Source of the DNA: a virus | Virus genome (UHGV): UHGV-0008471 | Reading direction: 5' to 3' (one strand) | DNA: 31,257 nt | Shown here: one piece after another, positions 1 to 31,257 of the stretch | How positions within the stretch are numbered: position 1 is the first letter of the stretch | How the letters are laid out: every line of letters starts with the position of its first letter | Position numbers and translations under genes: made by a program | Notes under the pieces: model-generated | The model's database searches: none | What the model was told of the DNA's origin: nothing | The model's input: the letters and a program-made list of their open reading frames with translations, nothing else

Positions 1-183
1 TGAATAAAACCACGAGTTCCTGGTGTGCCTTATTCGGCCTGCTAGTTCGAATTTAATTTACGGTTTTTATGTGGTTTTAGGGATAAACACAAGGATGGTG
101 TCCCCTGCAGACATCTACTTGAAGCGGCAGGGGATTGATTGGAATGGTGTTTTTTAGATGTGAAAAAAATTTTACCCGCTATT

Positions 184-384
184 TTACCCATTGGCGCGGC
201 TTAAGAGCTTATTTTTGAATTCACAATGGTCACGATATAACCATCTTGCTCGCCCGTGGATAACTTTGGCTTTAGGCAGGTCCCCGGACTTAATCCGGTC
301 ATAGATGAAGGTTTTACCGAAGCCAGTATCGGCCATGATGAATTTCAAATCAACCAGTGAATCAGGCTGTAGTTCGTGTTGCAT
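184..384 (-). CDS. xis: Excisionase / AlpA-family small DNA-binding protein (66 aa)
   Basis: ORF-track translation has a short winged-helix-like motif (TGFGKTFIYDRIKSGDLP) typical of AlpA/Xis proteins; sits at the distal end of the leftward early operon. No integrase ORF in the 183 bp to its left. Confidence 0.6.
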   Translation of the reverse strand: MQHELQPDSLVDLKFIMADTGFGKTFIYDRIKSGDLPKAKVIHGRARWLYRDHCEFKNKLLSRANG

Positions 385-427
385 GAGTGCTATCTCCGAA
401 TAGGGAATCGAACCTGCAAATCAGGCA

Positions 428-455
428 ATAAAAAACCGCCATCAGGCGGCTTGGT
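428..455 (-). terminator. Rho-independent terminator (GC hairpin plus U-tract on minus-strand transcript)
   Basis: Minus-strand RNA reads GCCGCC-UGAU-GGCGG followed by UUUUUUAUU; lies directly after the stop of the 442..609 ORF. Confidence 0.5.
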
Positions 456-609
456 GTTCTTTCAGTTCTTCAATTCGAATATTGGTTACGTCTGCATGTG
501 CTATCTGCGCCCATAGCATCCAGTGGTCATAGCAGTAATTGATGTTCTCTGCTTCGATAACTCTGTTGAATGGTTCTCCATTCCATTCACCTGTGACTCG
601 GAAGTGCAT
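442..609 (-). CDS. Small hypothetical protein (55 aa), below the ORF-track size cutoff
   Basis: Hand translation gives MHFRVTGEWNGEPFNRVIEAENINYCYDHWMLWAQIAHADVTNIRIEELKEHQAA; ATG preceded by GGAG; bracketed by hairpin terminators on both sides. Confidence 0.5.
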   Translation of the reverse strand: MHFRVTGEWNGEPFNRVIEAENINYCYDHWMLWAQIAHADVTNIRIEELKEHQAA

Positions 610-614
610 TTATC

Positions 615-645
615 ATCTCCATAAAACAAAACTCGCCGTAGCGAG
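615..645 (-). terminator. Hairpin plus U-tract terminator, minus strand (approximate coordinates)
   Basis: Perfect stem ACTCGC-CGTA-GCGAGT in the plus sequence; the minus transcript hairpin is followed by UUUUGUUUU immediately before the SD of the 442..609 ORF. Confidence 0.45.
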
Positions 646-767
646 TTCAGATAAAAGAAATCCCCGCAAGTGCGAGGATTGTTATTGTCTTTGCTTCGTG
701 CATTTGTCGCACTTTCGGCACCATCCAGATAGGCACATCCGTCCGCAATTAACACATATAGGCCACA

Positions 768-1049
768 TCATTTTTCCTCTTTTGGTTTATGAATCTGAAT
801 GGTCATGCCGCTTTGAGTGGTGACTACAATGACAGAACCAGGCTGAAGGCTGTTAAGATTGAATGCTTCGTAAAATGAATCCAATGCCAGTGCTTTTTTA
901 TTCTTTCGGTTCCACCAACGCCATCCCTTGCTACAGGCTACACTGACAATCCACTGTCCACTCCTGTAAGCCATATAAAACCAGATGAGCAAAACCTGAA
1001 GGAATGCTATCCAGTCAATAATCGTATATTTCGCGAAGGAGTACATCAC
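768..1049 (-). CDS. Small hypothetical protein (93 aa) with one predicted transmembrane helix
   Basis: Hydrophobic stretch IIDWIAFLQVLLIWFYMAY; its start overlaps the stop of the upstream gene at 1046-1049, consistent with translational coupling. Confidence 0.4.
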   Translation of the reverse strand: MMYSFAKYTIIDWIAFLQVLLIWFYMAYRSGQWIVSVACSKGWRWWNRKNKKALALDSFYEAFNLNSLQPGSVIVVTTQSGMTIQIHKPKEEK

Positions 1050-1729
1050 TTCACCTCCTGCTGTGGTGCTGCTGCAATCATCGCGCGGTATGCAGCCTGC
1101 ATGTCGTTGTCATCATCGTCTGTGTACGGAGCCGAATCCCATGCTGCACGCATATCCGGAGTAAGCTCAACCGGCACCATCACCCAACCATCCGGAATCA
1201 CCGGAGAGTTGCCATCCAGTCTACGCAAAACAGCCTTAACAGCTTCAATACGGTCATCATCAACTTTTTCTACAATATTGGAATTTAAATACTTCGAAGC
1301 GTTGCTATGCCAATCGCTGGTTTTAGGGTCTTGTCCATCCATCAAACGCCAAGCTTCAGCGATTAACTCATAGCCAGTGACAGTGGCTTCCTGCGCATCA
1401 CCAATCAGTTGTGTGATCTCTCTTTCAAGCATGCTTAGAGGGTTAGGCATTGGTTTTTCTTCCGGTACTACTGGCGCTGGAGGGGTGGCGTATACTTCAA
1501 TAATCCCATTATCAATAGGCCATTCTCCATCCTTGAGATAGTCACTTGTGCCGTCAACTTGCTGTTCAGCAATGTGGAATGCACCAACTGGCTCTGCTTC
1601 CAGCGATGCCAGAGCAATTCGTGCCAGTTCTTCCGCTTCTTCTGCTGGCAGTACAACGTTGCTACCAGGTCCGTATGTTTCGCGCCACTGCTTGATTGTC
1701 AGCAGTCGTTCTCTGGTAATAGTGCTCAT
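1046..1729 (-). CDS. Hypothetical acidic phage protein (227 aa from ATG at 1729)
   Basis: Long ORF; internal ATG at 1729 preceded by AAGGAAAG; proline-rich linker (PPAPVVPEEKPMPNP) between two acidic domains; no family recognised. Confidence 0.55.
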   Translation of the reverse strand: MSTITRERLLTIKQWRETYGPGSNVVLPAEEAEELARIALASLEAEPVGAFHIAEQQVDGTSDYLKDGEWPIDNGIIEVYATPPAPVVPEEKPMPNPLSMLEREITQLIGDAQEATVTGYELIAEAWRLMDGQDPKTSDWHSNASKYLNSNIVEKVDDDRIEAVKAVLRRLDGNSPVIPDGWVMVPVELTPDMRAAWDSAPYTDDDDNDMQAAYRAMIAAAPQQEVK

Positions 1730-1730
1730 A

Positions 1731-1949
1731 TCAGCTTTCCTTATACGGATTAATTTTATTGTGCAGTGTGTTGAACGAGGCCCATACCACGTCGTTATAC
1801 AATTCAATAACTGGCTCAATTATTTTCCCGATTGCCCAGACAAAAATTAGCGGGGATATCGGTGTCATCAACACGATAAACAGAATGAGAAACAGGAGTT
1901 CTGTTATTCGACTTCTTCGCGGATATTCTTTTCTGAATAATGTTGGCAC
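1731..1949 (-). CDS. Small hypothetical membrane protein (72 aa, GTG start)
   Basis: GTG start preceded by AAGGAGAG; single long hydrophobic segment (LLFLILFIVLMTPISPLIFVWAIG). Confidence 0.4.
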   Translation of the reverse strand: MPTLFRKEYPRRSRITELLFLILFIVLMTPISPLIFVWAIGKIIEPVIELYNDVVWASFNTLHNKINPYKES

Positions 1950-1950
1950 A

Positions 1951-2166
1951 TTACTCTCCTTTGTTGCTCCTCAAAATTTTATGCCCTGGCGCAAAAGCAC
2001 GCGTTTTGTCGGCGCTTATTCGCCACCCATCTTTACGTGCCTCTTTTGCGCAGCCAGCCCATGACGTACCGATATACTCACCGAAGTCTGGCGACTTATA
2101 TTTGCCATCTGTACACTGGAGGCAATCACAATAGAGATGCATGGTGTAACTTGCAGCGATAGCCAT
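1951..2166 (-). CDS. Small Cys-rich hypothetical protein (71 aa from ATG at 2166)
   Basis: ATG at 2166 preceded by AAGGAGAG; Cys cluster CDCLQC...C suggests a small metal-binding fold. Confidence 0.45.
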   Translation of the reverse strand: MAIAASYTMHLYCDCLQCTDGKYKSPDFGEYIGTSWAGCAKEARKDGWRISADKTRAFAPGHKILRSNKGE

Positions 2167-2167
2167 A

Positions 2168-2785
2168 TCACTCTCCTTTGATGCGAATGCCAGTGGCACG
2201 GGAATCATTCCATCGCTTTACTTCTTCACGAATTACGTCAATGCATTCTTTCGAATCCATTAGGTAATCTTCATCAAAAAGACGTTCCTGTTCGTTTTCT
2301 ATCGCAACAATGATTGCTTCAACTAACTTTTGTGCCTGAGAACCACTTTCTAACTCTGCTATGCGCTTACTTCCATCCGCGATTACTCCCTCGTAATATT
2401 CACGCTGCTCGTTGAGTTTTGATTTTGCTGCTTCAAGCTCAACTCTCAGCTTCCCTACCGTTAGCGCAATATCCTCGTTCTCCTGGTCGCGGCGTTTGAT
2501 GTATTGCTGGTTTCTTTCCCGTTCATCCAGCAGTGCCAGCACAGTAACCGGATTGGCTGCGGAGATGAATTCAGCATTGGCTTGCTGTTCCATTTGGAAA
2601 TCTTCATCGAAACCGCTTTCAGGATGCGCTCCTTCAATTCTGCAAATGGGAAGATATCCAACAACTTCACGATGAATTAGTGCATCACCAGCATCAAATC
2701 TCTCCTCTCCATATTCGAGCGACCACACACCACACGTTGCTTTTTCTGCCGCTTCACGCAGTGCCTGATAGTCAATCTTGTTCAT
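2168..2785 (-). CDS. Ead/Ea22-like protein (205 aa)
   Basis: N-terminal ALREAAEKAT...W motif and coiled-coil middle region, as recalled for the Ead/Ea22 family of lambdoid early-accessory regions. Confidence 0.6.
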   Translation of the reverse strand: MNKIDYQALREAAEKATCGVWSLEYGEERFDAGDALIHREVVGYLPICRIEGAHPESGFDEDFQMEQQANAEFISAANPVTVLALLDERERNQQYIKRRDQENEDIALTVGKLRVELEAAKSKLNEQREYYEGVIADGSKRIAELESGSQAQKLVEAIIVAIENEQERLFDEDYLMDSKECIDVIREEVKRWNDSRATGIRIKGE

Positions 2786-2786
2786 G

Positions 2787-3086
2787 TCACATCACCCTGA
2801 AGCCGTTGCATTTACGTAAGAAATCGCAGATATAGCCCTTCATTTTTTCATGCCAATCTCGATCATTCCCATTGCACCACCCATCAGGTGGAGTCCAGTT
2901 TTCTATCAGAGCAGCCATTTTCTTTGCTTTCGCCGGAGTAGCTGTTGCGGTATCGCAGTAATGACGAGTGTCAACAAACTTATCCATGCCATCGATATCA
3001 AGTACGCAAAACCATGTGTGATTCGGAATTCCTACAGGTGGTATTTGTTGCCCACGTCGGCGTTTATCAATGAGATATACACTCAC
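2787..3086 (-). CDS. Hypothetical protein (99 aa, GTG start)
   Basis: GTG start with strong AAGGAGGT SD; start overlaps upstream stop (GTGA). Confidence 0.5.
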   Translation of the reverse strand: MSVYLIDKRRRGQQIPPVGIPNHTWFCVLDIDGMDKFVDTRHYCDTATATPAKAKKMAALIENWTPPDGWCNGNDRDWHEKMKGYICDFLRKCNGFRVM

Positions 3087-3532
3087 TGGTTACCTCCTTT
3101 GCGAAGCTCTGCGGCGAACTCGTTAAGTGATATGTAGCAATCTCCAAATGTTAACGAACCGCTCGACTGCATATGCTCCATAGCCATCTCCACGCCCTGC
3201 GCCCGTACTTCAGCCAGGAAAGCATCGGTGGCTGGGGTTTCAGTAACATCATCTTCCCATTCGCTAAACTCCTCACGACAAAAGTCATTAAATTCCTTCT
3301 CAGATTGCTTAAGCGAGGTATTTTCAGCAGCCATCTTCGCGCATTTAGCCTCAAGGTTATCAATCGTGATTCCAGCAGAACGACACTCACGCAACGCCGT
3401 TTCTAGTTTTGATTCAAGTTCACCGAACTTACGCACCAGATATTCAGCGTTTGTTTCGTTAACCTTTAAATCACTTGGGATGCATTTACCTTTCAGAAAA
3501 CCATCCATCTCAATTAGTGACATTTGTTTCAT
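3083..3532 (-). CDS. Hypothetical coiled-coil protein (about 149 aa; alternative GTG start at 3550)
   Basis: ORF-track 3083..3550; the ATG at 3532 overlaps the upstream stop (ATGA); acidic, helical sequence. Confidence 0.5.
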
Positions 3533-3711
3533 TTCTTCCCACTCCGCCACATCGCATTCAGATATTTGTTGTCATTAACAGAACCGAAACTATTTCTCTT
3601 AAGCAATTCCTCTCTCGATGGCATTGGCTTTACGCGTTGGCGAATAATCATTTCTGCCGGAAGAATGCCGGGATTGTATGCAAGTCCTCTCATGGTAAAT
3701 TCCTCAGTCAT
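3529..3711 (-). CDS. Small hypothetical protein (60 aa)
   Basis: Internal ATG at 3711 overlaps the stop of the 3704..4000 ORF; start choice uncertain. Confidence 0.35.
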
Positions 3712-4000
3712 TACTGATAGCGCCATAGCGTGAGCGGTAATTACGCAGGCGCGGGTCGATATATTCAGGGAAGTTGGTATATGTGGCTTTGCGGAATGGT
3801 CGGATTGATGTCTGGTAAATTCGCTCTCGTTCTTCTTTCTCTGCAAGCCATATACAGTGGCGAAATTCCTTTTCCTCTTTCGTTTCCTGCGGTAGCGACA
3901 TTATCCGGTCGTAGTTTTTCCTGAATTTATCCAGCACCTCCGATACGGAATTGCCGGAACAGCGGCGTGGGTCATCCGCACCATACAGAGGCGCTGGCAT
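3704..4000 (-). CDS. Hypothetical protein (98 aa)
   Basis: ATG preceded by AAGGA; basic/acidic mixed sequence; no family recognised. Confidence 0.5.
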
Positions 4001-4023
4001 AATTAAATCCTTATTTTTCTAAA

Positions 4024-4407
4024 TCAGAATGGGATGGAATCATCGTATACAGGAGTGTTCTGCTGGTTACTACTTTGCTGCTGCGGGCCATTTCCTGAAG
4101 CTGCAAATCCAATCTTTGCATTCAGTAATTCAAGAGTGATTGATTGACCATTTTGCCCCTGATAAACATCAACCCTGATGTTTTCTCCGGTAATTTCCAC
4201 AATGCCACCTTCAACAAGAACACTACGGTAGTAATCCGCTTGCGCTCCCGGCTTGGCAAATACAACGGCGCTGTAGTTTGTCCATTCTTTCTTTTTTGTC
4301 TGGCGATCGTAATACTGAACGCCAGCACGGATGTTGAATCCGATATTTTCCCCGGCCTGAAACTCTCTTGCGGGCTTGTTTAGTCTTACAGTAATCGAAT
4401 GTGCCAT
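4024..4407 (-). CDS. ssb: Single-stranded DNA-binding protein (about 127 aa)
   Basis: Start MAHSITVRLNK; Gln/Gly/Asn-rich tail ending in acidic DDSIPF, as in SSB C-termini (DDDIPF); start overlaps the erf stop (TAATG). Confidence 0.75.
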   Translation of the reverse strand: MAHSITVRLNKPAREFQAGENIGFNIRAGVQYYDRQTKKKEWTNYSAVVFAKPGAQADYYRSVLVEGGIVEITGENIRVDVYQGQNGQSITLELLNAKIGFAASGNGPQQQSSNQQNTPVYDDSIPF

Positions 4408-5012
4408 TAAGCAGCAGCTCCTTCTAATTCGTCTCGTCTGATGTTGTAAACGTCCTGCGCTTTGTGCTGCTCCGGTGTGCCTTCGAGCATCTTCCACGCT
4501 TTGGCGAACGCCTGTTTAAGCTCTTCCACGGTGTTTTTCTGCAATGCTGCGTCAGTGAATGCTTTTAGAACCTGTTCAGGTGTAGGTGATAGTTTTGATT
4601 GCTTTGCTGCTGCGTTCTGCTGATGTTTATGCTCGTCGGTATCTGCATCTTTCGCATCATCAATGCCGAACAAACCATTGAGGCAATACTTGCGTGCATA
4701 AGAGCTTGTAGCTCCCGTAACTTGTGCAGAATCCATTCCTTTCTTGCTTTCTTCCTCTCGTGCAAGGGCGGTTGCCGTATGACTGTTTTCGCCATCGGTA
4801 ATAGTTGCCGTGGCTTTCACGTAATACCGATCACCAATCAACACAACTTCATCGCTGATTGATAAAAACAGGCCATTCAGTAACGGCTTAACGCCTTCAA
4901 GAATGTCTTCGCAGCTTCTGTATTTATATTTACCGAATGAGTTGTACTGATTCTTTGGCGCGTTCAGATTCTCCTGAATAGCTGCCAGTCTTGCGTAAAA
5001 TTCTTTGCTCAT
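4407..5012 (-). CDS. erf: Erf-family single-strand annealing recombinase (about 201 aa)
   Basis: N-terminus MSKEFYARLAAIQENLNAPKNQYNSFGKYKYRSCEDILEGVKPLL matches phage P22 Erf as I recall it. Confidence 0.85.
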   Translation of the reverse strand: MSKEFYARLAAIQENLNAPKNQYNSFGKYKYRSCEDILEGVKPLLNGLFLSISDEVVLIGDRYYVKATATITDGENSHTATALAREEESKKGMDSAQVTGATSSYARKYCLNGLFGIDDAKDADTDEHKHQQNAAAKQSKLSPTPEQVLKAFTDAALQKNTVEELKQAFAKAWKMLEGTPEQHKAQDVYNIRRDELEGAAA

Positions 5013-5114
5013 ATGATTGTTCTCAGAATGGACACGGCCCAAGGAAATAACGCTGATTTAATACTTCGACTCGGGACAAGTTAAGGCATACCCGCATTCC
5101 TTCGCGGTCGCCAT

Positions 5115-5273
5115 TATGTCGATACCAGAGAGCTTTCTGCGTGTACATGCGCCTCTGTAACTTGCTCTCCTTCACTGTGGTTGCAAGTGACATGAATATC
5201 TCCTTCGTTACCGATTAATTCTTTCATCTGACGAATGAATTCTTCGTCTGACCAGTTATCTGTAAAACTCATT
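5115..5273 (-). CDS. Small protein (52 aa) at the arf position between kil and erf
   Basis: Hand translation MSFTDNWSDEEFIRQMKELIGNEGDIHVTCNHSEGEQVTEAHVHAESSLVST; ATG overlaps the kil-like stop (ATGA). Function assigned by position only. Confidence 0.4.
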
Positions 5274-5422
5274 TCCTGCGATACCATGGAAGGTTGATAG
5301 CTGATTTCATCGCTTTATTTGCTTCAAGCCACATTTTAGAATCACCAATAAATCTGGCTATTACTGCTTTGTTTTGTGCTGCACGAAGCATCTGGTGATT
5401 GATGGCTATTTCATTGCGCATA
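5270..5422 (-). CDS. kil: Kil-like host cell-division inhibitor (50 aa)
   Basis: Hand translation MRNEIAINHQMLRAAQNKAVIARFIGDSKMWLEANKAMKSAINLPWYRRK; the FIGD...KMW motif and position next to cIII resemble lambda/P22 Kil as recalled; GAGG SD. Confidence 0.5.
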
Positions 5423-5538
5423 ATAAGACCTCAACTCTTTTCCATCCGTCACGTAATTTACGGGTGATTCGTTCAAGTAAAGATTCATTTAGTTGGAAGG
5501 CACCCATGCGAGCGCCTCCCGCGATTGCGTAAATCATG
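5407..5538 (-). CDS. cIII: CIII/C3-like FtsH inhibitor (43 aa)
   Basis: Hand translation MIYAIAGGARMGAFQLNESLLERITRKLRDGWKRVEVLLCAMK; carries the ESLLERITRKLRDGWKR motif I recall from lambda CIII; AAGGAA SD. Confidence 0.65.
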
Positions 5539-5561
5539 GGTGGTTCCTTATGTTGGTTTTA

Positions 5562-6530
5562 TTAGTAGGTTATTTTTGTTGCGAATACTTCGCCTTTTAC
5601 GATGGCTGTTATGATATTTTTAGCAACATCTTCTGATGCGCCAACCTTGATAAGGTCAGCAAGTATTTTGTTATTTACTTCTTTCCGGTGAGCTTTATCC
5701 TTTGCTCTACGCTCTTCTTCGTCCTTGATTCTTTTTTCTTCTGCTATTCTGGCTTGCTCTTTTGCTTCAGCCTCGCGCCGGATTCGTTCAGCCTCCTCCT
5801 GTGCTTTTCGGCGTTCTGCTTCAATTGCCGCCTGCTTTTCTCTTTCAGCTCGTTCTGCTGCCTCTTTTGCTTCGCGCTGTGCTCGTTGCTCGGCTTCAAT
5901 GCGTTCACGCTCTGCACGTTCCGCTGCGGCCTTAGCTTCTGCTTCTCGCCTTGCTGCTGCTTCAATTTCGGCTTTTGCCTTTGCTTCGGCTTCAGCTCTG
6001 GCTTTCTCTTCAGCTTCTCTTTTTAAGCGTTCTTCATGCTCTCGCTTTTCCTGCTCCGCTTTGAGTCTTGCCTCTTCTCTTTTGCGGTCAAATTCGCGAT
6101 CCATCAAAATCGCTATTTCATGGTCAGACTCAATTTGCTTTGCGAGAGCTTCAGCTGCTGCCTTAGCTTCTTCTTCGGCTTTAATCCGCGCCTGTTCTTC
6201 CTCATAATCAGTAAGAGGCTGGCGCGCCTTGGCTTTCAGCTCATCAAGGCGATCACGCACTGTCTTGCGGTTGGCATCAATTAGCTTTGGAATTTCCTTC
6301 AGTTCAGCAACAAGGTCTTTGCCAAGACCATCGAGATATGTTTTCGTCTGCGCAACTTTATACGCCAGAGAAGCGATCTCCTTTCTGCCCTTTGCCGTTG
6401 TGATATCAGGCACAAAGGACATAACTTCACGTTCAACCTTTTGAAGGATTTCTTCAATCTGGTCGGCAGACTGAAATACAGTCATTGCATTTGCTTTTTC
6501 AATAACAACTAAATCTGTTACTTCACTCAT
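5562..6530 (-). CDS. Coiled-coil phage protein with Glu/Ala/Arg/Lys-rich low-complexity centre (322 aa)
   Basis: Strong AAGGAGG SD; about 150 aa of EAKA/ERAE heptad-like repeats flanked by globular ends; often annotated TolA-like. Confidence 0.7.
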   Translation of the reverse strand: MSEVTDLVVIEKANAMTVFQSADQIEEILQKVEREVMSFVPDITTAKGRKEIASLAYKVAQTKTYLDGLGKDLVAELKEIPKLIDANRKTVRDRLDELKAKARQPLTDYEEEQARIKAEEEAKAAAEALAKQIESDHEIAILMDREFDRKREEARLKAEQEKREHEERLKREAEEKARAEAEAKAKAEIEAAARREAEAKAAAERAERERIEAEQRAQREAKEAAERAEREKQAAIEAERRKAQEEAERIRREAEAKEQARIAEEKRIKDEEERRAKDKAHRKEVNNKILADLIKVGASEDVAKNIITAIVKGEVFATKITY

Positions 6531-6565
6531 ATATCCTCCTTAATTTGTATGCGTCAAATCCGCGC

Positions 6566-6877
6566 TCAGGCTGCTGAGGTTTCTTCTTTCAGGCTTTCGA
6601 TATATTTACGTGGGTCGTCGTAACATTGGCATTCGCTGTACCAATCTACCCAGCGATCCGTAAGCCCCATCTCTGATAAATCTTCATCGGTAAGGCTCTC
6701 ATCCCACATCTCAAGGCCGTTAGCATTGCAGTAATCAGGCTTGATGTTGTTGTCATACTGAAAGGCGTCATAATCAGCCAGTGCGTCCATCAGGCGAACA
6801 CCCTCTTCAACACTTGCCACTTCTGCAATGAACGGTTTCATAGGTACTTGCGGGATATGCCAGACACGTAATTTCAT
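6566..6877 (-). CDS. Small acidic hypothetical protein (103 aa from ATG at 6877)
   Basis: ATG preceded by GGAGGAAAT; strongly acidic (many D/E including DDP, TDEDLSE); sits immediately after a terminator. Confidence 0.6.
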   Translation of the reverse strand: MKLRVWHIPQVPMKPFIAEVASVEEGVRLMDALADYDAFQYDNNIKPDYCNANGLEMWDESLTDEDLSEMGLTDRWVDWYSECQCYDDPRKYIESLKEETSAA

Positions 6878-6889
6878 ATTTCCTCCGTC

Positions 6890-6916
6890 AAAAAAATCGC
6901 CCTCACACTGGAGGGC
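6890..6916 (-). terminator. Rho-independent terminator on the leftward transcript (tL-like)
   Basis: Minus RNA GCCCUC-CAGUGU-GAGGGC followed by GAUUUUUUU; between the AT-rich gene and the acidic gene. Confidence 0.65.
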
Positions 6917-6978
6917 AAAGAAGATTTCCAATAATCAGAACAAGTCGGCTCCTGTTTAGTTACGAGCGACATTGCTCC

Positions 6979-7006
6979 GTGTATTCACTCGTTGGAATGA
7001 ATACAC
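6979..7006. repeat. Perfect 9-bp inverted repeat with 10-nt spacer
   Basis: GTGTATTCA-ctcgttggaa-TGAATACAC, directly downstream of the AT-rich gene; no U-tract, so not an intrinsic terminator. Confidence 0.5.
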
Positions 7007-7020
7007 AGTGCTTATTCGTA

Positions 7021-7491
7021 CTAATAAAACACCCAGTTTTCTGTTTCTTGGTTGTGTCCAAAGTTATATTCAATATCTGGTGTTGATGTATCAATATTCT
7101 TCATCCCATCAACAAGAGTTGATACAACAGCCAAATCTTGTTTGATTCTCATTAAATGGTATTTCTTCCGGCGCAATAAACTTTCAATGGCAAGTTTCTT
7201 CGTTGGGAATGCAAAAGATCTTTCTGCATTTTTTGCTACTTTCTTAATTGCATATCTATTTCTCTTTTGTTTCCATTCCTGTAACCACTGATTTGGTGCT
7301 GGTTTAAAATTAACAATCCAATGCGCAGGAACCAACCATGCATAATGCTCTGTCTGATGAAAAGCTATATATTGAAGTGCGAATATTTTGATTCCATCTT
7401 CTTCAACTGTCGCCTGGAATCTCCAGAAAACAGGCATTCCATCATGTTCAGTTTCTGATTCAGGAAAAGGTACGCTCCATGATATTGTCAT
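7021..7491 (-). CDS. AT-rich accessory (moron-like) gene, 156 aa, unknown function
   Basis: Own GAGGTGA SD; sequence is visibly more AT-rich than its neighbours; followed by an inverted repeat and a terminator; no transmembrane segment; no family recognised. Confidence 0.6.
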   Translation of the reverse strand: MTISWSVPFPESETEHDGMPVFWRFQATVEEDGIKIFALQYIAFHQTEHYAWLVPAHWIVNFKPAPNQWLQEWKQKRNRYAIKKVAKNAERSFAFPTKKLAIESLLRRKKYHLMRIKQDLAVVSTLVDGMKNIDTSTPDIEYNFGHNQETENWVFY

Positions 7492-7553
7492 ATCTCACCT
7501 CAAATAAGTGGTTTGCTGCCAAAACAATGAACCATCCGGAAATTCCAGATAGC

Positions 7554-7781
7554 TCATAATTCACTCTTCAATACTTCCAACTTACTAATCGCCGATAGAT
7601 ATCCGCGCTGATAGGGCATCATCATTCCTTCTAGCTTGCCACTTCTTAACTCCTCCCTGAGCAATTGTATTGCTTGATCAATAACCTCTGCCTTAGCGTC
7701 CTTTATGGCTTGCTTGCGGGGCTTTGCTTTCTGCTTTGGCAGATTTCTCAAGCATGATGGAATGTATGTCTGATTCATCAC
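7554..7781 (-). CDS. Small hypothetical protein (75 aa) directly downstream of N
   Basis: Start abuts the N stop (7781/7782); basic N-terminus; sits where Ral does in lambda/P22 but has no recognisable similarity. Confidence 0.5.
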   Translation of the reverse strand: MMNQTYIPSCLRNLPKQKAKPRKQAIKDAKAEVIDQAIQLLREELRSGKLEGMMMPYQRGYLSAISKLEVLKSEL

Positions 7782-8054
7782 TTACCTCGCCGTCAGTTGT
7801 TTTGATTTCCGGTAGCCTGCCGCGTAAATGGCTACGTTTGGCAGGCAAATACTTCCACTGCATTCATCTGCCTTCTTGCAGCGAAGGCTTCCGAGTGATG
7901 CTGCTTTATCTGCTCTGACGCAACCAGAGAGCTTTAGCGCAATTTTTCGTGCCAGTCGCTGCTCTTGCATTGCCTGTTCACGTTGAGCCTGTCTGCGTGC
8001 TCTGCGGCGATTTCTGGCGTTATCGTCAGCCAGATATGTAATGACTACTGTCAT
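7782..8054 (-). CDS. N: N-like transcription antitermination protein (P22 gene 24 type, 90 aa)
   Basis: Arginine-rich motif NARNRRRARRQAQ near the N-terminus and C-terminal GYRKSKQLTAR resembling P22 gp24 as recalled; GGAGG SD; nutL-like site upstream. Confidence 0.8.
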   Translation of the reverse strand: MTVVITYLADDNARNRRRARRQAQREQAMQEQRLARKIALKLSGCVRADKAASLGSLRCKKADECSGSICLPNVAIYAAGYRKSKQLTAR

Positions 8055-8161
8055 GTTGACCTCCGATGATTGACTTTGGCGGTGACGCGCCGGGTGCTTA
8101 TCTTCCGGTTGCCGTCGTGCAGCTGCACTTCACGTCACCCCAAAGCCAACTACTCTTTGGT

Positions 8162-8203
8162 TCCCGCATTTCGGCGGGACAATCCCATCAATGTTAAAGA
8201 GCC
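8162..8203 (-). promoter_or_regulatory. nutL-like site (boxA plus boxB hairpin)
   Basis: Minus strand reads GCTCTTTAACA (boxA-like), then a spacer, then hairpin UCCCGC-CGAAAU-GCGGGA; the same boxB occurs at nutR. Confidence 0.7.
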
Positions 8204-8241
8204 TGCCAATCTGTTCCGTTTGGCTACCAGCGTCCTGCTGA

Positions 8242-8340
8242 TGGCTTAAATTTAAGATCTCTTTAATTAATGGTCAAGAGTATTTTTGAAGAAAACTTAA
8301 ATTTTCTTTCGTAACTTAAGTTTGGCTTTGATTTTTAAAG
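8242..8340 (-). promoter_or_regulatory. pL promoter with OL operators
   Basis: Minus strand TTGACC (8272-8277), 17-bp spacer, TAAATT (8249-8254); overlapping dyad-symmetric operator-like sites (ATTTAAGATCTCTTTAAT, ACTTAAATTTTCTTTCG). Confidence 0.6.
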
Positions 8341-8343
8341 GAA

Positions 8344-8367
8344 ATAAAAAAAGGGGCGAATGCCCCC
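8344..8367 (-). terminator. Terminator downstream of the repressor gene
   Basis: Minus RNA GGGGC-AUUC-GCCCC followed by UUUUUUUAUUU, immediately after the repressor stop. Confidence 0.6.
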
Positions 8368-9018
8368 TTATGGAAGGTTTGCTAGTTTTGCATCGACAAC
8401 TACGCCGATGATTTTGCAGTTTCCGTTGATCTCGATCATCGGATATTGTGGGTTAAGTGGTTTTAGAAACTTCCTGCCTGCATCAATAACTAACTTCTTG
8501 AAAGTTGCCTCGTTTTCTCCTTCGAGCTTTGCAACTACCAGTTTCCCGTTACGCGGCTCTACTTCAGGATCGACGAGTATTATCATTCCTTCAGGGATAC
8601 TGAGACCGGCCGGAGCCGTCATTGAGTCTCCCTTCACGTCCAACCAAAACGAATCTTCTGAACAGTCTACGGTTGTATCGTACCAGTTATCTATTGCACG
8701 CTTATGATATGGTTCTACAGCTTCCATCCAGCATCCTGCGCTCACCCAGCTAATCAGAGGGTATGACCCTCTTGGATCATGCCTACTGTGATAGGCAATG
8801 TTTGAAAGACTTTCCTCTCCTTTCATCAGATAGTCAGGGGAACACTTCAACGCATTAGCCAGGGCGAGAAGATTCTCTCCATTTGGCTCTGTCTCAGAGC
8901 GTTCCCACTGAGATATGGCAACATTAGACACGCCGACCATCTTTCCAAGTGCGGCCTGCCTGATCTTGAGTTCTTTTCTCCGAGCGCGAATGCGCTCTCC
9001 CATCAATTGAGTTTTCAT
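8368..9018 (-). CDS. cI: CI-type repressor, P22 C2-like (HTH plus S24 LexA-like autopeptidase, 216 aa)
   Basis: N-terminal HTH (QAALGKMVGVSNVAISQWER) and C-terminal S24 peptidase domain (GDSM...K); very close to P22 C2 as recalled. Confidence 0.9.
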   Translation of the reverse strand: MKTQLMGERIRARRKELKIRQAALGKMVGVSNVAISQWERSETEPNGENLLALANALKCSPDYLMKGEESLSNIAYHSRHDPRGSYPLISWVSAGCWMEAVEPYHKRAIDNWYDTTVDCSEDSFWLDVKGDSMTAPAGLSIPEGMIILVDPEVEPRNGKLVVAKLEGENEATFKKLVIDAGRKFLKPLNPQYPMIEINGNCKIIGVVVDAKLANLP

Positions 9019-9098
9019 AGTTAAGACATCTTAAATAAACTTGACTTAAGATTCCTTTAGTGGATAATTTAAGTGTTCTTTAATTTCGGAGCGAGTCT
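9019..9098. promoter_or_regulatory. OR operator / pR-pRM divergent promoter region
   Basis: TTGACT (9041-9046), 16-bp spacer, GATAAT (9063-9068); operator ATTTAAGTGTTCTTTAAT (9067-9084) matches the P22 OR1 sequence as I recall it; two further half-site-related dyads upstream. Confidence 0.7.
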
Positions 9099-9284
9099 AT
9101 GTACAAGAAAGATGTTATCGACCACTTCGGAACCCAGCGTGCTGTAGCTAAAGCGTTAGGCATTAGCGACGCAGCAGTCTCTCAGTGGAAGGAAGTCATC
9201 CCAGAGAAAGACGCCTATCGACTGGAAGTCGTTACAGCTGGCGCCCTGAAGTATCAAGAAAGCGCTTACCGCAAAGCGGCATAA
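9099..9284 (+). CDS. cro: Cro repressor (61 aa)
   Basis: First rightward gene after OR; small HTH protein (GTQRAVAKALGISDAAVSQW); GGAG SD. Confidence 0.85.
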   Translation: MYKKDVIDHFGTQRAVAKALGISDAAVSQWKEVIPEKDAYRLEVVTAGALKYQESAYRKAA

Positions 9285-9290
9285 GCAAAT

Positions 9291-9335
9291 TGCTCTTTAA
9301 CAGTCATGGTCCTCATTCCCGCCGAAATGCGGGAA
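9291..9335 (+). promoter_or_regulatory. nutR-like site (boxA TGCTCTTTAACA plus boxB hairpin)
   Basis: boxA at 9291-9302; boxB hairpin TTCCCGC-CGAAAT-GCGGGAA at 9316-9335. Confidence 0.7.
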
Positions 9336-9392
9336 TACAACGCGCATAAGTTGATGCGCATAATTTCTTATTTGTTAAGGAAATACTTACAT

Positions 9393-9671
9393 ATGGAACT
9401 TACAAGTGCTCGCAAGAAAGCGAATGCAATTACAAGCAACATCCTGAATCGAATTGCTGTACGTGGTCAGCGAAAGGTTGCCGACGCGTTAGGGATTAAT
9501 GAATCGCAAATTTCGCGATGGAAAGACAGCTTCATCCCAAAAATGGGAATGCTTCTGGCTGTTCTTGAATGGGGTGTTGAAGACGAGGAGTTGGCGGAAC
9601 TGGCTAAGAAAGTAGCCAGAATGCTGACAAAAGAAAAAGCCCCGAAGAACGGCGAATTCTTCGAGGCCTGA
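9393..9671 (+). CDS. cII: CII-like transcriptional activator (P22 C1 type, 92 aa from ATG at 9393)
   Basis: [44 protein letters not shown] resembles P22 C1 as recalled; the upstream in-frame extension in the ORF track is probably not translated. Confidence 0.75.
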
Positions 9672-9705
9672 TGTAGAAAGACTGGATCAATCCACAGGAG
9701 TAATT

Positions 9706-9852
9706 ATGACAAAACAACTCAGTCCTTACCAGGACAAAATTCACAAACACATACTACGTGATCGCTTCCTGTCCAGCTTCAAGCAGCCTGGTCGATTCCG
9801 GGCTGAGTTGGAAAAAGTGAAGCTGATGCAGAAGGAGAAAGGTCATGAGTAA
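9706..9852 (+). CDS. Small hypothetical protein (48 aa) between cII-like and O-like genes
   Basis: Hand translation [48 protein letters not shown]; AGGAG SD; stop overlaps the O-like start. Confidence 0.5.
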
Positions 9853-10744
9853 CATATCTAATCTAGCCGAAGCCAGAGAGGCCAGAAGGCTACAACAACC
9901 GCATCAAAGCAGCGGTAAGGGGTATGCCTTGCTGCACCGTAAAATTATGGATGTGCCGTTTTACAAGGACGCAGAAGCTGCGCATCTGTGGGTTCACTTA
10001 ATCCTCAAAGCAAAGCATACGCCTGAGTATGTAATGACTGACGCAGGAGAAATTCTGGTAGGCAGAGGGAAGCTACTTGGCGGTAGAAACTCTCTGGCGT
10101 TTGAAACAGGACTCAAACCAGATCGCGTTCAGTACCTGCTTAGAAAGTTCAAAAAACTCGGCATGATTGACTGGGTTTCACACGGTAAATTCTCAGTTTT
10201 CTCGGTAGAGAAATATGACGATTATCAGTCAAATTTTGTACCAGCAGATTACCAGCAAATTACCACCTCAAAGCCAGCAATACCAATGCCTGCAAGCAAT
10301 ACTGTACCAGCAGATTACCAGCAAATTACCACAGATAAAGAATATAATAATATTATCTCTAATACTGACGTATTAGAGAGTACCGCAGCAGACAAAAAGT
10401 CTGACAAGAAAAAACCTTCCGTTAGCTGTCAGGATGTTGTCGATGCTTACCACGAAATCCTTCCTGAAGCGCCAAAAATCCGCGCACTGAATGATAAGCG
10501 TAAAAACCAGATCCGAACGTTCTGGCGCAAAGCCGGAGTGATAACCCGCCAGCTTGACGGGCATGGGTTCACGATGCAGGACTGGAGAAATTATTTGAGC
10601 TACGTAGGCGAAAATTGCCGATGGATGTTCGAAGAGCGCCCAAACCATCAACGCGGAACCGTCTGGCACAAAAAGGGATTTGATTTCCTGCTTAACGATA
10701 ATACCTACCTGAAAGTTCGTGAGGGTGAACACGATGACCGATAA
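9845..10744 (+). CDS. O: Replication initiation protein (lambda O / P22 gp18 type, 299 aa)
   Basis: Position after cII; contains intragenic origin iterons reflected in a duplicated peptide ([10 protein letters not shown]); basic C-terminus. Confidence 0.75.
10238..10332 (+). repeat. Origin iterons: two perfect 29-bp direct repeats inside the O-like gene
   Basis: GTACCAGCAGATTACCAGCAAATTACCAC at 10238-10266 and 10304-10332, each with two ATTACCA sub-motifs; an AT-rich stretch follows (about 10333-10375). Confidence 0.75.
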
Positions 10745-12170
10745 TTTTTATGCGCCGCCCCATAGCATCGAGGCAGAGCAGGCGGTGATTGGTGGATTGC
10801 TTCTGGATGATGACAGCAGTGAGCGCGTCCAGAAAGTTCTGGCGATGCTGAAGCCTGATTCATTTTACAGCCGATCACACAAAATCCTTTTCGAAGAAAT
10901 AACCAGAATGCACCGGGAGCAAAAGCCAGTAGATGGCCTGACGCTTTTCGATGAACTGGAGCGTAAATCGTTAACGGCGTCTGTTGGCGGTTTTGCTTAT
11001 ATCGCTGAGATCGCAAAGAACACGCCGAGCGCCGCAAACATCGTTGCCTATGCAATGCAGGTTCGCGAAACCGCAATGGAACGCTACGCCATCAACCGCA
11101 TGACTGAAGCGACGGAATTGCTCTATTCCCGCAACGGAATGACTGCGACGCAGAAGTACGAAGCTATTCAGGCGATTTTCACGCAACTGACAGACCATGC
11201 AAAAACCGGATCGCGTCGCGGCCTTCGCTCATTTGGCGAGGTCATGGAAGACTGGGTTAGCGACCTTGAGAAGCGATTTGACCCATCAGGCGAACAACGG
11301 GGAATGAGCACAGGGATCCCATCGCTGGACAGGATGCTGTCACCGAAAGGTCTGGTGAAAGGCTCTCTGTTTGTCATTGGCGCTCGCCCTAAGATGGGGA
11401 AAACGACGCTATACAGCCAGATGGCAATCAACTGCGCAGTGCATGAGAAAAAGCCCGCTCTGATGTTCAGCCTTGAAATGCCCGGTGACCAGATACTGGA
11501 AAAACTGGTAGGACAGAAGTCAGGTGTTAACCCGAATATTTTTTACCTTCCGGCGACAAATGACGCTGATGACGGCTATCAGGGTGATTACGATGGTGAC
11601 TTCAACAGGGCGATCGAAACAGCCAATCGCTTGAGTGAAATCGACCTGCTTTACATCGACGACACGCCGGGATTATCTCTGGCTCAAATCGTCAGCGAAA
11701 GCCGTCGAATCAAGCGAGAAAAAGGATGTGTTGGCATGATTCTGGTCGATTACCTGACACTAATGACCGCTGAAAAGGCCGATCGCAACGACCTTGCTTA
11801 CGGCATGATCACCAAAGGACTGAAGAACCTTGCCAAAGAGCTTGATTGCGTTGTTGTGCTTCTGACACAGCTTAACCGCGCACTGGAAAGCCGAACCAAT
11901 AAACGCCCATTACCAAGTGACTCACGAGATACAGGGCAGATTGAACAGGATTGCGATTATTGGGTGGGGATCCATCGTGAAGGTGCTTTTGATGACAGCG
12001 TTCCTCCTGGTGAAACCGAACTAATCCTTCGCCTCAATCGTCATGGCAATACCGGCACGGTGTATTGCATTCAGGCAAATGGCGCTATTTATGACACAGA
12101 CCAACAGTCTGCTGAAATGCGCCGACGTGAACGCGAGGAACCGCAGTCCAAGAAGAAAGGAGGATTCTGA
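10734..12170 (+). CDS. DnaB-family replicative helicase (P22 gp12 type, about 478 aa)
   Basis: DnaB N-terminal domain (SIEAEQAVIGGLLLD) and Walker A GARPKMGKTT; ATG at 10734 overlaps the O-like stop. Confidence 0.85.
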   Translation: MTDNFYAPPHSIEAEQAVIGGLLLDDDSSERVQKVLAMLKPDSFYSRSHKILFEEITRMHREQKPVDGLTLFDELERKSLTASVGGFAYIAEIAKNTPSAANIVAYAMQVRETAMERYAINRMTEATELLYSRNGMTATQKYEAIQAIFTQLTDHAKTGSRRGLRSFGEVMEDWVSDLEKRFDPSGEQRGMSTGIPSLDRMLSPKGLVKGSLFVIGARPKMGKTTLYSQMAINCAVHEKKPALMFSLEMPGDQILEKLVGQKSGVNPNIFYLPATNDADDGYQGDYDGDFNRAIETANRLSEIDLLYIDDTPGLSLAQIVSESRRIKREKGCVGMILVDYLTLMTAEKADRNDLAYGMITKGLKNLAKELDCVVVLLTQLNRALESRTNKRPLPSDSRDTGQIEQDCDYWVGIHREGAFDDSVPPGETELILRLNRHGNTGTVYCIQANGAIYDTDQQSAEMRRREREEPQSKKKGGF

Positions 12171-12439
12171 TGAATAAAAAACAATTAGCCATTCTCGAAA
12201 AGGCATGGGATGCACAAATATCATGCGCTTTGAAAGAACAGGCACTACCAATAATCCAGACCAAATCGAAAATAGCCAGGCAGTTATGCGATGACGGATT
12301 CCTGAACGAAGTTGAGATTACGCGCCAGATGGTAACGTTCAAAGGGTATGAGATAAATCATCATGGTATAGCGGCGTATTGCTCCCATCTTCCTGATGAC
12401 GTTGACATTGATGAAATGGAAAGGGAGATGAAGCAATGA
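12170..12439 (+). CDS. Hypothetical nin-region protein (89 aa)
   Basis: ORF starts at the helicase stop; no family recognised. Confidence 0.45.
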   Translation: MNKKQLAILEKAWDAQISCALKEQALPIIQTKSKIARQLCDDGFLNEVEITRQMVTFKGYEINHHGIAAYCSHLPDDVDIDEMEREMKQ

Positions 12440-12540
12440 CCATCTACATCACTGAGCTGATAGCAGGGTTATCGTTACTAATGGTTCTTACTGTATATAT
12501 TATTAAGTATATTCTTTATGCGAATAAAAAAACTAATTGA
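12436..12540 (+). CDS. Possible short hydrophobic peptide (34 aa)
   Basis: ATGA overlap with the upstream stop; MTIYITELIAGLSLLMVLTVYIIKYILYANKKTN; overlaps the start of the HNH gene, so may be spurious. Confidence 0.2.
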   Translation: MTIYITELIAGLSLLMVLTVYIIKYILYANKKTN

Positions 12541-13129
12541 TCACGATGAGCTTCTGTCAACATTATCATATGACTCAGAAACAGGAATATTTAAATGGCT
12601 AAAAACAAATTCAGTAGTAAGAGTAAAAGGTAGTATTGCTGGAGGTGTTAGTGGTGGTTATATATGCATTAGCATAAATAATGTTTTGTATTATGCGCAT
12701 AGACTTGCTTGGTTCTATGTATACAAAAAATGGCCTCCTAAGTTTATTGATCATGTAAATGGGAACAGACTTGACAATAGGATTTCAAATCTAAGACTGG
12801 CAACAGAGGAGCAGAATGCAAGAAACATTGTAGGGAATAGGTTAAACACATCCGGTGCGATTGGAGTGTCTTGGGATAAGACAACTGGCAGGTGGAAGTC
12901 TTATGTTGGTTATAAAAATAAGACAATATCGTTAGGGTATTTCGATAGCAAAGAAGATGCAGCATTCATAGCAGCACTAGCAAGAAAGAAACTATATGGA
13001 ACTTATGCGAGTAAAGCACTTAATTGCGAGCATGAGCTTTTATCTCAATTTAATAATGATGAGGATAAACTTGCGGAATATCTTAAGGAAAAATCTAAAA
13101 GGACTCGAAAGCGTGTTAAAAAAAGATAA
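12518..13129 (+). CDS. HNH homing endonuclease with AP2-type DNA-binding domain (203 aa)
   Basis: HNH motif IDHVNGNRLDNRISNLR and AP2-like GVSWDKTTGRWKSYVGYKNKTISLGYF; markedly AT-rich; followed by its own terminator. Confidence 0.8.
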   Translation: MRIKKLIDHDELLSTLSYDSETGIFKWLKTNSVVRVKGSIAGGVSGGYICISINNVLYYAHRLAWFYVYKKWPPKFIDHVNGNRLDNRISNLRLATEEQNARNIVGNRLNTSGAIGVSWDKTTGRWKSYVGYKNKTISLGYFDSKEDAAFIAALARKKLYGTYASKALNCEHELLSQFNNDEDKLAEYLKEKSKRTRKRVKKR

Positions 13130-13130
13130 A

Positions 13131-13160
13131 GGCCTGCTGGTAATCGCAGGCCTTTTTATT
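13131..13160 (+). terminator. Rho-independent terminator after the HNH gene
   Basis: GGCCTGC-tggtaatc-GCAGGCC followed by TTTTTATTTG. Confidence 0.7.
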
Positions 13161-13177
13161 TGGGGGAGAGGGAAGTC

Positions 13178-13618
13178 ATGAAAAAACTGACCTTTGAAAT
13201 TCGATCTCCAGCACATCAGCAAAACGCTATTCACGCAGTACAGCAAATCCTTCCAGACCCAACCAAACCAATCGTAGTAACCATTCAGGAACGTAACCGC
13301 AGCTTAGACCAAAATCGGAAACTTTGGGCTTGCCTTGGTGACGTCTCTCGCCAGGTTGAATGGCATGGTCGCTGGCTGGATGCAGAAAGCTGGAAGTGTG
13401 TGTTTACCGCAGCATTAAAGCAGCAGGACGTTGTTCCTAACCTTGCCGGGAATGGCTTTGTGGTAATAGGCCAGTCAACCAGCAGGATGCGTGTAGGCGA
13501 ATTTGCGGAGCTATTAGAGCTTATACAGGCATTCGGTACAGAGCGTGGCGTTAAGTGGTCAGACGAAGCGCGACTGGCTCTGGAGTGGAAAGCGCGATGG
13601 GGAGACAGGGCGGCATGA
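13178..13618 (+). CDS. ninB: NinB (146 aa)
   Basis: [51 protein letters not shown] matches lambda NinB as recalled. Confidence 0.85.
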
Positions 13619-13791
13619 GACGACAGCGACGAAGTATCACCGACATCATCTGTGAAAACTGCCAATACCTTCCAACGAAACACTCCAGAAATAAACGCAA
13701 GCCAATCCCAAAAGAATCTGACGTAAAAACCTTCAACTACACGGCTCACCTGTGGGATATCCGGTGGCTAAGACATCGTGCGAGGAAATAA
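13615..13791 (+). CDS. NinD/NinE-family small Cys-containing protein (58 aa)
   Basis: [58 protein letters not shown]; ATG overlaps the ninB stop; unsure whether this is the D or E family. Confidence 0.65.
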
Positions 13792-13793
13792 CA

Positions 13794-14195
13794 ATGCTTT
13801 TAATTCAACCTGGATTTGGCCTTAGCATCAAAAAAGGGCACATGTTTGGCGAGAAAGAGTCTCAACGAAAAATGGTGTCTATCCGGTTGCCATTTATCAG
13901 TATTTATTGGCTAAACAGGGAGGCAACAAATTATTGGTATACATGCGCCAGAGCAGCATTTAACGACCCTGACTGGTTTGTGAAAAACCACCACGCAGTT
14001 CGTCAGGCAAAGAGAAAGGCCAATACGACATACATGAAGGCGTATCGAAAAGCATGGAAAGAACACCGCGATCGATACCAGCAAGACATGGAAAAGCTTG
14101 AATCAGAAAACATGGAATTAAGACGAAAGCTTGGTGAAGCAAAACGAGATATTGATGCTTACAAGCGACTTTTTAATGGTGAAAGCCATGCTTAG
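13794..14195 (+). CDS. Hypothetical nin-region protein (about 133 aa; start uncertain)
   Basis: ORF-track 13752..14195; the first ATG after the upstream stop is at 13794; C-terminal coiled-coil (DMEKLESENMELRRKLGEAKRDIDAYKRL). Confidence 0.5.
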   Translation: MLLIQPGFGLSIKKGHMFGEKESQRKMVSIRLPFISIYWLNREATNYWYTCARAAFNDPDWFVKNHHAVRQAKRKANTTYMKAYRKAWKEHRDRYQQDMEKLESENMELRRKLGEAKRDIDAYKRLFNGESHA

Positions 14196-14364
14196 TCCAT
14201 CCCAATCCCTTCAATACCAGAAAGAAAGCGTCGAGCGAGCTTTAACGTGCGCTAACTGCGGTCAGAAGCTGCATGTGCTGGAAGTTCACGTGTGCTCCGA
14301 TTGCTGCGCAGAACTGATGAGCGATCCGAATAGCTCAATGTACGAGGAAGAAGACGATGAATGA
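14188..14364 (+). CDS. NinF-like small zinc-ribbon protein (58 aa)
   Basis: MLSPSQSLQYQKESVERALTCANCGQKLHVLEVHVCSDCCAELM; CxxC...C.DCC motif; acidic tail. Confidence 0.6.
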   Translation: MLSPSQSLQYQKESVERALTCANCGQKLHVLEVHVCSDCCAELMSDPNSSMYEEEDDE

Positions 14365-15079
14365 GTTAATGAATGGCAATGCCATCAAAATGACAAGCAT
14401 TGAAATTGCTGAGTTGGTTGGTAAGCGTCATGACAATGTGAAACGTACCATCGAAACGCTGGCTAAAAATGGTGTTATCCGGCTTCCTCAAATTGAGGTT
14501 TCCGGAAGAATCAATAACTTAGGGTTCAATGTTCAGTACGAGCATTACGTCTTCGAAGGCGAACAAGGTAAGCGAGACAGTATTGTCGTTGTTGCCCAGT
14601 TGTCGCCGGAATTCACCGCTCGCCTTGTTGACCGTTGGCGAGAGCTTGAAGAATCTGCGGTTAATATCCCAAAAACGCTACCAGAAGCGTTGCGCCTTGC
14701 TGCTGACCTTGCTGAGCAGAAAATGCAACTGGAAAACCAGCTCGCAATTGCCGCACCTAAAGTTGAGTTTGCCGATCGCGTTGGCGAGGCCAGTGGAATT
14801 TTGATTGGAAACTTTGCAAAGGTTGTTGGAATTGGTCCAAACAAACTGTTTGCGTGGATGCGCGATCACAAAATCCTTATTGCTTCAGGTTCCCGGCGCA
14901 ATGTGCCAATGCAGGAATATATGGATCGCGGCTATTTCACAGTGAAAGAAACAGCAGTCAACACAAATCACGGAATACAGATATCGTTCACCACAAAAAT
15001 CACCGGGCGTGGTCAACAGTGGCTGACCAGAAAGCTGCTCGATAACGGAATGCTGAAAGTAACAGGGGAGGCTGCTTAA
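14357..15079 (+). CDS. Phage antirepressor (Rha/AntA-like N-terminal domain plus KilAC C-terminal domain, 240 aa)
   Basis: N-terminus TSIEIAELVGKRHDNVKRTIETL resembles the Rha/AntA motif; C-terminal half resembles the KilAC/ANT domain. Confidence 0.65.
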   Translation: MNELMNGNAIKMTSIEIAELVGKRHDNVKRTIETLAKNGVIRLPQIEVSGRINNLGFNVQYEHYVFEGEQGKRDSIVVVAQLSPEFTARLVDRWRELEESAVNIPKTLPEALRLAADLAEQKMQLENQLAIAAPKVEFADRVGEASGILIGNFAKVVGIGPNKLFAWMRDHKILIASGSRRNVPMQEYMDRGYFTVKETAVNTNHGIQISFTTKITGRGQQWLTRKLLDNGMLKVTGEAA

Positions 15080-15369
15080 TGGCTAACCTGCGCAAAGAAG
15101 CGCGCAACAGAGAATGCCAGGTACGTATTTACGGCGTATGCAATGGCAATCCTGAAACTACAGTTCTGGCACATTACCGGATGGCTGGAATTTGCGGAAC
15201 GGGAATGAAGCCTGACGACCTGATCGGCGCATGGGCTTGTAGTGACTGCCACGCGGAGATCGACCGACGCACCCATAACCTCGACAACAAAGACGCCAGA
15301 CTTTACCACCTCGAAGGCGTGATCAGGACGCAGGCGATACTGCTGAAGGAGGGGAAGATTAAGTCATGA
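15079..15369 (+). CDS. nin-region Cys-rich protein (DUF1364-like, 96 aa)
   Basis: Cys/His motif C...C...CSDCH typical of a small family found next to rusA in lambdoid phages, as recalled. Confidence 0.55.
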   Translation: MANLRKEARNRECQVRIYGVCNGNPETTVLAHYRMAGICGTGMKPDDLIGAWACSDCHAEIDRRTHNLDNKDARLYHLEGVIRTQAILLKEGKIKS

Positions 15370-15728
15370 ACGAATATCAGTTTGTGCTTCCATACCCGCC
15401 GTCGGTGAATACCTACTGGCGAAGACGGGGAAGCCAATACTACATCAGCGATAAAGGCCAGAAATACCGAAAAGACGTTCAGCAAATCATCCACCAACTC
15501 AAGTTAGATATTTTCACCAAATCACGACTCCGCATCAAAGTAATCGCAGACGTTCCAGACTCCCGCCGCCGCGACCTAGATAACATCCTGAAGGGTTTAC
15601 TCGACTCCCTTATCCATGCCGGATTTGCGGAAGACGACGAGCAATTCGATGACATTCGCGTAATTCGTGGTGTGAAAGTACCAGGCGGACGGCTTGGAAT
15701 AAAAATCACCGAACTGGAGAACGCATGA
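15366..15728 (+). CDS. rusA: RusA Holliday-junction resolvase (120 aa)
   Basis: LPYPPSVNTYWRRRG...RRRDLDNILKGLLDSL matches RusA hallmarks including catalytic Asp residues. Confidence 0.85.
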   Translation: MNEYQFVLPYPPSVNTYWRRRGSQYYISDKGQKYRKDVQQIIHQLKLDIFTKSRLRIKVIADVPDSRRRDLDNILKGLLDSLIHAGFAEDDEQFDDIRVIRGVKVPGGRLGIKITELENA

Positions 15729-15913
15729 ACGCCACAATTCAAACGATACCAGAGCTTCTTATCCAGACACGAGGCAATCAGACCGAAGTGGCGAGGATGC
15801 TTTCCTGCGCAAGAGGAACAGTGCTCAAGTACAACCGAGACAGCAAAGGCGAGCGTCATGTAATAGTTAACGGCGTCCTGATGGTCAAACAGGGCAAGAG
15901 GGGAAGACGATGA
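15725..15913 (+). CDS. ninH: NinH-like small DNA-binding protein (62 aa)
   Basis: GNQTEVARMLSCARGTVLKY resembles lambda NinH (Fis-like HTH) as recalled. Confidence 0.7.
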   Translation: MNATIQTIPELLIQTRGNQTEVARMLSCARGTVLKYNRDSKGERHVIVNGVLMVKQGKRGRR

Positions 15914-16533
15914 GACTCGAAAGCGTAGCTAAATTTCATTCGCCAAAAAGCCCGATGATGAGCGACTCACCACGGGCCACGGCTTCTGACTCTCTTTCCG
16001 GTACTGATGTGATGGCTGCTATGGGGATGGCGCAATCACAAGCCGGATTCGGGATGGCTGCATTCTGCGGCAAGCACGAACTCAGCCAGAATGACAAACA
16101 AAAAGCTATCAACTATCTGATGCAATTTGCACACAAGGTATCGGGGAAATACCGTGGTGTGGCAAAGCTTGAAGGAAATACTAAGGCAAAGGTACTGCAA
16201 GTGCTCGCAACATTCGCTTATGCGGATTATTGCCGTAGTGCCGCGACGCCTGGCGCAAGATGCAGAGATTGTCACGGTACAGGCCGTGCGGTTGATATAG
16301 CAAAAACAGAGCAGTGGGGGAGAGTTGTTGAGAAAGAATGCGGAAGATGCAAAGGTGTCGGCTATTCAAGGATGCCAGCAAGCGCCGCATATCGCGCTGT
16401 GACGATGCTAATCCCAAATCTTACCCAACCCACCTGGTCACGCACTGTTAAGCCGCTGTATGACGCTCTGGTGGTGCAATGCCACAAAGAAGAGTCAATC
16501 GCAGACAGCATTTTGAATACGGTCACACGTTAG
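15910..16533 (+). CDS. Q: Late-gene antiterminator Q, lambda type (207 aa)
   Basis: MRLESVAKFHSPKSPMMSD... and zinc-finger CRDCHGTG...CGRCKGVG; essentially the lambda Q sequence as I recall it. Confidence 0.9.
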   Translation: MRLESVAKFHSPKSPMMSDSPRATASDSLSGTDVMAAMGMAQSQAGFGMAAFCGKHELSQNDKQKAINYLMQFAHKVSGKYRGVAKLEGNTKAKVLQVLATFAYADYCRSAATPGARCRDCHGTGRAVDIAKTEQWGRVVEKECGRCKGVGYSRMPASAAYRAVTMLIPNLTQPTWSRTVKPLYDALVVQCHKEESIADSILNTVTR

Positions 16534-16575
16534 CAGCATGATTGCCACGGATGGCAACATATTAACGGCATAATA

Positions 16576-16611
16576 TTGACTTATTGAATAAAATTGGGTA
16601 AATTTGACTCA
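16576..16611 (+). promoter_or_regulatory. Late promoter pR' with overlapping qut site
   Basis: TTGACT (16576-16581), 17-bp spacer, TAAATT (16599-16604); the string TTGACTTATTGAATAAAATTGGGTAAATTTGACTCAACGATGG matches lambda pR' as recalled. Confidence 0.8.
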
Positions 16612-16639
16612 ACGATGGATAAATGCACTCGTTAAATAA

Positions 16640-16675
16640 AGCCCTGAGTTAATAGCTCGGGGCTTTTTGCGTTTT
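16640..16675 (+). terminator. Intrinsic terminator shortly downstream of pR' (tR'-like)
   Basis: AGCCCUGAG-UUAAUAG-CUCGGGGCU (one G-U pair) followed by UUUUUGCGUUUU. Confidence 0.6.
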
Positions 16676-16811
16676 AAGCACGGCCTTTCTGAAAGCACAT
16701 CAAACCAAATACCAGACAGACAAAAATAATCACCTTATCCGCTGTGGCTACGGTGCGGTGTGCTTTGCATAAAAGAAAACCAGCTCAATGGCTGGCTTCG
16801 TGAAAGCGGGT

Positions 16812-16849
16812 GGCAAGAGGTTGCGCTAACAACCTCCTGCCGTTTTGCC
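16812..16849 (+). terminator. Second hairpin plus U-rich element upstream of S (imperfect stem)
   Basis: GGCAAGAGGUUG-CGCUAA-CAACCUCCUGCC then GUUUUGCC; one A/C mismatch in a 12-bp stem. Confidence 0.35.
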
Positions 16850-16966
16850 CGTGCATATCGGTCACGAACAAATCTGATTACTAAACACAGTAGCCTGGAT
16901 TTGTTCTATCAGTAATCGACCTTATTCCTAATTAAATAGAGCAAATCCCCTTATTGGGGGTAAGAC

Positions 16967-17290
16967 ATGAAGATGCCAGAAAAACATGACCTGTTAGCCG
17001 CCATTCTCGCGGCAAAGGAACAAGGCATCGGGGCAATCCTTGCGTTTGCAATGGCGTACCTTCGCGGCAGATATAATGGCGGTGCGTTTACAAAAACAGT
17101 AATCGACGCAACGATGTGCGCCATTATCGCCTGGTTCATTCGTGACCTTCTCGACTTCGCCGGACTAAGTAGCAATCTCGCTTATATAACGAGCGTGTTC
17201 ATCGGCTACATCGGTACTGACTCGATTGGTTCGCTTATCAAACGCTTCGCTGCTAAAAAAGCCGGAGTAGAAGATGGTGGAAATCAATAA
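16967..17290 (+). CDS. S: Holin, lambda S type (107 aa; dual-start Met1/Met3)
   Basis: [41 protein letters not shown]...; class I holin with three transmembrane segments. Confidence 0.9.
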
Positions 17291-17750
17291 TCAACGTAAG
17301 GCGTTCCTCGATATGCTGGCGTGGTCAGAGGGAACTGATAACGGACGTCAGAAAACCAGAAATCATGGTTATGACGTCATTGTAGGCGGAGAGCTATTCA
17401 CTGATTACTCCGATCACCCTCGCAAACTTGTCACGCTAAACCCAAAACTCAAATCAACAGCAGCCGGGCGCTACCAGCTTCTTTCCCGTTGGTGGGATGC
17501 CTATCGTAAGCAGCTTGGCCTGAAAGACTTCTCTCCGAAAAGCCAGGACGCTGTGGCATTGCAGCAGATTAAAGAGCGTGGCGCTTTACCGATGATTGAT
17601 CGCGGTGATATTCGTCAGGCAATTGACCGTTGCAGCAATATCTGGGCTTCACTGCCGGGTGCTGGTTATGGTCAGTTCGAGCATAAGGCTGACAACCTGA
17701 TTGCAAAATTCAAAGAGGCTGGCGGAACGGTCAGAGAGATTGAGGTATGA
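17274..17750 (+). CDS. R: Endolysin, lambda R-type lytic transglycosylase (158 aa)
   Basis: [39 protein letters not shown]... matches lambda R as recalled. Confidence 0.9.
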
Positions 17751-18214
17751 GCAGAGTCACCGCGATTATTTCCGCTCTGGTTATCTGCATCATCGTCTGC
17801 CTGTTATGGGCTGTTAATCATTACCGTGATAACGCCATCGCCTACAAAGAGCAGCGCGACAAAAATGCCAGAGAACTGAAGCTGGCGAACTCGACAATTA
17901 CTGACATGCAGGTGCGCCAACGTGATGTTGCTGCGCTCGATGCAAAATACACGAAGGAGTTAGCTGATGCGAAAGCTGAAAATGATGCTCTTCTGCGGAA
18001 GCTTGATAATGGTGGCAGGGTGCTCGTCAAAGGAAAATGCCCTGTGCCATCCTCTGCCGAAACCTCCAGCGCCTCCGGCATGGGCAATGATGCCACCGTC
18101 GAACTCTCTCCAGTTGCTGGACGAAACGTTCTCGATATCCGGGACGGAATTATCCGCGACCAAACAGCACTGAGAACGCTTCAGGAATACATTAGGACGC
18201 AATGCCTTCGATGA
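17747..18214 (+). CDS. Rz: Rz i-spanin (155 aa) with lambda-like N-terminus and divergent C-terminus
   Basis: N-terminal transmembrane segment and coiled-coil up to about AENDAL resemble lambda Rz; the remainder differs. Confidence 0.8.
17967..18173 (+). CDS. Rz1: Rz1 o-spanin lipoprotein embedded in the +1 frame of Rz (68 aa)
   Basis: Signal peptide plus lipobox VAGC; proline-rich [16 protein letters not shown], parallel to lambda Rz1. Confidence 0.7.
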
Positions 18215-18389
18215 TAGCGATAATTTTACTCATCATCCTTCACATCTGGCTCTGTAGACAGGGTGGTGATCACTTCTGGAGTGAATCCAGATTAAACATC
18301 TCATTGCTGATGCTTGATATTGAGCATCTGGCGCGCGGTAAGGGGCTGCGTTGAGATAAGAGCCAGTCATTACAAATACCAGGATTTAG

Positions 18390-18414
18390 CCTCGCATTCG
18401 CGGGGCTTTTTTAT
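18390..18414 (+). terminator. Intrinsic terminator downstream of the lysis cassette
   Basis: CCUCGC-AUUC-GCGGGG (one G-U pair) followed by CUUUUUUAUAU. Confidence 0.55.
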
Positions 18415-18642
18415 ATCTGCAGTAAACCGCGCATCGCAGCGCGTAACAATCCCGAGTCTTTCAGAAAGCTGAGCCTGAGAACTGCCGTATATGGTGGCGA
18501 CCATCTCGGGGCGGCTTTTCTGTGCGAACAGGCTCATCTTTCTAAAAGGTAAAGACGCAATGAACTACCCAACCGTTGTTAACGATATAGATTCAGAGAC
18601 CTAATTTTTGTAGCAAACAACGATCCGGTTACAGATTCTTTT

Positions 18643-19101
18643 ATGGTGGCAAAAGCATTTGGAAAGCTGCCGAAGAACGTGGTTCGTGACATTGAACGAA
18701 CCATAGAAGCTTGCCCTCCTGAGTTTGATACAAAGCTCAACTTTGAGCTTTGCTATAAAAACAATGAGTTACAGAATGGTAAGCCGCAAAAATTCTACCG
18801 TCTCCGCAAGGATGGGTTGATGCTTTTGGTTATGTCCTACACCAAAAAAGAAGCAATGCGTATCAAAATTGCTTACATCAACGCATTCAACTGGATGTAC
18901 GCCATGCTTCAGGTTGGTCATCGTCAATTTGAAGAAGAGAGAAATGCCGTAATGCTGGAGTACATGAAAGAGAAGGATGTTGCCAGCATGTCAGGCCGCC
19001 TGCTTAATCGCTGGGGAAAAATTAAGAAGCCTCAGCTACTGGCGAGAATTGAACGCCTTGAACAGCACGGGCAAACCGTAATCCCCGGACTCACCAATTA
19101 A
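18643..19101 (+). CDS. Rha-family phage regulatory protein, possibly N-terminally truncated (152 aa)
   Basis: C-terminal part of a Rha-like domain (YRLRKDGLMLLVMSYTKKEAMRIKIAYINAFNWM); no SD before the ATG and no alternative in-frame start back to the stop at 18580. Confidence 0.5.
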   Translation: MVAKAFGKLPKNVVRDIERTIEACPPEFDTKLNFELCYKNNELQNGKPQKFYRLRKDGLMLLVMSYTKKEAMRIKIAYINAFNWMYAMLQVGHRQFEEERNAVMLEYMKEKDVASMSGRLLNRWGKIKKPQLLARIERLEQHGQTVIPGLTN

Positions 19102-19328
19102 CGGCAGTACAGCGAAACAACCCAAGCCAGAAAGTGGGGAAATAACACTGGCAGCCACTGAAAGATGAACCTCCTGCCTTATGGCAAAAAAGATTCTTTG
19201 TGGTGGCGGACTGATGGAAAGACATCGGTTATTGCAGAGACCATTCAATGAGTGGTCTCGACAATGGCTTATACCCTACACGGGATAACTTAACTGATAT
19301 CCCTTTTAACGGATAAACGGAGCCAACA

Positions 19329-19571
19329 ATGGCAGAGATTATTCCCATGACTGAAGAACAGAAATTCCAGTTAGAGATTTACAAGCTGGTCATGAACCAG
19401 AACGCAGCCGCAGAGGAAGCATTTCAGTTCATTGGCACTGACGAACTGAAGCTTGAGCTATTCAAAATTCACTTCCAGTCAGGCGGCGCTAATTCAGATA
19501 TCACGACCCGCACTATCGAAGCGGTGCGTAAATCGAAGGAAGCGTTAGACCTGTTCACCACCGGAGCATAA
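19329..19571 (+). CDS. Hypothetical protein (80 aa) upstream of terminase
   Basis: GGAG SD; helical acidic sequence; no family recognised. Confidence 0.5.
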   Translation: MAEIIPMTEEQKFQLEIYKLVMNQNAAAEEAFQFIGTDELKLELFKIHFQSGGANSDITTRTIEAVRKSKEALDLFTTGA

Positions 19572-19573
19572 AC

Positions 19574-20014
19574 ATGGCGCGCCCAACAAAGTATCAAGAG
19601 GCGTATGCCGAACAGGCACGCAAACTGTGCTTGCTGGGCTACACCGATGCAGAGCTTGCTGATTTCTTCGAAGTCAGTGAGTCAACTATTAACAAGTGGA
19701 AGCTTGATTATCCTGAGTTTTCGGAGTCCATAAAAAAGGGTAAGGCCGTCGCTGATGCAGAAGTTAGTGACCGTCTTTATCAACGCGCTATGGGCTTCGT
19801 GGCTCCAGACATCGATATTCGTGTTATTGAAAACAGAATTGTCGAAACTCCTCTTGAGAAGTATTACCCGCCTGATACAACAGCTGCCATCTTCTGGCTT
19901 AAGAACCGACAGAAGGATAAATGGCGCGACAAGGTTGATCACGAGCTAACAGGCAAAGACGGCGGCGCAATCCAGATTGAAACATCACCGATGAGTACTC
20001 TATTCGGAAAATGA
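19574..20014 (+). CDS. Terminase small subunit (146 aa)
   Basis: Directly precedes and overlaps TerL; C-terminus GKDGGAIQIETSPMSTLFGK matches Sf6-type TerS as recalled; N-terminal HTH-like DNA-binding part differs. Confidence 0.75.
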   Translation: MARPTKYQEAYAEQARKLCLLGYTDAELADFFEVSESTINKWKLDYPEFSESIKKGKAVADAEVSDRLYQRAMGFVAPDIDIRVIENRIVETPLEKYYPPDTTAAIFWLKNRQKDKWRDKVDHELTGKDGGAIQIETSPMSTLFGK

Positions 20015-21426
20015 CCTCGATTAATCCTATCTTTGAACCGTTCATTGAGGCGCATCGCTACAAAGTCGCCAAAGGCGGTCGAGGTAGCGGTAAATCATGG
20101 GCAATTGCGAGACTGCTTGTTGAAGCGGCGCGTCGGCAGCCAGTGCGTATTCTCTGCGCTCGTGAACTGCAAAACAGTATCAGCGATTCGGTAATCCGGC
20201 TGCTTGAAGACACCATAGAGCGTGAAGGGTATACGGCTGAGTTTGAAATTCAGCGTTCCATGATTCGTCATCTCGGGACGAATGCTGAGTTCATGTTCTA
20301 CGGCATCAAAAACAACCCGACGAAGATTAAATCGCTCGAAGGCATTGATATCTGCTGGGTGGAGGAAGCGGAAGCGGTAACGAAGGAATCATGGGATATC
20401 CTGATACCAACCATCCGCAAGCCATTTTCCGAAATATGGGTGAGCTTCAACCCGAAAAACATCCTCGACGATACCTATCAGCGATTCGTAGTAAACCCTC
20501 CCGATGATATTTGTCTGCTGACGGTGAACTACACCGACAACCCGCACTTTCCTGAAGTTCTCCGTCTGGAGATGGAAGAGTGTAAACGCAGAAACCCGAC
20601 ACTGTATCGTCACATCTGGCTTGGTGAGCCAGTAAGCGCAAGTGATATGGCAATCATCAAACGTGAATGGCTTGAAGCTGCAACCGATGCGCACAAGAAA
20701 CTCGGATGGAAAGCGAAAGGCGCTGTTGTCTCTGCGCATGACCCATCAGATACAGGGCCAGATGCTAAAGGTTATGCATCGCGCCACGGTTCGGTAGTTA
20801 AGCGCATTGCCGAAGGCCTGCTGATGGACATCAATGAAGGTGCTGACTGGGCTACTTCGCTGGCGATTGAAGACGGCGCTGACCATTACCTGTGGGATGG
20901 TGATGGTGTTGGTGCCGGGCTACGCAGACAGACAACGGAAGCGTTCTCCGGCAAGAAAATCACCGCCACGATGTTCAAGGGCAGCGAATCGCCATTCGAT
21001 GAAGATGCGCCGTATCAGGCCGGAGCATGGGCTGATGAAGTAGTACAGGGCGACAACGTTCGCACTATTGGCGATGTATTTCGCAATAAGCGAGCGCAAT
21101 TCTATTACGCGCTGGCTGACAGGCTGTATCTGACATATCGGGCGGTTGTTCACGGTGAGTATGCAGACCCCGACGACATGCTGAGTTTCGACAAAGAAGC
21201 GATAGGCGAGAAGATGCTGGAGAAGCTGTTTGCAGAACTGACGCAGATTCAGCGCAAATTCAATAACAACGGGAAGCTGGAGCTTATGACTAAGGTCGAA
21301 ATGAAGCAGAAGCTCGGTATTCCATCTCCTAACCTGGCTGATGCGCTGATGATGTGTATGCATTGCCCGGAGTCGGCTGCGCAACCCGACTATTCCAGTT
21401 ACTCAATTCCTTGTGGTGTAGGTTGA
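20011..21426 (+). CDS. Terminase large subunit (471 aa)
   Basis: Walker A KGGRGSGKSW near the N-terminus; C-terminal nuclease domain; closely resembles Sf6/P22-group TerL as recalled. Confidence 0.9.
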   Translation: MTSINPIFEPFIEAHRYKVAKGGRGSGKSWAIARLLVEAARRQPVRILCARELQNSISDSVIRLLEDTIEREGYTAEFEIQRSMIRHLGTNAEFMFYGIKNNPTKIKSLEGIDICWVEEAEAVTKESWDILIPTIRKPFSEIWVSFNPKNILDDTYQRFVVNPPDDICLLTVNYTDNPHFPEVLRLEMEECKRRNPTLYRHIWLGEPVSASDMAIIKREWLEAATDAHKKLGWKAKGAVVSAHDPSDTGPDAKGYASRHGSVVKRIAEGLLMDINEGADWATSLAIEDGADHYLWDGDGVGAGLRRQTTEAFSGKKITATMFKGSESPFDEDAPYQAGAWADEVVQGDNVRTIGDVFRNKRAQFYYALADRLYLTYRAVVHGEYADPDDMLSFDKEAIGEKMLEKLFAELTQIQRKFNNNGKLELMTKVEMKQKLGIPSPNLADALMMCMHCPESAAQPDYSSYSIPCGVG

Positions 21427-21427
21427 T

Positions 21428-23626
21428 ATGGCAGAAAAAAAGATGACTGACTGGCATCGCAAGGTGCTGTGCAACTTTGATAATGCCTGGTCAGCAACGC
21501 AGGATATGCGTGAGCAGATTATTGAGGCTCAACGTTTCGTCCGGGTATCCGGCGCACAGTGGGAAGGCAGCACAAACGCTGGTTACTCATTTGATGAAGG
21601 CAGGTTTGAGCATTATCCGCGCTTTGAACTGAATAAGATTGCCCGTGAATGTGATCGCATCATTGGCGAGTATCGACAGAATCGCATAAGCGTTAAATTC
21701 AGGCCGAAGGACGATAAGGCATCGGAAGCGTTAGCCGAAAAGATGAACGGCAAATTCCGCGCTGACTATCAGGAAACATCCGGTGGCGAAGCGTGTGATA
21801 ACGCATTTGATGATGCTGTAACGGGAGGATTCGGTTGTTTCCGCATGTGTGCCGATTACGAAGATGAAATGGATCCGAGTAACGAGCAGCGACGCATCAG
21901 CCTTCTTCCTGTTTACGACCCAGCGACATGCGTCTTCTTCGATCAGGACAGCAAGCAATATGACCGCTCTGATGCTATGTGGGCTATGGAAATGTTCTCC
22001 ATGACGCCCAAAGCGTTCGAGGCTGAATACCCTGATTCCATCGCGGCAAGCCTTTCTCGTGATGACACTGGCACTCAATATGACTGGTCAACGCCTGATG
22101 CTATCTATGTTGGTCGCTACTACGAAGTTCGCATAGAGAAGGTGAAGCTCACGGCGTGGCGCAACCCTGTTAGCGGAGAAACGGCAATCTATGATGAAGA
22201 GCAAATCAAAGATATTGTCGACGAGCTAACCGATGGTGCATTCGAACTGATCGGTGAGCGGACAGTGAAGAAACGCAGAGTTTATTGCGGTCTTCTGTCT
22301 GGCGCTGAATGGCTGGAAGAGCCGAAGCGTATTCCTGGCGAACATATTCCTCTCATCCCGGTATATGGGCGTCGCTCATTTGTTGATAATCAGGAGCGAA
22401 TCGAAGGCCACGCAGCAAAAGCGATGGATGCGCAGCGTCTTGAGAACCTGATGGTTTCCATGATTGCAGATAACGCTACTCAGGCTGGCGGTGATGGCAT
22501 TCCTGTAGTTGATGTTGACATGATTCCTGGTACTCTCGCCACTCATTGGGCGGAGCGAAACAAAAAGCGCCCGGCGTTCCTGCCGATGGTCAGTCTGAAA
22601 AACAAAAACGGAGATATTACAGCGCAGGCTCAGGTCAGCAGTTATACGCCTCCGACACAAATGCCTCCTGCTCTTGCCGGGCTATTACAGTACACCGGAA
22701 CGGCTATTCAGCAAATTACAGGTGCGTCGCAGCTTGAGAACATGCCGAGCAACGTCGCTACCGATACCGTTGATAGCATCTTTAACAGGATGGACACGCA
22801 GTCATATATCTACATGGACAACATGGCTAAATCCATGCGTCGCGCTGGCGTTGTGTGGCTTTCTATGGCGCGTGAAGTCTATGGCAGCGATACGCCGATG
22901 CGTATCGTTAATGAGGACGGCAGCGATGACGTGGCGCTGATGACTGGTGAAGTGGTTGACCGTCAGACAGGGCAGGTTATCGCGCTTAACGACCTTTCGC
23001 AGGGTAACTATGAAGTGACTGTCGATGTCGGTCAGTCGTTCGCTACTCGCCGTGATGCAACGGTTAAGTCGTTACTTTCCATGCTGGCACTTATCCCACC
23101 AGGAACGCCGAAGCACGACCTTGTATCGTCGATGATTCTCGACAATATGGACGGCGAAGGGATGGACGACCTGAAAGAATACAACCGCAATCAGTTGCTT
23201 CTGTCTGGAGTTATCAAGCCGAGAACGCCAGAAGAACAGCAGATGGTTGAGCAGGCGAAACAACAACAGGCCAGTCAGCCAGATCCGGCTATGGTTGCTG
23301 CGCAAGGTCAGCTTCTTGCTGGTCAGGCTGAATTGCAGAAAGCGCAGAACGAGCAGGCAGCCATTCAGGTTAAAGCATTCCAGGCACAGACTGATGCTCA
23401 GGTTGCAGCGGCAAACGTTGTGAAAATCCTCGCATCTGCTGATAGCCAGCAGAAATCTGATATCCGCGAGGCTCTGAAACTGCTCGGACAGTTCCAGCAA
23501 CAGCAAGGAGACAATGCCCGTGCTGATGCAGAGCTTGTCCTGAAAAGTCAGGCACAGGGCCATGCGCAGCGCATGGACATCAGCAGCATCCTGCAAAAAT
23601 CAACTCAGCAACAACCACAGCAGTAA
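21428..23626 (+). CDS. Portal protein (P22 gp1 type, 732 aa)
   Basis: Large protein immediately after TerL; Gln-rich helical C-terminal extension typical of P22-like portals. Confidence 0.85.
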   Translation: MAEKKMTDWHRKVLCNFDNAWSATQDMREQIIEAQRFVRVSGAQWEGSTNAGYSFDEGRFEHYPRFELNKIARECDRIIGEYRQNRISVKFRPKDDKASEALAEKMNGKFRADYQETSGGEACDNAFDDAVTGGFGCFRMCADYEDEMDPSNEQRRISLLPVYDPATCVFFDQDSKQYDRSDAMWAMEMFSMTPKAFEAEYPDSIAASLSRDDTGTQYDWSTPDAIYVGRYYEVRIEKVKLTAWRNPVSGETAIYDEEQIKDIVDELTDGAFELIGERTVKKRRVYCGLLSGAEWLEEPKRIPGEHIPLIPVYGRRSFVDNQERIEGHAAKAMDAQRLENLMVSMIADNATQAGGDGIPVVDVDMIPGTLATHWAERNKKRPAFLPMVSLKNKNGDITAQAQVSSYTPPTQMPPALAGLLQYTGTAIQQITGASQLENMPSNVATDTVDSIFNRMDTQSYIYMDNMAKSMRRAGVVWLSMAREVYGSDTPMRIVNEDGSDDVALMTGEVVDRQTGQVIALNDLSQGNYEVTVDVGQSFATRRDATVKSLLSMLALIPPGTPKHDLVSSMILDNMDGEGMDDLKEYNRNQLLLSGVIKPRTPEEQQMVEQAKQQQASQPDPAMVAAQGQLLAGQAELQKAQNEQAAIQVKAFQAQTDAQVAAANVVKILASADSQQKSDIREALKLLGQFQQQQGDNARADAELVLKSQAQGHAQRMDISSILQKSTQQQPQQ

Positions 23627-23716
23627 TTAACCCATAACGTGCAATGGCTGTCTTTATGAGGCCTGGCACCCTATTGCCTTCCGATGGGCTGAACATCGAG
23701 TAAACAGGGGTAACAA

Positions 23717-24610
23717 ATGGACCAGATGGCAGAAAACACACCAGAAGTTGAAATCGAAACCGACGCGTCAGAGCAGATTCCTGATGATGTCGAACTGGCT
23801 GAAGAAGTCGAAACAGAAGATGGCAGTGAGTCCTCCGGCAATGATGCAGAGGAAGCTACTGAAACTGATGACGACGAATCAGAACAGGAATTCTACTTTG
23901 GTGACGAAAAGCTGGATTCGCCAACCAGCGAAGATGGCGCAGAGCATGGACTGGTAAAACACCTGCGCAAGACGATTAAAGAGAAAGACCGTGAGCTGAA
24001 AGAGCTGATGCGTCAGTCTCAGAAACCCGTCGAGCAGCAGCCGGTAATCACTCAACCACCGCGAATGCCAAAACTGGATGATGAGGACATCGGTTTCGAT
24101 GAAGAAATCTACCAGCAACGCATGGCTAAGTGGGCAGAGGATAACGGCAAATACCAGCAACAGGAGATGGCTCGCAAGCAGAAGGAGCAGGAGCTTCAGG
24201 CTGCTTATCAAGAGCGATTATCCAAATATCAGCAACGTGTTAAGGCTCTCAAGGTTCCTGGCTATCAGGAAGCAGAACAGGCCGTACTCGAGGAAATCCC
24301 CATCGAGACACAAAACGCGATCCTGTTTGAGTCAGAGAAGCCGGAAATCGTTGTTCTGGCGCTCGGTCGCAACGCTGAACTGCGCAAGCAACTGGCAGAA
24401 GCTACCAACCCCGTAGCAATTGGTCGTCTGCTGGAACGTATCGAATCGAAGGCCAGAATCATGCCAAAAGCAAAAACCACGGCAGCCACAACCCCGACAG
24501 TTAAGGGGAGCAACGGCGCAGTAATCAATAACCTCGACAAACTGAAAGCCAAGGCGCTGGAAACTGGTGACTGGACGCCGTATTTCGCCGCTAAAAAGGC
24601 AAAAAAATAA
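23717..24610 (+). CDS. Scaffolding protein (P22 gp8 type, 297 aa)
   Basis: Highly acidic N-terminus, long charged helical body and basic C-terminal tail; sits between portal and coat. Confidence 0.8.
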   Translation: MDQMAENTPEVEIETDASEQIPDDVELAEEVETEDGSESSGNDAEEATETDDDESEQEFYFGDEKLDSPTSEDGAEHGLVKHLRKTIKEKDRELKELMRQSQKPVEQQPVITQPPRMPKLDDEDIGFDEEIYQQRMAKWAEDNGKYQQQEMARKQKEQELQAAYQERLSKYQQRVKALKVPGYQEAEQAVLEEIPIETQNAILFESEKPEIVVLALGRNAELRKQLAEATNPVAIGRLLERIESKARIMPKAKTTAATTPTVKGSNGAVINNLDKLKAKALETGDWTPYFAAKKAKK

Positions 24611-24628
24611 CCTATCGGAGCATTAAGC

Positions 24629-25882
24629 ATGGCTAACCAATTAGCAAAAGACCTTGAAATCATGTTCGAAAACTACGTTGAAGGCTTTGAGGCCGCCTGC
24701 GTAGTTTCCCGTAACGCTAAAAAATTCCGTCCCGGTGATACAGCAATGCAGCGAGCAGGTGATGTTCTGTATCGTCCGCAGCATTACCACATGAACATTG
24801 AGGAAGGCCTAGACCTCAGCGGCAAAACGCCAACAGCACTGGTTCAGCGCCTTGTTCCTTCTGTGTTCAAGGAGCCGAAAAACATACTGTACACTCTGGA
24901 TGCGCGTGAAATGCGTGACCCGGAACATAAAACTGAAGCTGGTCGCGCTGCAGGTATGCGCCTTGCTGCACAGATTGACTCTGACCTGATTTCCATGGTC
25001 ACGCAGCGTGCTACTAACGTGATCACGATGGCTGACTCAACCACAGGAACACAGGGCCGTGATTTGTGGAACTGTGCGGCAGGTATTGATGCCACCATGA
25101 CGGCGATTGGTGTACCTCAGGGTATCAACCGTCACTCTTTCTGGAACCCCTTCAACTACAAAGACCTTGCTGGCGAGCTTGGTCACCGTGCCTATGCTCA
25201 GGGTGCAACCCTGACAGCATACGAAAAAGCGCAGATCCCTCCGGTTGCGTCCTTCGATAGCTACAAGACCGATATTTCTGGTCGTGTTCCGAAGGGTACA
25301 GCAACTTCCCTGACGCTGGCGGCTGAACCTGCGCACAAGGTTGAAGCGAAAGATGCCAACGATATGCCAGTGGATAACCGACAGGGGACCATTACGGTAT
25401 CTGCATCTGGTTTGCAGGTTGGCGATGCGTTCACCATTGCTGGCGTGAATTCCGTACACCAAATCACCAAAGATACCACCGGGCAGCCGCAGGTATTCCG
25501 CGTTCTGGCAGTAAGCGGAACGACAGTAACTATCTCCCCGAAAATTCTGCCGCCTGATAACGCTGATGTCGCCAGCCGACCATATGCAAACGTTGATGCT
25601 AACGCGGCAAATGGTGCAGCAATTACCATTCTCAACAAAAATGCCGCACCGGCTAACCTGTTCTGGGCTGATGGTTCTGTTGAGCTGATGTACGGCAAAC
25701 TGGCGTTCCCGACTGGTCAGGGTCCACAGGTAATGACAGCAACCACCGAGCAGGGCGCTACGCTGATCATGTCTTACGCCTTCGACCACATCAAAGGCGT
25801 AACCACTGCTCGTTTCACCACTCTGTACGGTTGCTCTGTACTTGTTCCTGAATATACGGGCATCGTTATTGCCGGGCAGTAA
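24629..25882 (+). CDS. Major capsid (coat) protein (P22 gp5 type, 417 aa)
   Basis: Position after scaffold and size; strong ribosome-binding context; sequence typical of P22-like coat proteins. Confidence 0.85.
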   Translation: MANQLAKDLEIMFENYVEGFEAACVVSRNAKKFRPGDTAMQRAGDVLYRPQHYHMNIEEGLDLSGKTPTALVQRLVPSVFKEPKNILYTLDAREMRDPEHKTEAGRAAGMRLAAQIDSDLISMVTQRATNVITMADSTTGTQGRDLWNCAAGIDATMTAIGVPQGINRHSFWNPFNYKDLAGELGHRAYAQGATLTAYEKAQIPPVASFDSYKTDISGRVPKGTATSLTLAAEPAHKVEAKDANDMPVDNRQGTITVSASGLQVGDAFTIAGVNSVHQITKDTTGQPQVFRVLAVSGTTVTISPKILPPDNADVASRPYANVDANAANGAAITILNKNAAPANLFWADGSVELMYGKLAFPTGQGPQVMTATTEQGATLIMSYAFDHIKGVTTARFTTLYGCSVLVPEYTGIVIAGQ

Positions 25883-25923
25883 TTTTGGTGGGGCTTCGGC
25901 CCCATTTTTATTGGGAGAAGACA

Positions 25924-26112
25924 ATGGCACGAACAATGCTCTATAAGCCTGGCAACATGATCACCTGTGGTCAGTTTGCTGTCGATTACATCATTGTTGA
26001 TGACGAAGAAGTTAAATCTCACCTGAAAAAAGGTTGGGTAAAAACTCCTGAAGAAACCGCAACGAAGCAAAAAGTGGCTAAGGCGGAAGAAGATGGCGAA
26101 AACGAAGGGTGA
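25924..26112 (+). CDS. Small hypothetical protein (62 aa) after the coat gene
   Basis: ATG at 25924 preceded by GGGAGAAG; the upstream extension in the ORF track lacks an SD. Confidence 0.5.
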   Translation: MARTMLYKPGNMITCGQFAVDYIIVDDEEVKSHLKKGWVKTPEETATKQKVAKAEEDGENEG

Positions 26113-26554
26113 TCTCGTTCTAAAGGCTTTACGAAAAGCCGGGCTGTATTCCAATGCCACGTTGACAGATGCTGACCCTCAGGCAATTGAAGATGCCATT
26201 AATGACCTCGAAGACATGATGGCAGCATGGCAGGCTAAAGGTATCGAGCTTGGGTATCAGTTTGCTGATACAGAAAACGGCATCATGCCGTTACCTGACG
26301 ATGATTCAGGTATCCCTGCATGGGCAAATGATGGCGTCGCGTTGAAACTCGCTGTGCAAGTGTGCATGGATAACGTCATTCAGCCGTCAGACGCTCTCCT
26401 TACCGCTGCTGACAGTGCATATCAGACAATCTGTATCGCTTTAACCAAAATACCACCACTTGAGCGGCGAAATGACATGCCTCGCGGTAGTGGTAACAAA
26501 AGCGCGTTTACGTGGAATCGGTTTTACATCGAGAAAGATGATCCGAGTACGTGA
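26093..26554 (+). CDS. Head completion / packaged-DNA stabilisation protein (P22 gp4 homologue, 153 aa)
   Basis: N-terminus KTKGDLVLKALRKAGLYSNATLTDADPQAIEDAINDLEDMMAAW parallels P22 gp4 as recalled. Confidence 0.75.
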   Translation: MAKTKGDLVLKALRKAGLYSNATLTDADPQAIEDAINDLEDMMAAWQAKGIELGYQFADTENGIMPLPDDDSGIPAWANDGVALKLAVQVCMDNVIQPSDALLTAADSAYQTICIALTKIPPLERRNDMPRGSGNKSAFTWNRFYIEKDDPST

Positions 26555-26563
26555 GGTGAATAA

Positions 26564-27982
26564 ATGCCGATTCAGCAACTTCCGCTTATGAAAGGTGTCG
26601 GCAAAGACTTTCGAAACGCCGACTATATCGACTATCTGCCAGTGAATATGTTGGCTACACCCAAAGAAATCCTGAACAGCAGCGGATATCTTCGCTCATT
26701 CCCGGGCATTGCCAAACGTTCTGATGTGAACGGTGTATCTCGAGGCGTCGAGTACAACATGGCGCAGAGTGCTGTTTATCGCGTGTGTGGCGGCAAGCTC
26801 TACAAAGGCGAAAGCGAAGTCGGTGACGTCGCCGGAAGTGGTCGTGTATCAATGGCGCATGGTCGGACATCACAGGCGGTAGGCGTTAACGGGAAACTGG
26901 TCGAATACCGCTATGATGGCACGGTTAAAACCGTCTCAAACTGGCCTACAGACAGCGGATTCACGCAGTATGAGTTAGGTTCTGTTCGTGACATTACGCG
27001 CTTACGCGGGCGTTATGCGTGGTCAAAAGACGGAACTGATTCATGGTTTATCACTGACCTTGAAGACGAATCGCATCCTGACCGTTACAGCGCACAATAT
27101 CGCGCAGAATCGCAGCCGGACGGCATCATCGGTATCGGCACATGGCGAGACTTCATCGTCTGCTTTGGTTCATCGACGATTGAATATTTCTCCCTGACTG
27201 GTGCAACCACAGTTGGTGCTGCTTTGTATGTCGCCCAGCCATCGCTGATGGTGCAGAAAGGCATTGCCGGGACTTACTGCAAAACGCCATTCTCTGATTC
27301 ATATGCGTTCATCAGCAATCCGGCAACAGGTGCGCCGTCTGTGTACATCATCGGCTCCGGTCAGGTGTCATCAATCGCCAGTGCGAGCATTGAGAAAATC
27401 CTCCGCTCCTACACTGCTGATGAACTGGCTGATGGCGTGATGGAATCGTTGCGGTTTGATGCTCATGAGTTGCTGATTATCCATCTTCCGCGTCACGTCC
27501 TCGTGTACGATGCATCTTCAAGCGCCAATGGTCCGCAATGGTGTGTGCTGAAAACAGGACTGTATGATGATGTGTACCGCGCTATCGACTTCATTTACGA
27601 AGGCAATCAGATAACGTGCGGCGATAAGCTGGAGTCCGTGACCGGGAAATTGCAGTTCGACATCAGCTGCCAGTATGGGCTACAGCAAGAACACCTGTTG
27701 TTTACACCCCTCTTCAAAGCTGAGAACGCCAGATGTTTTGATCTGGAGGTGGAATCATCGACGGGTGTTGCTCAGTACGCGGACCGCCTTTTTCTCTCTG
27801 CAACCACTGACGGCATAAATTACGGACGTGAGCAGATGATTGAACAGAATGAACCGTTCGTTTACGACAAACGTGTTTTGTGGAAGCGAGTCGGGCGCAT
27901 CAGGAAAAATGTCGGCTTCAAATTGCGCGTTATCACGAAGTCACCAGTCACTCTGTCTGGCGCTCAGATAAGGATTGAGTAA
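26564..27982 (+). CDS. Tail accessory / DNA stabilisation protein (P22 gp10 homologue, 472 aa)
   Basis: Gene order gp4-gp10-gp26 and size matching P22 gp10. Confidence 0.75.
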
Positions 27983-28683
27983 TGGCGGATTCGAATCTCA
28001 ATGTGCCGGTAATCATTCAGGCTACACGACTCGACACATCAGTCCTTCCACGCAATATCTTCTCGCAGTCGTATCTGCTTTACGTTATCGCACAGGGCAC
28101 TGATGTTGGTAACGTGGCGAACAAGGCCAACGAGGCCGGACAGGGTGCTTATGATGCACAAGTCAGGAACGATGAGCAGGATGTGATTCTGGTCGATCAC
28201 GAAGAAAGAATTCGTCAGCTCCGCATCGACGTAGACGACCATGAAATCCGTATTACTGCAAATACCAATGCAATCGCGTCGCTGGATGTCAGACTAACCA
28301 CGGCTGAAGGTGAAATAGTCACCTTGCAGGCTGATGTCAGTGCTCTCGATGGTAGAGTGACGGAGGCTGAAGGAAATATTTCTGCATTGCAGGACGATTA
28401 CGTATCGAAAACAGCAACAGCAACACAATCGCTGGCATCCCCCCTCAACGTAGCAACATCCTATTCAGTCGGCGGAACCAAGGTTATCGGTGCTCGTCAG
28501 ACAGGATGGACAGCGGCAACCGGAACGGCACTCCTCGGCGCATTCAACGCTAACCAGGCATACACGGTCGGCACTACGTACACACAATCCGAAGTCGCAG
28601 CTCTCGCTACAGGTTTGCAGCAGGCGCGGCAGCGTATTCTGGCGCTTGAAACAGCACTTAGATTACATGGGCTGATTGACTGA
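27982..28683 (+). CDS. Tail needle protein (P22 gp26 homologue, 233 aa)
   Basis: Trimeric coiled-coil needle signature; N-terminus [25 protein letters not shown] and C-terminus RLHGLID parallel P22 gp26 as recalled. Confidence 0.8.
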
Positions 28684-29138
28684 TGATTACATTCAAACCA
28701 ACGCGAAACATCGACCTGATCGAAGCAGTCGGAAATCACCCTGACATTATTGCCGGGAGCAACAACGGTGATGGATACGACTACAAACCTGAATGCCGTT
28801 ACTTCGAGGTGAACGTGCACGGTCAGTTTGGCGGCATTGTTTACTATCAGGAGATTCAGCCGCTGACATTCGATTGCCACGCCATGTACCTGCCAGAGAT
28901 TCGCGGCTTCAGCAAGGAAATCGGGCTGGCGTTCTGGCGATACATTCTGACTAACACCACCGTTCAGTGCGTCACATCGTTCGCCGCACGCAAATTCCGC
29001 CACGGGCAGATTTACTGCGCAATGATTGGCCTTAAGCGTGTCGGAACCATCAAGAAATACTTTAAAGGCGTGGATGACGTGACTTTTTACAGCGCCACAC
29101 GCGAAGAACTAATCGACTTCCTGAGTCACGGGAGATAG
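28683..29138 (+). CDS. Head assembly / DNA-transfer protein (P22 gp14 homologue, 151 aa)
   Basis: Position after the needle gene in P22-like order. Confidence 0.6.
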   Translation: MITFKPTRNIDLIEAVGNHPDIIAGSNNGDGYDYKPECRYFEVNVHGQFGGIVYYQEIQPLTFDCHAMYLPEIRGFSKEIGLAFWRYILTNTTVQCVTSFAARKFRHGQIYCAMIGLKRVGTIKKYFKGVDDVTFYSATREELIDFLSHGR

Positions 29139-29140
29139 CC

Positions 29141-29833
29141 ATGTTATATGCATTTAAGCTGGGCAGAAAACTGCGCGGCGAGGAACCTTATTGCCCTGAA
29201 AAAGGCGGGAAAGGTGGCAGTTCTGATAAAAGCGCAAAGTATGCCGCAGAAGCTCAGAAGTATGCAGCAGACCTGCAAAATCAGCAGTGGCAGACGATCA
29301 TGAAAAACCTTGCTCCGTTCACGCCGCTTGCGGAGCAGTATGTTAACCAGCTTCAGAACCTTTCCAGTTTAGAAGGTCAGGGGCAGGCACTTAATCAGTA
29401 TTACAATTCTCAGCAGTATAAAGACCTTGCAGGTCAGGCTCGTTACCAGAGTCTTGCTGCTGCGGAGGCGACGGGTGGACTTGGTTCGACAGCCACAAGC
29501 AATCAACTGGCTACGATCGCGCCGACACTCGGTCAGTCTTGGTTATCAAATCAGATGAGCAATTACAACAATCTGGCAAACGTTGGGCTTGGTGCGCTGC
29601 AAGGTCAGGCAAACGCTGGGCAGACATACGCCAACAACATGAGCAGCATTGCACAGCAAAGCGCAGCACTTGCCGCTGCTAATGCCAATAAACCATCAAG
29701 TCTTCAGACTGCAATTAGCGGTGGCACGTCTGGTGCGATTGCCGGTGCAGGTCTTGCCAGCCTTTTGGGAACATCAACGCCTTGGGGCGCTGGCATTGGT
29801 GCTGGTATCGGATTGCTTGGCTCGTTGTTTTAA
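29141..29833 (+). CDS. Ejection protein (P22 gp7 homologue, 230 aa)
   Basis: MLYAFKLGRKLRGEEPYCPEKGGKGGS... N-terminus and Gly/Ala-rich hydrophobic C-terminus. Confidence 0.8.
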   Translation: MLYAFKLGRKLRGEEPYCPEKGGKGGSSDKSAKYAAEAQKYAADLQNQQWQTIMKNLAPFTPLAEQYVNQLQNLSSLEGQGQALNQYYNSQQYKDLAGQARYQSLAAAEATGGLGSTATSNQLATIAPTLGQSWLSNQMSNYNNLANVGLGALQGQANAGQTYANNMSSIAQQSAALAAANANKPSSLQTAISGGTSGAIAGAGLASLLGTSTPWGAGIGAGIGLLGSLF

Positions 29834-29842
29834 GGGGTAATC

Positions 29843-31213
29843 ATGGCTACTTGGCAAGGAACAAACGGCGGATTGTTGGCTGGTATCGGCGGCGTCAACT
29901 CAAACGCTCCGAGCGTAAATGACATCGGCAATACGCTTCAGCTTATCAGGCAGAACAATGATATTGAGCGTTCAGGCGCTAACAATGTTGGGCTGACTGC
30001 TTTGCAAGGCCTTTCAGGTATTGCGGGTGTTTTTCAGCAGGAAAAGCAGGCTCAGCGGAAGAAAGAATTTCAGCAGGCATACGCTAATGCTTATGCGTCT
30101 GGTGATCGCGGTGCTTTGCGTCAGTTGGCTACTCAATATCCAGACCAGATTGAATCCGTTCGTAAAGGCATGGGATTCATTGATGAAGACCAGCGTAATT
30201 CTATCGGTACATTAGCGGCTGGCGCTCGTCTTGCGGCATCGTCTCCAGAAGCAATGCAATCATGGCTGCAAAATAACGCCAAGGAACTGACTCGCGTCGG
30301 TGTTGACCCTAATAACGTTGCTCAGATGTATCAGCAGAATCCTTCAGGATTTGGTGAGTTTGTTGATCACCTTGGAATGGCTGCTCTTGGTCCTATTGAT
30401 TACTTCAATGTTCAGGACAAAATGGCTGGTCGTGAGATTGACCGAGGAAGACTGGCAGAGACAATCCGCAGCAATCAGGCTGGCGAGGCGCTAACAGCGC
30501 GTGGTCAGAATATCACGATGCGCGGTCAGGATTTATCGATGCAGAGAGCATCAATGAAAGGGTCGGTTGGGAATAATGAGCGTACAGTTCAGTTAGCAGA
30601 TGGCAGAACTGTAACGGTAGGCGGGAAGCTTCACGGCGCTGGGGCTAATGCGTTCTACGAAGGTATCGACAACGAGGGGAATATGGTTCGCGTCCCTGCT
30701 GGCTCTATTGCCGCTCCGGCTACATCGGCAGCAAGCGCGCAGAATTACGCAATGAAGAAAGATCTTGATGCAATTTCTGGTGCATCAATTGACGATCTTG
30801 GCTTCATGACTGGCATTACAGGCTCTTCAGGTTCTCCTGCTCTTGGTGCAGATATTCGTAGCCGTGCATCTGGTGGTGATCAGAGGAAACTATACAACGC
30901 TGCACAGCGAATCCAAGGAAAGATGCAGAATCAGGGCATTGCAGCAGCCAGAGACATGGGGGCATCCGGTATCAACACCGTTGCAGAAGCAAAGATGTAT
31001 TTTCAAGGTATGCCACAGGTTGATTTCTCAAGCCCTGAAGCACTGCAACAATCAATGCGCGACATTCAGCAATATACCGACAATTACAACCAGCAATATA
31101 ACGTTAATGTCGGTAATGGAGGGAAGAAATCATCAATGCAACAGCCGCCTACTCAGCAATCAGCAGGAGGTAGCTACACGTCAAAATCAGGCATTCAATT
31201 TACGGTGGAATGA
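29843..31213 (+). CDS. Ejection protein (P22 gp20 homologue, 456 aa)
   Basis: Position and size in P22-like order. Confidence 0.75.
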
Positions 31214-31257
31214 TGAAAGTAACTGCAAACGGTAAGACATTTACCTTTCCTGATGGT
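31213..31257 (+). CDS. Ejection protein (P22 gp16 homologue), 5' fragment running off the window
   Basis: Begins [15 protein letters not shown] (an in-frame ATG also at 31210); truncated by the window end. Confidence 0.6.
   Translation, partial: MKVTANGKTFTFPDG

Follow-up and report, generated by a model that had tools for sequence, protein, structure and literature searches.

A 55-codon open reading frame set between terminator-like hairpins and adjoining an excisionase gene raises the question of whether it is a real gene, from where it is transcribed and what role the hairpins play. We addressed this question in a viral DNA stretch of 31,257 nt (UHGV virus genome UHGV-0008471; the whole stretch is referred to as the window). 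A first-pass annotation of the window had described a small gene with a GGAG Shine-Dalgarno sequence, bracketed by two hairpins with U-tracts and located next to xis at the distal end of a pL operon, and had proposed that it would be expressed mainly under antitermination or, alternatively, as an independently regulated cassette.

Positions 1-1100 of the window match E. coli chromosomes beside dsdC, where RefSeq annotates torI at 184..384(-), a hypothetical protein at 442..609(-) and a DUF4752 protein at 768..1049(-). Phage matches begin only at position ~95, where the record of phage Kapi1 puts its attachment core, and positions 1-94 are thus taken as host DNA. The best matches of the whole window are the P22-like phages phiv205-1, CUS-3, Kapi1 and HK620; by sequence comparison, the window represents a P22-like prophage of the Lederbergvirus (HK620/Sf6/Kapi1) type, located at dsdC/argW.

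The genetic neighborhood proposed in the first-pass annotation is borne out. The xis that the small gene adjoins is torI (184..384, minus strand; 66 aa; PHROG 66), the counterpart of K-12 torI, which encodes an excisionase or recombination directionality factor and carries the name 'response regulator inhibitor TorI' in RefSeq relatives. As for the pL operon, a pL-like promoter (TTGACC-17-TAAATT; 8249..8277, minus strand) is located between the repressor gene (8368..9018, minus strand) and a gene for an N-like antitermination protein (7782..8054, minus strand; PHROG 271, E 4e-34), and the window also contains a cro-like gene (9099..9284) and a CII-like gene (9306..9671) on the plus strand. A site at 8163..8203 (minus strand), comprising boxA GGCTCTTTAACA (8203..8192) and a boxB-like hairpin CCCGCCGAAATGCGGG (8178..8163), is one that we take to be nutL-like from the resemblance of its boxA to the consensus. 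Since every gene from 8054 down to 184, i.e., from the N-like gene through torI, lies on the minus strand, the small gene is the second-to-last gene of a ~7.6-kb leftward operon, which also contains several further terminator-like sites. Its upstream neighbor is the DUF4752 gene (768..1049, minus strand; PF15944, 2.5e-36). A 29-aa Cys-rich ORF (682..771, minus strand; MMWPICVNCGRMCLSGWCRKCDKCTKQRQ), overlooked in the first-pass annotation, fills the gap upstream of the hairpin termed T1 below and ends 1 nt before it; it corresponds to gp30 in HK106 and has no PHROG match.

The reading frame (442..609, minus strand) starts with the ATG at 609, and direct reading of the sequence places GGAG (620..617) as its ribosome-binding site 7 nt before this codon, in agreement with the earlier description. 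The homology search of the peptide that the first-pass annotation had called for gives an identity that it had missed: the 55-aa product is identical to that of lambda orf55 (lambdap35) in 53 of 55 residues, the two changes being D25Y and I32L, and matches PHROG 676 along residues 1-55 of 55 (E 1.1e-38). Similarity to lambdap35 is already annotated in the HK106 record, and the gene is called orf55 hereafter. No match for orf55 was obtained in Pfam (E <= 0.1), NCBIfam or PADLOC. A set of 128 loci carrying the downstream hairpin T3 yielded 53 distinct intact 168-nt coding sequences that encode 26 distinct proteins, for which the pooled pN/pS is 0.195 and the variable sites are distributed 14/8/21 over the three codon positions. 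Judged by this substitution pattern, orf55 is a real protein-coding gene under purifying selection, and the conservation on which the earlier proposal depended holds. The overlapping ORF 501..755, on the other hand, is the artefact it had been taken for, as the same frame varies between 0 and 84 aa over 77 distinct contexts, reaches 84 aa in 2 of them, and has no Pfam match.

The orf55 family is narrow: at 90% identity it comprises 98 clusters, most of them from Escherichia and some from Klebsiella, and just 53 matches were obtained among 1.84 billion representatives. Distant members at 38-50% identity have in common the motif F.[VC]TG.WNGE.F.R[VI]IEAEDE.D..HW..WA. A genome-contig scan with orf55 returned mostly lambda DNA within assemblies of unrelated organisms, and one real distant homologue. 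Among complete E. coli genomes, 2175 of 5426 contain the 266-nt cassette over at least 80% of its length. The gene has been named as a member of the exo-xis region (PMC3824215); orf55 and neighboring genes have been implicated in inhibiting host replication initiation, according to work as cited in PMC9239242, and lambdap35 lay outside the genes tested in the lambda CRISPRi essentiality map. Together with its flanking hairpins, orf55 is an already described, ordinary and very common part of lambda-like prophages.

Read along the minus strand, the region 425-690 consists of two hairpins (T1 and T2), GGAG, the ATG, the 55-codon ORF, its TGA in the loop of a third hairpin (T3), and six T. T1 (659..680, minus strand) is formed by AATCCTCGC-ACTT-GCGGGGATT with 9 pairs and the tail TCTTTTATCT; T2 (629..648, minus strand) by GAACTCGC-TACG-GCGAGTTT with 8 pairs and the tail TGTTTTATGG; and T3 (430..452, minus strand) by AAGCCGCC-TGAT-GGCGGTTT and a T-run, for which the terminator scan reports 452..433, 8 pairs and the tail TTTATTGCCT. 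The stop codon of orf55 (444..442) is contained in the 4-nt loop of T3. Of the two hairpins in the first-pass annotation, the downstream one is found as described; the upstream one, T2, exists with its U-tract, but is not perfect, the outermost pair being G.U. T3 also contains one G.U pair. The range that had been assigned to the feature, 428-645, cuts 3 nt off T2, and T1 (680..659), which makes the upstream terminator a tandem pair, had been overlooked.

Several lines of evidence bear on the nature of the hairpins. The terminator scan of the first 3 kb gave 6 sites, compared with 2.4 ± 1.6 in shuffled sequences. Folded alone, T1, T2 and T3 have energies of -13.1 kcal/mol (z -5.9), -11.9 kcal/mol (z -4.3) and -13.0 kcal/mol (z -3.3), respectively, and T1 and T2 folded jointly reach -25.5 kcal/mol (z -5.7). 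In all three, and solely on the transcribed strand, a canonical GC stem runs into a U-tract. In the alignment of relatives, T2 pairing is retained in 98% of cells across 38 distinct sequences, with alternation between T-A and T.G, and nearly all lambda-type loci have T2 joined to orf55; T1 pairing is retained in 93.7% of cells across 30 distinct sequences, with one pair occurring as T.G, T-A or C-G. The changes at paired positions in this alignment are all one-sided and leave the pairing intact; a double compensatory substitution was seen in none of the hairpin lineages. Elsewhere, an unrelated hairpin such as AACCCGC-CGAGT-GCGGGTT stands in place of T1, or T1 is missing, and the tail GGATTTCTTTTATCT is kept. 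A search of positions 1..3000 against Rfam (E <= 1) revealed no known RNA family; its two matches are at chance level and lie on the wrong strand. On this comparative evidence, T1, T2 and T3 fit what defines a predicted intrinsic terminator, i.e., a GC-rich stem-loop with a U-tract whose structure is kept in relatives. When the hairpin alone was used as query, four unrelated contexts also contained the T3 core, which is probably due to chance.

To our knowledge, T1-T3 appear to fall outside the classical, experimentally mapped lambda terminators. Exactly their sequences were published as lambda t3, t4 and t5 (T1, T2 and T3, respectively) by Bloch et al. 2014 (PMC4195576), based on in-silico prediction, which the first-pass annotation had also overlooked; this was the sole paper found in a text search for the T3 sequence. 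An assignment of T1-T3 to lambda tL3 was considered and rejected, since the hairpin at the tL3 position is different and lies inside orf60a (t1_lambda in PMC4195576); the literature that mentions tL3 gave no coordinates. The lambda orf55 locus (NC_001416 29118..29285c) has the same ribosome-binding site, the same three hairpins and the same spacing, and in both cases orf55 is the last gene on the pL strand before the excisionase gene. The two loci differ in what flanks this unit: upstream, ea8.5 in lambda takes the place of the 29-aa ORF and the DUF4752 gene, and downstream, lambda xis that of torI, an excisionase gene of KplE1/HK620 type.

Immediately after the T3 T-run follows a pI-type promoter region (387..428, minus strand) with a 13-nt cII-type site TTGCCTGATTTGC (428..416). 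This assignment is by homology: the HK620 record gives the equivalent 13 nt as the cII binding site of 'promoter: phage integration', the Sf6 record annotates pI at the equivalent place, and in lambda the pI cII site TTGCN6TTGC starts one base past the T3 T-run.

In lambda, N allows transcription of the pL operon to continue past tL1, tL2 and tL3 into xis and int. The leftward operon of the window resembles it in that its excisionase gene is preceded by a pL-like promoter, boxA/boxB, an N-like gene and several intrinsic terminators, and by analogy, the natural reading is that orf55 would be expressed mainly under antitermination. We consider it likely that orf55 is a real coding gene expressed from an N-antiterminated pL, with T1 and T2 stopping unmodified transcripts and T3 shielding the pI region and torI. 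We infer termination at T1-T3, its override by N and the shielding role of T3 as parts of the following scheme. Transcription from pL would supply orf55, a gene that polymerases would reach only after getting past many intrinsic terminators. The N-like protein acting at nutL would modify the polymerase and allow this passage. T1 and T2 would function as tandem Rho-independent terminators that halt unmodified transcripts where the upstream cassette ends, and T3 would keep unmodified read-through out of the pI-type promoter and torI, such that excisionase would be made from pL only after induction.

The alternative of an independently regulated cassette was not supported. A simple consensus scan of the minus strand in 1..3000, which may miss weak or activator-dependent promoters, gave no sigma-70-like site, and the T2 U-tract runs straight into the ribosome-binding site of orf55, the 19 nt between the T2 stem and the ATG being filled by these two elements; orf55 is therefore taken to lack a promoter of its own. 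The same observations speak to a related possibility, namely that orf55 and its terminators constitute a moron-like cassette that has its own promoter and is transcribed in the repressed prophage. Morons and the 'boundary sequences' of lambdoid mosaics are reported to have been described by Juhala et al. 2000, Clark et al. 2001 (HK620) and Casjens et al. 2004 (Sf6), and the orf55 locus resembles them in having a small accessory gene between terminators and short conserved sequences at module junctions. It behaves as a unit that can be inserted and is enclosed by terminators, other genes are inserted beside it (an L0063-like gene in Kapi1, a queuine tRNA-ribosyltransferase gene in HK106), and it takes other operon positions in distant relatives. 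A promoter farther upstream, however, would have to read through both T1 and T2, and the space downstream of T2 is filled, so that we regard a self-transcribed cassette as very improbable. A downstream terminator and presence or absence between adjacent genes are found for orf55, as for morons, and it is for want of a detected promoter that it falls short of the classical moron definition. The reading of orf55 as an N-antiterminated pL gene is thus retained in what follows.

The comparison of neighbors in related prophages that had been suggested in the first-pass annotation proved informative with respect to the hairpins. At least six different sequences follow the T3 T-run, leading to lambda xis, torI, P22 eaC-type genes, 933W xis and others, and the T1 tail together with T2 is common to loci with many different upstream genes. 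The gene itself is intact in lambda, HK106 and Kapi1, and absent or truncated in P22, Sf6, 933W and K-12 CPS-53. In Kapi1, an extra gene (PHROG 3680, 933W L0063-like) is situated between T2 and orf55, and HK106 has the queuine tRNA-ribosyltransferase gene inserted beside orf55. Sf6 and 933W keep the L0063-like gene, but only the last ~48 nt of orf55 with T3; in P22 the last ~45 nt and T3 are found between eaG and eaC. In the Sf6 record, the annotation of the 'boundary sequence' bsq2 ends in the T3 tail. Since homology between phages begins or ends at the hairpins, T1-T3 coincide with mosaic junctions. These alignments show the hairpins as marks of the points where the orf55 cassette has been swapped between phages, and by the same comparison they have the properties of boundary sequences, i.e., short conserved sequences that join otherwise unrelated modules.

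This coincidence could be taken to mean that the hairpins are mainly recombination boundaries or linker sequences, or stabilizers of mRNA 3' ends, that aid cassette exchange, with termination being secondary. The junctions at the hairpins, with the variety of sequences past the T3 T-run, are in agreement with this explanation, as are the exchange of T1 for other hairpins with conservation of the tail GGATTTCTTTTATCT, the end of bsq2 in the T3 tail, and the retention of T3 with the last 45-48 nt of the gene in P22 and Sf6/933W, where no intact orf55 remains. Against it, all three hairpins have the canonical GC stem and U-tract on the transcribed strand only, and the unrelated hairpins of distant homologues (see below) keep terminator geometry. 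A boundary role and a terminator role are also compatible with each other. We find it unlikely that exchange is the main function, and favor the view that the hairpins act primarily as terminators within the N-antiterminated operon.

The short remnants bring up a further possibility, i.e., that orf55 is not functional as a protein and that the conserved element is an RNA, such as a small RNA made up of the 3' end and T3. The last 45-48 nt with T3 survive in P22-type and Sf6/933W-type phages with scattered single-base differences, the junctions of the two types are 3-5 nt apart, and the remnant is A/G-rich and precedes a U-tailed hairpin. This explanation is nevertheless extremely improbable. 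The pN/pS of 0.195 and the excess of third-position changes point to selection at the protein level on the full ORF, members of the protein family as distant as 38-50% identity still have the conserved N-terminal motif, and Rfam gave no match. In addition, in P22-type loci the conservation of the remnant does not clearly exceed that of its flank, and just two or three independent truncation events are involved; for these last two reasons, a small RNA derived from the orf55 3' remnant was rejected as a candidate. The protein-coding reading of orf55 is accordingly kept.

Some of the more distant members of the family occupy other positions in their operons. Of the Klebsiella-type relatives L161 and L162, L161 is from a Klebsiella prophage (74% identity), a TTGCN6TTGC site comes after it, then an Exc-type xis and int, and its stop codon lies in the loop of the hairpin AAGCCGCC-CACTGA-GGCGGTTT (-13.9 kcal/mol, z -3.2). 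L163 (73% identity) is followed by a 42-aa ORF, a DUF1233 gene and int, and has a degenerate stop hairpin. L165 (50% identity) comes directly after an N gene and has the weak hairpin CTGCC-TAACT-GGCGG with T5, and L158 (46% identity) has GGTCGC-CTAGC-GCGGCC with T6 and its stop codon TAG in the loop. L167 (43% identity) is located upstream of kilR, with GCCGC-CTAACAA-GCGGC and T6 (-14.4 kcal/mol, z -4.0), and an additional strong terminator ~40 nt before its start. At 74%, 46% and 43% identity the hairpins thus differ and the stop codon is still in the loop, the 5' arm of these stop-overlapping hairpins being formed by the terminal Ala codons. Distant members at other operon positions therefore again tend, as far as their sequences indicate, to have the stop codon in the loop of a terminator. 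That hairpins of unrelated sequence share the same terminator geometry suggests selection on RNA structure rather than common DNA sequence. Upstream terminators are frequent in the family, not universal. Two observations are counter-points to the scheme outlined for the window: upstream terminators are absent in L161, L162, L158 and L165, and the T3 counterpart of L163 is degenerate, that of L165 weak.

The recurrent overlap of stop codon and hairpin invites the suggestion that T3 is a translation-sensitive attenuator, in which a ribosome at the orf55 stop codon blocks formation of the hairpin, and read-through into pI and torI requires closely coupled translation of orf55. The stop codon is in the loop in the window, lambda, L161, L162, L158, L165 and L167 despite differing hairpins, the 5' arm coincides with the terminal Ala codons, and disorder is predicted for the C-terminal tail of Orf55 (last block at pLDDT 54), for which reason conservation of the tail may reflect the RNA rather than the protein. 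Stop codons that overlap terminators are, however, common in compact phage genomes, P22 and Sf6/933W keep T3 without a translated orf55, the hairpin is degenerate or weak in two relatives, and read-through is already explained by N antitermination. We attach little credence to the attenuator, and likewise doubt a broader version according to which the orf55 family is a gene-plus-terminator unit whose T3 gate, in the window and in lambda, needs both N and a trailing ribosome. Antitermination by N remains the preferred explanation for passage through T3.

With respect to the protein, the AlphaFold2 model of Orf55 (19-sequence alignment) displays a beta-beta-alpha-beta fold with a pLDDT of 90.6, and the C-terminal tail is of low confidence. 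As modeled, Orf55 is a small acidic protein, and its conserved surface is the acidic N-terminal half. A 2021 study from the Donaldson lab (PMC8614690) modeled Orf55 as a small alpha/beta protein like T7 Gp2, and aligned Arg45 (R45) of Orf55 with the Gp2 arginine that is essential for binding the beta' jaw. The Orf55 model resembles Gp2 in being small, acidic and of beta-beta-alpha-beta topology, and Gp2 is the first match in a Foldseek search of the PDB, however weak (4lk0_M, E 0.035; 4llg, TM 0.62-0.69; TM 0.56-0.69 overall). The next matches are the RNA polymerase epsilon subunit YkzG and the uracil-DNA glycosylase inhibitor p56, and structure searches among viral models gave weak matches, a few of which are Gp2-like. 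By sequence, no link to Gp2 was found in Pfam (E <= 0.1), and the family profile run against all PDB sequences gave only noise, with Gp2 not among the matches. R45 is not conserved, being Q in close relatives and E, V, H, N or D in distant ones. Because of the weak fold matches, the lack of a sequence link and the variability of R45, Gp2-like inhibition of RNA polymerase by Orf55 is at present a weak lead suggested by modeling.

Relative to previous descriptions of the locus, the present analysis adds the purifying selection on orf55, the association of the hairpins with mosaic junctions, the repeated placement of the stop codon in a hairpin loop among distant relatives, and arguments against the Gp2-like model. 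For those working on the exo-xis region, the coincidence of hairpins and junctions and the recurrence of a stop-codon-overlapping terminator at other positions of the pL operon are modest new points, and it is useful that the residue carrying the published Gp2-like RNA polymerase model is not conserved. For annotation, the region should be labeled as orf55 (PHROG 676) with equivalents of lambda t3/t4/t5, and the overlapping 84-aa ORF dropped; beyond correct annotation, the significance is small.

The prophage KplE1/CPS-53 of K-12 offers a comparison for the proposed shield. Its torI is reportedly controlled by Rho-dependent termination, in work ascribed to Menouni et al. 2013 (PNAS). The CPS-53 prophage amplifies on Rho inhibition, according to the restatement in PMC11551753. 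The two systems have in common the excisionase gene, the chromosomal site, and the idea that termination upstream holds the prophage in place, reportedly in a Rho-dependent manner in K-12, whereas the barrier in the window is a predicted intrinsic terminator. The presence of an intrinsic terminator just upstream of torI in the window, and of none in K-12 KplE1, would offer a simple means of comparing intrinsic with Rho-dependent control of prophage excision. As torI is present in CPS-53 without orf55 or T3, the T3 shield is either dispensable or replaced there by Rho-dependent termination. In CPS-53, ypdJ takes the place of orf55, no hairpin precedes torI, and sequence homology to the window sets in again only at the T-run.

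In K-12 CPS-53, the stretch from ypdJ to torI (4095..4311 of locus L005) carries ypdJ at the place that orf55 (442..609, minus strand) occupies in the window, no hairpin is found there upstream of the excisionase gene torI (z 0.33), and homology with the window picks up again exactly at the T-run. A second gene is found beside or in place of orf55 in other relatives, i.e., the PHROG 3680 gene for a 103-aa Cys-containing protein (Kapi1_003, 552..863 of locus L002; Sf6 gene 19; 933W L0063), which has in common with orf55 the tail of T2, the predicted terminator at 629..648, and the ribosome-binding site GGAGATGATTATG. In Kapi1 this gene precedes orf55, and in Sf6 and 933W it stands in for most of orf55.

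Upstream of the first predicted terminator, T1 (659..680), the minus strand holds a 29-aa ORF (682..771). It shares sequence with the DUF4752 stop codon, and a single nucleotide separates its end from T1. Its product, MMWPICVNCGRMCLSGWCRKCDKCTKQRQ, contains six Cys residues, including three CxxC pairs, and is possibly a micro-protein of the zinc-ribbon type; the HK106 annotation calls it gp30, and a comparison with PHROG gave no match.

On the other side of orf55, the T-run of the third predicted terminator, T3 (430..452), is directly followed by the 13-nt sequence TTGCCTGATTTGC (416..428, minus strand, within 387..428). In the HK620 record the equivalent 13 nt are labelled a cII binding site, belonging to a 'phage integration' promoter that precedes the torI homologue; the window sequence has the spacing TTGC-N5-TTGC, whereas the spacing at this site in lambda is N6. 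Positions 1-94 are host chromosome adjoining dsdC, with the attachment core at ~94-110, so the excisionase gene is the last gene of the prophage and the integrase gene has to lie at the opposite end, a placement shared with KplE1, HK620 and Sf6.

At the promoter-proximal part of the leftward operon, a nutL-like element (8163..8203, minus strand) is flanked by the pL-like promoter and the N-like gene. Its boxA is GGCTCTTTAACA, and after another 13 nt comes a hairpin resembling boxB, CCCGCCGAAATGCGGG, whose loop has 6 nt. Strong terminator-like hairpins are present on the same strand just past the repressor gene (8350..8369), after the ORF that comes behind the N-like gene, in a tL1-like position (7527..7557), and at the start of a sieB-like ORF (6897..6918).

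Distant orf55-family genes are located directly behind an N gene (601..762 in L165 and L166) or upstream of kilR, where the gene (601..768 in L167) is preceded by repeats of a TTGACTGTGGAA motif and by a strong leader terminator, and the family is thus not tied to the xis-proximal position. The contig search also returned orf55 at 96% identity at L140, L142, L144, L148, L149, L152, L153, L155 and other loci, in assemblies of Shewanella, Pseudomonas, Chromatium, Oceanobacillus, Kitasatospora, Bradyrhizobium and others. Several of the carrier contigs in these assemblies measure ~48.4-48.5 kb, and the copies are most likely contaminating lambda control DNA.

Follow-up and report, generated by a model that had tools for sequence, protein, structure and literature searches.

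Introduction

[quoted passage not shown] Deletion of this region from Phi24B, the phage of functional studies, leads to envelope and heat-shock changes (PMC10789677). Between its ea22 and xis genes the Stx1 phage NC_004913 carries DUF4014 and a DUF551 protein. The P22 ea region (eaA–eaI; also in Gally, HK620 and Sf6) likewise lies between recombination genes and xis, and in Gally a DUF4752 gene directly follows the gene named ‘EaA’. According to the modular theory of Susskind and Botstein, lambdoid phages reportedly exchange their parts at ‘linker sequences’, so that mosaic boundaries fall at gene junctions.

How does the present locus compare? We examined positions 768–2166 of a stretch of viral DNA of 31,257 nucleotides (virus genome UHGV-0008471, hereafter the window). 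The original prediction saw here four translationally coupled ORFs of no recognised family, two of them small membrane proteins flanking a soluble one, and suggested that they might constitute a small functional module. We conclude that the locus is probably an ordinary mosaic region of the P22 ea (lambda exo–xis-like) type, in which four separate cassettes stand side by side, and not a new system of four genes.

Four catalogued families in an ea-type region

The four ORFs, here called A to D, were confirmed, all on the minus strand. Together with their neighbours they are:

442..609, minus strand: 55-aa gene, phrog_676; travels with the four ORFs in a recent linkage block (~422–2200)
433..452 (read 452–433), minus strand: putative terminator-like hairpin 3′ of the 55-aa gene, from a consensus scan
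629..680, minus strand: two putative tandem terminator-like hairpins (680–659 and 648–629) directly 3′ of ORF A, from a consensus scan
768..1046, minus strand: ORF A, 92 aa, DUF4752; hydrophobic helix at residues 8–26, invariant GWRWWNR motif, small C-terminal domain
1046..1729, minus strand: ORF B, 227 aa, acidic EaA-type mosaic; variable N-terminus 1–35, core 36–179, C-terminal domain 180–220, tail APQQEVK
1731..1949, minus strand: ORF C, 72 aa, GTG start, DUF4014; basic N-terminus and hydrophobic stretch 17–41
1951..2166, minus strand: ORF D, 71 aa, small and basic, PHROG 926; motifs LYCDCxxC and ARxxGWxI...AP.H; candidate zinc binder
2168..2785, minus strand: Ead/Ea22-like gene upstream of the cluster, Pfam PF13935 (E=8e-38), with the KGE* junction (see below) at its 3′ end

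The location is that of an ea-type accessory region, as had been proposed, downstream of erf and abc2 and on the same strand as xis. In its position between recombination genes and xis, its shared strand, its tightly packed small genes and its Ead/Ea22-like neighbour it resembles the P22 ea and lambda exo–xis regions, although the conserved block orf60a, orf63, orf61, orf73 of the latter is not adjacent in the window. The cluster does lie between the Ead gene and xis, but the 55-aa gene (442–609) intervenes between A and xis. Over 5.2 kb the window agrees with a public assembly (locus L323) at 99.98% identity, and the gene order is ERF, Anti-RecBCD_p2, DUF2737, DUF7739, Ead_Ea22, D, C, B, A, the 55-aa gene and xis.

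To which families do the four proteins belong? By their profile matches, all four fall into already catalogued phage families of unknown function: A is Pfam DUF4752, C is Pfam DUF4014, D is PHROG 926 and B is a mosaic of the EaA type. The claim that no family could be recognised thus does not hold. That the ORFs are real genes rather than chance follows from the strength of these matches (Pfam E=2e-36 for A and 2e-25 for C; PHROG E=7e-36 for D and 1e-43 for B). A to D gave no matches in NCBIfam; no tRNA was found, and Rfam yielded just one sub-threshold match, attributable to chance. A label given in RefSeq/PHROG, ‘released from the phage upon host infection’, was rejected as unsupported; the record carries no supporting note and we found no source for it in the literature.

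ORF A scores 124.1 bits with DUF4752 (PF15944; gathering cut-off 27, E=2.4e-36, model positions 2–84 of 84) and also matches phrog_667; its homologues are named ‘DUF4752 family protein’. It had been given as 93 aa from a GTG at 1049; it is instead 92 aa from the ATG, and the database homologues are 92 aa long. ORF C scores 89.5 bits with DUF4014 (PF13198; gathering cut-off 23.2, E=1.9e-25, model positions 2–71 of 72) and also matches phrog_1832 (E=2.9e-44). A literature search returned no mention of either DUF. Both had been described as single-transmembrane proteins. Each does have one hydrophobic segment, at residues 8–26 in A (KD19 1.78), where a basic motif rich in W and R comes next, and over 25 residues, 17–41, in C (KD19 2.68); the topology is a prediction from hydropathy.

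ORF B is acidic and has a proline-rich linker, as described (pI 4.27, net charge -23, Pro-rich at 81–96). The description ‘two-domain’ is too simple. Alignment of its relatives reveals a variable N-terminus, a conserved core (36–179) that holds the Pro-rich linker and ends at PDGW, and a domain (180–220) that is swapped from relative to relative. Most of these relatives carry DUF551 (PF04448) after the PDGW breakpoint, whereas the C-terminal domain of B differs; this rarer domain is present in 30 phage records, with the best match in phi80. An identical protein is on record (P0047). Its NCBI name, ‘DUF551 domain-containing’, was set aside, since the domain search finds no DUF551 domain: B has no Pfam match at E<=0.1, and hence neither DUF551 nor Ead/Ea22-like (PF13935). 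It matches phrog_60 (E=1e-43) and, in part, several other PHROGs. Against the EaA of Gally it is 40% identical overall (E=9e-45) and near-identical over the N-terminal 48 aa, and the two have the linker PVVPEEKPMPNPL and the tail AAPQQEVK in common. The N-terminal segment, the Pro-rich linker, the tail and the location in an ea region place B in the EaA type. The AF2 model gives no reliable fold (mean pLDDT 44, pTM 0.21).

ORF D matches PHROG 926 over positions 1–69 of 69 (E=7.4e-36). It is Cys-rich, as described, with four cysteines. Neither D nor 48 of its distant relatives matches a Pfam family, and the relatives number 418 representative clusters. C13, C15, C18 and H62 are invariant in close relatives; across the wider family this holds for C13 alone, with variation at the other candidate ligand positions. 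The AF2 model of D (pLDDT 78.6) had no structural relative in the PDB. Sequence searches of the PDB with B, with D and with a profile of the D family gave nothing meaningful, and a weak ZF-HD homeobox match from these searches (E=0.014) was discarded.

Recurrent junctions between genes

What joins these genes to one another? The ribosome-binding motif AAGGAGAG, noticed in the original prediction as common to two of the four, is real, but it is part of a longer conserved junction, AAAGGAGAGTGAT(A/G)TG, which encodes the ‘KGE’ tail and stop of the previous gene, the ribosome-binding site (SD) and the start of the next gene. AAAGGAGAGTGAT is found at 2179–2167, before D, and AAAGGAGAGTAAT at 1962–1950, before C. 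The four junctions of the cluster are:

2164..2179, minus strand: AAAGGAGAGTGATATG; last codons of Ead (..KGE), stop, SD, ATG of D
1947..1962, minus strand: AAAGGAGAGTAATGTG; last codons of D (..KGE), stop, SD, GTG of C
1727..1742, minus strand: AAGGAAAGCTGATATG, a degenerate version of the KGE* linker; tail of C (..KES), stop, SD, ATG of B
1044..1060, minus strand: CAGGAGGTGAAGTGATG; tail of B (..QEVK), SD, stop overlapping the ATG of A

The intergenic spacing is +1 nt from Ead to D, from D to C and from C to B, and -1 nt from B to A, where stop and start overlap in TGATG. This stop-to-start packing fits the translational coupling proposed for the four ORFs, but it is not special to them: in the gene calls of L323 the same tight packing spans 11 genes, from erf to A.

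Nor are the junctions tied to particular partners. Across the sampled loci the exact KGE* 16-mer connects 19 upstream with 15 downstream classes in 54 combinations, and the upstream classes number 11 for D and six for C. One Ead 3′ end has D as its successor in 16 loci, C in six and a B-like gene in 18. At the start of DUF4752, the ATG and the stop codon of the preceding gene overlap in 79 of 80 close loci; the tail of the upstream protein reads Q/L-E-x-K/N in all but one, most commonly PQEVK or APQQEVK, and yet these upstream proteins bear 14 different C-terminal domain clusters. Many unrelated proteins of the ea and nin regions end in KGE or QEVK because these stop/SD/start junctions recur.

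The open-access literature yielded no description of these particular junctions. Like the linkers of the modular theory, they are short (16–17 nt) and common to many different gene pairs; they differ in lying partly inside the coding sequence, as the KGE* and QEVK* tails, and in appearing to double as signals for translational coupling.

Distribution of the four families

Do the four genes occur together? Co-occurrence was scored in IMG/VR loci for the 80 closest relatives of each anchor, by tblastn rather than family HMMs and uncorrected for phylogeny. Loci anchored on A (n=48) contained C in 0% and D in 6%, with Ead and the 55-aa gene each present in 71%. Those anchored on C (n=46) contained D in 17% and A in 11%; those anchored on D (n=57) contained C in 47% and A in 12%. 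Pairwise co-occurrence is thus 0–17% except for D with C, and order is not kept: D-C, D-B, C-B, B-C and A..C are all found. The idea of a functional module is unsupported. A is tied more closely to genes outside the four than to C or D, and separate distribution, which the original prediction had named as fatal to it, is essentially shown.

The phage records tell the same story. Among 50,697 of them, A occurs in 57, C in 127 and D in 427. Of the D matches, 306 lie below 60% identity, and those sampled come largely from ~150-kb phages of Salmonella, Klebsiella and Dickeya, with a few from ~47-kb phages; a genome of ~150 kb is of a size typical of virulent phages. The fairly frequent adjacency of D and C recurs in the P1-like phage D6, and nin regions too, downstream of the replication genes, contain C and B-like genes. 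We conclude that each of the four families is shuffled independently among prophages of E. coli and Salmonella.

Over short times, on the other hand, the four ORFs travel together, along with the 55-aa gene. The exact four-gene block is unchanged in every contig read that has this exact B (24 contigs, five distinct contexts), and prophages that represent three different int/xis contexts share ~422–2200 of the window at 99–100% identity (blastn against L323–L327). One breakpoint of the block, at ~2198–2201 in two other prophage backgrounds, lies ~20 nt upstream of the KGE* junction; the other, at ~416–422, lies just downstream of the hairpin. Plain physical linkage predicts just such a block, one that takes in the 55-aa gene and ends at junction and hairpin.

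The locus differs from the P22 ea region in the rarer C-terminal domain of B and in the combination of its cassettes. At a coverage of at least 80%, positions 768–2166 were found in none of 5,426 complete E. coli genomes (2,395 had a partial match, the best at 54%), and positions 400–2900 in none of the 50,697 phage records.

A probable string of exchangeable cassettes

How might such a region work? Between the recombination genes (erf, abc2) and xis, the distal part of the early-left operon probably consists of small accessory cassettes, each dispensable on its own and joined to the next by the short junctions AAAGGAGAGTGAT(A/G)TG and CAGGAGGTGAAGTGATG. The junctions may serve two ends, coupling translation along the operon and supplying patches of homology at which phages exchange cassettes, recombination at these patches being the probable mechanism of the shuffling. 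From this dual role it would follow that the same ‘ribosome-binding site’ is seen twice in one cluster. Transcription would start from pL with antitermination, as in P22 and lambda, so that the genes are presumably expressed early in lytic growth or upon induction, and not in the lysogen.

As to the products, what is known of P22 and lambda suggests that A and C are bitopic inner-membrane proteins and that D is a small zinc-binding protein, which may bind nucleic acid or another protein. By analogy with Ea22, B may form an acidic, oligomeric scaffold on which an exchangeable C-terminal domain is displayed to bind targets. B resembles the lambda Ea22 in being acidic and predicted to be helical, with a conserved core and a swappable C-terminal domain (PMC10834534); it differs in having no match to Pfam Ead_Ea22, and its model reaches a pLDDT of only 44. 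We also considered linking the predicted membrane proteins A and C to the deletion phenotypes of Phi24B. This link was dropped: Phi24B carries none of A, C and D, so its phenotypes are not transferable to the present genes.

Alternative explanations

Might B and A alone form a functional pair? The TGATG overlap would fix their ratio, DUF4752 would anchor the soluble EaA-type protein or relay its action, and C and D would be passengers. The near-constant overlap and the tail conserved beneath 14 C-terminal domain clusters speak for such a pair. Moreover, in three of five divergent contexts a DUF4752 gene (52–64% identity) follows a B-like protein, in Enterobacter, in a lambdoid nin region and in Kosakonia; the C-terminal domain of the Enterobacter partner is of the same type as that of B in the window, and the pair is found in both the ea and the nin regions. 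However, in a Mu-like phage DUF4752 comes immediately behind the transposition genes, which are MuA- and MuB-like, with a gap of 87 nt from the MuB-like gene, and in SPN1S the protein before it resembles ASCH by eye. DUF4752 is next in only 6 of 68 anchored B-like loci, with 24 other families in the remainder, numbers of qualitative use, since the neighbouring ORFs were grouped by single linkage, which fused the B-like and Ead families through the domains that they have in common. Finally, the conserved tail is explicable as the upstream junction of the DUF4752 cassette itself. EaA-type directly followed by DUF4752 is the sole recurrent pairing, very frequent but obligatory in neither direction, and we regard a functional pair as unlikely, though worth keeping in mind. 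A scan of species-representative genomes for DUF4752 returned two loci, too few for statistics. The position after a MuB-like gene also raised the idea that DUF4752 is an analogue of Mu Kil; the two have no sequence similarity and the idea was abandoned.

One could go further and see in the EaA-type protein and DUF4752 a coupled two-part device, with a ‘head’ that diversifies against targets in the host or in rival phages and a constant membrane partner, the KGE* and QEVK* junctions being a dedicated system for the exchange of cassettes. We consider this proposal quite improbable.

Exclusion is a common role of small membrane proteins encoded by prophages. Could A and C be made in the lysogen and serve there in superinfection exclusion or defence, in a role like that of P22 SieA or HK97 gp15? 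Both are predicted small membrane proteins, and with three terminator-like hairpins after A the region could be insulated from the genes downstream. Yet the genes belong to the early-left operon; they share the orientation of the upstream early genes and are apparently coupled to them in translation, and the consensus scan detected no sigma-70-like promoter on the gene strand in positions 1–4000 of the window. A to D match no defence model of PADLOC-DB at E<=0.1, A is found among the early genes of the Mu-like phage too, and C occurs in nin regions. We give this explanation very little weight.

Scarcely credible is the original suggestion that all four genes are parts of one small functional module: the tight packing, the identical block in 24 contigs and three int/xis backgrounds and the proximity of A, C and D in the Stx prophages of O157:H7, where they lie no more than 1.6 kb apart, would be in its favour, but co-occurrence is low and order variable, the families differ greatly in distribution, the packing reaches unrelated neighbouring genes and the block extends to the 55-aa gene.

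Significance

The reading that we prefer, a mosaic ea-type region of separate cassettes, makes of this locus a typical piece of lambdoid ‘dark matter’. In itself the finding matters little, as a near-identical copy is public and the families are already sorted into DUFs and PHROGs. What may be of wider use is the KGE* junction: it marks the boundaries of cassettes and is thus usable to delimit the exchangeable units of the ea and nin regions. And if the pairing of EaA-type proteins with DUF4752 were functional, it would provide a way into a protein family that ranks among the commonest of those still unexplained in enterobacterial prophages.

The four genes and their setting

Throughout the window's first 5 kb all genes lie on the minus strand. 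The sequence and the gene positions bear out the four small open reading frames of the original prediction (A–D), with one correction: the 93 aa claimed for A count from a GTG at 1049, whereas its database homologues have 92 aa.

Features of the region
1951–2166, minus strand: D, 71 aa
1731–1949, minus strand: C, 72 aa, GTG start
1046–1729, minus strand: B, 227 aa
768–1046, minus strand: A, 92 aa from ATG
680–659 and 648–629, minus strand: tandem terminator-like hairpins directly 3' of A
442–609: 55-aa gene, between A and xis
452–433, minus strand: terminator-like hairpin 3' of the 55-aa gene, just upstream of a breakpoint at ~416–422

The genes are spaced at +1, +1, +1 and −1 nt, the last being a TGATG overlap, and AAAGGAGAGT(G/A)AT lies directly 5' of D and of C. 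Such packing is not specific to A–D; in L323, a contig that matches the window at 99.98% identity across 5.2 kb, the 11 genes called from erf to A all overlap or are separated by gaps of at most 23 nt. Computed hydropathy and composition agree with the earlier descriptions of the products. A has a single hydrophobic segment (residues 8–26) followed by a basic Trp/Arg-rich motif, and C a hydrophobic stretch of 25 residues; B has a net charge of −23, a pI of 4.27 and a Pro-rich stretch at 81–96, and D contains four Cys.

Upstream lie genes for ERF, Anti-RecBCD_p2, DUF2737, DUF7739 and Ead_Ea22, and downstream xis, an arrangement which, by what is established for P22, is the ea region of the early-left operon. 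Its counterpart in lambda is the exo–xis region, the distal part of which is variable in the number and kind of its genes (PMC8614690, PMC10834534). No promoter-like site was found on the gene strand in 1–4000; this, together with the three terminator-like hairpins, suggests that read-through from pL most likely drives early expression of A–D, in lytic growth or on induction. Since Phi24B lacks A, C and D, the phenotypes of its exo–xis deletions are not assignable to A–D.

Different xis/int modules join at the breakpoint at ~416–422, and the accessory block adjoins two different integrases in other genomes. The xis-like gene at 184–384 has no integrase beside it (window 1–384; L323 4846–6165), and in a 99.98%-identical assembly contig host genes for a LysR-type regulator and a GntP permease abut window base 1. 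The prophage end at that base may be int-less or rearranged.

Family identity

To what families do these proteins belong? The original prediction recognized none, and in this it was wrong: A matches Pfam DUF4752 (E = 2e-36), C Pfam DUF4014 (E = 2e-25) and D PHROG 926 (E = 7e-36), and B, in which no Pfam domain was found, matches phrog_60 across its full length and several further PHROGs piecewise. None of the four matched in a search of defence models. In the family alignment of A, GWRWWNR is invariant and placed after the hydrophobic helix, and a small C-terminal domain is conserved. The product of the DUF4014 gene of NC_004913 (L333 2501–2719) and phrog_1832 are labelled ‘released from the phage upon host infection’ (RefSeq/PHROG). 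The NC_004913 record holds no supporting note and the phrase was not traced in the literature; the label seems to have been passed from record to record with no evidence that can be traced.

The D family comprises 418 representative clusters, nearly all of stand-alone proteins of 60–80 aa, with the motifs MIxxGYxLxLYCDCxxC and ARxxGWxI..D...C.AP.H; it has no Pfam family. The AF2 model of D is of moderate confidence (pLDDT 78.6), has no relative found in the PDB and in BFVD resembles uncharacterised phage proteins only. A candidate zinc site is plausible. Two E. coli relatives, P0038 and P0042, are chimeras in which the first ~32 residues, through LYCDCxQC..DFGEYI, precede an unrelated Cys-rich C-terminus; recombination has thus occurred also within this small gene.

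A protein identical to B is on record as ‘DUF551 domain-containing protein’ (NCBI). Alignment shows that B and its relatives have a common core (36–179) ending in a PDGW motif, with differing N-termini. After PDGW most relatives carry DUF551, but B carries a different domain (VMVPVELTPDMRAAW...), so the name is misleading. Three parts of B are near-identical to ‘EaA’ from Gally, a P22-like phage: residues 1–48, the linker PVVPEEKPMPNPL and the tail AAPQQEVK. The stretches between these parts have diverged, and we conclude that B is an EaA-type mosaic. Some B-like proteins (P0160) have an N-terminal Rv2179c-like (PF16473) exonuclease segment.

Do the four genes form a module?

Megablast with 768–2166 gave partial matches in 2,395 of 5,426 complete E. 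coli genomes, none covering at least 80% (best, 54%), and no phage record covered 80% of 400–2900. We then sampled the 80 closest loci per gene from viral contigs, locating genes by tblastn.

Co-occurrence with each anchor gene, counting only loci with sufficient flanking DNA
A (n = 48): C 0%, D 6%, Ead 71%, 55-aa gene 71%
C (n = 46): A 11%, D 17%
D (n = 57): A 12%, C 47%

B-like N-termini are adjacent to the A, C and D anchors in 39–46%. Gene order is not fixed (D–C, D–B, C–B, B–C and A..C all occur). Among 50,697 phage records A is found in 57, C in 127 and D in 427; 306 of these D hits are below 60% identity and, where sampled, come largely from ~150-kb phages of Salmonella, Klebsiella and Dickeya. 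C and B-like genes are also present in nin regions, after replication genes; DUF4752 follows a protein that is ASCH-like by eye in SPN1S and, at 63% identity, lies directly after MuA-/MuB-like transposition genes in a Mu-like phage (L329 2021–3285). The latter position is the kil slot of Mu; DUF4752 has no sequence similarity to Mu Kil. The small functional module once proposed is therefore not supported: low co-occurrence, shifting orders, unlike counts and other contexts show the separate distribution that was to speak against it. The region is an ordinary mosaic accessory region, already catalogued.

What linkage remains? The D–C–B–A block occurs in all contigs read that encode the exact B protein (24 contigs, five contexts), and ~422–2200 is 99–100% identical in prophages of three different int/xis contexts, with breakpoints at ~416–422 and ~2198–2201. 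The linkage block is young, and the 55-aa gene belongs to it, as physical proximity alone would give. In L326 (685–4462) the block follows opposite-strand holin and lysis genes across ~1 kb without a called gene, and the entire upstream early-left region is missing; this locus is what remains of a prophage after deletion or rearrangement. D–C adjacency is recurrent, P1-like phage D6 included, and absent from Salmonella phage NM-3. The most regular pairing among the four is that of a B-like gene followed by A. Three divergent DUF4752 genes follow a B-like protein (Enterobacter, a nin region, Kosakonia), although a B-like gene is followed by DUF4752 in only six of 68 loci. The EaA-type–DUF4752 pairing is a modest lead, the sole one left from the module idea.

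Conserved junctions

The ribosome-binding motif said to be common to two of the genes is indeed shared, but is part of a wider junction found between many gene pairs. The exact 16-mer AAAGGAGAGTGAT(A/G)TG carries the ..KGE codons, the stop, the SD and the start of the following gene. Across the loci sampled, it joins 19 upstream to 15 downstream classes in 54 combinations; its downstream partners are D, C and B-like genes as well as several other families, with 11 upstream classes for D and six for C. Behind one and the same 3' end of Ead stands D in 16 loci, a B-like gene in 18 and C in six. A second junction, CAGGAGGTGAAGT(G/A)ATG (..QEVK, stop), has 14 upstream and four downstream classes, the latter mostly DUF4752. 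Of 80 DUF4752 loci, 79 have a DUF4752 ATG that overlaps the stop of the gene before it, and the upstream tail ends in Q/L-E-x-K/N in all but one (PQEVK and APQQEVK are commonest), behind 14 different C-terminal domain clusters. A gene encoding a product that starts MNNLMIDLETMGKN, the same residues as the Rv2179c-like segment, is an alternative cassette behind the ..QEVK junction.

Two independent block breakpoints (~2198–2201) fall ~20 nt upstream of the first junction. The ‘linker sequence’ idea for lambdoid phages is an old precedent for junction-mediated exchange; no open-access article describing the junctions seen here was found. Both junctions would serve translational coupling and, in addition, homologous exchange of cassettes. 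Many unrelated ea-region proteins in IMG/VR loci L004–L322 end in ..GIRIKGE, ..KGE or ..PQEVK before the stop. These last codons are part of the conserved stop/SD/start junction, so such C-terminal tails probably derive from the junction and are not functional parts of the proteins.

Follow-up and report, generated by a model that had tools for sequence, protein, structure and literature searches.

Four small overlapping genes upstream of erf in a P22-like Escherichia coli prophage: cIII, kil and two further reading frames

Comparative analysis of the virus genome UHGV-0008471 indicates, with high confidence, that the region just upstream of its prophage recombination module carries four small genes and forms the promoter-distal part of an early-left (PL) operon, in an E. 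coli prophage that is P22-like (Lederbergvirus-type). In the leftward direction the order is cIII, kil, ORF3, ORF4 and erf, all on the minus strand of the window, by which we mean the whole analysed stretch of 31,257 nucleotides. A preliminary description, made from the letters alone, had placed exactly three tandem minus-strand ORFs of 43, 50 and 52 aa at positions 5115–5538. ORFs of precisely these lengths were found; the region was right, but both ends were off by one base (the ORFs occupy 5114–5537, stops included), and a fourth gene, ORF4, had been overlooked. The genes had also been called hidden, which is true of the supplied ORF track but not of the phage records, as Sf6 has all of them annotated and HK97 has gp42 and gp42.1. 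The homologue search that had been proposed as a check gave Pfam matches for the first two peptides and PHROG profile matches for all three, and chance is excluded for the ORFs by two Pfam matches above curated cut-offs and by PHROG E values of 1e-20 to 1e-40. The features are listed in Table 1.

Table 1 Features of the cIII–erf region (window coordinates)
Feature	Coordinates	Strand	Basis
cIII ribosome-binding site AAGGA, 7 nt from ATG	5545..5549	-	direct sequence reading
cIII, 43 aa, FtsH-inhibitor family peptide	5406..5537	-	Pfam Lambda_CIII, phrog_550
kil ribosome-binding site GAGG, 7 nt from ATG	5429-5432	-	
kil, 50 aa, Kil-family cell-division inhibitor	5269..5421	-	Pfam Lambda_Kil, phrog_2055
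ORF3, 52-aa acidic peptide, = Sf6 gp30 / HK97 gp42.1 (phrog_2123)	5114..5272	-	
50-nt block, ORF3 codons 1-17, MSFTDNWSDEEFIRQMK	5223..5272	-	DNA comparison
WSDEEFI motif, ORF3 residues 7-13	5234..5254	-	matches FSDEEFI, P22 Arf residues 5-11
ORF4 ribosome-binding site AAGGAG, 6 nt from ATG, within ORF3	5200..5205	-	sequence reading
ORF4, 56 aa, HkaM family (phrog_1723), = Sf6 gp29 / HK97 gp42	5023..5193	-	
erf (strand-annealing recombinase, context)	4407..5012	-	ORF list; CUS-3, Sf101, RefSeq 'ERF family protein' annotation

Annotated copies of cIII and kil occur at 95–99% DNA identity in CUS-3, phiv205-1, Sf101, Sf6 and HK97, and ORF3 is annotated with them in CUS-3, Sf101, Sf6 (genes 30–32) and HK97. 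Among the 5,426 complete E. coli genomes scanned, 462 contain at least 80% of the 515-nt segment. PGAP names cIII and kil in RefSeq E. coli genomes, whereas neither Arf nor any of the four peptides belongs to an NCBIfam family.

The first gene is cIII, as had been proposed. Its product matched Pfam Lambda_CIII (PF02061) with 56 bits (cut-off 25.7, E 4e-15) and phrog_550 (E 1.6e-20), the near-identical phages carry the same annotation, and the RefSeq label reads 'protease FtsH-inhibitory lysogeny factor CIII'. Residues 18–34 are identical to residues 16–32 of lambda CIII, R32 included, over the 17-residue string ESLLERITRKLRDGWKR. The pN/pS of the gene was 0.135 (S=9, N=4). In lambda CIII, a competitive FtsH inhibitor, residues 14–37 are essential and sufficient (PMC1838920). 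By homology, the 43-aa amphipathic-helix peptide would competitively inhibit host FtsH and thereby stabilise the CII/C1 activator and favour lysogeny, an activity that, like every other given here, is predicted. The gene shares with lambda cIII its PL-operon position and an overlap with the start of kil, which is 16 nt in the window and 32 nt in lambda, and its product lacks the C-terminal third of the 54-aa lambda protein. The N-terminus (MI.AIAG.ARMG) resembles that of P22 C3, the core is of the lambda/P22 class, and the C-terminal tail (..LLCAMK) stems from the 5' end of kil; the whole tail after GWKR, VEVLLCAMK, is common to the window peptide and HK022-class CIII because it is read from an HK022-type kil 5' end. 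The essential 24-residue region therefore differs in its last five positions, which are VEVLL in the window and LIDIL in lambda.

The second gene had been called kil-like, and this identification was borne out by Pfam Lambda_Kil (PF06301; 72.6 bits, cut-off 27.6, the full 31-position model covered), by phrog_2055 (E 1.2e-35) and by annotation in the near-identical phages. Its pN/pS was 0.17 (S=18, N=12). The window protein is 44% identical to lambda Kil, with which it has in common the helix-turn-helix core IA.FIGD.KM..EA, a length of about 50 aa and a position directly after cIII, and relative to which it carries a 7-residue N-terminal extension. The C-terminus, PWYRRK, is basic, with RRK in place of the RSK/RSSK of lambda-type Kils, a motif reported for almost every homologue of lambda Kil (PMC11762379). 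Kil requires its helix-turn-helix core and hits FtsZ via ZipA (PMC3961180, PMC11762379), and by this homology the 50-aa peptide would block FtsZ-ring assembly in a ZipA-dependent manner and lead to filamentation. HK022, HK97, Sf6 and CUS-3 have Kil proteins of the same subfamily, phrog_2055; the P22 'Kil' is a non-homologous protein. As cIII and kil are already known, their presence is an ordinary finding that adds nothing new; it marks the window as a lambdoid prophage with the standard lysogeny and host-takeover cassette.

The junctions of the small genes are conserved, although not all in the form first described. Coupling through an ATGA start/stop overlap holds for kil and ORF3, where 150 of 152 related loci retain it and the gene upstream can be either of two unrelated ones; cIII and kil are joined by their 16-nt overlap, with no ATGA, and this overlap is likewise retained, in related loci, by each of the two classes of cIII found in front of kil. 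In a third group of related loci an HK140-type cIII-like gene replaces kil. A Shine-Dalgarno sequence had been claimed before each ORF, which is correct for cIII and kil, but the AGGA of ORF3 sits 1 nt from its ATG. This is too close for a normal Shine-Dalgarno sequence, so the ORF3 start depends on the kil ATGA overlap, and ORF3 would be started by termination-reinitiation at the kil stop.

ORF4, the overlooked gene, lies in the +1 frame relative to ORF3 and overlaps it by 80 nt; a gap of 10 nt separates its end from the erf ATG at 5012. Its product matched phrog_1723 with an E value of 9.4e-36 over profile positions 3–58 of 58, and the same profile was matched by HkaM of HK620 (3.6e-33) and by an Erwinia phage protein (4e-16). 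ORF4 has a strong ribosome-binding site, and its GAAGGAG-N6-ATG was kept in all 152 loci examined. Within the overlap, polymorphism follows the frame of ORF4, with a pN/pS of 0.11 (13 S : 6 N, P=5e-6), rather than that of ORF3, with a pN/pS of 5.6; outside the overlap ORF4 gave 0.15 (24 S : 12 N, P=2e-8). The AF2 model is a confident hairpin of two helices (residues 7–26 and 30–51, mean pLDDT 91.9), for which a PDB fold search returned generic helical hairpins only (best E 0.6). A phmmer search with ORF4 against 1.84 billion representatives gave only 16 matches, which points to a small, enterobacterial family; matches to Dyadobacter in a genome scan were rejected as 20-residue chance matches within a longer unrelated ORF.

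We considered whether a programmed +1 frameshift within the overlap might join ORF3 and ORF4 into a single protein of 82 aa. In-frame ORF3::ORF4 fusions of 81–82 aa do occur in databases, and one is present on 36 contigs, but their junctions are scattered from end to end of the overlap, the pattern that random 1-nt indels or sequencing errors would produce, and ORF4 is served by a ribosome-binding site of its own, conserved in all 152 loci examined. Moreover, HK620, an Erwinia phage and several prophages have the ORF4 family gene but lack ORF3, and unsystematic inspection identified no slippery site for the required +1 shift. The scattered junctions and the conserved ribosome-binding site led us to reject the programmed frameshift, which we regard as extremely unlikely.

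ORF4 as a separately translated gene has relatives of similar build. HkaM, Sf6 gp29, HK97 gp42 and ORF4 are all basic, 56–62 aa long and adjacent to a strand-annealing gene, and all end in ...F[LI]x(2-6)PF, the C-terminus of ORF4 being ...YFLGPCPF. HkaM of HK620, the gene first called 'arf' by its position in that phage (PMC5928155), is 32% identical to ORF4 and precedes Sak4, whereas ORF4 precedes Erf. In the loci examined, the family gene always lies 2–16 nt upstream of an Erf, Rad52-family or Sak4 gene. This constant place upstream of any annealing protein, together with the purifying selection, makes a generic accessory role in the recombination module the most likely reading of ORF4. In HK620, the pair of Sak4 and SSB by itself stimulated recombineering to the same degree as the complete hkaM-containing module (PMC5928155), which leaves a recombination role of ORF4 unproven. 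Literature searches for hkaM, gp42.1 and Sf6 gp29 gave unrelated papers only.

ORF3, which is annotated in Sf6, CUS-3 and Sf101, behaves differently from ORF4. Its product matched phrog_2123 with an E value of 1.4e-40 over profile positions 1–51 of 52, and 94 phage records matched it, about 60 of them at full length and with 86–100% identity. The peptide is very acidic (11 D+E, 2 K+R, net charge -9), and its AF2 model contains a single helix at residues 9–20, the remainder being disordered (mean pLDDT 62.6). Among 167 loci we counted 50 protein variants of ORF3 and 9 of ORF4. In the 5' part of the gene its own frame has the lowest pN/pS of the three (0.46 versus 0.92 and 1.54), although neither P value for purifying selection (0.097 for codons 2–26, and 0.17) is significant. 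In the tail, where it overlaps ORF4, pN/pS was 5.6 (1 S : 18 N), and this part evolves as if unconstrained. The length is 52 or 56 aa, as the stop position varies with the ORF4 allele. Conservation is confined to the first ~17 residues, a short helix with WSDEEFIRQM, and the C-terminal half is ORF4 sequence read in another frame.

These data raise the question whether ORF3 encodes a functional peptide at all. The frame might instead be untranslated, or serve as a coupling or leader frame that brings ribosomes from the kil stop over the ORF4 ribosome-binding site, the conserved 50-nt head being a mosaic boundary sequence maintained by recent recombination. Such a reading agrees with the non-significant pN/pS of about 0.5, the unconstrained tail with its variable stop, the poor Shine-Dalgarno spacing, a nonsense allele (S8*, TCA to TAA at window position 5250, upstream of ORF4 and silent for kil) that recurs in 3 loci, and the DNA identity of the 50-nt block with its sharp breakpoints. 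It is less easily reconciled with the core WSDEEFIRQM, which is constant while residues 2–6 change (FTDN to IADT), or with P22 Arf, which encodes the motif with a different Ser codon family (TCA in ORF3, AGT in P22 arf). The frame and its ATGA start are also retained behind two unrelated upstream genes, and a 21-nt triplication in Salmonella ORF3 stays in frame. We consider the absence of a functional peptide a realistic possibility but somewhat improbable; most likely, ORF3 provides an Arf-like acidic accessory peptide or a protein-binding motif.

HK140 and SEN22 carry the 50-nt block itself with 100% identity between flanks that are both unrelated, and the mosaic breakpoint at window position 5223 also occurs in phages Louie and 683R2. 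In HK140 and SEN22 the block forms part of an unannotated 35-aa short form (phrog_17766), whose first 17 codons are the same as those of ORF3; it continues into another acidic tail (..EQEKDDDSDSE) and is followed by a 103-aa ORF and RecT rather than by ORF4 and Erf. Complete DNA identity in otherwise unrelated contexts, and a 6-bp hairpin (GACGAA-N7-TTCGTC) inside the block, could mean that it is non-coding and acts in cis, at the RNA or DNA level, for instance as a terminator, as a processing site or by binding a protein. Its fold energy did not, however, improve on shuffled sequences (z -0.37), the whole window had no Rfam family match, and no terminator-like site was reported at the block; P22 arf lacks the hairpin although it has the peptide motif. 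On the fold energy and the Rfam result we rejected an RNA element in the ORF3 head, and a cis-acting role of any kind appears highly unlikely.

The resemblance to P22 Arf bears on the earlier assignment of the third ORF to the arf position. Arf (PF17585, phrog_2445) and ORF3 occupy the same small-gene slot between kil and erf, and both are very acidic, Arf having 47 aa with 12 D+E, 1 K+R and a net charge of -11. They have (F/W)SDEEFI near the N-terminus in common, and no similarity was detected beyond these 7 residues. For the motif, BLASTP gave 6/7 identities (pairwise E 0.012). Profile methods gave an E value of 0.027 with a probability of 1.8% (hhalign), E values of 0.02–0.06 (PHROG Arf profile) and 3.5–4.3 bits (a custom-built Arf HMM), with a composition-controlled shuffle P of 0.009–0.021 for the last. 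Against Pfam Phage_Arf, which P22 Arf itself matches with 121 bits, ORF3 had no match at E<=1. ORF4 was also compared with the C-terminal part of Arf, and homology was rejected (hhalign probability 0.2%).

The defining activity of Arf would be stimulation of Erf-mediated recombination, the subject of phage genetics of the type carried out by Poteete et al. 1991 (cited in PMC12315714). It could be proposed that the region holds three coupled genes only, with the 52-aa ORF3 as the Arf equivalent that adjoins and assists erf. The slot between kil and erf, which the preliminary description had recognised correctly, fits this proposal, as do the small size, the acidity and the (W/F)SDEEFI motif, and a 90%-identical protein is labelled 'accessory recombination function protein' in one database source. 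ORF3 is, however, not the neighbour of erf. In P22, arf and erf are joined by an ATGA overlap; in the window, ORF3 stops at 5114 and is separated from erf by ORF4, whose frame is the selected one. Besides the missing Pfam match and the low hhalign probability, the N-terminal block of ORF3 also precedes the RecT modules of HK140 and SEN22 and is thus not Erf-specific. The three-gene model is already contradicted on gene count and adjacency, and we judge it unlikely as a whole.

The only fresh lead in this region is the invariant, SSB-tip-like C-terminal PF of ORF4. Tails of the HkaM family invariably end in xPF-COOH (PCPF, EPPF, ETPF, PAPF, KLPF and ELPF), an ending that resembles the SSB tip of E. 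coli (DDDIPF), that of the SSB-like protein of the window phage itself (DDSIPF) and that of HK620 (NDYPPF). The HK620 tip recruits Sak4 to SSB-coated DNA (PMC5928155). ORF4 and its HkaM relatives could conceivably be mimics of the SSB C-terminal tip, each composed of a basic two-helix hairpin and a flexible tail, an idea that we put forward as speculative and on balance doubtful. If it were true, ORF4 could dock where an SSB tip binds, either on the phage annealing protein or on host clients of SSB (RecO, ExoI, PriA or chi), and the docked protein would gate access to single-stranded DNA; tip mimicry would also account for the association of the gene with three unrelated families of annealing proteins. 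The acidic ORF3/Arf-type (W/F)SDEEFI peptides could act as a further partner or as a modulator. The fidelity of the HkaM family to strand-annealing genes of three folds, together with the PF ending, yields a hypothesis for a putative phage recombination accessory factor, and some such phage recombination systems serve recombineering. In practice the region matters for annotation. The module is very common, with about 8% of complete E. coli genomes carrying it. Of two RefSeq records inspected, one annotated the weakly constrained ORF3 and the other neither ORF3 nor ORF4; the overlapping frame under selection, ORF4, was missing from both.

The minus-strand interval between the coiled-coil gene and erf contains four small ORFs: cIII (ORF1), kil (ORF2), an ORF for an acidic peptide (ORF3) and a gene of the HkaM family (ORF4). 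The preliminary description had reported three, of 43, 50 and 52 aa, at 5115-5538; these are present with exactly those lengths in that region, with both ends placed one base too high, and the fourth was overlooked. Read from the sequence, cIII and kil have the claimed Shine-Dalgarno signals (AAGGA and GAGG, each 7 nt from ATG), the AGGA of ORF3 lies just 1 nt from its ATG, and ORF4 has the best ribosome-binding site of the four (AAGGAG, 6 nt, ATG). Coupling through ATGA, proposed for the whole array, holds for kil and ORF3, a junction type retained in 150 of 152 related loci; it does not hold for cIII and kil, since kil starts 16 nt inside cIII. ORF4 lies in the +1 frame relative to ORF3, with which it shares 80 nt, and 10 nt separate its stop from the erf ATG.

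Coordinates of the small ORFs and neighbouring features in the window
Feature	Coordinates	Strand	Description
Terminator-like hairpin	6897-6918	minus	upstream of coiled-coil gene
Coiled-coil gene	5562-6530	minus	322 aa; upstream boundary of small-ORF interval
cIII (ORF1)	5406-5537	minus	43 aa, MIYAIAGGARMGAFQLNESLLERITRKLRDGWKRVEVLLCAMK
kil (ORF2)	5269-5421	minus	50 aa, MRNEIAINHQMLRAAQNKAVIARFIGDSKMWLEANKAMKSAINLPWYRRK
ORF3	5114-5272	minus	52 aa from ATG overlapping kil stop, MSFTDNWSDEEFIRQMKELIGNEGDIHVTCNHSEGEQVTEAHVHAESSLVST
ORF4	5023-5193	minus	56 aa, MSLATTVKESKLQRRMYTQKALWYRHNGDREGMRVCLNLSRVEVLNQRYFLGPCPF
erf	ATG at 5012	minus	downstream boundary of small-ORF interval
SSB-like gene	4024-4408	minus	just downstream of erf

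The cIII-like and kil-like assignments were correct, and both identities are long known and routinely annotated. Pfam scores were 56 bits for Lambda_CIII and 72.6 bits for Lambda_Kil, above the cut-offs of 25.7 and 27.6, and the PHROGs matches concurred (E 1.6e-20 and 1.2e-35). CIII residues 18-34 are identical to residues 16-32 of lambda CIII, and Kil shares 44% identity with lambda Kil through the helix-turn-helix core. Both genes are under purifying selection (pN/pS 0.135 and 0.17; S/N counts, 56 related loci). In lambda, CIII, an oligomeric amphipathic helix, is a competitive inhibitor of FtsH for which residues 14-37 are both essential and sufficient (PMC1838920); lambda Kil exerts a ZipA-dependent block on FtsZ assembly and requires its helix-turn-helix core (PMC3961180, PMC11762379). 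By homology, the CIII and Kil of the window would inhibit FtsH and block FtsZ assembly, respectively. The P22 protein called Kil (62 aa, 6002-6190 of the P22 locus L005) has by eye no evident likeness to lambda Kil or the window Kil, and some pipelines give it the same product name as lambda-type Kil.

The 43-aa CIII (5406-5437 region) is a natural chimera of a lambda/P22-class core and an HK022-class tail. After GWKR it continues VEVLLCAMK, with the LLCAMK tail common to HK022-class CIII (MMHFQLAGSG...EALCAMK), which has the same ending; the tail is common because the last 16 nt of cIII double as the 5' end of an HK022-type kil. About one third of related loci carry the chimeric cIII, about one third the HK022-class cIII, and the remainder neither.

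The occurrence of cIII, kil and further small genes here was already known. The first 25 kb of the window is a P22-like prophage nearest to phiv205-1 and CUS-3; over 901 nt, the neighbourhood matches these two at 98.6% identity and Sf101, HK633, mEp043 and others at 95-98%, and all of these have cIII, kil and one or two more small genes annotated. In Sf6 the equivalents are genes 32, 31, 30 and 29, whose annotation likens them to lambda cIII, lambda kil, HK97 gp42.1 and HK97 gp42, respectively. Of 5,426 complete E. coli genomes, 462 carry at least 80% of a 515-nt segment; the PGAP product names there are 'protease FtsH-inhibitory lysogeny factor CIII' and 'host cell division inhibitory peptide Kil'. 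In one of two RefSeq E. coli records inspected, ORF3 appears as a hypothetical protein; in the other, neither ORF3 nor ORF4 is listed. Both records leave ORF4, a frame under purifying selection, unannotated.

ORF4 was assigned to phrog_1723 (E 9.4e-36). Also placed in this family are HkaM of HK620 (E 3.6e-33) and an Erwinia phage vB_EhrS_59 protein (E 4e-16). We fetched 166 viral-contig loci with ORF4 relatives and analysed polymorphism frame by frame on the 114 that could be aligned without gaps (79 haplotypes). Within the 80-nt overlap, changes were mostly synonymous in the ORF4 frame (S 13, N 6; pN/pS 0.11, P 5e-6) and not in the ORF3 frame (S 1, N 18; pN/pS 5.6, not significant); the ORF4-only part gave S 24, N 12 (pN/pS 0.15, P 2e-8). 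Among 167 ORF4-bearing sequences (the fetched loci, the window and three annotated phages) there were 9 protein variants of ORF4 and 50 of ORF3. ORF4 is therefore a solid gene. It also occurs without ORF3. It directly follows kil in HK620, an unassigned 49-aa ORF that occupies the kil position in vB_EhrS_59, the coiled-coil gene in two further loci (L171, L172), and an HK140-type cIII-like gene in an uncultured Enterobacterales genome, in Yersinia and in Pantoea; in another locus (L170) it lies 85 nt after a Kil-like gene. In all these cases a strand-annealing gene follows 2-16 nt downstream, encoding P22-type Erf, a 207-209-aa Erf-like protein, a Rad52/Rad22-family protein or Sak4.

The evidence on ORF3, assigned to phrog_2123 (E 1.4e-40), is divided. 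Its C-terminal half is simply ORF4 sequence in another frame, and its stop shifts with the ORF4 allele to give 52 or 56 aa. In its favour, HK140 and SEN22 share its initial 50 nt (codons 1-17) at 100% identity, behind a different upstream gene, again with an ATGA overlap, and leading into a different acidic tail; this 35-aa short form precedes a 103-aa ORF and RecT. In 80 more loci of that type, WSDEEFIRQM is invariant and residues 2-6 vary (FTDN, IADT, VADT). Against it, neither data set shows more than weak constraint on the peptide (pN/pS 0.46 and 0.61, not significant in either case): codons 2-26, which are ORF3-only, gave S 6, N 14 (P 0.097), with 0.92 and 1.54 in the other two frames (not significant). 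Three loci also carry a nonsense allele, S8* (TCA to TAA, window 5250). On balance, we lean towards ORF3 being translated. The S8* allele spans two module contexts, the ORF4+Erf and 103-aa+RecT types. In a variant from Salmonella enterica serovar Chester (P0001, 7 contigs), a 21-nt tandem repeat directly after WSDEEFI triplicates FIRQMKE in frame. AlphaFold2 gave one helix at residues 9-20 of ORF3 and disorder elsewhere.

An RNA element in the conserved head of ORF3 was unsupported (fold z -0.37), and an Rfam search gave no match. A programmed frameshift from ORF3 into ORF4 was likewise unsupported: the junctions of 81-82-aa fusions present in databases are spread along the whole overlap, as expected from random 1-nt indels, and the ORF4 ribosome-binding site is retained in 152/152 loci examined. 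These proteins, P0027 among them, are in-frame ORF3::ORF4 fusions created by single-base indels at many overlap positions; one may be a real circulating allele and not a sequencing error, because it was found on 36 contigs.

The 'arf-position' label given to the third ORF was partly wrong, because the overlapping and better supported ORF4 had been missed; the erf-adjacent gene is not ORF3. P22 Arf (MQHEFSDEEFIALISPEIEEEVEQQ...) has FSDEEFI at residues 5-11 and ORF3 has WSDEEFI at residues 7-13, with different codons for the motif Ser (AGT and TCA), and both are short, strongly acidic peptides (net -11 and -9). The similarity goes no further than this 7-residue motif (hhalign E 0.027, probability 1.8%; BLASTP pairwise E 0.012). 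The PHROG Arf profile gave E 0.02-0.06 and Pfam Phage_Arf did not match ORF3, while 0.9-2.1% of composition-preserving shuffles scored as high as ORF3 with a custom Arf HMM. ORF3 lies outside the Arf family by any threshold, and an Arf-like role is possible but doubtful. ORF4 proved unrelated to the C-terminal part of Arf.

The HkaM family offers a modest, testable side lead beyond the preliminary description. The family has few members, all in Enterobacterales (16 representatives among 1.84 billion proteins; 12 credible genome loci). The AlphaFold2 model of ORF4 is a two-helix hairpin predicted with confidence (mean pLDDT 91.9; helices at residues 7-26 and 30-51), its tail being less ordered, and Foldseek found no specific match to this model. 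Every member ends in ...[YFH]F[LI][GAS]x(2-5)PF, with tips including PCPF, EPPF, ETPF, PAPF, KLPF and ELPF. The SSB-like protein encoded downstream of erf ends in YDDSIPF, the canonical SSB C-terminal tip; its CUS-3 and Sf101 equivalents are annotated only as hypothetical protein. E. coli SSB ends in DDDIPF. As a small hairpin with an SSB-like tip, encoded beside an annealing-protein gene, ORF4/HkaM could conceivably mimic the SSB tip, a role we consider unlikely; unlike SSB tips, those of the family often lack the typical acidic residues. In HK620, the NDYPPF tip of the phage SSB enables Sak4 to bind SSB-coated DNA, Sak4 and its SSB alone gave the same recombineering stimulation as the whole hkaM-containing module, and the gene, initially called arf by position, was renamed HkaM because it has no similarity to Arf (PMC5928155).

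The Sf6 counterpart of the coiled-coil protein is gp33; the protein is rich in E, A, K and R, and some records label it 'TolA'. CUS-3 has this region split over two ORFs, suggesting that a frameshift occurred in that phage. The hairpin upstream of this gene is strong and followed by a T run; tL2-type terminators are annotated upstream of the equivalent early-left genes of Sf6 and HK620.

Follow-up and report, generated by a model that had tools for sequence, protein, structure and literature searches.

This locus raises the question of whether an AT-rich gene with a strong hairpin directly behind it is a selfish unit carrying its own terminator, or a gene that makes use of a signal already present in its host phage. 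The sequence-only reading of the window (the whole 31,257-nt stretch of DNA analysed here) proposed the former, namely a free-standing HNH-AP2 homing endonuclease inserted in the nin region together with its own terminator. We find that the gene is, as judged from its sequence, a free-standing homing-type endonuclease gene with precise presence or absence at one site, but that the terminator belongs to the phage. We consider it likely that this is a compact free-standing HNH_3-AP2 homing-endonuclease gene, inserted in a P22-like E. coli prophage and homing into ninA/tR2.

The insertion site and its terminator

The insertion and its surroundings are arranged as follows.

12170..12439, + strand: 89-aa ORF of unknown function, the left neighbour (PHROG 2239, E 3e-63)
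12436..12467, + strand: conserved 5′ part of ninA (ATG, 10 codons and 2 nt), flanking the insertion site on its left
12436..12540, + strand: chimeric NinA′ ORF, 34 aa, overlapping the start of the HNH gene by 23 nt
12468..13132 (±3 nt), + strand: inserted cassette, 665 bp, 34.0% GC
12518..13129, + strand: HNH-AP2 endonuclease ORF, 203 aa, ATG start, with a stop codon (TAA, 13127..13129) that abuts the tR2 stem
13130..13162, + strand: tR2, with stem AGGCCTGC (13130-13137) / GCAGGCCT (13146-13153), loop TGGTAATC, then TTTTTATTT
13178..13618, + strand: ninB (Orf recombination mediator), which adjoins on the right and is the first of the nin genes beyond tR2 (Pfam NinB E 2e-54; PHROG 72)

The boundaries given here come from aligning the junction to phages that lack the insertion, a check that had been suggested along with the first reading. 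Compared with the empty sites of lambda, ST104, HK542 and mEpX2, the 665-bp block is the sole difference, and these empty sites read ...GAGCTAATAACAGG / CCTGCTGG... (slash at the junction), or, with a shorter left part, ...ATAACAGG / CCTGCTGG.... AGG is found at either junction and leaves an ambiguity of 3 nt in the edge, the alternative placement being 12465..13129. The left flank at 12436..12467 is identical or near-identical in the empty sites of the same four phages and in 109 empty IMG/VR loci, and in the IMG/VR loci the distance from the ninA ATG to the tR2 stem is 30 nt when the site is empty and 695 nt when it is occupied. The cassette consists of a 50-nt leader, the 203-aa ORF and 3 nt. 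An intron-encoded homing endonuclease was rejected on this content and since no Rfam family was found at threshold in 12100..13400. In composition the cassette is foreign, with 34.0% GC compared to 49.5% and 47.3% in the 2-kb flanks, and none of 612 sliding windows across the window is as low; the marked AT-richness first reported for the gene is thus borne out.

The location had been given as the nin region, between helicase and ninB, and both parts of this need correction. The left neighbour is the 89-aa ORF and not the helicase, and the site, inside ninA and at the 5′ foot of tR2, precedes the nin region proper. The 89-aa ORF is itself optional, being present as ST104 orf30, mEpX2_050 and Stx2-86 gp68 and absent in HK022 and HK542. 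The ninA gene, named as such in the Nil2 and CUS-3 records, is when uninterrupted a small ORF of 26 aa that normally runs through tR2, and its start codon shares bases with the upstream gene's stop codon (ATGA). The insertion splits this site, and no intact copy of the uninterrupted target is found within the window. What is left of ninA reads on into the insert, so that NinA′ takes codons 1-10 from ninA, codon 11 across the junction and its remaining 23 codons from the insert. In shuffled sequences the frame stays open this far with a probability of 0.13, and the 3′ part is therefore not significantly open. The 34-aa ORF that had been noted as a possible hydrophobic peptide gene does exist, and it overlaps the 5′ end of the HNH gene by 23 nt, but it is ninA with its 3′ part swapped for insert sequence rather than an independent peptide gene. 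A programmed frameshift on the A7 run (12527..12533), joining NinA′ to the HNH protein, was also considered and dropped on reading the sequence, as the HNH gene is in the +1 frame and the heptamer is unfit.

The hairpin behind the ORF is as strong as was claimed, with a 10-bp stem at 13128..13155, a T run behind it, a folding energy of -17.4 to -18 kcal/mol and z = -3.95. It is, however, not the cassette's own, since it is the resident lambdoid tR2, present in empty sites and outside the insert. It is annotated as 'tR2 terminator' in Nil2, Lahn1, Nil3 and Lahn2, and lambda has an exact 34-nt match to the hairpin segment between ren and ninB. Altogether this segment matches 376 phage records, and the cassette is present in just 19 of them. 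We identify the hairpin as a terminator because it is conserved across phages and not by a generic terminator scan, which found 2 where 1.7 were expected and is not above chance alone. The insert ends 0-3 nt before the tR2 stem and leaves tR2 intact, while its last bases lengthen the stem by two A-U pairs (from 13128). As no + strand promoter-like site was found within 12436..13130 either, the cassette has neither a promoter-like site on the coding strand nor a terminator of its own. A strong hairpin after an AT-rich gene is what one would look for in a moron, an autonomous transcription unit with promoter and terminator, but with the hairpin in every empty site, the insert ending before the stem and no promoter-like site, this reading is very improbable. 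We point out that this is a trap for annotation more generally: a strong hairpin behind an inserted gene may belong to the resident genome and not to the gene.

The encoded protein and its domains

Two domains are recognised in the protein.

12689..12823, + strand: HNH_3 (His-Me finger) nuclease core, residues 58-102, with D78-H79 encoded at 12749..12754
12857..13000, + strand: AP2 DNA-binding domain, residues 114-161, three strands and a helix, from Pfam, the WRI1 match and fold matches

That the ORF carries an HNH motif and an AP2-type domain, as first read from the letters, agrees with Pfam, PHROG, the alignment and the AlphaFold model. The HNH_3 profile (PF13392) matches residues 58-102 over its full length (1-46) with 57.8 bits where the cut-off is 24.8, and the 203-aa protein as a whole matches PHROG 99, 'HNH endonuclease', at E 3e-72. 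The AP2 profile (PF00847) scores 32.6 bits at residues 114-161 (E 1e-7), which is 0.7 bits under its cut-off of 33.3; a precomputed PF00847 match is also found on the cluster representative P0001, and the AP2 repeats of WRI1 match the protein at E 0.0015. A search of NCBIfam with the protein gave no match.

In an alignment to I-HmuI (1u3e), residues D78, H79, N87, N91 and N100 fall on D74, H75, N83, N87 and N96. Among 45 homologues D78, H79, N87, N91 and N103 are invariant, and N100 is conserved in at least 90%. The absence of the HNH catalytic residues had been named as an observation that would speak against an endonuclease, and judging from these alignments the catalytic residues are all intact.

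The AF2 model of the 203-aa protein (pLDDT 88.8) places strands at 117-120, 125-132 and 135-142 and a helix at 145-163, forming a sheet packed on the helix. The modelled domain superposes on the plant AP2 domains of TEM1 (7et5, 7et4) and AtERF1 (1gcc) with an rmsd of 1.1-1.4 Å; for 7et5 the rmsd is 1.2 Å over 48 columns with a probability of 1.00, and for 1gcc it is 1.4 Å. An AP2 fold at residues 114-161 is supported by this predicted structure. The fold match to I-HmuI has a probability of 1.00 over 109 columns with a TM of only 0.35-0.40, low because the C-terminal domains differ, and the beta-beta-alpha-metal fold expected of the HNH_3 family is present in the model. After the AP2 domain follows a basic helical tail to residue 203, including an extra helix at residues about 170-203 that is absent in most homologues. 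The protein has no close relatives, as below the copies at 99% identity the next stands at 62% and the rest at no more than 54%. The variant in the window has D120/T122, where most copies have Y/P.

HNH proteins are also common packaging components in phages, according to work cited in a passage of PMC12315714, which could suggest a terminase-associated protein like HK97 gp74. This is the least plausible of the readings we considered, and we regard it as practically negligible: the genes of the large terminase (20011..21426) and the P22-type portal (21428..23626) are not adjacent but follow 6.9 kb further downstream, HNH_3 with AP2 is a homing-type architecture, and CUS-3 and HK620, close relatives of the window prophage, are without the cassette and its gene.

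Distribution and spread of the cassette

The cassette is found in 126 of 5,426 complete E. coli genomes and in 3 of 120 sampled IMG/VR loci. Our query matched in 1,781 E. coli genomes (2,559 places), and beyond the full-cassette copies these are, among the matches listed, matches to the short tR2 segment only. Occupancy is about 5% of E. coli lambda-like phage sites, so the gene is sporadically present and absent, and not ancestral and syntenic everywhere, the pattern that would have told against an insertion. In a scan for exact 40-nt matches that took one genome per species, only E. coli had it, and it was not seen in Salmonella phages with an identical empty site, which may reflect ecology or low activity. 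Among the 120 IMG/VR loci no other element was found at the ninA/tR2 site, and the only alternative there was a variant ninA terminator hairpin. In one contig (L012) two HNH-AP2 genes appear recombined and the nin genes are deleted as far as rusA; the second half of this chimeric gene has no match in phages or E. coli genomes.

In all 36 cassette-bearing loci the insertion is in ninA/tR2; among them are two copies that have ISEc8 immediately within their left end, and a recombinant that is missing tR2. Upstream of the cassette these loci show at least 8 different sequences, and downstream likewise at least 8, and the cassettes are 98.4-100% identical while their 300-bp flanks are at random-level identity (23-32%). 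The ORF is intact in nearly all copies, the variants showing about 6 synonymous changes and 5-6 non-synonymous ones. There is also a pattern in the left flank, where G12463, 5 nt left of the junction, occurs in every flank-retaining cassette locus and in 1 of 109 empty alleles, and where CTG at 12457-12459 accompanies the cassette of the window type and CTA the other cassettes.

The spread of near-identical cassettes over unrelated flanks fits homing, and recombination at the conserved ninA/tR2 linker could also explain it. According to the latter option the cassette would be a passive passenger, a single ancient insertion tied to the linker and shuffled by Red, Erf or RecA recombination, with a nuclease that is inactive or acts elsewhere. 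As hundreds of phages share a conserved ninA/tR2 between modules that are unrelated, crossovers are expected there, and recombination on either side could bring a single ancestral insertion into many contexts with no endonuclease activity at all; the linkage of cassette type to CTG or CTA is a co-inheritance pattern, and occupancy is low at about 5%. On the other hand, in several contexts the adjoining homology spans no more than 32 nt to the left of the insert and about 45 nt to its right, which is short for frequent double exchange, the intact ORF in nearly all copies suggests that the protein is maintained, and the catalytic residues are all kept. We therefore think passive carriage rather unlikely, and favor homing.

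The homing that we favor could proceed as follows. Transcription would come from pR, with the HNH gene as the final one on the early-right (replication) transcript before tR2. Its expression is uncertain because there is no Shine-Dalgarno sequence upstream of the ORF at 12518..13129, and we speculate that it is translated weakly, perhaps coupled to the overlapping NinA′ ORF. The AP2 domain and the basic tail would recognise the uninterrupted ninA/tR2 of a co-resident lambdoid genome, the His-Me finger (D78, H79, N100) would nick or cut close to the recognised site, and recombinational repair off the cassette-bearing genome would copy the cassette into the empty site. The carrier would be immune because the insertion splits its target site. 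Of the selfish homing insertion originally proposed, the HNH-AP2 type, the foreign GC content and the precise, sporadic insertion stand, and the homing activity itself is what these sequence features suggest.

A nuclease could also be kept for the benefit of the phage, to exclude competing lambdoids or to aid recombination together with NinB, RusA and YbcO, without copying itself. The position in the early-right operon beside recombination genes (ninB at 13178, YbcO at 15079, RusA at 15366) would suit such a role, and sporadic lambdoid HNH genes have been treated as possible members of functional modules (PMC12315714). We find this improbable, as the sporadic distribution, the foreign GC content and the one precise site are what a mobile insertion would show, 95% of related phages lack the gene, and the only match among defence families is to a weak PADLOC 'homing endonuclease' model.

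Few short segments in the early-right operons of lambdoids are as conserved as the ninA/tR2 linker. A more far-reaching idea is that the cassette is specifically adapted to this linker and that its breaks drive the mosaic junction between the replication and nin modules, which we put forward as a doubtful proposal. If true, the cassette would enter at the foot of a terminator and rebuild and lengthen the stem with its own last bases, the insert would supply a new hydrophobic C-terminus to the translated micro-protein NinA, and the HNH stop codon would be set against the hairpin, where ribosomes suppress tR2, as they are known to do (PMC4824070). The L012 contig, with its nin genes lost as far as rusA, would then be one example of a break-driven mosaic junction. 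This opens the question of whether module boundaries in the mosaic genomes of lambdoids arise in part through homing nucleases, and also whether an upstream ORF ending at tR2 alters read-through into the nin region. For homing itself, temperate lambdoids offer a clean testable system, in which HK022 carries the cassette and lambda and HK97-type phages have empty sites.

Relation to known copies and systems

The gene is already known and is not unusual for its kind; several records label it as an HNH or homing endonuclease. The known copies are HK022 (HK022_57 / NP_597900, 'putative endonuclease'), PA28 ('homing endonuclease'), 1717, Stx2a_WGPS4/6 and SH2026Stx1, and the E. coli counterpart in RefSeq is WP_021561742.1, 'HNH endonuclease'. 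The cassette entered GenBank with the HK022 genome. Over 12436..13165 the known copies are 98.2-100% identical in DNA, with the same ninA/tR2 site and the same ORF length, while their neighbours differ, being helicase P, Ren, a DnaB analogue or a toprim primase with orf89 upstream, and various genes downstream. Our literature searches found no description of this HNH-AP2 gene or its insertion site. As a gene it is of little importance, and what is added here is an exact map of its ninA/tR2 target, its borrowed terminator and transcription, and the many module contexts in which it occurs.

HNH with AP2 is the architecture of a recognised homing-endonuclease family (Jablonska et al., 2017, PMC5714182; Barth et al., 2023, PMC10448857), for which Magnani et al. 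(2004) is cited in both papers with regard to phages, cyanobacteria and protists. The window gene resembles these enzymes in its N-terminal HNH_3, its C-terminal AP2, its free-standing form and its sporadic occurrence in phage genomes. It differs in that its lineage has no relative above 62% identity beyond its own 99% copies, in the extra basic C-terminal helix, and in its site, which is a terminator-containing micro-ORF and not a large conserved gene.

I-HmuI is an intron-encoded HNH nicking homing endonuclease of the Bacillus phage SPO1. The two share the His-Me finger core, with D78/H79/N100 corresponding to D74/H75/N96, at an identity of 19% and a marginal sequence match (E 0.39). I-HmuI is encoded in an intron and has other C-terminal DNA-binding modules, whereas the window gene is free-standing and has AP2. 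In genomic organization it resembles the free-standing Seg and Mob nucleases of T4 and those of Barth et al. (2023), which are likewise intron-less cassettes between genes or at gene ends and at boundaries of recombinational exchange. Unlike Seg and Mob, it resides in temperate lambdoid phages, promoterless, at a terminator inside an ORF of 26 aa.

Gene order and the inserted nuclease

The window represents a P22-like prophage of E. coli, related most closely to phiv205-1, CUS-3, Kapi1 and HK620, and its genes are arranged as follows.

Features of the window (coordinates, strand, description)
8368..9018, − strand, cI-type repressor
9845..10744, + strand, O-like initiator
10719..12170, + strand, DnaB-type helicase
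12170..12439, + strand, 89-aa ORF, PHROG 2239
12436..12540, + strand, 34-aa ORF
12518..13129, + strand, 203-aa ORF
from 13128, + strand, hairpin
13178..13618, + strand, ninB
14357, + strand, Roi/Ant
15079, + strand, YbcO
15366, + strand, RusA
15910, + strand, Q
20011, + strand, large terminase
21428, + strand, P22-type portal

The 203-aa ORF contains an HNH_3 domain at residues 58-102 (Pfam, 57.8 bits against a cut-off of 24.8) and an AP2 domain at residues 114-161 (Pfam, 32.6 bits against a cut-off of 33.3), an architecture that defines a recognised homing-endonuclease family (PMC10448857, PMC5714182), and it matches PHROG 99 'HNH endonuclease' with E 3e-72. By alignment, D78, H79, N87, N91 and N100 correspond to D74, H75, N83, N87 and N96 of I-HmuI (PDB 1u3e), and in an alignment of 45 homologues at 38-60% identity D78, H79, N87, N91 and N103 never vary, and N100 hardly does. 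One half of an AlphaFold model made from this homologue alignment (mean pLDDT 88.8) matches I-HmuI (probability 1.00), and the other matches AP2 domains of plants, with an rmsd of 1.1-1.2 Å to TEM1 and 1.4 Å to AtERF1. Family matches, aligned residues and fold bear out the HNH-AP2 ORF proposed in the sequence-only reading, and the HNH catalytic residues are in place. The protein cluster is isolated, with identity falling from 99% to one sequence at 62% and then to at most 54%. The AT-richness claimed for the ORF was likewise confirmed: GC is 34.0% in the cassette region but 47-50% on either side, and none of 612 sliding windows is as low, making this the GC minimum of the window. A packaging HNH protein was rejected, the gene lying 6.9 kb from the terminase and belonging to a different family, as was a defence gene, the only family match being to a weak homing-endonuclease model.

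The 89-aa ORF between the replication gene and ninA is itself optional. It is found in the window, ST104, mEpX2, Stx2-86 and E. coli 2014EL-1343-2, and is absent from HK022 and HK542, where the helicase stop directly overlaps the ninA start.

The insertion site and the resident terminator

Empty sites, those of lambda, ST104, HK542 and mEpX2, read ATGACCATCTACATCACTGAGCTAATAACAGG joined directly to CCTGCTGGTAATCGCAGGCCTTTTTATTTGGGGGAGAGGGAAGTCATG, and the window at the same site reads GAGCTGATAGCAGG, then GTTATCG, the ORF and GATAAAGG, followed by CCTGCTGG. When 120 IMG/VR loci with a ninA 5′ end were sorted by the distance from the ATG to the stem of tR2, the resident lambdoid terminator, 109 gave 30 nt (empty) and 3 gave 695 nt (occupied), while 7 had another hairpin in the same position (CUS-3 type) and 1 was truncated. 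As read from these alignments, the two distances make the insert exactly 665 bp long (12468..13132), its boundary being ambiguous by 3 nt because AGG stands at both junctions. It comprises a 50-nt leader (22% GC), the 612-nt ORF and 3 bases. Aligning the junction with relatives thus keeps the insertion upstream of ninB, where it had been placed, but its left neighbour is the 89-aa ORF and the target lies inside ninA/tR2. No promoter-like site was found on the insert's coding strand; no RNA family was detected in the insert region, hence no intron, and an intron-encoded endonuclease was ruled out for want of intron RNA.

The strong hairpin described behind the ORF is present, but the claim that it is the element's own terminator did not hold. 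With 12436..13165 as query, 376 phage records matched, 357 of them only over the last 40 bases (13126..13165), a stretch annotated 'tR2 terminator' in several of the 357. In Nil2 the annotated tR2 (L010:1206-1237) coincides with an exact 34-nt match, lambda has these 34 nt in its ren-ninB interval, and Li et al. (2015; PMC4824070) used this terminator as 'lambda tR2', with the NinA translation start 30 bp upstream. These annotations and matches identify the terminator as tR2, a part of the phage backbone. A moron with its own terminator was ruled out, the terminator being resident and no promoter having been found. The tR2 stem (13130..13137 / 13146..13153) is touched by the ORF stop codon (13127..13129) and gains two A-U pairs from the final insert bases, and its folding is at least as good in the occupied allele (-17.4 to -18 kcal/mol) as in the empty one (-15.4 to -16.3 kcal/mol).

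Because A-rich sequence (AAAAAAAGATAAA) closes the insert, the occupied hairpin also scores as a minus-strand terminator (window 13119..13155), followed by ATCTTTTTTT; empty alleles are without this minus-strand T run.

Uninterrupted ninA (lambda, ST104, HK542 and mEpX2 empty sites) is a 26-aa ORF running through tR2, and is so named in the Nil2 and CUS-3 records. In the aligned sequences a Shine-Dalgarno-like motif stands at the end of each unrelated upstream gene, correctly spaced to the ninA ATG. Taken with ribosome-profiling evidence cited via Li et al. (2015; PMC4824070), this speaks for ninA being a genuine ORF that is translated. The '34-aa hydrophobic peptide' of the sequence-only reading is short and hydrophobic, as are all three NinA versions (lambda type, CUS-3 type and chimera), but it is the start of ninA (codons 1-10 and two bases of codon 11), continued by insert sequence. 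In 13% of shuffles the frame stays open to the same point, and therefore selection on it cannot be claimed.

Without the insert, ninA in the window would be 12436..12467 joined to 13133..13181 (L007:1568-1648 in lambda). In all ~130 loci examined ninA is open, is 20-34 aa long and hydrophobic, and contains tR2, with synonymous changes at codons 5 and 8; the CUS-3-type allele has a wholly different hairpin sequence in the same position, and its ORF is still open and hydrophobic.

Distribution and variation of the cassette

Occupancy is sporadic, so the gene is not ancestral and syntenic everywhere. The full cassette is found in 19 of the 376 phage records with the tR2 segment (among them HK022, PA28, 06-3462, 1717, Stx2a_WGPS4/6, F349, SH2026Stx1 and phi330) and in 126 of 5,426 complete E. 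coli genomes, where the query matches 1,781 genomes in 2,559 places. Exact 40-nt scans found it in 28 IMG/VR contigs and in one (E. coli) of 185,579 species-representative genomes. At 36 of 36 cassette-bearing loci examined it occupies ninA/tR2; in two of these copies ISEc8 lies just within the left end, and one locus is a recombinant without tR2.

At least eight upstream and at least eight downstream contexts occur. The upstream neighbour is helicase P in HK022, Ren in PA28, a DnaB analogue in WGPS4, the 89-aa ORF after the DnaB helicase in the window, and the 89-aa ORF after a toprim primase in E. coli 2014EL-1343-2, where the cassette is 100% identical. Cassettes are 98.4-100% identical where the neighbouring 300 bp are unrelated, and the variants differ by ~6 synonymous and 5 or 6 non-synonymous changes. 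Because ninA/tR2 is a conserved segment linking mosaic modules, a single old insertion could also have been carried into many contexts by ordinary recombination there. Every cassette-bearing locus that keeps the left flank has G12463, which lies 5 nt from the junction, as does 1 of 109 empty alleles (L044), and cassette haplotypes follow a CTG/CTA variant at 12459; this linkage fits either tight co-conversion or simple co-inheritance.

Of the 109 empty sites, the single one with the left-flank variant GAGCTGATAGCAGG, which elsewhere goes with the window-type cassette, is L044 (IMGVR_UViG_648276656_000002, 1679-1760); it either represents the ancestral target allele or arose by precise loss. 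The one frameshift among otherwise intact copies is in L142 (IMGVR_UViG_648276659_000002), where A8 replaces A7 at the equivalent of 12527..12533, in the overlap of the chimeric NinA' and HNH ORFs, and frameshifts the nuclease after 6 codons; the copy may be decaying, or the extra A may be a sequencing error. One or two further E. coli genome copies look indel-bearing, judging only by a 731-bp match length or split annotation. In Stx2 phage 1717 (L003:59-2500) and in L158, ISEc8 lies at the cassette's extreme left end (equivalent to ~12467..12474) with an 8-bp target duplication (GGTTATCG), separating the HNH gene from the upstream ninA start and pR transcription.

A lambdoid contig (Logan SRR10380363_203, L012:4919-5520) carries a chimeric HNH-AP2 gene (P0004, 62% identity) corresponding to window 12436..12695. 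It is near-identical to the window in the left junction, the NinA' ORF and the first ~58 codons; beyond ~codon 58 it is another HNH-AP2 gene, higher in GC, that overlaps rusA at its end, and rusA follows directly, tR2 and ninB being absent. Two paralogous nuclease genes appear to have recombined here, with loss of the nin genes up to rusA; the second parent had no match in phage or E. coli collections. Stx2-converting phage 86 has a different HNH endonuclease, gp72 (L009:3262-3864), 31% identical across the nuclease core. Its gene is flanked by ninB and dam, so lambdoid nin regions have a second site for a nuclease gene.

A proposed homing endonuclease gene and its known relatives

Foreign composition, minimal size, a single precise site in a highly conserved target, sporadic occupancy, near-identity across unrelated contexts and an intact catalytic centre are the marks expected of a free-standing homing endonuclease gene. 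We assume that the HNH ORF would be transcribed from pR as the final gene before tR2 and, because it is without a Shine-Dalgarno sequence, translated weakly, possibly coupled to NinA'. The protein would recognise the intact ninA/tR2 sequence and nick or cut there, and repair would then copy the cassette in. Literature searches found no published biochemical or genetic evidence on this protein.

Li et al. (PMC4824070) reported that tR2 works well when early inside a coding region and is almost fully repressed by a translated gene stopping a few bp upstream. In the empty allele tR2 lies 30 nt into ninA, and in the occupied allele it is abutted by the HNH stop codon; if the HNH ORF is efficiently translated, more transcription might pass tR2 into the nin genes independently of N as a result of the insertion.

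Our analysis adds a target defined to the nucleotide, in ninA at the foot of tR2, together with the terminator correction and the context survey. The gene itself is a member of a known family and no new kind or variant, identical or near-identical genes having been deposited for HK022 as 'putative endonuclease', for PA28 as 'homing endonuclease', for 1717 as 'putative HNH endonuclease' and in RefSeq as 'HNH endonuclease'.

Follow-up and report, generated by a model that had tools for sequence, protein, structure and literature searches.

Mosaic joints within the spanin gene Rz and the small terminase gene terS are already carried by several published P22-like phages, among them CUS-3, HK620, Sf6 and phiv205-1. 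In Rz, the coiled coil CC1 comprises residues 27-87 (PMC5295617). In the packaging module of P22 the pac site sits within the TerS gene, and in both lambda and P22 TerL is bound by the C-terminus of TerS (PMC9611059).

The window analysed here, a stretch of 31,257 nucleotides from virus genome UHGV-0008471, is by its sequence the left-hand portion of a P22-like prophage belonging to the CUS-3 subtype of Lederbergvirus, whose nearest relatives are CUS-3, phiv205-1, Kapi1 and HK620. The original prediction had read positions 15910-20014 as a lambda-type Q-pR'-S-R block fused to a P22/Sf6-type packaging module, with breakpoints inside Rz and TerS. The in-gene switches of identity in Rz and terS are real, but they are inherited mosaic joints of published P22-like phages and represent the ordinary, already known mosaicism of lambdoid phages. 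In the segment table and the 50-nt identity map, every segment has a counterpart at 93-100% identity in one or more published phages. The whole window is matched in full by no single database record; within the first 25 kb the best phage record reaches 74% coverage, and the best complete Escherichia coli genome is 97.5% identical over 15800-20100. Since no record reproduces the whole window, its particular combination of alleles may be new as a set.

Identity switches along the region

Alignment against lambda, P22, Sf6 and CUS-3, with breakpoints located by a maximum-Fisher scan of mismatches, placed switches at 17860, 17992, 18194 and 19926-19952. All are abrupt (Fisher p 1e-19 to 1e-85): identity falls from 94-100% to about 50-60% in a few bases, and the alternative alleles exist in other phages at 93-100% identity, as expected of recombination breakpoints within genes. 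By blastn, 15900-16633 is 96.5% identical to lambda 43875-44609 and 16796-17991 is 97.1% identical to lambda 45015-46210; past 17991 this search found no lambda-like sequence in the window. The lambda match is lost at 17992 (mismatches 12/245 before and 112/224 after, p 6.7e-31), and the match to Rz of the CUS-3/Sf6/P22 type is lost at 17860 (p 1.5e-19) and regained at 18194 (p 1.9e-40). Similarity to Sf6 enters terS at 19952 (257/417 mismatches before, 16/450 after, p 1.7e-85); as the blastn alignment to Sf6 begins at 19926, the terS joint lies at about 19926-19952.

The lambda-like character of Q, pR', S and R (95-99% identity) was thus rightly recognized, and the coordinates assigned to these elements and to Rz, Rz1 and terS all agree with the reading-frame list and Pfam. 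The picture of a lambda block joined to a P22/Sf6 packaging module is nevertheless misleading in four ways. Compared with CUS-3, the sequence from 18194 to about 20650 is uniform, the whole of terS included, apart from one deleted base. Rz/Rz1 is entirely an HK620-type allele, and its 17860 joint is already marked in Sf6. Q is nearly equally close to P22 gp23 and to lambda Q. Finally, lysis is parted from packaging by about 1.36 kb of accessory genes (a small reading frame, rha and a DUF2560 gene), and the packaging and head genes are of CUS-3 type. From the start of Q to the portal, the only joints relative to CUS-3 are those of a Q/leader replacement (15915-16795) and of a patch in Rz (17860-18194).

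Antiterminator, late promoter and leader

The upstream end of the region comprises:

15910..16533, + strand: antiterminator gene Q, lambda/P22-gp23/HK620 allele (Pfam Antiterm, E 1.3e-57)
16576..16604, + strand: late promoter pR', TTGACT-17-TAAATT (promoter scan)
16634..16795, + strand: non-lambda patch with a short late leader and tR', HK140/ECP1/mEp235/Emek allele

The Q gene is 97% identical to lambda and 96% to HK620 at the nucleotide level and has no nucleotide match in CUS-3 or Sf6; its left joint against CUS-3, at 15915, coincides with the ninH/Q gene boundary (p 8.9e-70). Its protein is 98.6% identical to lambda Q and 96.6% to P22 gp23, so Q marks no lambda/P22 junction. The promoter overlaps the lambda qut (Q-binding) element at 16582-16602; this is the one exact occurrence of TATTGAATAAAATTGGGTAAA, the string given for lambda qut in the mEp235 record. 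The lambda-type stretch is interrupted downstream of pR', where the late leader and tR' (16634-16795) are not of lambda type. This patch of 162 bp stands in for the 405-bp 6S/orf-64 segment of lambda, to which it has no match, and is 98% identical to HK140, ECP1 and mEp235 (P22 76%, HK620 79%). A terminator scan placed the tR' hairpin, followed by a T run, at 16638-16666 (fold -24.8 kcal/mol, z -4.17). On the evidence of the exact lambda qut and this hairpin, the Q/qut pair is intact.

Lysis genes

The lysis genes are arranged as follows:

16967..17290, + strand: holin gene S, lambda/Sf6/CUS-3 allele (Pfam Phage_holin_3_1)
17274..17750, + strand: endolysin gene R, lambda-type (PHROG endolysin)
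17747..18214, + strand: i-spanin gene Rz, 155 aa, HK620-type allele in four segments (Pfam Phage_lysis)
17747-17860, + strand: Rz segment 1, shared by all types
17861-17991, + strand: Rz segment 2, lambda/HK620-type
17992-~18190, + strand: Rz segment 3, HK620-type only
from ~18194, + strand: Rz segment 4, common to Sf6 and CUS-3
17967..18173, + strand: o-spanin gene Rz1, 68 aa, embedded in the +1 frame of Rz (Pfam Rz1, E 7.6e-19)

The S protein is 99% identical to lambda S and 100% to Sf6 gp60, and R is 98% identical to lambda R with no match to P22 gp19. Rz had been described as lambda-like in its N-terminal part and divergent after the start of the coiled coil. The divergence is there, with 76/82 residues identical to lambda over residues 1-82 and 24/73 over residues 83-155, but the break falls at codon 82, near the end of CC1 rather than its start; it is the P22-type break, at codon ~39, that lies near the CC1 start. 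As a protein, Rz is 92% identical to that of HK620, 66% to lambda and 61% to CUS-3, and its residues 83-155 are identical at 68-70 of 73 positions in HK620, phiv205-1 and Kapi1. The cysteines of Rz are invariant in the aligned types.

The embedded Rz1 is, as had been anticipated, a different allele, clearly distinct in alignment from the lambda and P22 types. It has a lipobox cysteine (Cys19), a second cysteine (Cys27) and a proline-rich stretch; both cysteines also occur in HK620 Rz1, to which it is identical at 63/68 positions (hand count from the sequences), with five differences. The C-termini of Rz and Rz1 remain a cognate pair because the pair is that of HK620. In the Sf6 record, a feature annotated 'bsq7; boundary sequence' (Sf6 37312-37359, inside Rz) maps to 17816-17863 of the window and ends at the 17860 joint.

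Accessory genes between lysis and packaging

Three genes lie between the two modules:

18202..18354, + strand: small reading frame of 50 aa that overlaps the Rz 3' end and corresponds to Sf6 gene 65 and Kapi1_042
18491..19101, + strand: Rha-family regulator gene, CUS-3 allele (Pfam Phage_pRha, ORF11CD3)
19329..19571, + strand: DUF2560 gene, homologue of hkbM and P22 orf80 (Pfam DUF2560)

The stretch 18200-18350 is 98-100% identical to Sf6 and CUS-3 at the nucleotide level, and the terminator scan found a terminator-like hairpin at 18388-18407, after the small reading frame. The DUF2560 gene, 97-100% identical in P22, Sf6, HK620 and CUS-3, forms the conserved left flank of the terS cassette. 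Alignment with CUS-3 shows that the loss of one nucleotide from a T run at ~18592 has shifted the frame of rha, leaving a remnant reading frame at 18643-19101. The prophage is therefore not pristine, and in view of this frameshift the functions of the lysis and packaging genes are assumed here from their intact reading frames.

Terminase and portal

The packaging genes are:

19574-20014, + strand: terS, small terminase gene
19574..19925, + strand: terS codons 1-117, CUS-3-type body with an HTH DNA-binding region and oligomerisation core
19926..20014, + strand: terS codons ~118-146, Sf6/HK620-type C-terminal tail
20011..21426, + strand: terL, Sf6-type body to 21369, with the last 18 codons (from 21371) CUS-3-type
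21428-23626: portal gene, CUS-3-type (98% nt to CUS-3)

TerS, assigned to PHROG 309 (terminase small subunit), is identical in protein sequence to CUS-3 TerS. Its gene body is 100% identical to several CUS-3 isolates and has no nucleotide similarity to Sf6, HK620 or P22, and its tail is 87-88% identical to Sf6 and HK620. The AF2 model (pLDDT 74.6, with the tail below 50) combines a three-helix HTH with a long helix and a beta hairpin; its best PDB fold match, a weak one, is Sf6 gp1 (E 5e-3, TM ~0.4). The first 108 residues have no sequence match in the PDB, and residues 109-146 match residues 103-140 of Sf6 gp1 (E 5e-11). An Sf6-like C-terminus on a different N-terminus, as originally proposed, is thus confirmed; the exchange takes in the HTH region, as the proposal of a changed DNA-recognition domain had it, but extends to the oligomerisation core as well. 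Altered pac specificity is plausible by analogy with P22 and Sf6.

TerL is 99.8% identical to Sf6 gp2 over 453 residues, and a break between its body and tail is seen in the comparison of C-termini and in the Fisher scan (p 6.7e-55). The structural genes had been taken as P22/Sf6-like, but only this TerL body is of Sf6 type: portal, scaffold and coat are of CUS-3 type, the portal being 55% identical to Sf6 in amino acids and the coat 29% identical to P22 with no match to the Sf6 coat. For the immunity and recombination genes the P22 likeness holds in c2 (92% aa), cro (95%), c1 (86%) and erf (75%) and is weak in gene 24, where the match is confined to 44 aa at 57% identity.

In a survey of 80 genomes, which gave 13 loci with a TerS body at least 72% identical, the type of the TerS tail followed the TerL type and not the TerS body. 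The Sf6-type tail (79-100% over 29 aa) was present in 5/13 loci, all five with an Sf6-type TerL (89% identical in the two with the whole gene, 99-100% over a partial stretch in three); in the remaining 8/13, TerL was no more than 55% identical or was undetectable. More remote members go with TerLs of the Terminase_6 family.

Origin of the mosaic

The region very probably forms the opening part of the late operon in a temperate P22-like prophage of the CUS-3 subtype (Lederbergvirus), built from alleles in circulation in the shared gene pool of enterobacterial lambdoid phages. Its components would be Q of lambda/P22 type together with the qut that matches it, a short leader with terminator of HK140 type, S and R of lambda type, the spanin pair Rz/Rz1 of HK620 type, accessory genes of CUS-3 type, a TerS whose body is CUS-3-type and whose tail is Sf6-type, a TerL with the reverse arrangement (Sf6-type body, CUS-3-type tail), and a portal of CUS-3 type. 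The abrupt switches would then be old recombination joints that came with the alleles and were not created in this genome.

The variable segments have flanks conserved across types: the Rz patch lies between the first 114 nt of the gene and its 3' end with the reading frame downstream, and the terS body between the DUF2560 gene and a right flank made up of the terS tail and terL. Homologous crossovers in these flanks could therefore exchange alleles as cassettes, and the identity pattern suggests such exchange rather than illegitimate joining followed by selection. Joints inside genes would persist where a protein can be cut without parting interacting partners. The C-terminal half of Rz would stay with the embedded Rz1, since one DNA encodes both; the TerS tail, presumably the TerL-docking part, would travel with TerL, the TerL tail with the portal that it may contact, and the TerS body probably with its own pac site.

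A recent recombination specific to this genome, giving rise to a novel lambda x P22/Sf6 hybrid whose Rz and TerS proteins would themselves be novel hybrids, is very unlikely and already largely refuted. It would accord with the lack of any one record matching the whole window and with the two replacements relative to CUS-3, the Q/leader segment and the 17860-18194 patch. However, because terS is the same in CUS-3 (the protein throughout, the gene body over the part tested in several isolates), its joint must have been inherited; the 3' part of Rz is 96-97% identical in HK620, Kapi1 and phiv205-1, with 17840-18214 97.6% identical in PhiR70_1; phiv205-1 agrees in allele at Q, S, R, Rz, terS, terL and portal; and the Sf6 record annotates a boundary sequence at the 17860 joint.

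Accelerated point mutation without recombination, driven by diversifying selection on the Rz C-terminus/Rz1 and the DNA-binding part of TerS, is extremely improbable. CUS-3- and Sf6-type TerS do resemble very distant homologues over their full length and share RPxxY, C, STxxxW and F positions, which together with Sf6 gp1 as top fold match suggests that they ultimately descend from one common ancestor. The transitions are nonetheless step-like, with near-identity on one side; no gradual decay of identity was seen over the joints; each divergent segment has a 93-100% identical copy in phages with different flanks, so that the alternative alleles occur in other genomic backgrounds; and in other loci the same TerS body is found with unrelated tails and TerL families. 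That the assembly joined two co-resident lambdoid prophages into a chimera is hardly credible, for although E. coli genomes contain a median of 2 and up to 14 places resembling the region, a known source of misassembly, and a sequencing error could account for the base missing from the T run in rha, the same joints recur in the independently sequenced isolates CUS-3, HK620, Kapi1 and phiv205-1, and the reading frames that span them are all intact and in frame.

Comparison with known phages

Lambda (NC_001416) shares Q, pR' and qut (96.5%) and, at 97.1%, the stretch leading into S, the genes S and R, and the first 245 nt of Rz. It differs in its 405-bp leader/6S/tR'/orf-64 segment (162 bp here), in the C-terminal half of Rz, in Rz1 and in all that lies downstream, where it has bor and a cos-type Nu1/A, whereas the prophage has a headful-type terminase.

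Shigella phage Sf6 (NC_005344) shares the lysis genes S and R and both ends of Rz (its first 114 nt, and its 3' end with gene 65). The DUF2560 gene and the TerS tail are also in common, as are the body of TerL (99.8% aa) and, at 97-99% aa, gp8/10/11, and the Sf6 record already marks the mosaic boundary bsq7 inside Rz. Unlike the prophage, it has a phage-21-type Q with tRNA genes, a P22-type Rz/Rz1 core, and another TerS body, portal, scaffold and coat.

Coliphage HK620 (AF335538) resembles the prophage in Q, pR' and qut (93-96%), in its 155-aa Rz (92% aa) and 68-aa Rz1, and in the DUF2560 gene, TerS tail and TerL body. It has, in contrast, an Sf6-type TerS body with an extra small gene, hkbN, a KilA-type gene in place of rha, a long leader (666 bp against 74 bp here between matching blocks), and an Sf6-type TerL tail and portal.

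CUS-3 (CP000711), the K1-specific P22-like prophage of E. coli RS218, is 96.7% identical over 16796-24000, and from 18194 to ~20650 no 50-nt bin holds a mismatch except for the base deleted in rha. TerS is identical, and TerL with its C-terminal tail, the portal type and the rha and DUF2560 alleles are the same. CUS-3 differs in its phage-21-type Q (519 nt), its leader, its P22-type Rz/Rz1 (145/61 aa) from codon ~39 on, and an rha without the frameshift.

Escherichia phage phiv205-1 (MN340231) has another Q-S leader segment and an rha allele of 63% identity, but it carries the same alleles of Q (97%), S, R, the 3' part of Rz (97%), terS (99%), terL and portal, so that the combination that first appeared surprising is already found in a published genome.

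Phage type and overall affinity

The phage records that best match the window (megablast) are those of P22-like phages of the genus Lederbergvirus, namely CUS-3, Kapi1, phiv205-1 and HK620, while the part common with the lambdoid siphoviruses HK97, HK022 and the mEp phages is limited to nin-Q-lysis. Homologues of P22 and Sf6 proteins, found by tblastn, keep the P22 gene order along the window: early-left recombination genes, c2-cro-c1, replication, nin, Q and lysis genes, then terS-terL-portal-scaffold-coat and, after coat, homologues of gp4/10/26/14/7/20. The P22-like character ascribed to the immunity and recombination genes holds, with 92%, 95%, 86% and 75% amino acid identity to P22 for C2, Cro, C1 and Erf, respectively (tblastn). 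The structural genes, described as P22/Sf6-like in the original prediction, do follow the P22 order, and TerL is 99.8% identical in amino acids to Sf6 gp2 over 453 residues. However, the head genes (portal, scaffold and coat) are, judging from sequence, of a third, CUS-3 type, because the portal has only 55% amino acid identity to Sf6 (35% to P22) and the coat is just 29% identical to its P22 counterpart; the portal gene is 98% identical in nucleotides to CUS-3, and the coat gene is assigned to CUS-3 by overall coverage only. The Sf6 coat used as a tblastn query gave no match in the window. The prophage is P22-like, genus Lederbergvirus, CUS-3 subtype. No single record reproducing the complete window was found, and none of the complete E. 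coli RefSeq genomes was identical over the region (best, 97.5%); the way in which known alleles are combined is the most that could be new.

Positions 95-110 are the Sf6/HK620 attP core (ATGGTGTCCCCTGCAG). This core is preceded by 94 nt with no relation to Sf6, and therefore the window start is probably host DNA at a prophage attL. The integration site of Sf6 and HK620 is argW.

Gene organization from Q to portal

The original prediction described the lysis module as fused to the packaging module. About 1.36 kb of accessory genes lie between the two, as seen in the ORF map.

Genes of the region, from the ORF map (window coordinates, strand, product or domain)
15910-16533 (+): Q; Pfam Antiterm
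16967-17290 (+): S; Pfam Phage_holin_3_1
17274-17750 (+): R
17747-18214 (+): Rz; Pfam Phage_lysis, E 1e-30
17967-18173 (+): Rz1, +1-frame ORF embedded in Rz; Pfam Rz1, E 7.6e-19
18202-18354 (+): 50-aa ORF
18643-19101 (+): Rha-family ORF; Pfam Phage_pRha
19329-19571 (+): DUF2560 gene; Pfam DUF2560
19574-20014 (+): terS; PHROG 309, terminase small subunit
20011-21426 (+): terL; Pfam Terminase_3
21428-23626 (+): portal gene

A terminator-like hairpin (18388-18407, + strand; stem of 8 bp, 6 of them GC, then a T run) is present within the late operon, directly 3' of the small ORF that comes after Rz; polymerase modified by Q would presumably pass it. The hairpin is a strong one by these features. 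The rha gene, otherwise identical to that of CUS-3, has lost 1 nt (GATTTC to GATTC) in a T run at ~18592 (18570-18615); the frame is shifted after codon ~34, leaving a 152-aa remnant ORF (18643-19101) with an internal Met start. The intact TTT run is found in CUS-3, the only compared record carrying this rha allele, and the frameshift could either reflect genuine loss of the gene or be a sequencing error in the homopolymer.

Segment identities and joints

Blastn comparisons used the complete lambda, P22 and Sf6 genomes together with regions of HK620 and CUS-3, and were combined with a 50-nt identity map and a per-segment table; the joints, i.e. positions where identity to the reference phages switches, were located by a maximum-Fisher scan. 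Joints were found at 15915, 17860, 17992, 18194, 19952 and 21371, with p from 1.5e-19 to 1.7e-85. These identity switches are real and far beyond chance, and the breakpoints proposed within Rz and TerS are borne out by the alignments against lambda, P22 and Sf6.

Nucleotide identity of segments to reference phages and relatives
15910-16533, Q: lambda 97%, HK620 96%, P22 94%; unlike CUS-3 and Sf6 (phage-21-type Q)
16534-16633, pR'/qut: lambda 95%, P22 95%, HK620 93%; unlike CUS-3 and Sf6
16634-16795, leader/tR': HK140, ECP1, mEp235 and Emek 98%; unlike lambda
16796-17860, upstream of S to Rz nt 114: lambda, Sf6 and CUS-3 94-100%, HK620 94-100% from about 16950 on; unlike P22 for R
17861-17991, Rz nt 115-245: lambda 95%, HK620 89%; unlike CUS-3, Sf6 and P22 (61-63%)
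17992-18180, Rz nt 246-434: HK620 96%, Kapi1 97%, phiv205-1 97%; unlike lambda, CUS-3, Sf6 and P22
18194-~20650, Rz 3' end to terL: CUS-3, 0 mismatches in every 50-nt bin, one base deleted
19574-19925, terS body: CUS-3 100%, phiv205-1 99%; unlike Sf6, HK620 and P22
19926-21369, terS tail and terL body: Sf6 and HK620, 87-88% (tail) and 96-97% (terL)
21370-23626, terL last 18 codons and portal: CUS-3; unlike Sf6 and HK620

Late gene control

The Q protein is lambda-like, as predicted, with 98.6% amino acid identity to lambda Q, but since it is also 96.6% identical to P22 gp23 it is no marker of a lambda/P22 junction. Downstream of Q, a sigma-70-type promoter (TTGACT-17-TAAATT, 16576-16604) contains the exact lambda qut string in one copy only, and it is followed by a terminator with a 13-bp stem (16638-16666; RNA fold z-score -4.17), whose hairpin lies 27 nt downstream of the presumed transcript start. 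By sequence, Q, the promoter-embedded qut and the terminator form a lambda-type Q module, for which antitermination is predicted. The lambda likeness proposed for late control is thus true of the promoter and qut, but not of the leader and terminator.

The spanin pair Rz/Rz1

Rz has a TMD region and, in the alignment, invariant columns for Cys98 and Cys153, as in the i-spanin of an embedded pair, and Rz1, wholly inside Rz in the +1 frame, contains MVAGC, another Cys and PKPPAPPAW, as in an embedded o-spanin. In the domain map used, CC1 comprises residues 27-87 of lambda Rz (PMC5295617). Rz does diverge from lambda, not at the start of the coiled coil as had been read but at codon 82, near the distal end of CC1 and right at the Rz1 start; it is the joint with P22/Sf6/CUS-3-type Rz that falls close to the beginning of CC1 (codon ~39). 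The protein is 92% identical to HK620 Rz, and Rz1 is of the 68-aa HK620 type. The cysteines of Rz do not vary among the aligned types, and Rz1 keeps the lipobox Cys19 and second Cys27. The stretch 17840-18214 is 97.6% identical to PhiR70_1 and 92-94% identical to many Escherichia and Salmonella phages, and the isolates HK620 and Kapi1 have the same Rz/Rz1 pair. Rz1 and the linker, CC2 and C-terminus of Rz, both HK620-type here, are encoded by the same DNA, so that a joint within the gene necessarily leaves these parts together; the sequences argue for C-terminal parts of Rz and Rz1 that are matched by descent.

TerS body, fold and pac

TerS is identical to CUS-3 TerS, and its body (residues 1-~117) is encoded by DNA 100% identical to that of several CUS-3 isolates. 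Searches of the protein against Pfam and NCBIfam returned no family, PHROG 309 being the only assignment. Against the PDB (phmmer), only residues 109-146 match, to Sf6 gp1 103-140; no nucleotide similarity to Sf6 was found in terS before 19926 by blastn or in the 50-nt map, and no sequence homology to Sf6 gp1 over its DNA-binding and oligomerisation domains. The Sf6-like C-terminus of the original prediction is therefore present (only the last 23-38 residues are common to Sf6), but the differing part is larger than the DNA-recognition domain: residues 1-~117 comprise the DNA-binding region plus the oligomerisation core.

In an AlphaFold model built from 49 sequences (mean pLDDT 74.6), residues 9-45 form a three-helix HTH, followed by a long helix at 47-73, a beta hairpin at 75-98 and a further helix at 102-110; the tail is disordered. 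Its top PDB folds, Sf6 gp1 and the phBC6A51 TerS-like protein, are weak matches (E 5e-3, TM ~0.4), and scattered positions are common to TerS and Sf6 gp1 in the protein alignment. TerS proteins generally consist of an N-terminal HTH, a helical oligomerisation core, a stalk and a flexible C-terminal moiety (PMC9611059). The modelled TerS would share this general architecture, and the weak fold matches support no more than that. Given these matches and the scattered common positions, the CUS-3-type body is most reasonably regarded as a TerS that shares this architecture in general but has diverged very far, outside the Sf6 gp1 sequence family.

The Sf6 pac reportedly lies, according to work of Leavitt from 2013, in the part of the Sf6 TerS gene that encodes the DNA-binding domain. 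The P22 pac lies inside the P22 TerS gene (PMC9611059). By analogy with these two phages, altered pac specificity may fairly be inferred. Synonymous-codon conservation in terS among 14 homologues has modest peaks at 19598-19633 and 19706-19741 (0.65-0.82 versus a background of about 0.35-0.5), which might be due to codon bias where the protein is rich in Lys/Glu; an embedded pac element could possibly lie at either peak.

TerS tail, TerL and portal as partners

Many of 5802 database TerS homologues share the first ~120 residues and have unrelated C-terminal tails. Eighty genomic loci encoding the TerS body were examined, including 13 in which it is at least 72% identical. An Sf6-type tail is present in 5/13 and is then followed by an Sf6-type TerL in all five (89% identical in the two with the whole gene; 99-100% over a partial stretch in the other three), whereas in the 8/13 without such a tail either TerL identity does not exceed 55% or no TerL could be detected (8/8). 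This co-occurrence fits the binding of TerL by the TerS C-terminus in lambda and P22 (PMC9611059). TerS bodies with 72% identity or more adjoin Sf6-type TerLs, more distant Terminase_3 TerLs or ORFs without a Pfam terminase match, and more distant bodies (67-70% identical) adjoin Terminase_6-type TerLs.

The CUS-3-type body (about 117 aa) is very widely distributed, occurring in Enterobacterales, in Neisseria, Acinetobacter and Vibrio phages, and in Alphaproteobacteria and Bacteroidota. At one surveyed locus (L023), the script-picked ORF that follows terS resembles a T6SS Tle1-like phospholipase domain and not a terminase. Three others (L014-L016) are in MAGs labelled Collinsella sp. or Bacillota bacterium whose contigs carry this enterobacterial prophage region (TerS 99-100% identical, DNA 94-98% identical to the window); their placement in Gram-positive MAGs is most likely binning contamination.

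The joint at 21371, within terL, is a further in-gene joint that the original prediction had missed. Over 21371-21426 the type of the last 18 TerL residues changes from Sf6/HK620 to CUS-3, jointly with that of the portal (p 6.7e-55), and the sequences suggest a TerL tail matched to the portal. It is conceivable, if somewhat doubtful, that the TerS body is a widely mobile pac-recognition cassette carrying its own pac in 19574-19925, fitted to unrelated TerLs by exchange of a ~25-residue tail; by the same reasoning, the TerL tail would in turn fit the portal. The cassette idea was published before for Sf6 and P22-like phages, so that this extension of it would introduce no new principle.

Origin of the joints

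The joints are inherited and common to published phages, and represent ordinary, well-documented and already known lambdoid mosaicism. Phiv205-1 has the same allele in every gene named in the original prediction, and from the Q start to the portal only two segments are replacements in relation to CUS-3, one made up of Q and the leader (15915-16795) and the other a patch in Rz (17860-18194). A unique new hybrid was rejected, as the alleles at the joints already exist in CUS-3, HK620, phiv205-1 and PhiR70_1; local hypermutation as the source of the divergent stretches and an assembly chimera were likewise considered and rejected.

On both sides of each variable segment the sequence is conserved from type to type. 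The Rz patch is flanked on the left by nt 1-114 of Rz (94-95% in lambda, Sf6, CUS-3 and HK620) and on the right by the Rz 3' end and the gene-65 homologue (91-100% in Sf6, CUS-3 and HK620), and the terS body by the DUF2560 gene (97-100% in P22, Sf6, HK620 and CUS-3) and by the terS tail and terL. Homologous crossovers in such conserved flanks would exchange alleles as cassettes, and in-gene joints would be expected to survive where interacting partners stay together. By sequence, the Q/qut, Rz/Rz1 and TerS tail/TerL pairs appear intact.

For annotation, the CUS-3 subtype, the HK620-type spanin pair and the CUS-3-type TerS provide the right reference for each gene. Beyond annotation the case has little importance, other than as a warning against reading joints as recent events; the partner-preserving in-gene joints and the TerS tail that matches the TerL type illustrate how phage mosaicism stays functional.

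Comparison with known phages

The late leader before tR' is predicted to be ~60 nt long, like those of P22 and HK140 and in contrast to the 194-nt 6S RNA of lambda. The Q-to-S interval (16634-16966) is short and without tRNA genes, and Rfam and tRNA (ARAGORN) scans of the whole window gave no match, whereas Sf6 and Kapi1 have tRNA-Asn and tRNA-Thr in this interval. In the GenBank record of Sf6, a 'bsq7 boundary sequence' is marked within Rz (37312-37359); the counterpart of this sequence here (17816-17863) ends at the 17860 joint.

Follow-up and report, generated by a model that had tools for sequence, protein, structure and literature searches.

A one-base frameshift in a Rha-family gene at a phage lysis-packaging junction, and the conserved structured leader RNA ahead of it

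The gene between the lysis and packaging modules of UHGV virus genome UHGV-0008471 (31,257 nt, hereafter the window) is very probably the rha gene of a P22-like temperate phage (Lederbergvirus, CUS-3-related). It stands in its usual place in the late operon and has lost one T, which likely makes it a null or strongly hypomorphic allele. A reading made from the sequence alone had described an isolated gene with signs of 5' truncation. This copy is indeed damaged at its 5' end, but by a single-base deletion and not by loss of 5' sequence: in the alignment with CUS-3, Sf101 and 720R6 all 5'-end codons are present, displaced by one nucleotide. All features below are on the + strand unless stated otherwise.

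The program-made list of open reading frames contains an ORF of 152 aa at 18643..19101, which its homologies identify as the body of a Rha-family gene of 180 aa, corresponding to rha (orf201) in P22 and to rha in phi80. As a gene find it is an ordinary, already known type. We took a Phage_pRha (PF09669) score above the Pfam gathering score to define the Rha family; the ORF scores 71.7 bits against a cut-off of 29.9 (E=7.9e-20) over aa 2-85, which by the Pfam boundaries correspond to profile positions 6-89 of 91, and adding the upstream in-frame codons raises the score to 77.2 bits over positions 1-89. The Rha-like domain recognised by the sequence-only reading is thus far above chance, but it is N-terminal and not C-terminal. 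The domain order had been reversed, the C-terminal domain being ORF11CD3 (PF10549; aa 97-148, E=3.2e-26, 91.7 bits against a cut-off of 25), as in the P22/CUS-3 subtype. With the intact 180-aa form as query, PHROG 518 (Rha-like transcriptional regulator) is matched at E=7.9e-81, and the 152-aa ORF is identical to residues 29-180 of Sf101/CUS-3 Rha. Sense codons of the rha body, in the -1 frame, extend over 18583..19101 (Pfam, PHROG 518, identity to Sf101/CUS-3 Rha); the first usable start among them is ATG 18643, Met29 of the intact protein. The window copy lacks the single ORF of ~180 aa from a conserved Met with a D11-F12-R13 ... T25-D26 N-terminus, and the locus is a disrupted allele of a Rha family member, not an intact one.

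The true rha start is kept at ATG 18560, with the Shine-Dalgarno (SD) sequence AAAAGG at 18544..18549, 10 nt before it as read from the sequence. What follows is the residual rha 5' end, a dead-end ORF of 14 codons (18560..18604, aligned with CUS-3, Sf101 and 720R6): codons 1-11 read MNYPTVVNDID, then come three out-of-frame codons (SET) and a TAA (18602). The translations of CUS-3, Sf101 and 720R6 start MNYPTVVNDIDFRDLIFVANNDP, and in the relatives one 180-aa ORF runs from MNYPTVV. The frameshift site is at 18592..18593, where the GATTTCAG of intact relatives is GATTCAG, with TT for TTT; loss of one T from this run shifts the frame, so that translation from ATG 18560 stops after 14 codons. 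A 226-column alignment of the gene's 5' end with CUS-3 shows a 1-nt gap in the TTT run as its only difference. This gap is also the only unbalanced indel relative to CUS-3 in the 10-kb block 18182-28211, and the remaining window has no excess of frame-breaking indels against CUS-3. As previously claimed, there is no upstream in-frame start (no ATG, GTG or TTG between the stop at 18580-18582 and ATG 18643), and our own reading of the sequence agrees that no recognisable SD precedes 18643. As for whether the protein is full length with a conserved start, a check that had been suggested, the family start is conserved 28 codons upstream but is out of frame in this copy.

The intact form is well defined. 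Full-coverage homologues are mostly 179-185 aa long; the matches of the 80 best viral loci all span residues 1-180 or close to it, one of these loci being interrupted by the end of its contig, and 73 of them have the 180-aa MNYP start. The extra base is present in all of the best 60 of 94 E. coli genome matches (>=99% identity). Among 44 homologues M1, D11, F12 and T25 are invariant and R13, F17 and D26 at least 90% conserved, and all seven residues are lost with residues 1-28. We modelled the intact protein with AlphaFold from a multiple sequence alignment (pLDDT 77), a single-sequence model of the 172-aa in-frame translation having been poor (pLDDT 44). The model has an N-terminal beta-hairpin and a winged-helix Rha domain, followed by a C-terminal helical ORF11CD3 domain; the lost segment comprises two predicted beta-strands (17-19, 22-26) and the first two residues of helix 1 (27-34). 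The N-terminal HTH, suspected to be missing, is not: the winged-HTH core is retained in the 152-aa ORF, and the lost part is the 28-aa N-terminus. Foldseek against the PDB gave only a weak winged-helix/PadR-like resemblance (best E=0.23), and a PDB sequence search just a marginal MarR match (E=0.32). Intact Rha is best explained as a non-essential, antirepressor-like regulator.

Ribosomes starting at ATG 18560 would halt after 14 codons owing to the lost T, and the 152-aa ORF, which has no SD, would be reachable only by weak reinitiation 38 nt downstream, which makes the allele most likely null or strongly hypomorphic, a natural rha- mutant. Function has thus probably been lost in the lineage that carries the allele (hereafter ΔT), a loss that the phage would tolerate because rha is dispensable. 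Some 152-aa product may still be made by reinitiation, and it might retain some activity, since most of the Rha profile (6-89 of 91) is kept. A stronger version of this idea, which we consider improbable, is that the 152-aa ORF is a functional short isoform (Δ1-28) translated from Met29, an altered or dominant-negative regulator whose retention is selected. The ORF has stayed intact despite up to 16 SNPs per 6.4 kb in the lineage, it contains the complete ORF11CD3 domain and the greater part of the Pfam Rha domain, and the stop of the 14-codon ORF is near enough (38 nt) for reinitiation to be conceivable. The same ORF also survives two further, independent 5' lesions, a +T in locus L148 and a 380-bp deletion in L147/L155. 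Three independent lesions sparing it could hint at selection, but the look-up was keyed on the exact 152-aa sequence and is biased towards ORF-preserving lesions, and the protein search also gave many shorter or partial-coverage products. The lack of an SD ahead of 18643 speaks against such an isoform, as does Met29 itself, which is not conserved in the family (consensus K; Q in P22, K in phi80) and lies inside predicted helix 27-34, the two strands with their invariant residues being lost.

It is very unlikely that the T was lost only in sequencing or assembly and that the real phage has an intact 180-aa rha. The change is a homopolymer-length difference, and ΔT was not found in 5,426 complete E. 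coli genomes, IMG/VR, GTDB representatives, JGI metagenomes or 50,697 phage records, collections in which the intact 180-aa form predominates. The run is just 3 nt long, however, and the surrounding 10 kb has no other unbalanced indels. Moreover, the identical allele occurs in seven independent loci (L146, L149-L154; five ENA and two Logan accessions) that are 99.7-100% identical to the window, with 0-16 SNPs over 4.1-6.5 kb; 18 of the 24 contigs read belong to the ΔT locus groups, and their flanks are slightly diverged. The same allele in at least seven separate assemblies of a phage lineage argues against an error, and ΔT is a mutation inherited within one phage lineage.

The position of the gene is equally regular. 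The order in the window is S, R, Rz, a gene-65-like ORF, a terminator, rha, DUF2560 and terminase; P22 has the same order (Rz/Rz1 - rha - orf80 (DUF2560) - gene 3), phi80 has rha directly after Rz/Rz1, and the window copy likewise lies in the late operon directly after Rz/Rz1. Rather than the unusual insertion or remnant that had been proposed, the locus shows the layout of P22 itself, which carries rha between Rz/Rz1 and the packaging genes. The 50-aa ORF that overlaps the end of Rz (18202..18354; Sf6 gene 65 family, hydrophobic N-terminus) matches PHROG 11822, of unknown function, over 50/50 positions (E=3.9e-38), has no Pfam match, and is annotated in Sf101, 720R6, epsilon34 and Sf6; it is part of the junction's conserved left flank. 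The terminator noted earlier at the end of the lysis cassette was recovered by a terminator scan at 18388..18414, with an 8-bp stem (AGCCTCGC/GCGGGGCT) and an ATTC loop forming a hairpin at 18388-18407, and a T tail that runs to about 18414. The records of epsilon34, phi80 and HK106 mark a rho-independent terminator at the homologous site. The gap of some 230 bp between terminator and ORF measures about 229 nt, as had been said, and non-coding DNA does follow the ORF (227 nt, 19102-19328), but the next gene is DUF2560 and not terminase. Neither flank is empty: the upstream one contains the rha start and SD in the other frame together with a structured leader, and the downstream one is a conserved linker. 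A minus-strand ORF at 18370..18537 was discarded (no Pfam match, and a frame broken by indels in relatives).

The linker (19102..19328; BLAST break points, an epsilon34 misc_feature and RNA fold) has several predicted hairpins (fold z=-4.3) and is 97-98% identical in HK97-like siphoviruses. Its segments 19092-19226 and 19228-19328 meet at an empty second cargo slot (19227), which holds a Phage_gp49_66 gene in Sf6, Huey, L147 and L155 (Pfam of Sf6 gp66; BLAST break points), and it also holds a remnant of the ST64T orf118 5' end (ORF 19181..19288). The DUF2560 gene beyond it (19329..19571; hkbM / P22 orf80 / Sf6 gene 67 type, Pfam E=1.1e-43), annotated in CUS-3, HK620, Sf6 and P22, opens a conserved block before the small terminase gene (19574..20014). 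The slot occupied here by rha contains kilA-N and hkbL in HK620, a T5orf172/GIY-YIG-like gene in epsilon34 and HK106, and a Tad2-like gene in Huey; in Sf6 it is without cargo, gp66 being in the second slot downstream. That this is an accessory gene at a recombination hotspot was therefore well seen: rha is non-universal cargo at a highly mosaic junction.

Such mosaicism, with homology that breaks off precisely at the ATG of the cargo gene and close to its stop (BLAST), and the genuine 5' truncation of rha by the 380-bp deletion in L147 and L155, would suit a 5'-truncated remnant of recombination or insertion at the hotspot. We give this reading even less credence than a sequencing error: the window does not share that deletion and, 1 nt aside, is collinear with CUS-3 and Sf101 through the terminator, the leader, the SD and the complete 5' end of rha. 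Programmed -1 ribosomal frameshifting joining the 14-codon ORF to the Rha body is the least credible of all, since, although the frames differ by -1 and overlap over 22 nt (18583-18604), no X XXY YYZ slippery heptamer precedes the TAA and the arrangement is not conserved, the relatives having one continuous ORF.

Upstream of the frameshifted rha lies a conserved structured leader RNA of ~130 nt (18428..18559; fold z, covariance model R1 and covariation), in which a long interrupted hairpin (18457-18549) follows a small GC hairpin (18428-18443). The helices of the long hairpin are P0 (18457-61/18545-49), P1 (18463-68/18538-43), P2 (18470-77/18529-36), P3 (18478-83/18516-21), P4 (18484-87/18512-15) and an apical helix (18491-95/18500-04). 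In the basal helix, UCUUU is predicted to pair with the SD AAAGG. Fold z-scores are -2.8 and -3.1, the covariance model scores 149.5 bits at 18428-18571, and the same architecture recurs in nine divergent versions. In the covariation analysis, 85.6% of cells are paired against 32-47% in slid controls, 25 of 39 pairs have changed on both sides, and the covariation score is 0.32 against 0.16 in shuffled alignments, with 0 of 500 shuffles reaching the observed values; the alignment used was fitted to the covariance model. Realignment to that model was adopted because MAFFT alone misaligned the divergent leader types (RNAalifold -7.8 kcal/mol); the unfitted MAFFT/RNAalifold analysis nevertheless recovered parts of the same helices, with eight covarying pairs. 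The ratio of G-U to A-C pairs, 154:28, places the structure on the sense strand. Compensatory changes in divergent sequences show that the leader is conserved as RNA secondary structure. AAAGG is kept in most aligned versions (variants include AAAGGA, AUAGGA and UAAGG), and a basal helix of CCUUU or UCUUU with AAAGG is predicted in six of nine single-sequence folds. Its register is shifted in the window and in the type-D versions, and pairs between columns 41-44 and 153-158 are kept.

Two other readings of this segment were set aside. One was an upstream ORF: ATG 18491, used as the start in CUS-3, is in another frame in Sf101 and 720R6, and phi80-type leaders lack it. The other was a conserved terminator, but the U-run of the inner hairpin is confined to types A and B and missing from C and D. 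Searched at E<=1 against Rfam 15, the leaders of the window, POCJ13, phi80 and P22 had no match. Literature text searches, whose scope did not extend to Henthorn and Friedman (1995), found no description of the leader. Allowing at most one mismatch, no site for the IHF consensus WATCAANNNNTTR occurs in 18355-18642 (window-wide there are 25, against 34.7 expected by chance), so that an obvious site in the leader does not explain IHF control.

In many lambdoid phages a copy of the leader stands ahead of a cargo gene, be it rha, kilA-N, P22_AR_N or T5orf172/GIY-YIG. At least five cargo architectures with four N-terminal domain types stand behind it: Rha+ORF11CD3, KilA-N+ORF11CD3, P22_AR_N+ORF11CD3, KilA-N+P63C and T5orf172/MUG113. 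The leader is present in lambdoid podo- and siphoviruses of Escherichia, Salmonella, Shigella, Klebsiella, Enterobacter, Hafnia and Providencia, and also in one record labelled Actinobacillus phage. Some genomes have two leader copies. One leader common to so many architectures suggests that a gene entering the lysis-packaging slot, whichever it is, comes under expression control provided by the slot itself. Late transcripts antiterminated by Q/gp23 would read through the terminator at 18388-18414 and thus express rha, whose translation would be gated by the leader hairpin sequestering the SD. In the same way, the hairpin would keep potentially toxic products (Rha, KilA-N, P22_AR_N/Ant, T5orf172) translationally silent until a trigger opens it, which might be RNase III processing or a host factor. 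It is conceivable, if in our estimate somewhat short of an even chance, that these leaders make up a so far undescribed family of modular, cis-acting RNA elements in lambdoid phages, SD-sequestering and terminator-proximal, which travel with the cargo slot and not with the gene and silence antirepressor-like cargo.

The rha gene itself, as a natural loss-of-function or hypomorphic allele of a dispensable and long-known accessory gene, is of little importance; the structured leader is the more interesting by-product. For annotation, the 152-aa ORF should be flagged as a frameshifted rha, and the annotated rha starts of P22 and CUS-3, and probably of phi80, look over-extended. The CUS-3 record has rha as an over-long 203-aa gene, starting at an ATG further upstream which in Sf101 and 720R6 is not in frame. 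If the leader does gate the SD, it could be the missing link for the 40-year-old observation that rha is harmful in the absence of IHF. Slot-borne control, if true, would make both the restraint of rha expression and the role of IHF testable with simple reporter constructs.

The closest known relatives are CUS-3 and Sf101, to which 18215-19328 is 99.9% and 99.4% identical in DNA. CUS-3 ECRS218_0024, Sf101 gp63 and the E. coli Rha family transcriptional regulator (P0002, 180 aa, 705 member sequences) share the flanks, leader and position of the window gene. A single T is the sole indel between CUS-3 and the window over this region; the window and its lineage, unlike CUS-3 and Sf101, have one T fewer and a split ORF. 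The rha genes of P22 and phi80 resemble the window gene in their Phage_pRha and ORF11CD3 domains, in their place after Rz/Rz1 and in the same leader upstream (81.8 bits in P22, 145 bits in phi80), but neither has its frameshift. The C-terminal 54 residues of the window protein and P22 Rha match at 52 positions and differ at 2, whereas the N-terminal domain has diverged, overall identity being 36% to P22 Rha and 21% to phi80 Rha. According to the literature, rha is a late-operon gene whose product, in P22 and phi80, is detrimental to phage growth without host IHF (PMC4936722, citing Mozola and Friedman, 1985, and Henthorn and Friedman, 1995), and the two genes define the Rha phenotype, in which phage growth is inhibited when the host is deficient in IHF (PMC4936722, PMC8951638). 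The phi80 record carries the note 'DNA synthesis inhibition in IHF- hosts'.

All cargo genes found behind the leader belong to the guild of domain-shuffled KilA-N/Bro-N/Rha/P22_AR_N/T5orf172 regulators of DNA viruses, as PMC8951638 relates it from Iyer, Koonin and Aravind (2002). That work deals with protein domains, whereas the leader described here is an RNA element. To our knowledge, a shared RNA leader is not described there. The junction also recalls the morons of lambdoid phages and the 'boundary sequences' (bsq) of HK620, Sf6 and CUS-3 (epsilon34 paper, PMC2629481). As in these, accessory genes are swapped between conserved linkers in the late operon, at a site that tolerates varied cargo. 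Unlike a classical moron, rha showed no promoter-like site of its own: a crude consensus scan of the + strand over 17700-19700, which weak or unusual promoters could escape, turned up nothing resembling a sigma-70 site. Its terminator, moreover, is upstream of the gene, not downstream, and with both features the locus falls outside the classical definition of a moron as an insert that is expressed independently. The leader is not annotated as bsq in CUS-3, although bsq features are present in the records. A further likeness, in the way of working only, is to lambda N-type leaders, which also have a long interrupted hairpin with an asymmetric internal loop and the SD in its base, upstream of a phage regulatory gene. 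The SD-sequestering hairpin of the lambda N leader is processed by RNase III. The two leaders have no sequence relationship, and the one described here, unlike that of lambda N, is reused before unrelated genes.

The genome in the window belongs to a temperate P22-like phage (Lederbergvirus) that has CUS-3 and phiv205-1 among its relatives. From 17274 to 21426 the gene order is endolysin, Rz (17747..18214), a 50-aa ORF (18202..18354), a terminator (stem at 18388-18407, then a T tail), the 152-aa ORF (18643..19101, + strand), a DUF2560 gene (19329..19571) and the genes for the small (19574..20014) and large (20011..21426) terminase. The coordinates of the sequence-only reading were largely right, as was its terminator after the lysis cassette, whose homologue is annotated as such in epsilon34, phi80 and HK106; the DUF2560 gene comes first after the spacer, where the terminase operon had been placed. 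The 50-aa ORF (Sf6 gene 65 family, PHROG 11822, function unknown), whose N-terminus is hydrophobic, overlaps the stop codon of Rz and belongs to the left flank conserved in P22-like phages. The 152-aa ORF carries Phage_pRha at residues 2-85 (Pfam, E=7.9e-20) and ORF11CD3 at residues 97-148 (Pfam, E=3.2e-26), and the Rha domain is N-terminal rather than C-terminal as first described.

Alignment indicates that the 5' end of this gene is frameshifted rather than truncated. Across 18215-19328 the window shares 99.9% identity with CUS-3 and 99.4% with Sf101, in each of which the matched stretch is 1 or 2 bases longer, and in the alignment of the rha 5' end a gap in a TTT run is the sole difference from CUS-3: CUS-3, Sf101 and 720R6 have GATTTCAG where the window has GATTCAG (TT at 18592-18593). 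The relatives encode a single 180-aa ORF, beginning MNYPTVVNDIDFRDLIFVANNDPVTDSFMVAKAFGK, from the ATG at window position 18560. In the window this ATG, with AAAAGG (18544-18549) in front, yields MNYPTVVNDID-SET before translation stops at 18602; the remainder of rha lies in the -1 frame, where the first Met corresponds to residue 29 in intact Rha. It had been correctly observed that ATG 18643 has no upstream SD and no earlier in-frame start (no ATG, GTG or TTG between the stop at 18580-18582 and 18643). The damage suspected at the 5' end is there, but its mechanism is a 1-nt deletion with the start ATG at 18560 still present.

Full-length homologues place a conserved start 28 codons upstream, out of frame in the window. 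Among 44 homologues (54-87% identity), M1, D11, F12 and T25 are invariant and R13, F17 and D26 are kept in at least 90%; all seven fall in the segment absent from the 152-aa ORF. A protein search returned Rha family regulators, mostly of 179-185 aa at full coverage. Close relatives are encoded on 336 viral contigs; in the best 80 of these the match spans residues 1-180 or nearly (one exception, ended by the contig edge), and 73 of the 80 have the 180-aa MNYP start. A more upstream ATG, used in the 203-aa CUS-3 annotation, is unlikely to be the genuine start because neither Sf101 nor 720R6 has it in frame. In the leader alignment, annotated rha starts precede the conserved SD/ATG by 23 codons in P22 (rha/orf201, L144 2076..2681), 23 in CUS-3 (ECRS218_0024, L001 1777..2388) and ~12 in phi80 (rha, L053 1916..2470), and these three annotations are probably over-extended.

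Intact rha is the norm, and the broken allele is nevertheless real. Of 658 E. coli genomes with a match, the top 60 all have the extra base, and the wild-type 43-mer occurs on 44 viral contigs; the 42-mer across the deletion has no exact match in IMG/VR, GTDB representatives, JGI metagenomes or complete E. coli genomes. A look-up by exact protein found the 152-aa product on 24 contigs. The same T is missing from the seven loci shown (five ENA assemblies and two Logan runs), which match the window at 99.69-100% (0 to 16 SNPs in 4.1-6.5 kb), and the deletion is therefore inherited within a circulating lineage rather than a one-off error. The 10-kb block surrounding rha holds no further unbalanced indel relative to CUS-3. 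At a 1-nt indel near ~6194 the split ORF is on the side of the CUS-3 record: the window has one 322-aa ORF (5562..6530, - strand) where CUS-3 35058..36027 is annotated as two overlapping ORFs, ECRS218_0048 and 0049. Two further independent lesions occur in other phage backgrounds, an extra T in a T5 run slightly downstream of the window deletion site (GCA_002546815.1) and a 380-bp deletion that fuses window-equivalent 18244 to 18625 and takes out the terminator, the leader and 22 codons (GCA_014154205.1 and SRR3975537). Both leave the identical 152-aa ORF, a recurrence that is not readable as selection because the look-up used the exact protein.

In the lineage that lacks the T, ribosomes initiating at 18560 would terminate after 14 codons. 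In the model of intact Rha (pLDDT 77), strands span 17-19 and 22-26 and helices span 27-34, 38-51 and 58-61, followed by a wing (62-83) and a pair of long C-terminal helices; neither of the N-terminal strands, nor the start of helix 1, would be part of the 152-aa ORF. Given this loss, and since Met29 is not conserved among the Rha family, the allele is most likely null or strongly hypomorphic. Such an allele would be tolerated because rha, a late-operon gene, is dispensable, and harmful without IHF (PMC4936722 and a note in the phi80 record).

The ~230 bp upstream had been read as non-coding. The 145 nt from terminator to ATG are in fact common to non-homologous cargo genes and contain a conserved structured leader RNA (18428..18559, + strand). 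Several leader sequence types fold into one architecture, in which a small GC hairpin precedes a long, interrupted one; in its predicted basal helix, CCUUU/UCUUU is paired to the SD AAAGG. A hand-drawn structure and 18 sequences went into a covariance model, which matched ahead of each rha, kilA-N and T5orf172 cargo gene in the loci searched, and recovered the P22 leader at 81.8 bits; sites include window 18428-18559, L052 1-143, L053 3417-3540 (phi80) and L144 2008-2156 (P22). The leader is found in many lambdoid phages, some with two copies; second copies lie upstream of a P22_AR_N "ant" gene in POCJ13 and Stx-type contigs and of PHI80_66 in phi80. In statistics computed on the alignment fitted to the model, 85.6% of cells are paired (slid controls: 32-47%), both sides change in 25 of 39 pairs and the covariation score is 0.32 against 0.16 shuffled (0/500). 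G-U exceed A-C cells (154:28), which places the structure on the sense RNA. Parts of these helices also emerged from MAFFT/RNAalifold without fitting to the model. The cargo proteins (Rha+ORF11CD3, KilA-N+ORF11CD3, P22_AR_N+ORF11CD3, KilA-N+P63C and T5orf172) make up the guild of domain-shuffled regulators of Iyer et al., 2002 (cited in PMC8951638). The leader has no match in Rfam 15, and text searches, which did not cover the 1995 rha paper, returned no description of it. The rha gene itself is an ordinary, already known finding, and the leader is the sole item that may be new.

In P22-type late operons, antiterminated polymerase transcribes from P_late. The terminator would halt unmodified transcription, and the leader, carried on antiterminated transcripts, may hold the cargo SD paired until some trigger opens it. 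RNase III is a candidate opener by analogy with the lambda N leader. A consensus scan found no IHF site in the leader, and a sequence scan of 17700-19700 found no + strand promoter.

The 228 bp downstream, previously called non-coding, are a conserved 3' flank plus an empty second slot, as Sf6, Huey and the two loci with the 380-bp deletion carry a Phage_gp49_66 gene at 19226/19228. This spacer (19092-19328) retains a piece of the beginning of ST64T orf118 and shares 97-98% identity with HK97-like siphoviruses, whose packaging modules differ. Its folding is unusually stable (z=-4.3), with several hairpins predicted to be stable, such as GAGACCATTC-AAT-GAGTGGTCTC at ~19236-19258, and its conservation is too high for a covariation test. 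Homology with HK620 and epsilon34 breaks sharply at 18564 (ATGAA of the cargo) and restarts at 19079-19092, shortly ahead of the rha stop. The mosaic extends into rha, whose last 54 residues (ORF11CD3, 18956-19098) match P22 Rha at all but 2 positions; whole-protein identity is only 36% because the N-terminal half has diverged. ORF11CD3 is also the terminal domain of HK620 hkbK and the POCJ13 ant gene.

The proposal of an accessory insertion or remnant holds insofar as rha is accessory cargo at a mosaic junction, but the gene is not unusual there. Gene orders indicate that its position after Rz/Rz1 is canonical: P22 has Rz/Rz1 - rha - orf25 - orf80 (DUF2560) - orf59c - gene 3, phi80 has Rz/Rz1 - terminator - rha, and the Stx-like phage POCJ13 has Rz - rha - terminase. 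It is not universal at the slot, which holds kilA-N (hkbK) plus hkbL in HK620 and a T5orf172/MUG113 (GIY-YIG-like) gene in epsilon34 and HK106, and is empty in Sf6. In phage Huey a Tad2-like (Thoeris anti-defence) gene (L051 1022..1522) occupies it without the leader, and the junction thus also houses anti-defence cargo.
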